In this document: one piece after another, positions 1 through 64,000 of the stretch
Layout of the letters: each line of letters begins with the position of its first letter
Numbering within the stretch: position 1 is the first letter of the stretch
Origin: Bugula neritina
Lineage: Eukaryota; Animalia; Bryozoa
NCBI GenBank assembly: GCA_964035545.1
Contig: OZ037767.1
Span: 20,352,628 to 20,416,627 of the forward strand
Direction of reading: 5' to 3'
Length of the DNA: 64,000 nucleotides
Translations under genes and position numbers: made by a program
The notes under the pieces: generated by a model
The model's input: the letters and a program-made list of their open reading frames with translations, nothing else
Told to the model about the DNA's origin: nothing
The model's database searches: none

Positions 1-18
1 ATAACTTGTATTTTTTAG

Positions 19-3000
19 TGGTTTCTGTGATGACTCATGGCTGTTAGACTCCAGCGCTTTTGACTCACAAGATGTGGACATGGAAACAGAGGACCTTTCT
101 GTAAGTACCTGCTCTACCTGTACTGTTACCTGCTCTGCCTGTACCATTACCTGCTCTACCTGTACTATTACCTGCTCTGCCTGTACTATTACCTGCTCTG
201 CCTGTACTATTACCTGCTCTACTTCTCACAACCTGGTGTCTTCTTACAAGTGTAAACTGGTAGCTTGTAATAGCTCTCACTGCAGACAATATGATATAAA
301 CAATTAAAATATAAATCTCTGCTAATATAATAGTTTTTTAGGCGAATAATTATTTTACCTGCTACCTTCTAATTATAAAGTAGTGAATAATTCACAATCT
401 AAATCTAAATTAGGTAACTCTCTGAATAATGTTAGGTAAACTGTCAGTAGACTCAGTGGTAAGTGCTGGACAAAAACTGAAAATCCAAGTCCCTTCACCC
501 ATCAGTAGCCTAGTAGACTAGTTTCACCATCTACTTTCCTTGCTGCCCACCATTTCACGGGATAACTGGGTGTGAAGCTACAGTCATTAGTGACTTCAAG
601 TCACCATTTTTCATTATCAACAGTTTAAGCTGCCCTTGGGCATTTTTCTGGTCCTGCAATAAGTTATTTAATCGTGTTGAGGGCTTTTGTTGATGAAAGG
701 CTGGCCAGTTGGCTTGTTGATGCTATGAATGTCCTCTGAATACCCTCACAGTTAAGATAAGGCTTGGCAACGATTTTGTTTGTCAAGGTAACAACGGGTT
801 GGGTTTTTGAATTGAAGATAATTGCTGATGCAGCTAAGTGTATTGTTACCATGACGAATATCCAAACATTCCCCTACTGGTAATTGGTTGGATAAGGAAA
901 CCTTAGCTACAGTTATTTCAATTTATTTGTTAGTCTAAACAAAAGCTGAGTAAACAGCAATGTTTACATTAAACTGATGAAATGGGCGAGTATTGAGGGC
1001 CACGACTGCTTTGAATGTCATGAAGTCACACAAATACCTGTTGCTGTGTCAATAAGGCAGATCCAGCAACTTACTGTATGGATTTGTATAGCATAAACTC
1101 TGCTAATTGGCAAAAATCCGACGTTAAACACTTTAAAATGCTGCCTAATGAGTTGCCAAACTCACATTCGAAGCTGTCAAGTCAACTAATATGCTGTCAG
1201 TTTCTCTCATCAACAACCACCTGCCACTCTAGTGTTTAGAGCATTTAGCTCCAATTCTCACTCACTTTCATTCTCCGAGTTTCCAAACCTGATTCATAGC
1301 ATTATTTTAAAAACTTTGCTTAACCTATTGTTGTGTACAGCATTGTTGATCAGCTGTTGCTGACTCTCTCTCTCTCTTGCTGCCTATAGCTTGACCTCAA
1401 CGACATGTCCACCAACCGGTACAAGGAGGAGTTCTGTGAGGAGTCGCTGATAGGCTCTGGGGAGTTTGGTAACGTCTACAAGTGCGTCAACAAGCTAGAC
1501 GGCTGCGTCTACGCCATCAAGAGGTCCCGAGAGCCCATCACTGGCAAGGCTGTGGCGTAAGTCTGTATAATATAGCACTAGAAGTTGTCTTTCCCCATAA
1601 AGCTGTTTATATAAGATAAGTAGTTCCCTTCTCTAGAGATCAAAGTGTTCCTTGTAGGAGAGTGTCTAGGAATGAGGTGTACGCAGAGGCAGTGCTGGGT
1701 AAACACCCGCACGTGGTGAGGTATCACTCCGCCTGGGCTGAGGGCGGACATCTCTTCATACAGAATGAGTTCTGTAACGGCGGGAGTCTGGCGGAGGAAA
1801 TAGCGACACACCAGAGGCGAGGCACTCGGTTCACGGAGGTGGAGTTGAAGGAAGTGCTGAGACAGGTGGCTTACGGGCTGAAGTATGTGCACTGTCTGCT
1901 GCTAGCACACCTGGACATCAAACCAGGTGAGTGAGTGTACTATTACTAGTACTAGTAGTACTAGTACTACTGCTACTACTAGTAGTAGTAGTAGTTTAGT
2001 AACTACCACTACTATACAAGTAGTTGTAGTCTTCCATTAGGGTATCACTTGATGCTTTGTTGTGATAGATTCTGTAACGTGTATTGCTATTATCTTGTCT
2101 ATGTCAGACAAAGCAGGCCCTTTGTTAGCAGGTGTCCTGGAATATAATTTGATTATGTAACAAGTTTTATTCAAGTAACTGCTCTGTCTATTTATTCTGT
2201 CAACACTATCACATGTCCAGCTGTTTTCTCTCCCTCCTCACCACTCTAAGCAAATAGACTTTCTCAAAATCCTGCTAAATCAGTTTTAATTAGCATTTAA
2301 AATAATATTTAAGTGTTATCATTCTAATCTCCTGCTGGGATGCTGCCTTAACCTGACTACACAAACAGTGTATTACATATTACACATTACGTATATTACA
2401 TTATATATTAGGCTACACACTAAGTATACTACATTATATATTACACAGTGTGCTGTTGGTTGCAGGTAACATTTTCATTCAGTACAATCAGATGCTCACC
2501 CAGTCACCAGAGTCTGGAATTGAAGAAGACATCAACGAGGGAAGTGAAGAAGACGAACTTACAGATCAAGTGACCTATAAAATAGGTGAGGCAGCGTCTC
2601 ACGTCTCTTCTGTCGGCCAAACTGTCACATCTCTCTCTGTCACATCACCTGCTCTCTGTCACATCACTTGCTCTCATTGTCACATCACCTCTCTCTCTGT
2701 CACATCTCTCTGTCACACCACCTTCTCTCTCTGTCACATCACCTGCTCTCGCTGTCACACCACCTTCTCTCTGTCACATCACCTGCTCTCTCTGTCATAT
2801 CTCTCTGTCCCACCACCTTTTCTCTCTGTCACATCTCTGTCGCATCACCTCTCTCTGTCACACCACCTGCTCTCTCTTGTTACATTACCTTCTCTCTCTT
2901 GTTACATCTCTCTCTGTCACACCACCTTCTCTCTCCGTCACATCACCTGCTCTCTGTCACATTACCTCCTCTCTCTTGTTACATTACCATTAACTGACTG

Positions 3001-6000
3001 TATTGCTATGATTTTTAAGGTGATTTCGGGCACGTTACTCAGATATTTGCCCCTCAAGACATGGAGGAGGGTGACTGCAGGTACCTGCCCAAGGAGATCC
3101 TTGGAGATGATCACAGTCACCTCTGCAAGGCTGACATATTCGCCCTCGGCCTCACCATCTACCAGTGTGTAAGTTATCTCACCATATACCAGTGTGTAAG
3201 TTCTCTCACCATCTACCAGTGTGTAAGTTATCTCACCATATACCAATGTGTAAGTTCTCTCACCATATACCAGTGTGTAAGTTCTCTCACCATATACCAG
3301 TGTGTAAGTTCTCTCACCATATACCAGTGTGTAAGTTCTCTCACCATCTACCAGTGTGTAAGTTCCCTCACCATCTACCAGTGTGTAAGTTATCTTACCA
3401 TCTACCAGTGTGTAAGTTATCTCACCATATACCAGTGTGTAAGTTATCTCACCATATACCAGTGTGTAAGTTCTCTCACCATCTACCAGTGTGTAAGTTA
3501 TCTCACCATATACCAATGTGTAAGTTCTCTCACCATATACCAGTGTGTAAGTTCTCTCACCATATACCAGTGTGTAAGTTATCTCACCATCTACCAGTGT
3601 GTAAGTTCTCTCACCATCTACCAGTGTGTAAGTTCTCTCACCATCTACCAGTGTGTAAGTTCTCTCACCATATACCAGTGTGTAAGTTATCTCACCATCT
3701 ACCAGTGTGTAAGTTCTCTCACCATCTACCAGTGTGTAAGTTCTCTCACCATCTACCAGTGTGTAAGTTCTCTCACCATATACCAGTGTGTAAGTTCTCT
3801 CACCATCTACCAGTGTGTAAGTTCTCTCACCATCTACCAGTGTGTAAGTTATCTCACCATATACCAGTGTGTAAGTTCTCTCACCATCTACCAGTGTGTA
3901 AGTTATCTCACCATATACCAATGTGTAAGTTCTCTCACCATATACCAGTGTGTAAGTTCTCTCACCATATACCAGTGTGTAAGTTCTCTCACCATATACC
4001 AGTGTGTAAGTTCTCTCACCATCTACCAGTGTGTAAGTTCCCTCACCATCTACCAGTGTGTAAGTTATCTTACCATCTACCAGTGTGTAAGTTATCTCAC
4101 CATATACCAGTGTGTAAGTTATCTCACCATATACCAGTGTGTAAGTTCTCTCACCATCTACCAGTGTGTAAGTTATCTCACCATATACCAATGTGTAAGT
4201 TCTCTCACCATATACCAGTGTGTAAGTTCTCTCACCATATACCAGTGTGTAAGTTATCTCACCATCTACCAGTGTGTAAGTTCTCTCACCATCTACCAGT
4301 GTGTAAGTTCTCTCACCATCTACCAGTGTGTAAGTTCTCTCACCATATACCAGTGTGTAAGTTATCTCACCATCTACCAGTGTGTAAGTTCTCTCACCAT
4401 CTACCAGTGTGTAAGTTCTCTCACCATCTACCAGTGTGTAAGTTCTCTCACCATATACCAGTGTGTAAGTTCTCTCACCATATACCAGTGTGTAAGTTCT
4501 CTCACCATCTACCAGTGTGTAAGTTCCCTCACCATATACCAGTGTGTAAGTTCTCTCACCATCTACCAGTGTGTAAGTTCCCTCACCATCTACCAGTGTG
4601 TAAGTTCCCTCACCATCTACCAGTGTGTAAGTTCTCTCACCATCTACCAGTGTGTAAGTTCTCTCACCATCTACCAGTGTGTAAGTTCTCTCACCATCTA
4701 CCAGTGTGTAAGTTATCTCACCATATACCAGTGTGTAAGTTCTCTCACCATCTACCAGTGTGTAAGTTCTCTCACCATCTACCAGTGTGTAAGTTCCCTC
4801 ACCATCTACCAGTGTGTAAGTTCCCTCACCATCTACCAGTGTGTAAGTTCTCTCACCATCTACCAGTGTGTAAGTTCTCTCACCATCTACCAGTGTGTAA
4901 GTTCTCTCACCATCTACCAGTGTGTAAGTTATCTCACCATATACCAGTGTGTAAGTTCTCTCACCATCTACCAGTGTGTAAGTTCTCTCACCATCTACCA
5001 GTGTGTAAGTTATCTCACCATATACCAGTGTGTAAGTTCTCTCACCATCTACCAGTGTGTAAGTTATCTCACCATATACCAGTGTGTAAGTTCTCTCACC
5101 ATCTACCAGTGTGTAAGTTCTCTCACCATCTACCAGTGTGTAAGTTATCTCACCATATACCAGTGTGTAAGTTCTCTCACCATCTACCAGTGTGTAAGTT
5201 ATCTCACCATATACCAGTGTGTAAGTTCTCTCACCATCTACCAGTGTGTAAGTTCTCTCACCATCTACCAGTGTGTAAGTTCCCTCACCATCTACCAGTG
5301 TGTAAGTTCCCTCACCATCTACCAGTGTGTAAGTTCTCTCACCATCTACCAGTGTGTAAGTTCTCTCACCATCTACCAGTGTGTAAGTTCTCTCACCATC
5401 TACCAGTGTGTAAGTTATCTCACCATATACCAGTGTGTAAGTTCTCTCACCATCTACCAGTGTGTAAGTTCTCTCACCATCTACCAGTGTGTAAGTTCCC
5501 TCACCATCTACCAGTGTGTAAGTTCCCTCACCATCTACCAGTGTGTAAGTTCTCTCACCATCTACCAGTGTGTAAGTTCTCTCACCATCTACCAGTGTGT
5601 AAGTTCTCTCACCATCTACCAGTGTGTAAGTTATCTCACCATATACCAGTGTGTAAGTTCTCTCACCATCTACCAGTGTGTAAGTTCTCTCACCATCTAC
5701 CAGTGTGTAAGTTCTCTCACCATCTACCAGTGTGTAAGTTCTCTCACCATCTACCAGTGTGTAAGTTCTCTCACCATCTACCAGTGTGTAAGTTATCTCA
5801 CCATATACCAGTGTGTAAGTTCTCTCACCATCTACCAGTGTGTAAGTTCTCTCACCATCTACCAGTGTGTAAGTTCCCTCACCATCTACCAGTGTGTAAG
5901 TTCCCTCACCATCTACCAGTGTGTAAGTTCTCTCACCATCTACCAGTGTGTAAGTTCCCTCACCATCTACCAGTGTGTAAGTTCCCTCACCATCTACCAG

Positions 6001-6733
6001 TGTGTAAGTTCTCTCACTGTATTTACTCCCTCCTTTGTAGACGGTGTATTCCTGCCTGTTCAGGCTGTAACTGTGTGTTTGTGTTGTTTCAGGCAACTCT
6101 GCTGGAACTACCAAAGAACGGCGCCGAGTGGCACAAGATAAGGTCTGGCAACCTGCCGTACATGAAAGGCTACTCCGTGACCTTCAACAACCTCGTCAAG
6201 GTTGGTCTTCTATATATGTGTGTACTCTGTGTATAGCCTGTGTACTCTGTGTATAGCCTGTGTACTCTGTGTATAGCCTGTGTACTCTGTGTATAGCCTG
6301 TGTACTCTATGTATAGTCTGTGAACTCTATGTATAGCCTGTGTACTCTGTATCTAGAGCATGGTACACCCAGATCCTGCCACCAGACCAACTGCTGCTCT
6401 CATCTCTTCACACCCACAACTCTGTCCTGAACATCTACGGAGTCGTCTAGAGTTAGCGAGAGCCCTTCACGAGGAGCGAGTTAAGAATCAGAGGCTATCT
6501 GAGTGAGTAGATGTGATAGTATTCGTATTATTAGTGTAGTTGAAGTTGAAAATAACATGTTCCCCGGTGGCTATGCTGTGATACAATAACTCCTCGTTTC
6601 CTGTAGACAACTGAAAGCAGTGACGGAGAATGCAGAGCAACGGATCTTCAATGGCATCTCCCGGCCGACCACCCGAGCCAGCCGTCTCATTGGACTGCAA
6701 GTCAACCGCAGCAAAAGTCTCACCAACTTCTAA
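19..6733 (+). CDS. WEE1: Wee1 kinase, 3' part (5' exons lie upstream of the window). Exons 19-100, 1390-1556, 1658-1926, 2466-2585, 3020-3168, 6093-6200, 6357-6502, 6607-6733
   Basis: All introns are GT-AG with consistent phases. The spliced product has Wee1 signatures: [111 protein letters not shown], a coiled-coil tail and C-terminal [15 protein letters not shown]. Confidence 0.96.
106..221 (+). repeat. 21-bp minisatellite (tacctgctctgcctgtactat), about 5.5 copies, abutting a Wee1 donor site
   Basis: Visible tandem unit starting inside GTAAGTACCT at 101; explains ORFs 65-289 and 74-307. Confidence 0.9.
2622..2990 (+). repeat. Degenerate pyrimidine-rich minisatellite (ctgtcacatcacctgctctct-like) in a Wee1 intron
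   Basis: Recurring tgtcac/ctctct units; explains the SHHLLS-type ORFs. Confidence 0.85.
3151..6017 (+). repeat. 27-bp minisatellite, 106 copies (CTCACCATMTACCARTGT GTAAGT TMY), built from the Wee1 exon/intron junction
   Basis: GTAAGT recurs every 27 nt from 3169 to 6004; the first copy is the real exon end (LTIYQC|gtaagt). Confidence 0.98.
6217..6356 (+). repeat. 20-bp minisatellite (cctgtgtactctgtgtatag), about 7 copies, whose last copy is the Wee1 acceptor
   Basis: AG ends at 6236, 6256, 6276, 6296, 6316, 6336 and 6356. Confidence 0.92.
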
Positions 6734-7261
6734 TTGGGACTCTCCGCTCTTTTCTTTTTATACAAGACTCTACATGCAATATACGGAAGTGCAATTCATG
6801 TTTATATACTCTGTACATACTGAAAGCTGTTACATACTACAATACATAAAGTTTGTGTCACTTCTGTTCTACTCTGCACTCATGTATCATATTACTAAAC
6901 ACACTCTAAATTTTTTGGTTCTTTTTGATGCTATGCAATATTTACGTGTAAATTTTTCATTAATGTGCAATTTTCACTACTTCCACAATACTTCCAGCAG
7001 GAACCTAATTGGTTCAGAATTTCTTTTTAATTTCTAGCTTCTGTTTTATGAAATAATTTTTATAGTTTATGTATGCGGTTGCCGGACATTCCCACTGGTA
7101 TTAGCAAGCTCAGGCTGCATTGTATGCTGAAAATATATCTACGTAGAATTACTTTATACAGAGTGTGGTGTGTGGTCGAAATCTATATTCAATATAGACA
7201 TGCAACATTAGTATATTGTATGTAATTAAATTATTATCTCTTCCACCATTATGTTTGGGAA

Positions 7262-7267
7262 AATAAA
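7262..7267 (+). terminator. Probable Wee1 polyadenylation signal AATAAA
   Basis: First AATAAA seen after the stop at 6733, followed by T-rich sequence. Confidence 0.6.
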
Positions 7268-7512
7268 CTTTATAATACAGTGCCTTTTTCTAGAACAGCA
7301 ATGTCTTCTCTTTTTGTCCAATTAAAAGATCAAATTCTAATAACTTTGGAGAAGAAAATCTTCTGCCAAGTATTTAGAAAGCAGCCGATTTAATAGTCAA
7401 CGTAGATTGTGGCATCATAACACCAGGGTTCAAGTTTCAATTCATATTTCACAAGCCAATTGTCAAGTATAACATTGATATTACCTTACATGTATCAAGT
7501 GTGATCTCTTAG

Positions 7513-7591
7513 CAGGGTTGGCGTCAATTACATGTGAATGTAATTAATTACAATTCATGAAAATTTGTCAATTACAATGACCCCAACCCTG
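7513..7591. mobile_element. Tiny hAT-like MITE relic
   Basis: Terminal inverted repeats CAGGGTTGGcGTCA ... TGACCCCAACCCTG; no TSD seen. Confidence 0.5.
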
Positions 7592-8723
7592 TTGGGTAAA
7601 TCATCAAATCCCTCAACACTGTTTACATTAGAACCTGCCTGATTAAAAAAAGGTGATGAAATTATTGCCAATCAAGTATCACGATTCTAGAACAAGACTG
7701 TTCAACAGGCAGCCTACATTTATATGGCTCTCAAAAGCATAACAAATAAAATTGTTTTTCATAGTATACATGAAACACCACATTTTAAATGTCTTGCTTA
7801 TATACTTGCTACAAAACCTGCAGTCTGCAGTAATAATTATTGAGACTTCGTTGTGTAATGATTCATAGGAATTTGGAATAAAGTATTTTGAAAATTACTT
7901 ATGCTGTGGTCCCCAGCTCAAATTCTGGCCCTCACCACCTGAATATTCCCTTTCAGTGGCCCTCGGTCTGTAAAGGTTGAACACTCGGTTCTAGAATTTG
8001 CATCGGGAAAGCAATTCCCAGTTGACATATCAAGTAGTTGAAGGCCTCTCTGTTATCACTAACCATGGAGTAGGAGGTGGAAATGGGTTGAGACCCACTT
8101 GTAGACTTGATGAGGGCCATAAACACATCTGTAACAACACTATAGATACCCTATATCATACTAAAAGGGGTGTTAGTATATTTCACACAGTTTAATGACT
8201 GTTTCTAGTAGTGAAGGTAGGAATAAACTTATATAAAGTATTAAATTAATATTAAATCAGAACTTTAATGCATTAAGAGCATTATTTTTTACTTTTACCT
8301 ACATGCGCACTCGATTAATCTGTATTCGCGATATATTCAATATTGTAGATTGAGTAAGTATATTACATGGTTGTAAGTGCATGTATGTATCTACTATACT
8401 AAGTGCATGTATGTATCTATAACTGATTTATTGGTGAGTTTTCATATGTGTAAACTTGATTGTTTTTACCTTCACATCAAAGCTGCGGCAGTCACCGCTG
8501 CTAAGCCAATCAAGAATCAGCTTTCATCACTAACAACACTTGGAAATTGTCCCCAGAGGCATGACTTTGTATCACACAAAGACAGTAACTTGGTTTGGCT
8601 GAAATACAAAGTAATATTTTTATTACCAGCCAAAATGTTGTGTTCTGTTACAGGTAGTATAATGGAATAGCTACAAATTGGTATCAACTAGAATATCAAC
8701 ATAATCTCCATATATATCCCAGC

Positions 8724-11700
8724 ATGGCAGTGTATCATCTTCAGAATTATGCATCTTACCCTGTGGATCAGGTGTTTGTTCCAATAAGCCCGTCTCCCAT
8801 TGAAACCTACCTGCCAGCACCTGTTCAGCAGTGTCACTGTGATACGAGTCATCTCGTATTGCCACCTGCTCTCACTGTACTTGGCACCAGGGACATTCCA
8901 CTCACACCTACCAAAGTTTCCAACCCCATGTCTGAGAAACGTGTGGGGAAAATGTTGAGTTGTTACACCAAAAAGTATGTCAAATGCTCTTCCTTTCAAA
9001 ATTATATCACCACTAATGTTGAAAGTTTTACTTGTGACGAATTTTTAGCATTCTGAGTGGTGCTGTTACCGCCAACTGAGTTAACTTGTTAAAAAGCAAC
9101 ATTGGTGTTTGCACTTTTACTAGTTTTCTTGAGTTTTTAAGCAAGAAAAAATAATTAAGCCTTTACAGGAACATACATATCTAACTTCCCACTTTGACAA
9201 AATTCAGAATAATATATAGTAATTATAATAGTGTTAGTAATTAACACCCGATGTGGCATGCTCAGTATACTTTATAGCTTATTGCTATAGCTTTTGTTTA
9301 TACCTGTTTGTAAGACTAACAAGTAGTAATTGTGAATGGATTTGTTGCATCATTACATAAGTGATAGATAATTAATAAGCCTAAATAGAAAATTTCAAGT
9401 GCTATTATATAAAGTAAGTTGCAACAAAGTGTATGATTATTTACTTGTACTATGTGTGTATTTTACATAGACAGTCTAATCAGGTAAAGTAGTAGGTAAA
9501 TCAGCTTTCACAGTTTTTGTATTTTATTTTTTATTCTTTTGTTATTGCCATTATAACAAATATTTTTTGGTAAAGCTTAGTTCGGATTCAGACACTTCCA
9601 TAGAGAACACACCATGTCTTTCACTAATACTGTTTTCTAAAATTAGTAATACTCAAAATACTGTACATCCTTCATGCTCTAAAGTATTTAAATAATTAGA
9701 AGCATTTTTTCACAACTGGCATACTAGGTAAGTGATCAAGTAGTTAAGGAATTATTTATAAAATTTACTGCAAACTGGTGTAACTGGCTATTTTACTCGC
9801 TATATATATGTTTCGCAGAAGCACTCCAAGGTTTTAAGTATCTTCATGCTGTAGCATAAATATACTGCATATATATAAAGTAAATGTAGTATGGAGATTT
9901 ATATATATAAAGTATATTATATATGTCATAGTATGGAAATGATATGGCATGGAGAGTTCAACAGATTGTTCCAGAACTTCTGTCCTCACCGCTGGTATCT
10001 CAGCCCGGCATTTGAGAAACCAGATGCAAGGAAGTGGCTAATATACAAAGACAGCGCGAAAGTTCGGTTTCTCTGCAAGGTGAAGTCTACTGTCATAGTA
10101 TAGTTGCTTACAGTTTTACCACATTACGTGTAGATGGAACTTGAATTTGAAGAAAAAACTTGAATTTGACTCAGTAAATCTCAAGTTGAGTCTTGTGAAA
10201 GAATTAAATTTCAACTTGCGGTTTAGCTTTTATTATGTTTGAAGCACATGCAAACTAATATATATAAAATTAAATTTTCATTGTATAAGTTTTTATTATT
10301 AAACGAGAATAATAGTTACATTTTATTGCACATGTGTTGAATACCTACAGCACAATAGAGAACTTATCTACTTCATACTAATTTGTGAAAAGAGTATAAA
10401 CTTGGGCAAACCTTGAATCTGTATCACGCTTATTTGCTTTATTTTTGTGTTGTGTGACTTATTAAGGTTATTGCTTACTAACAAACTTACTTTTGTAAGT
10501 CAACTTAAAATAAAAAATGGCACAACAGAACTAGATGGCCAAAGCTATATGAGGCAATAATAGCTTTTTTCACCATCACAATACTTAGTTTTGTAGAGTT
10601 AGATACTTTGCTATACCTGTTTCCAAGTTTGCATTATTCAGGCTTCATATTATGCAATGAATTGTTCAATCGATGTTTACAAACAATTGCATCGAAAGAA
10701 ACCACAACCATAAGTTAATGCAAACTGCAACCACAAATCCAGCTGAGAAATGTATATTACAAGGCAAAAAAATTATTGTTTTGGATTAACTGATTCTGGG
10801 GTGTCATTTTCGTTAGCAATAACCAACTATTCCTAAACAAGATTGAAAATCTCTTAAAGCTTTGAATGTGCCCGTCTTGATTCCTGTTGTAAATAAATCC
10901 TTAAAGTGCTTACTTCTATAAACTTTAAAGGAACAGCAATGTACTATATATGGGGGAGACAACCCTCAACACAAACCACTCCACAAGAATATATTCTATG
11001 TAAAGTGTAATTGTTTGAAACAGATTTGTGCTCATGGCTGGACAAGCATGAAAGGGCGAGTTGTGTTCTGGTTTATGTTGGATGAAAAGGCTTCAACTGG
11101 AATTGTCATATTTCAGCTGTTTGGTCAAAAGTGTCAAGCTTGTTCACCTGCCCAGTTTGAACATGCCATGTGGTATCCAGAGGAGGTTGTGAAGGTGAGA
11201 GTTCTGTACTGAGTTAGTAACTATGGCAACTGAATATCAACAGCCAGTGAAACTCAAGTGATATTGGCTGGTGCAGGTCATACTTTCTATTGCATTTTAT
11301 AAACACAGGTTTGTTCAGAAAGAATTAATGATGTGGGTTCAGACATAGCTTGTAAGTGTTGCAAATTAATTTTCAATTAAAACATTGCTTATATTTAATA
11401 TATTGGCATATACTATCTATTACTATATTGCCTTTCTCACATTTGTATAACTACCTATATGGTTGTACCCTGATTTGTGACCATTTTGCAAGTGGCTGAG
11501 GTGCATTAGGAAATTTCAACTCACTTTGTCCTGAAAGACAACAATTATACTTGAAGTATAGAATATAGGCTATTTTATTTACAGTATAGAACATTATAGG
11601 TTATTGCGCAACATAGGCTTTTGTATTTGAAGATCAGCTTGGAGTATAAACTATTATACTAGAAGTGTGGAGCGTAAACTATTAATGTTCGTCCAAAGTC

Positions 11701-12371
11701 GGCGTGCTTCATCCTATAATGTTTTCACTTAAAAGCATTTTAGGTGGCTCCATGACATGTGTTAAGATGTTAAAGTTACAATATTTCACGGGGATGCAGA
11801 TTTCATACTACACGCTTAGGTTATGATAATATGGTGTGCAATATGTTGCAGGTAATTGGTAATTTATTCAATAGAATAGGCAAAGAGTACTACGGGTTCT
11901 ACAGTCCACCCGTAAGAGTGGATAGGAGAGAGGGTAAACCTCAGTCTAGACACAACATGGAGATGTGCCAGGCTTGCACTGAAGGTATTGCGCGTCATCA
12001 TTATGCAATGCAGTATTGCAATGTAACAGTTTAGGGATTGTCTAATCTTTGAGGGACATAAAAAAGCTGTGAATGCAAGTTGTATGTTACGCAGTAAATG
12101 GAGTATGATTCTGTATACACTTTAATAAGAGTTGAAACATTAAACTTTTTGATCAATGTGTTTCCTTTTAAATTTAGAAGATAATTTTTTACAATTGTCA
12201 ATGAAATGTTTCTGCAAACACTTACTGGTAATTCATTTCTTATGATCACTTAGTAGATGTTGCAGTATCGGGCTATTACTAATAATTCCACTGTAACAAT
12301 AGTTATGACTTGCAGGCGTATGTCCTCACTACCACATGCTTGATGGTCTACGCAAGGAAGTTGTTTACTAG
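8724..12371 (+). CDS. zf-3CxxC (RTP/ZAR1-type) zinc-finger protein, about 252 aa, no transmembrane tail. Exons 8724-8974, 9932-10079, 11024-11194, 11852-11984, 12316-12371
   Basis: Phase-consistent GT-AG introns. Motifs W..EF..LF, VRFLCKICAHGWTS, LFGQKCQAC and HNMEMCQACTEGVC fit the 3CxxC domain. AATAAA at 12630. Confidence 0.88.
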
Positions 12372-13142
12372 GATTGATACTGCATATTGGCAGCGCAGAC
12401 AGAGCAGCAATGTCAAGGCCTTCTTATACATGCAGTTACTCTGATACATATACAATACATATGAATGTGTGTTGGGGTTTGGGGCTATTTTCAGCCACAT
12501 ATTTTCTGATTGCAGTTATAAATTGTTTCTTAACTATGAAATGGAAGCTAGTTATTTATAAACTTATTTTATATTTTATAAAATCATCATTATATTTATG
12601 AACCATAAAATATTTAAATTTACAAAACTAATAAAAAATAAAATATATTGCTAGTAGGTACATTCAGTTTGAGATTTCTAACAATATTGCTTTCCAACTT
12701 TTTGTTTTGAGTTATTTGGCAAAAAATATGCCATAAATCAGTAGCATATGTCAAGGTCAAAATACTCACAGTAATATACACATATATAGGTCAAGGTTAC
12801 CTTACACTATGCTGGTGACTCATAGAAAAAAAAATATCCCAAGATCAGGAGTCGTGTTTCCAAATACAATGAGCATACGACTCTTAACACATGTAAAATA
12901 TTAACATAATATGTAAAAAAGGTTCTTGGCATGAATAGTGAATTACAAAACATCAAATTTACTCTTATGCGGATCATTGTGTGATTCGTTTGGTATATGT
13001 TTTGAAAATTCCACATGACTTTAAATTCCAAAGCACGGGTGGCTTCGTCGTAGTTTGACACAAAGGTAAGAAGTAGAATTGTTTACAGTTCACATTATTT
13101 ACATCTGCTAAATGAAATGTTGAAGACTCGCTGTCTCCTATT

Positions 13143-39428
<26,286 letters not shown>

Positions 39429-42038
39429 GCTACTCCTCAAACTGCTCGAACTGTTGGACCTGGACCTCGGTCTAAGCCAGTCTACAAGGGAGAGTCTGTA
39501 GCTGTTGAGACTTTGGGAGCTGCAATACATGATACGATATAATCATATATGATGCAATATGCTTGATATACCATAATATGATATAATCATATATCATACA
39601 ATATGCCGATATACCATGATATGATATATCACGTTATTTCATTATAAATCTTGGTAACAGTGAGCGTGTAAATTTTTTATCAATAATATAATATATACCA
39701 TTTAAGAAATCGCTTTTTGAAAAGATAACTCCTGAAACCACATATCTATAAAATATTATTTAACTTAAACTACATTGAAATTTCATAATTTTAATATAAT
39801 TTATGCTGCAAGTACACAACTCATAGTCCTAAAAAACTAACTTGAGGAGACAAATTTCAGTAAAGGAGAACACAACTGCTAATATCGCCTTCTACCCTTC
39901 TCATTACACTAACACCAACAAAACATAACGGGTCACATGACATTTCACATTTAATAGACGTCAAATACTTGTGTTACTAAATATGAGGGTATTTCAAAAA
40001 CTCAACCCACGAATTAAAACAGTTTCACTCCACAGCCCTGTGTGAGATGAGACCAGAAAGTGAGGTCATTGTAACTAAATCACACATTACTGTAACTGCT
40101 GTCAACTAAACATCAACATCTGCGGCACTATTTAATGAGTTCCATAGAGACAAATGTACACCTGAATAGAAACTGTTACTGTGAACTATGACTAGAAGTA
40201 ACAAATTCCTCAGAATGAAAATATTTACAGACAAAACATTTTGTCAGATGAATCAAATGTAACACAGTTGGTGAGTGTAAAGTTTGCAAGGAAGAAATCG
40301 GCATTGCAACACTCCATCCATGGGACAAAAGTTAAACTCTAAAGTCTATGAGGCTGCCAAGTTCAGTAAAATAATTTCAGTCTGCAAGCCAAGAGTTTAA
40401 AGTAAAGTTTGCAATAGTTATAGTGACTATAATATACATAATATATTATAGTATCTATAATATACAGGGACAGTGACTATAATATACATAATGTATTATA
40501 GTATCTATAATATACAGGGATAGTGACTATAAACTTTTTATAGCATCTATAATAGTATACCAAGTTCTGCATAGTATACATCATAGCATAATATATAGTA
40601 TAAATTATCATCATATGTACTAAACTAATATAATATATAGTAGTATACTACAATATATAACATACTCTATAATATGGCTATAATATGACAATGTTTTAGT
40701 TTACAATATATGAGTATTATACAACTTATCTACAAGTATTATAGTAATCAGATATATGTAGACACTCTACATATTATCTACAAAAATATTTCTGCTATCT
40801 GAAGGGAAATACCAAAGCTCTACCTAATCATAACCAAGTTCAACAACACCACAAATATCTTAGATTTTAAGTTTGAATGATTTGTGGATGAACCCTTTTG
40901 AATTAATAGGTAATTTATTTCCAGAGCTGTAAATTCCATTCCCATATTAGTTATCCTGCTCAGTATTCCTGGCTACACACTATCCCAAAGATGAACGTAA
41001 ATTAACTACATTCAGCAAAATATATGGACTTTGGCATTACTATCTGCATCTGTATGAATAAATGTTCATGTATTGGAAATGCTATTGACTTTTAGGTGAA
41101 GTTTTGGAGGAAGTTTCTACATTTTGAAACTTTTGAATTCATTTTTAATTTTTATTATCCATAGGCGTTAAACCCTGAAGAGTAGTTTTTCAACCCCACC
41201 TGCCCCAACCAATACCATTTAGAACGTTTAGAACATTCTGGAAAGCAGGGCTAGCTACAGGCTGAGCAGTCACGTGGGATTAACACAAAGATATGGAGGT
41301 TGTGTAGAAACACCACCTTCTGGCTTCTATTAGCTATATGCCACAACAAGTTATGTAGAGTTTAGTCTGAAATTGTGGTGCAGATAACTTCGAAATGAAG
41401 GAACTTCCTACTAAAGGAAGTCCAAGTGTTTTTTTTTGCTACAAAAGGCTGCAGTTTGAAGAAATAAACCAGAGTGGATCTATTTTTATAAACTGAGACA
41501 AAAGAAGGCATTAATAAAACAATAGATAGTTGAAAATCCCTTTGACCACTCAACCACCAAATAGTCATCAATACTAGTAAGAAATCCAATGTTATTTACT
41601 TCGCAATGTCATTGCATAATGTGTTTATTGGTGATTGTATGAATAAACAACTGAAATGAATAAGTTCCGTTAACCGCATTGTATGAGGAGGGGTTCTAGT
41701 AAAGCCGTACTAGTCATTCCTCTTGTAACTGTGGTATTTATAGGTCACGCAGTGATAAATAATACCACCTGTGTTAGGATTATAATTTTAGTATCTTTAC
41801 AAGCCCACCACATAATAACTTACTATGAAGTGAGAATTAGCATAAGATATTATTATATTGTATACTTATTCAATTAATTAATTTACAGGAAGCCGGTATT
41901 TGTCAAGACAGTGAATAATGCATAAGGCATCACACTACTAGCAATAAGAGACAGCAGGGACAGGCATCAAACAGACTGCTGCCGCAGACAGCTGTCTGTG
42001 ACACCTGATAACTACCCTCACACTAACAAACTATGTAC

Positions 42039-43277
42039 CTGAACTTGACAAGCGGAAGGAAAGGCAGCAGTGAAATCTATGTGCAAGTGGCAGCATGTGA
42101 TATAAATATACAAGTTTGCTTAATCTAACATTACATCTGATAAATAATATAATTCTAGGGTAGTTCAAGTGCCTGCAGAGTAGGAGTCTTATTACATGTA
42201 ATCTCCAAGTTACAGTAGCTACTATTATAGCCCTTAGCGCTGAGGAGTTACCTCTACCACCGCACCTCACCTCCGCCTGAAACTGTAAATGTTAGGTCAT
42301 CCATTTCAATGATTGCAACTGCTAAATTCAGTGAAATAAATTGAGTTTACTAAAATATGGAGGATATTGAGTGTCAGCAGGATATGAAGGAGCTGAGAGA
42401 GGATAGAGAAGAGAGGATGGAGGAAGGATAGAGGAGTGAGGATAGAGAAGAGAGGATAGAGGAGTGAGGATAGAGAAGAAAGGATAGAGGAGTGAGGATA
42501 GAAAAGAGAGGATAGAGGAGTGAGGATAGAGAAGAAAGGATAGAGGAGTGAGGATAGAGAAGACAGGATAGAGGAGTGAGGATAGAGAAGAGAGGATAGA
42601 GGAGTGAGGATAGAGAAGAGAGGATAGAGGAGTGAGGATAGAGAAGAGAGGATAGAGGAGTGAGGATAGAGAAGAGAGGATAGAGGAGTAAGGATAGAAA
42701 AGAGAGGATAGAGGAGTGAGGATAGGGAAGAGAGGATAGAGGAATGAGGATAGAGAAGAGAGGATAGAGGAGTGAGGATAGAGGAGAGAAGATAGAGGAG
42801 AGGATAGAGGAGTGAGGATAGAAGAGTGAGGATAGAAGAGCGAGGATAGAGGAGAGGATAGAGGAGTGAGGATAGAGAAGAGAGAATAGAGGAGAGGATA
42901 GAGGAGAGGAGCAATCTAACTGTGATGACAGCAAAGTCCTAAAAGCAGAGATTCACCTAAAAAAGTTGCACTTTCAAAATGAAAACAGAAATAAAACTAT
43001 AAGTGAATAGCCTATGATGAAATTAAATAAAGCGAGGGTAGGTTGGTACATAGGCTATGGTGAATGGAGTGAGGGTAGGTTGGTACAACAAACTGTTGTC
43101 TGGTTACAATATTCAGAGCTAGGCAGTCCTAAAGCCCGGTGAATACCTTTCAAATGACACAGAAACTCTAGGATGACTCAGATCTCTAGAATCCTCGCTG
43201 ACTTGGTCTACATCTTTGGCAGCACGACTGAACTTACTCCGAATAGACCTCCGAAATAGTTGAACCCGTAGATCCAT
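42039..43277 (-). CDS. Candidate N-terminal extension exons of the Ack-like gene (43277-43147 and 42076-42039, joining 39481)
   Basis: Exit phase 2, then a 38-nt exon converting phase 2 to phase 1, then an in-frame phase-1 acceptor at 39481 with no stop before the ATG at 39428. Confidence 0.55.
42395..42910. repeat. 28-bp purine-rich minisatellite (gaggatagaggagtgaggatagagaaga), about 18 copies
   Basis: Directly visible; explains the LSSLLYP-type ORFs. Confidence 0.95.
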
Positions 43278-45105
43278 CTGACCCAGTGTATCCCAACACA
43301 GACACTCAACATACAAGGAGCTACGACTACGACTACTACTATAGAGGTGGTGTCACTCACAGCTGCTCTATAGCGTACATCCAGGTAGTAGAAGTGGACA
43401 CAGAGGTGTGGAAGCAGTGGAAGGGCTGTTCGTTGTGACACACATAAGTTCACCTTGCGTTCCACCAAGACTAATGAGGATAATATTAGGAGAAGTCAAG
43501 GGTTATGATATCAAAGGTGAACACAAAATTGGCAAGCAGTGGCTTTGTCAACATGCCACCTACAGACTGTACAAATTCCAGCTCACCTCAACTATGCATC
43601 AGGCAACCAACTAAGCTTGACAATGCAGAGACAGCCAAATTAATGCTTAAAAGTCATCATTGAACTAATCACATGGACAGTTGCTGTCGATGCTGCCACT
43701 AGAATTCATTCATAAATACTGTACTTGATATTTGAAGAGAGGATCAATCTACTGGTGATTAGTGTAGATGTTTAGTTTTACAGAGTGAAGAGCAAACAGA
43801 CAGACAGTATATTACCACTAATCACCAAGGGAAGATTCAAGCAGTGGAGTTAGTGAAATAGTGGGTCTGTCAAAGTACTACTCTGTAGTACTACTACTCA
43901 AAGTACTACTCTGTAGTACTACTACTCAGAGTACTACTACTCAGAGAACTACTGGACTGGAGACGTGATACACTCTGTTTATGGTCTACCGGTAGGAAAT
44001 AGAATGCATGGAACTGACACGTTCACCTTCTAGTAATATAAATAATGTCACTGCAGCCTACATTCTGGTATGCAGGTCTTCACCTCTCCAAACAATCTAG
44101 TTATAAGCTAAGTGAGAGAGAGCTAGACCTCAGTGACCCACATAGCGCAGGTGAAAATAGACACTGCTACTGCACGTACAGAGCAGTCTATGGAGATATT
44201 CAATACACCATTTTCTTGATAAACTACTCCCAACAAAAGATTACGTGAATATAAAAAGACAAAGAATAGAAGGCCATTTACACAGGATTGCAAAATACAA
44301 AAGAACCACCCTTTTAAGTGATGGTGTGGAATGCAGCACAACTAATAGAGCAATAACTGACATAATGATAATTTGTATACACAAATCTGCCAACTTTTCA
44401 CTGAATAAGATGTGAAGGTATAAAGTTTCAGCATATTATGTCATATATTATAAACCAGTCCTTGCTAAGCTAACTGACATTGTTGACTACAAAGTTTTGT
44501 TCATACAGTTTTTTAAATTAAAAAAATGTCAACTAAAACCTAGCTGTTTCCACGGCAATGTAAATGTGTTTAGAAAAATGAGAAAGTGGAACCAGAGCCA
44601 AACCTGCATGTGCATTGGTACTAGCCAGGTATCTGGTGTTCTATACGGCAACTAAAGCAAGCCGAGACATTTTGAATAATGCATAAAACCTAGCCTTATT
44701 TTCCATTATAGGTTGCTATGTTTTAGGGCTACATAATAACAGTTTATGAAACCAAACCCTCACCACTTCTTTAGTGTGAACTAACAGGTCTGGTGAAGCA
44801 ACTGTGCCAAACACAAACTAATCTACGACCAGAAACTTGGGTGGAGAATAATTTGTCATAGAAAATGATTTGAACTAAAGTATAACCTGTAATAAAATAT
44901 GGCTGTGAAATTTGCTACCACACATTGGAGAAGGGTTATAGGAGAGTTGGGTTGAGCACATCCTTACTAGTTTCTGGGTTGAATTATAAGCTAAAAGGTC
45001 ACGAAATTGATTCACTTAGAATTTAGATTAATTATTTCTTGCAACAACACACCTTGCTATAAGTATGTAAATACTTGAGTGAAAATTACTGATACTATAT
45101 AATTC

Positions 45106-45275
45106 TAGTACCCCCTCCAACAGATGGATATATCACCCCCTCCAACAGATGGATCCAGCACCCCCTTCCAACAGATGCATCTAGCACCCCTTCTAACAGA
45201 TGATCCAGCACCCCCCCCCCCATTCCAACAGATGGATCCAGAACCCCTTCCAACAGATGGATGTAGCACCCCTCC
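45106..45275. repeat. Degenerate 25-bp minisatellite (ccaacagatggatccagcaccccct), about 6 copies
   Basis: Recurring ccaacagatg units. Confidence 0.8.
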
Positions 45276-48200
45276 GGATTTATTGATCTAACTGAGTTAT
45301 ATAATGTGTATTCAACTTGTTTTGCAATATAAAGCAGGAGATGGATGTGATAGGTTTGTGAAAACATATAATGACCTTCTCCTAACTTTATTTGTATGTT
45401 ATTACCATCACAGTCATTGTTCTGTTTACCAAGGGTTGGGGAGGCTTGTTAGTAGATTATTGAAAGTAATAAGCATTGTTATGAACTGTTACAGCTAAAC
45501 CAAAGCTCTGTGGTAATATGTTAGTTAGCACTAACTGGGAGTTAAACCGATGACTTCAGAGCTGGCAGCTCCACCTACAGGCAGCCTGTTAGCATCCACA
45601 GTTTAGAGCAATTAAGAGAATGTCTTGTAAACAATTTGGGTAATGGCTACTGGTTCGCTACAGAAAGGTCCACTTGATGATTCAAGGTTAAGCATCAATG
45701 AATAAATTAGAATATTAGTAATCATGCTAATTAGAAGATGATTGTACAACTATACTGGTCTGTGGTTCATTATTAGTGAACATTTACATTGACTTTACAA
45801 CAAAGGCTCTGTAAACAGAGCTGTCTTTTCAAAAAATAAGCATTGAAGACGAGTATTTTTACAACTTTCTGCACATAAAGATAGAACGTTAAATTTGTTT
45901 ATTGAAAATAAAAATACTATTAAGGCAGTCTTTTGCTAAATGGATCAGTGATATTAGCCTTAGGAAAAGAGAGACTTGTTTGAAAGTGTTGCATACTAAA
46001 ACACAGCCTTCTTAGCTTGTTGGTTTGCAATTTAATAAACAACTAGTTACCTCAGCCAACTATTTGGATAAATAACTGAATATTTCTCATAAATTATTTC
46101 CCCAAACCTGGAAACGATTGATAAAAGGCGGATCTAACAAACACTGGCAAAGAATCTAGCTAACATTTATCCTACATGACATCTACCATCTGCATATCAC
46201 AGAGAGATGAAAAATTAGTGCCACATTAATTACACACTGTATCAAGACTATTGATAACATGGAAACCCAAGCAATCTAGCACCAATCTATAGATCTAAAG
46301 ATGTCTGTAAATGTGATTCAACAACTAATTTGATATAACAGTAGAGATGCCTGGAAAACCTGTTTCAAGTTACTAGGTAATGAAGAATACATGAACAGTA
46401 GTACAACATGTATGAGGCTAGTTTAAATAGTTGAATCAAAACTTTGAGAAACTTCATTCTACTAATGTTTATATTTATATTTACTAATGTTTATTTATAT
46501 TTCAATAATTCTCTTACAAAGAAAGAGGGACAAGTGCAGCATAGTTCACCCTAAATACATTTACACATTTTTACATTGAAAACTAAAAGTAGTTTGGAGT
46601 TCCTCAACTATCATATGATGTCAGTGAGAGACAAAAGCTAATCAATATGACCAGTTTATTAGATGATACTGTATGTAGTTGTGAGTGGATTAGTTCCACT
46701 ATAGTTTACACTTGGTTACACCACTTTACTTCAATATTTCCTTTCAATGTTTGGTTGAATGATCCTTCACCTAAGCTAATCAAATTTTCATTACTAGTAG
46801 AAACTTCAACTTATCTAATCATGAGTAAATATTTTCATGGATAGAGTTATTGATTCCAGAGATATGAATAGCCTTCCTGAGTTCTATGAACACACACTGC
46901 TGTGCATTCCATACACATAGCATTCAAATCAACAGACTTGAAAGTCAACCACCTGGGGAAAATAATTTCCTGCACCCACTAGAAAAAAATACAACTAGTA
47001 CTTAGCCATAAAGCCTACAAATTTTCTTAAACCTCAGTGTAGTGTCTTTGGGGTTAGAGTGGAGATAAATTTGGATAAACCTCTAAGACTTTGATATTTT
47101 GAATAGTCATGAGCTAGTTGTACTCTGCATACTAACAACTGCTTTCCACCCAGTACTAGAGATACTTTACAACTCCCTAGAGAATGGTATTCTTTTCTTA
47201 GTTTGTTTAAACAAACGAGTGGTATGCCATATGATAGCTGAAGTTAGTTTACACTTTACACTCTACAATGATGTAGATATGGATGCTGCATGACCTAACA
47301 AATCTAATGGTATGTAAAGAACCCATAAACTACTCAACTGTTTATTTTTACTTGTAAATGACATCTCTGAGTGCTTAATTTTTATATATTTTGCCAAATT
47401 AAGACATAAGTCTTAGAGAACTTTTGATGTAAAATATTCATCAGTTTGAATTTCCAATCTGAGCTGCATACAACCATTGCATTAGCAAACCTTGTAAGAT
47501 GTATTTAGTTACAGTATTGTAAATTTAGCAAAGATGTTGAAGTGGCATACAATAGACATGCATATCTCATTTAAATTAATTAGCCTGTAATTGGACTAAC
47601 TGGTGATAACTTGCCATATACAACTTACAATAATTACTTAAACGTGTAAAATTCCATCAGCCTAAGAAAATATCACATCTAACTAATACATAATGTGTAT
47701 GATTTTATAACTAACCAGTTACATTTGCAACAAAAATTCTAAATTTTAAAATACTTTTACAAAGATTCAAATCAGTGCCTCTAGAACACATTGCTGACCT
47801 TGATAAATAGAATGTTAAAAGCTATTTGAGGTCATTTGAGCCCAAAAGTCAAAACCCAGAAGTTAGCAAGAAGTCTCTTGTAGATTAGATGAACATTTGC
47901 AGAGTATTTCATACATTCCACCTATATATGGATAAAGTTCCGTTTATTTATAGCCAATCTAGAACTTGGTAACTTATATAAACATTTTAATTATAGTGTT
48001 TATATTATGTTTCCAGTTTACCAGCAGTTATCAAATCTAAAGAATTTTTTCAAATTGCTCAAGATTACAGTTTAACTAAAAGGCAAGCAGCTTCCAACAC
48101 TGTAATCATTTGACAGAGTTGAGATTTAGCTGGAAACAGCTACTATCCGATCCCAAATGCATGCCAACCAAGCTCCACAGTCTCAATGTAAATAAACTAG

Positions 48201-49016
48201 GGTTTTTACCCTTCATTATGCTAAATGTACTGTAGGAGCCATCAGTAATTTATAAGACAACTACTGTGGTCAATGTTAAGATGAAACCTAGATGGAGGCT
48301 AGTATAGCAGTACAATTTAATATATATACATAGACTGTTTAGTATCGCGATACCTAGAGTTACTGTGACTTTGCAAGTTCTCAGAACGCATAAAGAGTGA
48401 GTGTGAAAACTAAAATCATATAGCAGCTATAAAATAGATAATAATAAAAATAGTCTTTATTTTACTTTATATTTATGATTATAATTATGAAATAGCTCCA
48501 GTCATTATTATGCGGCATCAGTATTCAAAAACTAACTTTTTTTACTGCTGTCAATGAGCAGAATATTTTAAGGGAAAAAAAATAATAAAAATCAGTATAA
48601 ACTAACAAAAATTATAACTTTTATGCAATTAACTATTACTATTAATATTAGTAACAGCTTTGTGATCCAGTTTTGATTGATATTCATTAGTATTAGAGCT
48701 TAGCCTTGAGTTATTATCAGTATAAACACAGTAGATGCAATAGTTTATGTTTAATTCCAAACTTGTACTGTGACTTTAAATATTCAAGTATGACTCAAAC
48801 TACAACACTGAAACTTGAACCTAAAGTTTACTTTTAGTTTTAAGGCTACAACTGATTCAAGCTAGATGCTAAAAGTAAAAGTAAACTGAATTTGATAACT
48901 AAACAATAAAAAACCATTATATTACATTTAGCTTTACGGTTTAATAATAATAGTAATACTAATATTAAGTCTTAGTCCAATAGTAACACTAATAGTAGTA
49001 GAACTAGTAATAGTAC

Positions 49017-49073
49017 AATATTGAATAAGTTACACAATCACTATCATAGTGATTTTGTAACTTATTCAATATT
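49017..49073. repeat. Near-perfect palindrome: 28-bp arms, 1-nt spacer, one mismatch
   Basis: aatattgaataagttacacaatcactat-c-atagtgattttgtaacttattcaatatt. Confidence 0.92.
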
Positions 49074-49330
49074 AGTGATTCACTGCTACTGCTAGTAGTA
49101 GTACTAATCTATGAATATGACTATCACCATGACTATCAGTATCAGTATGAATATGAGTATAAAACTGTTATAATGATATTCATAGTAATAATCATACTCA
49201 TACTGATACTCATACTCATAGTCATACTGATACTCATACTGATAGACAAGTTTTCGCTGTTTAGTGTTTAGACTTAAGAGTTTTGTCTTTGGTTTGACTT
49301 TGTCAATGAAAATGAATAGGAATCACTTAC

Positions 49331-49650
49331 CTTTTTGTCAAATATATTTTAGTTGAGCAAATATATAACTTTTTACAAAATTAACGCTTGCTAGTTTTCA
49401 ATAATAACTATAAATGCTAATAACCAAGTTCAGGCGGTTGAGAATATCAATATGAGTGTTGGTGTGTTAACCACTAGTAGTAGTATTACTGTTAGTATTT
49501 GCAGGTTTCTGCATAGTACATTTGTTGTTGTGAAGGACAATAAACGGACAATTGCTAATCAGACTACGGAAGTGTCGCAAAAATTTGCACGTCAAAGAGC
49601 GGACAACTATTCATATAATTGTTTTACTAGTAGAGCGCGCAACTCGTAAT
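49331..49650 (-). promoter_or_regulatory. Probable distal non-coding first exon and promoter of the Ack-like gene
   Basis: Consensus donor AAG|gtaagt at 49331/49330; local CpG cluster with an ETS-type CGGAAGTG near 49568. Confidence 0.45.
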
Positions 49651-50000
49651 TGTATATAATGAATATAATATAATATAATAATATGTAAAAGCATTAGATA
49701 AAGAATAATATACTATACTAGTTATTGTAGTTATATGCACATCAATGTGTACTGTGATTCTCTACATTAATAAATATTTATTGGCATCAAAGCAATAATG
49801 GGGTGGAACACCCGAATGTAAATTTTTCCAACCTCAGTGATCCAAGACTAAAGAAAGCTTTTTTGTTGATTACTTATTGAATGCTAAATTTAACGCATTA
49901 TTTTATAAAATAAGCTATCATGATAAATATGTACGCCTCAAATACGCCTCATAGCATATCATATATAATTACATTTATATATCATATATATGTCTGGTGT

Positions 50001-50209
50001 GGTCAGGGGCTAGAGCGTTTGCCTAGTAAGCTGCACGAAGGTCATGGGTCCGAGTCCAGACAAAAGGCCATTGGTGATGTTAGGAAGAGCATCCAGTCAT
50101 AATTGCTCCTGTGCTTCATCTTAATAAGTCCTTAGCCCACTTAAAAAACCTCTTCCGTCAGGGGTTTTCTCACAGGAATAGCGGCTATAAATCCGAGTAA
50201 GTTTTTTTT
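50001..50209 (+). mobile_element. tRNA-headed SINE with 17-bp TSD
   Basis: B-box-like GGTCCGAGTCC, core ggtgatgttaggaagagcatcc, T-rich tail; flanked by atatatatgtctggtgt at 49984-50000 and 50210-50226. Confidence 0.65.
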
Positions 50210-50216
50210 ATATATA

Positions 50217-50737
50217 TGTCTGGTGTTCTCTGTGACAAGAAAATGCCCACAAAACTCAAAGTGCTGATTTATAAAATAGCTATCAAACCAACCCTGCCAT
50301 ATGGAAATGAAACATGGCCCATCACAAAATCTCTGGCGGATAAGATGTCATCATGTGAGATGTTGCTATACTGCTTGAATGTTCGTTTAGAGGATCATAA
50401 GCCAAATGAGGATATAACAGCAGAAGCTAAAGTGATGCCGATTAAAGACCTAATGAGGAAAAGAGGAATGCAGTGGTATGGGCATGTTAGACGTAGAGAT
50501 AGTGAGGACGACATCCGGAGAGTGTCAGAGATGACAGTTGAAGGAGTCCGACCTAGGGGTAGACCAAAGCAAAGATGGTGTAATACAATAAACTCAGACC
50601 TTAGATGGCTTGATCTAGATGGTGCAGATGCTGAAAATCAAGTCTGGAGAGTCGGAGAAGTCTGGTAAAAATTGGTACCAAGCAAAGACCCGCCGCCCAC
50701 ACAGGACTACAGCAGTGAAAGGTGACAAAAGGTAACC
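50217..50737 (+). mobile_element. 5'-truncated RTE-clade LINE fragment (C-terminal end of the ORF plus 3' tail)
   Basis: SGVLCDKKMP..LK..IYK, YG.ETW, WYGHVRRR and GVRPRGRPKQRW are typical RTE post-RT motifs. Confidence 0.9.
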
Positions 50738-51580
50738 ATATATCATATAGCTTATATATATTACGTATCATGATAAGCGATATATCATTATGCATGCATC
50801 CTATTATAAATATGCCACGTATGATTATACATCATATCATATACCATAATATATCATTTTATACCATATTAAGCATTTACCACAGTTAGGAGTGTCCGGC
50901 CATTAGCTAGCACCAGTTCGCCCAGTTATAGTTAGCATGAAACATAGAGGACTAATATTTCGTCAATCCTTGAAGTTTTGCAAGGAACAGCTGTGACCCA
51001 CAAACATGCAGCATTATGTTATATATATAACAATAATATATTGTATTGAAATATGACACATGATACTTTTATATCTATAATAGTATATAATGCACAGCTC
51101 ATGTTTACGAAACAGTTGCAATACAATTAAATATAATGAATTTTAACATAAACTGAAATGGGATTTAATTAGAACTTATACATTAAGTTATTATGTAGGC
51201 AAGCTATTCAATCTTTGGTGTATGTATGTTTTTTACAAAATAGTTGTTTATATTTAAAAACGCCTTGCCTATATCTTATCATTATTTATGTCTTAAAGCA
51301 AATTCAACAAATTTTCAATGAAAGACACTTTTCTATATGAATGACAATTTAAAAGCGTAGGTTTTAGAGAACACAACTCCTTAATTAATACATTAATAGT
51401 AAAAATAAAGCAAATTCCTAAACAATTGCAACAGCTATTGTATTAATAATAATAACACATACAAAAATATGTGTAGAGGTTAATTGTAACAATGAGACAA
51501 GAAATTTCCTAATATGGTTAAATGTTTCTCCCAACAATCAAACTATTGATGTAATTATTAGATAAATTGGATTAAACAAA

Positions 51581-53247
51581 ATGGAGATTCTAAAAGATAT
51601 TTACTATTTCAGTATTGCTTTATTGCTAACGATATGCATATTCTTATTGCCTTTCTGCATCTACTTCTTGATTAGGAAGATTGGCGCCATAGACAGCTTT
51701 GTATACTCGTAAGTTGATTTAAGTATTTTTGACATCATTGAATTTAATAGGTTTTATTGACCATTTTTATAGTATTTATTTAAAAAACAATAATTATTTA
51801 CAGTAGATAGATGCTGCATTAAAAGTTGGAATTTTGCAATAGTCATTAGTGACATTAAGAAAAGCAACACAGGGGTAGGGAAGGGGGCTAAGGCTTAAAC
51901 CATGCTAGCCACATGGTCTGAGGACTTTTAATGTACGTAGCTCTTAGGATTATTAATTGTGACCAGATGCTCTTCCTGACATCACCAAGAACTATAGGGC
52001 ATGAACCCAGTGTGTCAACATAGGCTTGCTAGGCTATGCCTGCTCTTCCCATCTATTAATGTAATAATTATATTATATAGCTTTAAAATTATAACCTTTC
52101 AATTCTCTATTGCTGTATGCCTTAGCTGTAAAAATTTACTAGTTATTAAGCAAACATGCAACATTGCAAATTCAGCTGAGCAGATATAAACTAAGTTGAA
52201 ATAATATTTTTTAGATGGACAAGTCGTAGATCAGCAGCGGTGGAAGAAAATGAGGTGGTGGAGAAAGAGGACCATAAGTTTTATGAAAGAGGAAAAAATG
52301 AAAGAGGAAAAGTTATCGGATCCAGTGAGAAAGAACCTATTGAGGTGAAAACGAGAGAGGGAGATAACGGTCTGAGTGAAGCTTCTGAATTGAAGAATGA
52401 AAGAAAACTCGCTCTAGAAGGAGCAGTCGAAATGAGAGAAAGTGGAAATGGAGATTTAAAATTAAATGAGCTAGTTGAAAAAGCAAAAACAAACCATGGA
52501 ATTGAGAAGAAAATTGGTGAAGAAGAAAACAAAATAGAGCGAGGAGATGGGCCAGCTGCTGAGAAAGAAAAACCCAAGCGAGAAGAAAGCAATAAGTTAT
52601 ATATGATCAAAGGAGAAATTGATGAAAATAAGGAAGTCGAGGGGAAAAATAAGGCTTTAGACATAAAGAAAATCGGACCGGTGAAGGAGAGCAGTGAGAA
52701 AAATGACGAGAGAATAATGGTAAAAATAGAAAATGCTAATGAGATGAAGCAGGATAACGGAGAAGCGTTTGGGAATGTAAGCAAAGAAGAGCTACCAGAA
52801 AATGGGCCAATTAAACAAGCAGAACCTGAACAAAAAGAAACTTGTGAAAACATGGCTGGAGATAACAAAGCTCTTGGAGTGAAAGGCGAGGAAGGTGGCA
52901 AAGTGGTAAAGGACAATGAACCTGGTTTGGTAGAAGGGAACAGAGTTGAAGCAGATGGAAAGAAAGTCACCACTAATGGATATAGTGATGGTGAGTTAGT
53001 GTTTAAAATAGATACCTAAATAAAAGTTTACTGCCTTTATTTGGTATCTGAAGGTTAAATAGTATCTTGTTGTATAATTAATGTTTGGCCTGTGCTGTAT
53101 GAAATATGACGTACTACAAGCAACACTGACAATTCTATCTGTGTTGTAGGAGAAAGAGTAGCAAGAGAAAGCAACTCCACAAGAAGAAGAGTTTTGAAAT
53201 TCTTGCAATCTGTCTGCTGCTGCTGCTGTGTGCAGGAGAATGACTAA
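51581..53247 (+). CDS. Uncharacterised 333-aa protein: N-terminal TM helix, Glu/Lys-rich disordered linker, C-terminal basic + Cys5 motif. Exons 51581-51708, 52215-52990, 53150-53247
   Basis: CAAAATG start; TC|gtaagt...ttttag|A (phase 2); G|gtgagt...ttgtag|GA (phase 1); single open frame; AATAAA at 53334. Confidence 0.8.
51945..52050 (-). mobile_element. Diverged second SINE copy in reverse orientation, in intron 1 of the TM gene
   Basis: Reverse complement reads ttggtgatgtcaggaagagcatctggtcacaatt, matching the core at about 50071-50104. Confidence 0.6.
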
Positions 53248-55404
53248 CAATTTTATTCTGCGTCTTTATTCTGCAGTGAATCTATATTATATCTTTTTTT
53301 GTCAATATATAAAATTATCAAACATTTTAGCATAATAAAATGCTTATTTTGTTATTAAATGCTTTCATTGGTTTAAACAGTAGTTCCACTTGAAAAAGCA
53401 TTCTCTCTATCTAGAATGAAGGATTAATGATAGCAAAGCTTAATTTACCTATCTCTGCTTATTAACCAGGGACCCATATATGCTGTGTTATAGTGAATAA
53501 AGATCGTATTCCAAACCTTCATAACAAAGTAGTACATAGCATGTAAAAAAATACAAATTGAATAAAACAAATTCAACATTCGGCATGAAATATAATATGG
53601 AGAAATTATGAAATATAAGACAATATTAAATATCATAAAGCACCATACTAACAAATAGTTATATAAAATGTTATTGAAAAATAATTCTTCTAATCTTTTT
53701 ACAATTGCTTTATTCTAATAGTAACATGAGTGATTGAATGATAAAAGAGCTATCATTGTAGCTGTCCAAATCTCTCTGACTTGGGTTATTTGAAGGCTCA
53801 TTAGAGTAACTACTAAAAGTTGATAATATTTGAATTAGGAGTTGTCATTTCTTATCATCATCAATTCTAGAGAGAAGATAACCAACAAAAGCTAGCTTAA
53901 TGGATTGCCAAATAATATCTCAAGTATATGCTTAGTTAGTTGACAGTCCAGGTAGCATTACATACACGAACGTTGCCTTGGATTTCAATGACCTTAGGAA
54001 AGTCACGTGCCTTACAACTGCTTATAACTATAACAATATTAACTACATCACCATGTCAAAAATAATTTGCAATACTTTTCTTCGAATACCTCTATAGTCT
54101 ATAGCTTCGAGATTTCCACTAACAAGCAGTGCACAGCCTTGGTGTCTTCCGTCAGCAGTAAGCTTCACTAGGAAAAGGTATACACAAGTCAATAAAAGGC
54201 ATCACTATTTTTTATGTGGAAGTAGACACACGCGCACAGACACAAACACACGCGCACGCATGAACACAAACGCGCATGCACACACACAACTACATTGTGA
54301 TTAGCAAGAGAGTTAATTTTTTTATATATACAGTCATGCAATAATTAGTTGTGTTACTTGACTTGTGTGGCTATTTTTAGATACGCTGACTTTATCAGTT
54401 ATCAACAAGTACTCTTTGCTGACACAATTGTGTATAAAACACAGCACTCTCTTCTACTAAGAAGTATTAGTGTATCCACTGCATCAGCCTATAGTTTGAC
54501 TACAGACCAGGTATCTTTATACTGTAAGAGAGAATCTGTACAATACCTGAATAGTAAATGTGTCGACAGTTTGAAGCTATATATTATCAACATGCACTGC
54601 TGTTTACATTAAATTTGGTAGCGGATGGGGGGGGGTAGGTAGGTGCCCATACTTCTTTAGAGGTACGGAGACAGGAGAACCTGTAGCCACACTTTGATTG
54701 AATTTAATTGTAAAACTACCTGAAGATTTCAATAAGACTCTCTTATTTGGTAAAGTTTGACCAGTTAAATAGTGTTGTGACAAGTCTAAATATCATGGCA
54801 AATCTAAAAGCCTGTGTTCTAAACTAATTTATAGATTTTTAAGCTTGTTAGCTTATAGGATGATATATCTATTCTACACACACTAGTAGCTGTGAATAAT
54901 CCCAAGAAGAGCTGGTGCTATCTCATCTGCAAATTAAGTTTGTGCAATAAAATGAATAAATAGTACTAGTTCGCTAGTTGTTTGTTTATAGCTGGGACTG
55001 AGCTACATTTGAGTTGTATATGCTAAAAACTAATGGCACTTTAGCTAGTTATTTTATAATTCAACAGCCTAGCATTTTGGGGTCATTCTTCTAAAATTAT
55101 TAGACATGTTGGGGTTATTAGACTTGAAGTACTGGCATGTTGCCAAGACATATTATAACAAAATTTGTGTTCTTCTTTGTAACTTCTTACTGATATTGTA
55201 TGTAGTATTAACTTGAAACCAAAGCATTCAACAATTTATAACTGCAGTTTTCAAATTACTATATTCCTAAAATTAAATGAGAATAAACTGACATGGGATT
55301 CTTAAAACTAAATGTTGATAAATTTGATTCACTAAAGTAATAGGTGTTCAAAATCCAAGTCTACTTTCTCATTGTCAACAATGGACTTCAGAAAGTTGTC
55401 ATGA

Positions 55405-55990
55405 AACAAGGTCACAAATTTATATCACAGATGTCACATGTGTCATATGTATTACCTACATATTTCATAGGTATAACAGGCGATATCACAGATGTCACTG
55501 ATATCATATGTGTCACCTAAGTCACAGATATGACAGGTAGTATTTGTGACATCTGTGATATCACCTGTTATACCTGTGACATAGGTGTCATAAATATCAA
55601 AGGTTATACCTGTGACACAGATATATAACAGGTGTAACAAGTTAAAAACATAAGCTAGGTAAGCAAGCTAAAAAGTTAATTGGTGGTAACTCTTGCTGCT
55701 ACAGAGAATATGTAATATTTGTGTATGTAGCAATAAATGTCAGATGGTATCAAAGGTATAACAGGTGAAATTTGTGGCACATATGATATCACCTGTTACA
55801 CCTGTGACATTATAGGTGTTACAGGTGTCAGAGATATCACATGTTATGCATGTGACACGTGTGTCATAGGTATAACATGTGTAACAGGTTAAGAACATAA
55901 GCTTATAGGTAAGCATGCAAGACAAAAAGTTAAGGTGGTAACTCTCACAGCTACAGAGAATGTGTAATATTTATGTATATAGCAACAATG
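55405..55990. repeat. Degenerate tgtcac/tgtgac repeat arranged as an approximately 250-bp tandem duplication
   Basis: Block gttaa.aacataagct...ggtggtaactct...gctacagagaat.tgtaatattt.tgtat.tagcaa occurs at about 55641-55735 and 55888-55986. Confidence 0.75.
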
Positions 55991-57161
55991 GCAACAATAG
56001 CCAATCAATTAACCAAGACAGCATGAATTTCAACATCTGGGACAATAAATATCAAATAGCAATAACTAAAATAATAATACAATTGCCACCAGTAAGCCCA
56101 AGACTTTAGGTGTAGAGATAAGGATGGAGAAGCTGAAGTAAGATACTTTGAGTCTAGAGATATGTGGTATGACACTCTCAGATATGTAGATATGGGCTCA
56201 TTTGCTGGTAATATTCCACAATGCTGAGCAAATCTCATGAAACCCTTTTTAGATGAGTCATGAAATCCTAGTTGTTCAGAAGCACAATGAGCCACAAGTT
56301 CAAGTGGTAATGCAGTGGGTAGCACATACTGCTTAGAGTCATGCTGTTCCAGGAAGTAGGTTTGTTTATAGATACCAAAGGATCTACGTGTACGTGTACG
56401 AGCTATTAACTTGCTTCTTTGAAATCTGGCACTCGACAAATCCATGCAGTAATAAATTATAAATTCATTCTGATTAATCCGCTCAAAGCGTGTCTGGCGT
56501 ATCATGAAAATCATGGTACAGAGCTGAATCAGCCAGTGGTTTATGTGCCAGAAACAACCGATTTCCTGGCAAAGCTTTTTTAATGTCTTATAAAAATAAT
56601 AAAGAGTGATGATCAACACGGAAATGACATAACTTCTAGAGCTGAGATGATTATGGTAAGCACAAATGTGAAATTAAGAGAGTTAGTGTAGCAGCTATAA
56701 TGACAGTTTTTATGTGAGAGTTGATAAAATTAGTGTGGGTTTAGATTCAGTGAGTTTGCTCTTTTTGAATATGACGAATCATTGGAGAAAAATGTGGGGA
56801 AAAGATGATTTATTAACCCAATCAATGGACTGTTACCCAAACCTATCATCAAATTGAAAACAATCTGCATATAAAACTGCGACAAACAAAACCAATTATT
56901 CAAATGGTAAGTATTTAAATAGTTTATTGTAACATTCATAATATAACAATGTGTTCAAGTCAAGCCATTAAACCTAGCAGTAGAACTTGACACGAATTGG
57001 CACCAAGGAATCAAACTATACATATAAAAATAAAATATAGAGCAACAAAACTAGGACAAGATAATGTCCAAAGGTGAGCACCACCAGACTGTGCTTGTCA
57101 CAGAAGCACTGTGTTGTAGCTGGCTGCGTTTGAAGTTAGACTAAGTTTCAAAATCACAGTC

Positions 57162-59063
57162 TTATTCGCTGGTGCAGGTGTCCAAGAATTTGACGTGTCG
57201 AGCGTATCTGCACCTGCAGAAGACTCTATCGAACAGTTGCCCTTCGGGGCAGGGCTTGAGGTTGAGGTTGTCGATTCTAGCCGTATGTGCCTCCGAGTTG
57301 TGTCTAGTATCATAACTCTTACAGACATTGTCTAGCACCACAGTGATTTTTAGGTGGTTGTTGACTCCTGAAACCATAACAAGTCACTATGAGCTACATA
57401 ACATTAACTATTCAATCAGACTTAAGTCATCATATACTCAACACCAAAGCTGGTTATGACTTTACTGTAAGCTACAACTCAGCGTTTTTACTCAAGTTCA
57501 TTGTGTGCATTGTTAAATTTTATCTTTTTGAGATAGGAACCATGGATTTAAATAAACAAAACTGCTATTTCAGTAAATATAATAAAAGTCCAGTTATTGT
57601 CAACAAAAACTATGCTCATTTGCTTCAGCGAATCTTTTAAAGCAGGAAACTATTAAAGATTATTGAGTGCCAACCTAAACATTATTTGTTAATCTGCCGT
57701 AAATCCAAAATTATTGCTGTAATAGCTTATACTTAGGTTTAGTCATAGGTTTTACTTAAAAGTTAAACCTCTAGAGTTAGTATCATTAAATCCTGAGTTA
57801 TTTTTTGATGCACGATGAACATTTTCTCAAATGTAGCAGCCATGTGAAGTGTTTTAATTACTGGCTATCACTAAAAAGAGTAGAACATGATAATTATATA
57901 CAATTAAAAGTAACAGAAATTATTTACCATCATTTGGAGAGCATTGTTTAATTTGAACATGTTGAGATTGCTCAGCCATCTTATGTCCACCATCATTGTT
58001 GGCGTCTGTAGGCATGAAGCTGTTGCCATTGTTATTTCCATTATTAGAGCCTTGGTTGAAGTTACCATTGTTACTACCGCCATTGTTGTTTCCATTATTT
58101 ACTCCGCTGTTACCTTGCCCATTGTTGTTTCCAGTGTTGTTCTCTCCATTACCATTAGAAGATCCTCTTGTTTGAGGCTCAAAATTCTTCTCTTCAGTGG
58201 CAGGCGACTCTGATATAGGTTCCTCGAATACTGTCTCCACTTCTGGTTCTATGGGCCTCACTGGTGGCAAATTCATGCCGCTGTTGTGGTTGTTGTCGTT
58301 AATGCTGTTGTCGTTATTATTGTTGTGGTTGTTGCCATTGTTGTTGTTATTGTTGTTGTTGTTGCTGTTCTGGTTGTTGTTGTGGTTGCTGTTGGGCTCT
58401 TGATGGTTATTGCCACCATTGTTAAAATTCATGTTGTTTTGGCCGTTATTGTTGCCATTGTTGCTACCATGATTAAAGTTGCCTACAAGATCAGGAGAGC
58501 AAATTTTTAACCTATAAAAAATTCCACAATGTTTATAGGCTACATTCATATACCAACTTATCATTTCTGAAAATTAACTGAGTAATAATGACTTGACTGA
58601 GTATTAGCGTAGTTCACTTACCATTGTTGTTGCCGCCATTGTTATTTCCATTGCAATCTCCTATGTTTCCATTGCCGTTATTTGCTCCGCTGTTGTGTCT
58701 GCCATTTCCACACCCATTTCCTTCAGACACCGAGTTTTGTCCAACTGATGCTGACTGTGGTTCTGGTGCTGGCTGTGGTTTAGGAGTTGGATGTGGCTTT
58801 GGAGCTGGTGTAGGAGCTGGAGAAACAGGAACATGGTTTACTTTGCTGCGTTGAGAGTGGTGGTCAATTGCTTTTCCCCTTTGTGAGTTCTTTAAGTCTG
58901 TGGCCAGATCTACTAAGTATTCTCCCAGCTCAGCGTCTGGTTGGTGGGCTTGTTCATTATTCAATTGTATCTCACCGTTTGGTCCAGATATGGAGGCTGA
59001 GAGAGATATGCTGGTCAATGCCATCAAGGCAACGAGCACTAACAACAGCTTTGTGCAGGCCAT
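57162..59063 (-). CDS. Secreted Asn/Gly-rich protein (about 400 aa) with a Pro-rich linker and a C-terminal peritrophin-A/CBM14-like domain. Exons 59063-58622, 58482-57928, 57367-57162
   Basis: Signal peptide MACTKLLLVLVALMALTSISLSA; GNNNG repeats; phase-1 GT-AG introns; CPEGQLFD..FCRC..V....C; AATAAA on the minus strand at 56928-56923. Confidence 0.85.
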
Positions 59064-60725
59064 TTCGTCTAAAAAGTTGATAAACCATTTATGAGGAAAT
59101 CTTTTCACATGTAGGCTTCTGTAGCACTAAATATTTTATGACAAGGAGATTTGAGCAATGTTTGCATACTCACTATTCAGAATACTAATTTTTAGTTATT
59201 CTAAAAACACATAATTATTCTCCAAGAGACACAGATATAATATAAAAATAAAGTGACACTGAACTGACGAAATGTATATAATAAAAAGTTTGTCAGTGCT
59301 ATGATGTTACAAAGTTTAACTCTTGGCAGGTAAATAATTATTTCTGTCTGAGAAAAATTGTTGGTAAAAGTCAATGAATGACATGAAACTACCTTCTGGT
59401 CAATTTGACAAATAGTGGTTATACTCAGCTGCCTTGGAATATAATCATAGAATCAAAATGCATTCAAAGTAAAAGAGCCTTGAGTAATATTCGGTAGCAA
59501 AAGAAATGGAGTATTTACCTTTATCAGGGAGTAAAAGTGTCTTGTCTATAAGATGTTATGAGGTTCCAGCCACACCACTAGTACTGAACTGTTGTATTCT
59601 CTACTGTCCTCATGTTTAAATAGTTTTTCTTTCACTAATGAACAGGCTATAGGCACCTACATGTTGGTTTGTGCCACCTCGGGCTGAGTCACCATGGCAA
59701 CCGTGGAGTAACACATGACTGCTTGTTGAGAAGGTAAAATATTACCTAATGAATAAACACACTAGAAACACTCCTACGCACTCATGAATGAAATATGGCA
59801 AATTTAGAGTGAACCTAATGTCAGATTTGATGAAGGCACTCTTCCTGTTACGTAGATAGCAAAATAAACTTGCTACGTTCAAGTTATCAACACAAGCAGG
59901 TCAACATACAAACAGTTATTGCAAAACTGTACATTATAGCCTTATTAGCAACTTTAAATAATGACTAAACATTAGACAGCAAAGGGGATGTTGAAAGACT
60001 CTTTAAAAAACTCAACTGAACAAGTTCATCTAGCGGGTTACGTGCCATGGAAGTTGACGAACTGATTTTTGTTCTATATTTTCTGAATTAGGCTTATTTT
60101 TACTTTTACCAATAGTTTTGTTTGATCAACTAAGTTTACGGAGTTTTTAGAATAATATACTTATAAAAAGCAGATTAAAGTTACTTCATTAGAAAGTTAA
60201 AGCAGCTTACTATATGAAGACTTATTCCTATATAAAAATCACGTACATAATGGTTGGTCTCAACTAAATTTAAAGAACTTTATTGGCTGGTGACTTTCAG
60301 AAAATATTTTCGTTTGACTTAGAAAGAAAGAATGTATCAAAAGGTAAATTAATTACATATGTTTTGCTGTACTATTTTATCAAAATATGTAACACTGTAG
60401 AAAATATATAGAACAGCACATTGCATTGTTTTTCAAGTGTAGGTGGGTGGTGCAAGTCATACTGCTATAAGTCTAATAACCTTTCCAACCTCAACATCTG
60501 TCCACAGGTTATTAATAGAACGGGATAGTAGTGTGAATGAAGACTTCCTATTTGCTAATCTAGTAGATTACGTTGAAGACTTCACGTCACAAGCCTATTC
60601 AAATTAAAATTCACTTTGCTTATGCATCACCAGATTTTTTAAAAATCCTGATTGGTAAGCAGTTATGTTTGGTGCCAGTAAGCACCAGTACCACCCCCAC
60701 CTGTGAGCTAGATCTATATTTACTC

Positions 60726-60815
60726 TGGCCACTGTTAATCACAAATATTAAAATAACAATTATACTGTGGCCACTGTTAATCACAAATATTAAAATAACA
60801 ATTATACTGTGGCCA
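60726..60815. repeat. 42-bp tandem duplication
   Basis: tggccactgttaatcacaaatattaaaataacaattatactg twice. Confidence 0.9.
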
Positions 60816-63800
60816 ACCTAGCATCAGTATCATCTTATGCACTACTTCTTTGAATAACAAAACTTAAAACATTTGGTATATGTTGTACTTGTTTTGTTTG
60901 GAATAAATTGGTCATCAATTCACAATACATTTAGTGGCATAAAGCAGCATGTTTATGTAACAGATATAAAAAAGTACAGAGTGTGGATATATGAGTTGAT
61001 CAAAAATTTTCTTATTAACATTTTTGAAAGCAGTTTTCATATTTAGCTTTAAAATTATTATATTTGAAAAAAAACTGGGCTTTTTAGAGATAGAAAAAAA
61101 TTCCAATCAAAAATTAACAGATAATGTATATTTATTGTTTATCAAATTATAACACCTTCATTCTCACGATTCTTAGGTACAGAATAGATTAAAAAGATTA
61201 TACAAAGTCAACAGACAATATTGTATTTTTATAAGGCCATCCCTAAACTAACTATCGCATGTATAAAAAAAAAACAATTATTACAGACACAACTTTTATA
61301 TCCTTAAAAAGAAGTAGTTGCATTCTCTTTAATGTTCTTTTAGCGACCCTAATTCACTTTACAGACAGCTTATCTGCAGTTTAAGTTTTCTGCATATTAA
61401 AGTCTTTATAATATCACGTTGATACTTCATACAGTTTATCATATTCATAACAGTAAGACATTACGTAGCAAATAACCTTGCATAATATAACTTTATATAG
61501 GCAAGGTTGAAGGAAAATACATTGGTGTAAATATAGCTATAGATAATTTTCAATGAGAAAGACTTGGATTATATGTTTTACAATGTACGTAAAATGGCAA
61601 TATTTATAAACATAGATTTAATTGCATTATATTGTTAGTTCAACTGTACAGATTATAGTTTTAAACCGGAAGCTCTGAAGTCAGTAATGCCTGTTAAAAC
61701 TAAACACAATTAATAGAGAACAAAATGGGAGGTTTATTTGTTTATAAAAAGGCCTTAGAATAAAATCGTTCATACAGCGGCTTTTCTTTCTTGCATCATT
61801 TCATAAAAAATAATATTGAGAATATAGACAAAAACATTGTGTAACTTTTTCAATCTCATCAAATTGAAATATGCTCAATAAAAAACAACTTTAATATATT
61901 AACCATTTTTTTTTATAAATTCCAAGAAGAAAATAGAATATATAAAATGCTGTTATTAATACGCTGGTAGCTAGTAAAAGTTGCGTTAGATAAACTATAA
62001 TAATCTCTTCAAAGTTGACAAATATATGAAAATATTGCGTACATTATTGCATTCTTATGTATTCGTGGAAGTTGTTAAAACTTCTTTACTCATCATAAGC
62101 TCTTTCCGGGCACAATAATCTTTCACCTAATTGGCTAAAATGTAGTATACGCAGGTTATTTTATATTACATTGTTACATCCGTTACACTATGCTACTGTT
62201 TATATACCTATGTCTTCTACCCTAATCAGTGAAGGTAGCTATAAATTAACTCCCTCAAACCAACTATGCATATTTCTTAAACGTGACTAAAATTTGTAGG
62301 ATTTAGAAAAATAATTTCACGTTTATTTACTTTATAAAATTTTTTTCTAAATCTTCCATATGTATCATTGCCAATTTTCTAAAAAATCAGAACAAGGAAA
62401 AATATATTTTCTTTATTATTAGATTTTTATTTGCACAGAAACATGCTTTGCTTAAGAGGATCCTTTGTTTGATTATATCTAGCCTGAAACCTAACTACCA
62501 AGTCTCAAACCAGAACTTTGGCATTCTGGTTGATCTCAACCGAAATCTCCCAATCTATATAAGCAAGAAACTAATATTAGCCAAGCAAGAAATGGCATAC
62601 CTTTTTATACTCTGAATGGTCAATATTGCTTTGTATTAGGCGACAGTATATATCTGAAGACTTTATAATAAAATATTGAGAGTTTTATACATGTATGTAT
62701 AATAATAATTAAACAAACTCTTAAAGCATCACAAAAACAAAATTGTTCCCTGATTAACTGTAAAACATGTACTCTTCATTTTAATAACTTTGTGAAATAA
62801 ACAAGCCGCATCACCTTTCACCATATTGCCACCTTGACTGATACTGTGGTATGCAGAAAATCTCAACAAAGCTATTATTCAATCTCATGAATAATATAAC
62901 TTTATGAATCATGTTAATAGCAGTTTATTACCTTCATTAACAAAGTTTCATCAGCATTACAGGTCATATCTTGGTTCAACTATATTTCATTCAAATAAAA
63001 ATAAATAGATGAGGAATCTATAGCTCAGTGGCCATTGTCTAGCTTGACGAGTGGTTCAGACTTTAAAAGGATTATTGAGACACTAGAAAACACATTCAAA
63101 CTGCTTCTATGATACTTTGAGACTCTTAAGCTATGCTCTCAGTTTGCTTTGAGCCAAAGTCTATAGACATGCTAAAACATAGGAAATATATGGAGATTAC
63201 TGAAAGTCCTGTAGCAAAACAAAGCTCTCAGGCTACCTTTTAAGAAAGGTGATTCAAAGCTATGATTATACTGAAAATCATACAAGAGGACTTTTGTTTG
63301 AAACAAAAATAGTTTTAGCGGCAAATGCTACTAAGTTATAAGCCGTTATCATCCGTCCATTAAGGAAGTGTGCAACTGGTTTGCATGGTGTGAAGAGTTG
63401 GCAGTAAAAGGAGGAAAGAGTAGATCTGCCCTAATCTCCAGATAAACTGTATTACACGCATGGAACTGGCACAGCCAATGGAAGTGCTTATGTTTTATAT
63501 TTAACTACCGGGATCTGAGTAAAAGCCAGAAATCTCTTCTGGTTTTTACTCAGATCAAGTAGCAGTACTCTGCCTGGTTTTGTTCTCCATCACATAATTA
63601 TGTTTATTCAAGTTGAGGACATTTTGCAGGGACAAAGTACATGCTGAGTAGCAAGTGTCCAGCTGCTGCCCAACCTCCACAGCTGCGGTCTTAAATTTAA
63701 GCACTGAAGTTATTTATCAAGTTTTGTGAACAATGGTGTTTGACAGGAATTTAGCACTGCTTGCTAGAAATGGTAAAATTTCTTGCAGAGTTGGGAATAG

Positions 63801-64000
63801 CCAGGGTCTGGTGTATTGTGGTAGCATTTCAGTTTCATATCATGTGAATGGCTGCCGTAGAACAGGATCTGAGTATATGTTTGAATTTGAAACTTTATGC
63901 ATAGAGCAGTGAGCATGAATGAATATTAAGATATTTGAGGTAAATTTATATAAAAGATATGCAGGAGAGCAGCGCTAAAGCAGCTGTTTTAGAATGTGCT

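Follow-up and report, generated by a model that had tools for sequence, protein, structure and literature searches.

The wee1 gene of Bugula neritina carries, in the intron that follows the exon at 3020-3168, a 27-nt minisatellite whose first unit spans the exon-intron boundary and which repeats the 5' splice site 106 times; the RNA of both spliced assemblies that we compared uses the first of these donor copies only, as read from contigs of a lineage whose array is apparently shorter. The array is real, large and ordinary in kind, standing out by its size and, weakly, by variation in its exon-derived part that is synonymous only. We consider it probable that it is an exon-boundary minisatellite acting effectively as intron filler, with normal Wee1 made from the first donor. 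All coordinates refer to the window, the whole 64,000-nt stretch of contig OZ037767.1 that was analysed, and the wee1 features lie on its plus strand.

The host gene had been named Wee1 in a preliminary description of this DNA, and homology searches agree, with human WEE1 and its homologues as best matches and collinear exons; the gene is single-copy in the assembly. Splice signals and phases give a consistent chain of eight exons, with the stop ending at 6733. The gene begins before the window, whose positions 1-100 are the predicted 3' part of an upstream exon (GTAAGT donor at 101, phase chain). There follow the exon with the kinase domain start (1390-1556; Pfam Pkinase positions 3-33, splice signals and phase), the exon reaching to the catalytic loop HLDIKP (1658-1926; Pfam Pkinase 46-126, phmmer hits), the exon with the acidic kinase insert (2466-2585), whose 3' end is joined to 3020 in the RNA contigs described below, and the exon from DFG to helix αF (3020-3168), which contributes its final 18 nt to the first repeat unit. 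Beyond the array lie the next exon, of phase 0 (6093-6200), and two exons predicted from splice signals and the phase chain, with the kinase domain end (6357-6502) and the last coding sequence with the stop (6607-6733).

Exons were searched one by one and their adjacency taken from the homologue coordinates. Human WEE1 was the best match of exon 3020-3168, residues 1-46 of which align to chain 2z2w_A 173-217 (E 3.8e-11), and residues 5-25 of exon 6093-6200 align to 225-245 of the same chain, so that a junction from the first donor to 6093 adds nothing to the protein relative to this chain. Among the best 150 phmmer hits, 64 homologues were usable, and the gap between the matches of the two exons was 0 in 57 of them and 1-5 in the other 7, with a nine-residue step at the junction in none. 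Of all the donor copies, the first is the only one with which the kinase stays collinear with these 64 homologues and with human WEE1. Four other wee1 introns also have tandem repeats of their own (106-222, 1937-1995, 2381-2443, 2626-2988 and 6219-6350), which brings the introns with such repeats to five of the seven in the window; the repeats at 106 and 1937 start within about 10 nt of a donor, and the donor is not copied. The arrays listed make up about 12% of the window.

The minisatellite occupies 3151-6017 (TRF: period 27, 106.2 copies, 95% matches, no indels) and sits at a phase-0 exon end. Each unit consists of 18 exon-derived nt, GTAAGT and 3 further nt, and unit 1 (3151-3177) spans the real exon-intron boundary, with the RNA-supported donor at 3169 (3169-3174). 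The 106 GTAAGT motifs that had been described from 3169 to 6004 in steps of 27 nt were recovered by motif count, in exact 27-nt steps; the 105 downstream copies (3196-6009) are pseudo-sites of which no use was seen in RNA contigs, compared over the first three donor copies. The copies had also been called identical, which holds for the donor itself, the same from -3 to +7 in 106 of 106 copies, but not for whole units, which fall into 7 types with variable unit positions 3, 9, 15, 26 and 27; 69 of the 106 match the first unit over -18 to +6. The exon frame runs stop-free through the whole array, as had been stated, and reads VS[S/Y]LTIYQC. Retention of the whole intron (2,924 nt) is out of frame, with a first stop at 6139. 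An insert from later donors had been placed just after the DIFALG helix, without a premature stop; the absence of a stop stands, but the placement shifts, as we take LTIYQC to be the second half of helix αF itself, so that an array-derived insert would fall at the αF end. There it would presumably lengthen a spot of fixed length with a hydrophobic repeat and be more likely harmful than useful.

Use of the donors was read from four public assemblies (X1, X2, X7 and X12), which were compared over 2989-3258, that is, the exon and three donor copies; the acceptor side at 6093 was read from the loose-end letters of the contigs. X7 and X12 are spliced RNA, since both skip introns (the type of an assembly is otherwise a guess). 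X12 has a single contig (2,006 nt, depth 287), unbroken over 3018-3169. Its loose ends continue into the previous wee1 exon and into the exon at 6093, and array-derived contigs are absent from this assembly. X7 has a 735-nt contig at depth 85 with the same junction from the first donor to 6093. A path through a later donor would have to branch off at 3170 and come back in the final 18 bases of the exon, and the contig break expected from it is absent in both; a 27-nt ladder or junctions from later donors were likewise not found in the two assemblies, at contig level, where rare forms drop out. Beyond the junction the main X7 contig runs on for 29 letters and stops at the very point at which an unspliced path would merge at the acceptor. 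X7 also contains small array contigs of low depth, with array k-mers at about 6% of the level in DNA of the same sample, relative to exon depth. Given this contig end, pre-mRNA or DNA is the simplest and best explanation of the array k-mers, short of proof. We also considered that the CAG within each unit might serve as a 3-nt microexon, and rejected this on the lack of an extra codon in either RNA contig.

Both RNA assemblies come from a lineage about 5% diverged from the source of the window, with an array apparently much shorter than the 106-copy allele; over exon 3020-3168 the lineages show 8 differences, all at synonymous third positions. Three outcomes had been proposed for the array, namely faithful choice of one site, a ladder of isoforms, or tuning of Wee1 output by array length. 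The first is supported by both spliced assemblies, which run from the first donor to 6093; the ladder was not seen in them, at contig level. A junction 3168-6093 as the only one present had been named as the result that would refute the proposal, and it is the only one found at contig level in the shorter-array lineage.

Selection of the first donor can be pictured as commitment of the spliceosome to it after the 149-nt exon, where the outcome is shown and the mechanism is our conjecture: commitment could come about by pairing across the exon, by 5'-to-3' first-come selection during RNA synthesis, or by both, and the later donor copies would then be removed with the intron to give normal Wee1.

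The two edges of the array point to its origin. CTCAC stands at both (3151-3155 and 6013-6017), 18 nt before the donor and 9 nt after it, and the right-hand copy is the probable seed microhomology. It is followed by the unique rest of the intron with the acceptor CAG (6018-6092), so that with one unit the intron would measure 89 nt, near the 101-, 104- and 156-nt introns of the same gene. In an original intron of 89 nt the two CTCAC copies would have stood 27 nt apart, and slippage from one to the other probably started the array: the pair would let replication slip and duplicate the intervening 27 nt, after which slippage and unequal exchange would expand the array and copy blocks of units. 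Such blocks are present, as a shared-run comparison showed units 26-49 (3826-4473) to be an exact repeat of units 1-24 (3151-3798), and units 53-68 recur as 79-94. The longest shared run, 24 units, compares with a mean of 5.4 and a maximum of 11 after shuffling, and the recent 24-unit duplication begins at the exon-end unit 1. Block duplications of this kind are ordinary minisatellite turnover.

Arrays with repeated donor motifs occur elsewhere in the genome. Four GTAAGT at 27-nt spacing gave 539 matches genome-wide (103 of them in the wee1 array) versus 0 for the reversed pattern. Array starts numbered 79 versus 7 in the control at spacing 27 (about 56 separate loci) and 171 versus 14 at spacing 26, a count that includes 13-mers; at spacing 28 the pattern (523 versus 300 in the control) was swamped by 4-nt microsatellites. 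Genome-wide motif counts gave no preference for periods divisible by three, arrays of 26 nt being at least as common as those of 27 nt. The wee1 array is the largest of 61 arrays measured, the next having 55 to about 80 donor motifs, and none of the 60 other loci examined reaches 106 copies. Pfam confirmed an upstream exon in 2 of 20 candidates (Copine and Ndc80), and many of the other donor-motif arrays may be merely intronic repeats that contain the motif. At the Copine locus (L035, G000:C6:96460-100460, minus strand), the exon is followed by 27 units, in frame and stop-free, with the same 18+6+3 layout as in Wee1; at the Ndc80 locus (L058, G000:C1:34608786-34612786) the exon precedes five donor copies of 26 nt each, which are out of frame and contain stops. 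Nearly the same 26-nt GTAAGT unit is found at four separate loci (L055, L056, L057 and L059; G000:C1, 31.7-35.3 Mb), so some arrays form a dispersed family that did not grow from a local exon end. Two related 26-nt arrays lie nearly adjacent on opposite strands at G000:C3:118265-118433, as an inverted satellite pair. The window itself contains a 39-nt repeat with 10 copies directly after a minus-strand GTAAG donor-like motif (30854-31252), a 37-nt repeat with 2.4 copies, whose three GTAAGT closely follow another plus-strand GTAAGT (28428-28516), and a second 27-nt array of 30 copies (37368-38186), open in one plus-strand frame (ORF 37290-38183) and with 12 GTRAG motifs.

The open frame of the wee1 array is a coincidence of period and phase and not surprising, because stops are excluded from the exon part by its coding origin and 26-nt arrays are no rarer than 27-nt ones. 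By simple arithmetic, in which one in three periods is in frame, GTAAGT contains a stop in a single phase out of three and a last codon has to be open, the chance of an in-frame, stop-free array is roughly one in four or five.

The variation among units is less easily accounted for. Three variants fall within the 18 exon-derived nt, and each of them is synonymous, as against 11 of 54 possible changes (naive P 0.009, or about 0.015 once transition and transversion types are fixed, in a post hoc comparison of three variants), and over the whole unit 4 of 5 variants are synonymous (P 0.01); that GTAAGT itself is free of variants fits chance (P 0.25). Synonymous-only variation in the exon part is not what pure neutrality would lead one to expect. 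The pattern may be due, in descending order, to chance, to exchange of units with the coding exon end, or to some translation of later copies. An exchange of this kind would leave the array untranslated: contractions or unequal exchanges with a break in unit 1 would put a downstream unit at the exon end, and selection would then remove arrays with coding or donor-killing variants, or the variants would have begun as synonymous exon alleles. We regard this as possible if on balance doubtful, and it adds to the intron-filler explanation without excluding it. Besides the three synonymous variants it is favoured by the 24-unit block, which starts exactly at unit 1, and by the plentiful synonymous alleles seen in the third-position differences between lineages. 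It is weakened by the post hoc nature and small number of the variants, by the untouched GTAAGT that chance would give anyway, and by 23 other candidate arrays, in which a synonymous bias was not seen (6 of 19 variants versus 4.5 expected, in frames that were mostly guessed).

The length of the array was approached through DNA reads. X1 (source-like DNA) and X2 (diverged DNA, from the sample that also gave X7) each fall apart into repeat contigs at the array, which is therefore present in the reads and common to both lineages. In X1 the array k-mers are at high depth and amount to at least about 50 unit-equivalents, the contigs shown summing to about 51; the depth integral of the array in X2 is about 15% of that in X1, where depth is no copy number and the lineages differ. 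The X1 data support a large array, and the exact figure of 106 rests on the assembly. The X1 contig graph differs from the k-mer graph predicted from the assembled array, and copy number is not fixed by it. A real array whose length was inflated in assembly, for example by a doubled 25-unit block, would account for this mismatch, for the sum of about 51 and for the exact internal repeats of 24 and 16 units. We hold such inflation to be quite unlikely: the X1 figure is a lower bound, drawn from part of the contigs, with variant paths dropped and two alleles averaged, and duplicated blocks are normal in minisatellite turnover.

The same reads show further differences from the assembly. At position 3036 all four runs, X1 included, read C where the assembly has T, a synonymous change that could reflect heterozygosity, a difference between individuals or a mistake in the assembly. 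Runs X2-X19, under the same organism label, share 8-12% of sampled words with the window, unlike X1; this low sharing, together with the 8 third-position differences in one exon, suggests that one name covers several cryptic lineages.

A rival reading is leaky splicing in which donor choice strays to the second or third copy, as described for human IFI6 and CBS (PMC1557585); in wee1 it would yield minor in-frame forms with 9 or 18 extra residues, as tolerated noise or under weak selection. It would fit the identity of all copies at -3 to +7, the open frame, which would let such mRNAs escape decay, the synonymous-only exon part and the low-depth array contigs of X7. The spliced contigs are, however, unbroken where the path would leave or rejoin, the end of the X7 contig fits an unspliced path merging at the acceptor, no homologue has the insert and the 23 other arrays lack a synonymous bias, and we judge it very unlikely. 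There is a slim chance that animals with the long allele splice from later donors to a measurable extent, giving in-frame Wee1 with 9n additional residues at the αF end, or that array length sets Wee1 output; if so, selection on the later-donor or length-set products would explain the synonymous-only variation. An effect of array length on the output of intact Wee1, whether by slowed splicing, by retention with decay or by U1 loading, agrees with the growth of the intron from about 89 to 2,924 nt, with out-of-frame retention and with a copy number that apparently differs between lineages (by depth), but such arrays occur in unrelated genes, and we hold such an effect to be scarcely probable.

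The intron-filler reading places wee1 among known systems. Minisatellites whose first unit lies across an exon-intron boundary have been described in F7, IFI6, CBS, LMNB2 and PDGF; F7, LMNB2 and PDGF use the first site only, whereas IFI6 and CBS also use two more (PMC1557585). The wee1 array resembles the 37-bp VNTR of human F7 intron 7 and its kin (IFI6/6-16, CBS intron 13, LMNB2, PDGF) in its boundary-spanning first monomer, in the donor repeated within the intron and in the use of the most upstream site. It differs in copy number, with 106 copies compared with 5-9 in F7, 25 pseudo-sites in IFI6, 15-20 in CBS, 10-15 in LMNB2 and 16-18 in PDGF (PMC1557585), in the exon-derived part of the unit (18 nt compared with 4 nt in F7), and in being in frame and stop-free, in an invertebrate with short introns.

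The 'mirages' of amphioxus, length-unstable arrays that leave splicing undisturbed (PMC3087553), are similar in another way. Those of Adh3 and the globins BflGb6 and BflGb9 (PMC3087553) share with wee1 a tandem duplication at the boundary in a marine invertebrate with several such loci per genome, as well as concerted turnover, normal splicing and, apparently (by depth in wee1), length variation. Their copies are far fewer, globin mirages having 3-6 units of 150-160 bp (PMC3087553), and the wee1 array, from a different animal lineage, probably arose independently of them. Of the features of the F7 type and the mirages, wee1 shows a boundary-spanning unit, a repeated donor, splicing from the upstream site (at contig level, in the shorter-array lineage) and block turnover, and a literature search found no precedent closer than these minisatellites. 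Donor motifs within an intron also recall the ratchet points of recursive splicing. This was rejected, as an AG directly before GT is lacking (unit columns 16-20 are TGTGT in all copies); the intron is, moreover, only 2.9 kb long.

With about four times the largest copy number among the examples of PMC1557585 and PMC3087553, the wee1 array is an extreme natural case of repeated donors. In a gene with short introns, a mechanism that pairs splice sites across the intron should prefer the final copy, which lies 89 nt from the acceptor, but splicing starts from the first, at any rate on the shorter allele. Most tests of how a choice is made among identical 5' splice sites, whether by scanning, by exon definition or by nearness to the acceptor, have relied on mammalian minigenes. 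The many arrays of this kind in a single genome would provide natural replicates for deep RNA reads, and repeated donors of this sort can also mislead gene annotation and the mapping of reads.
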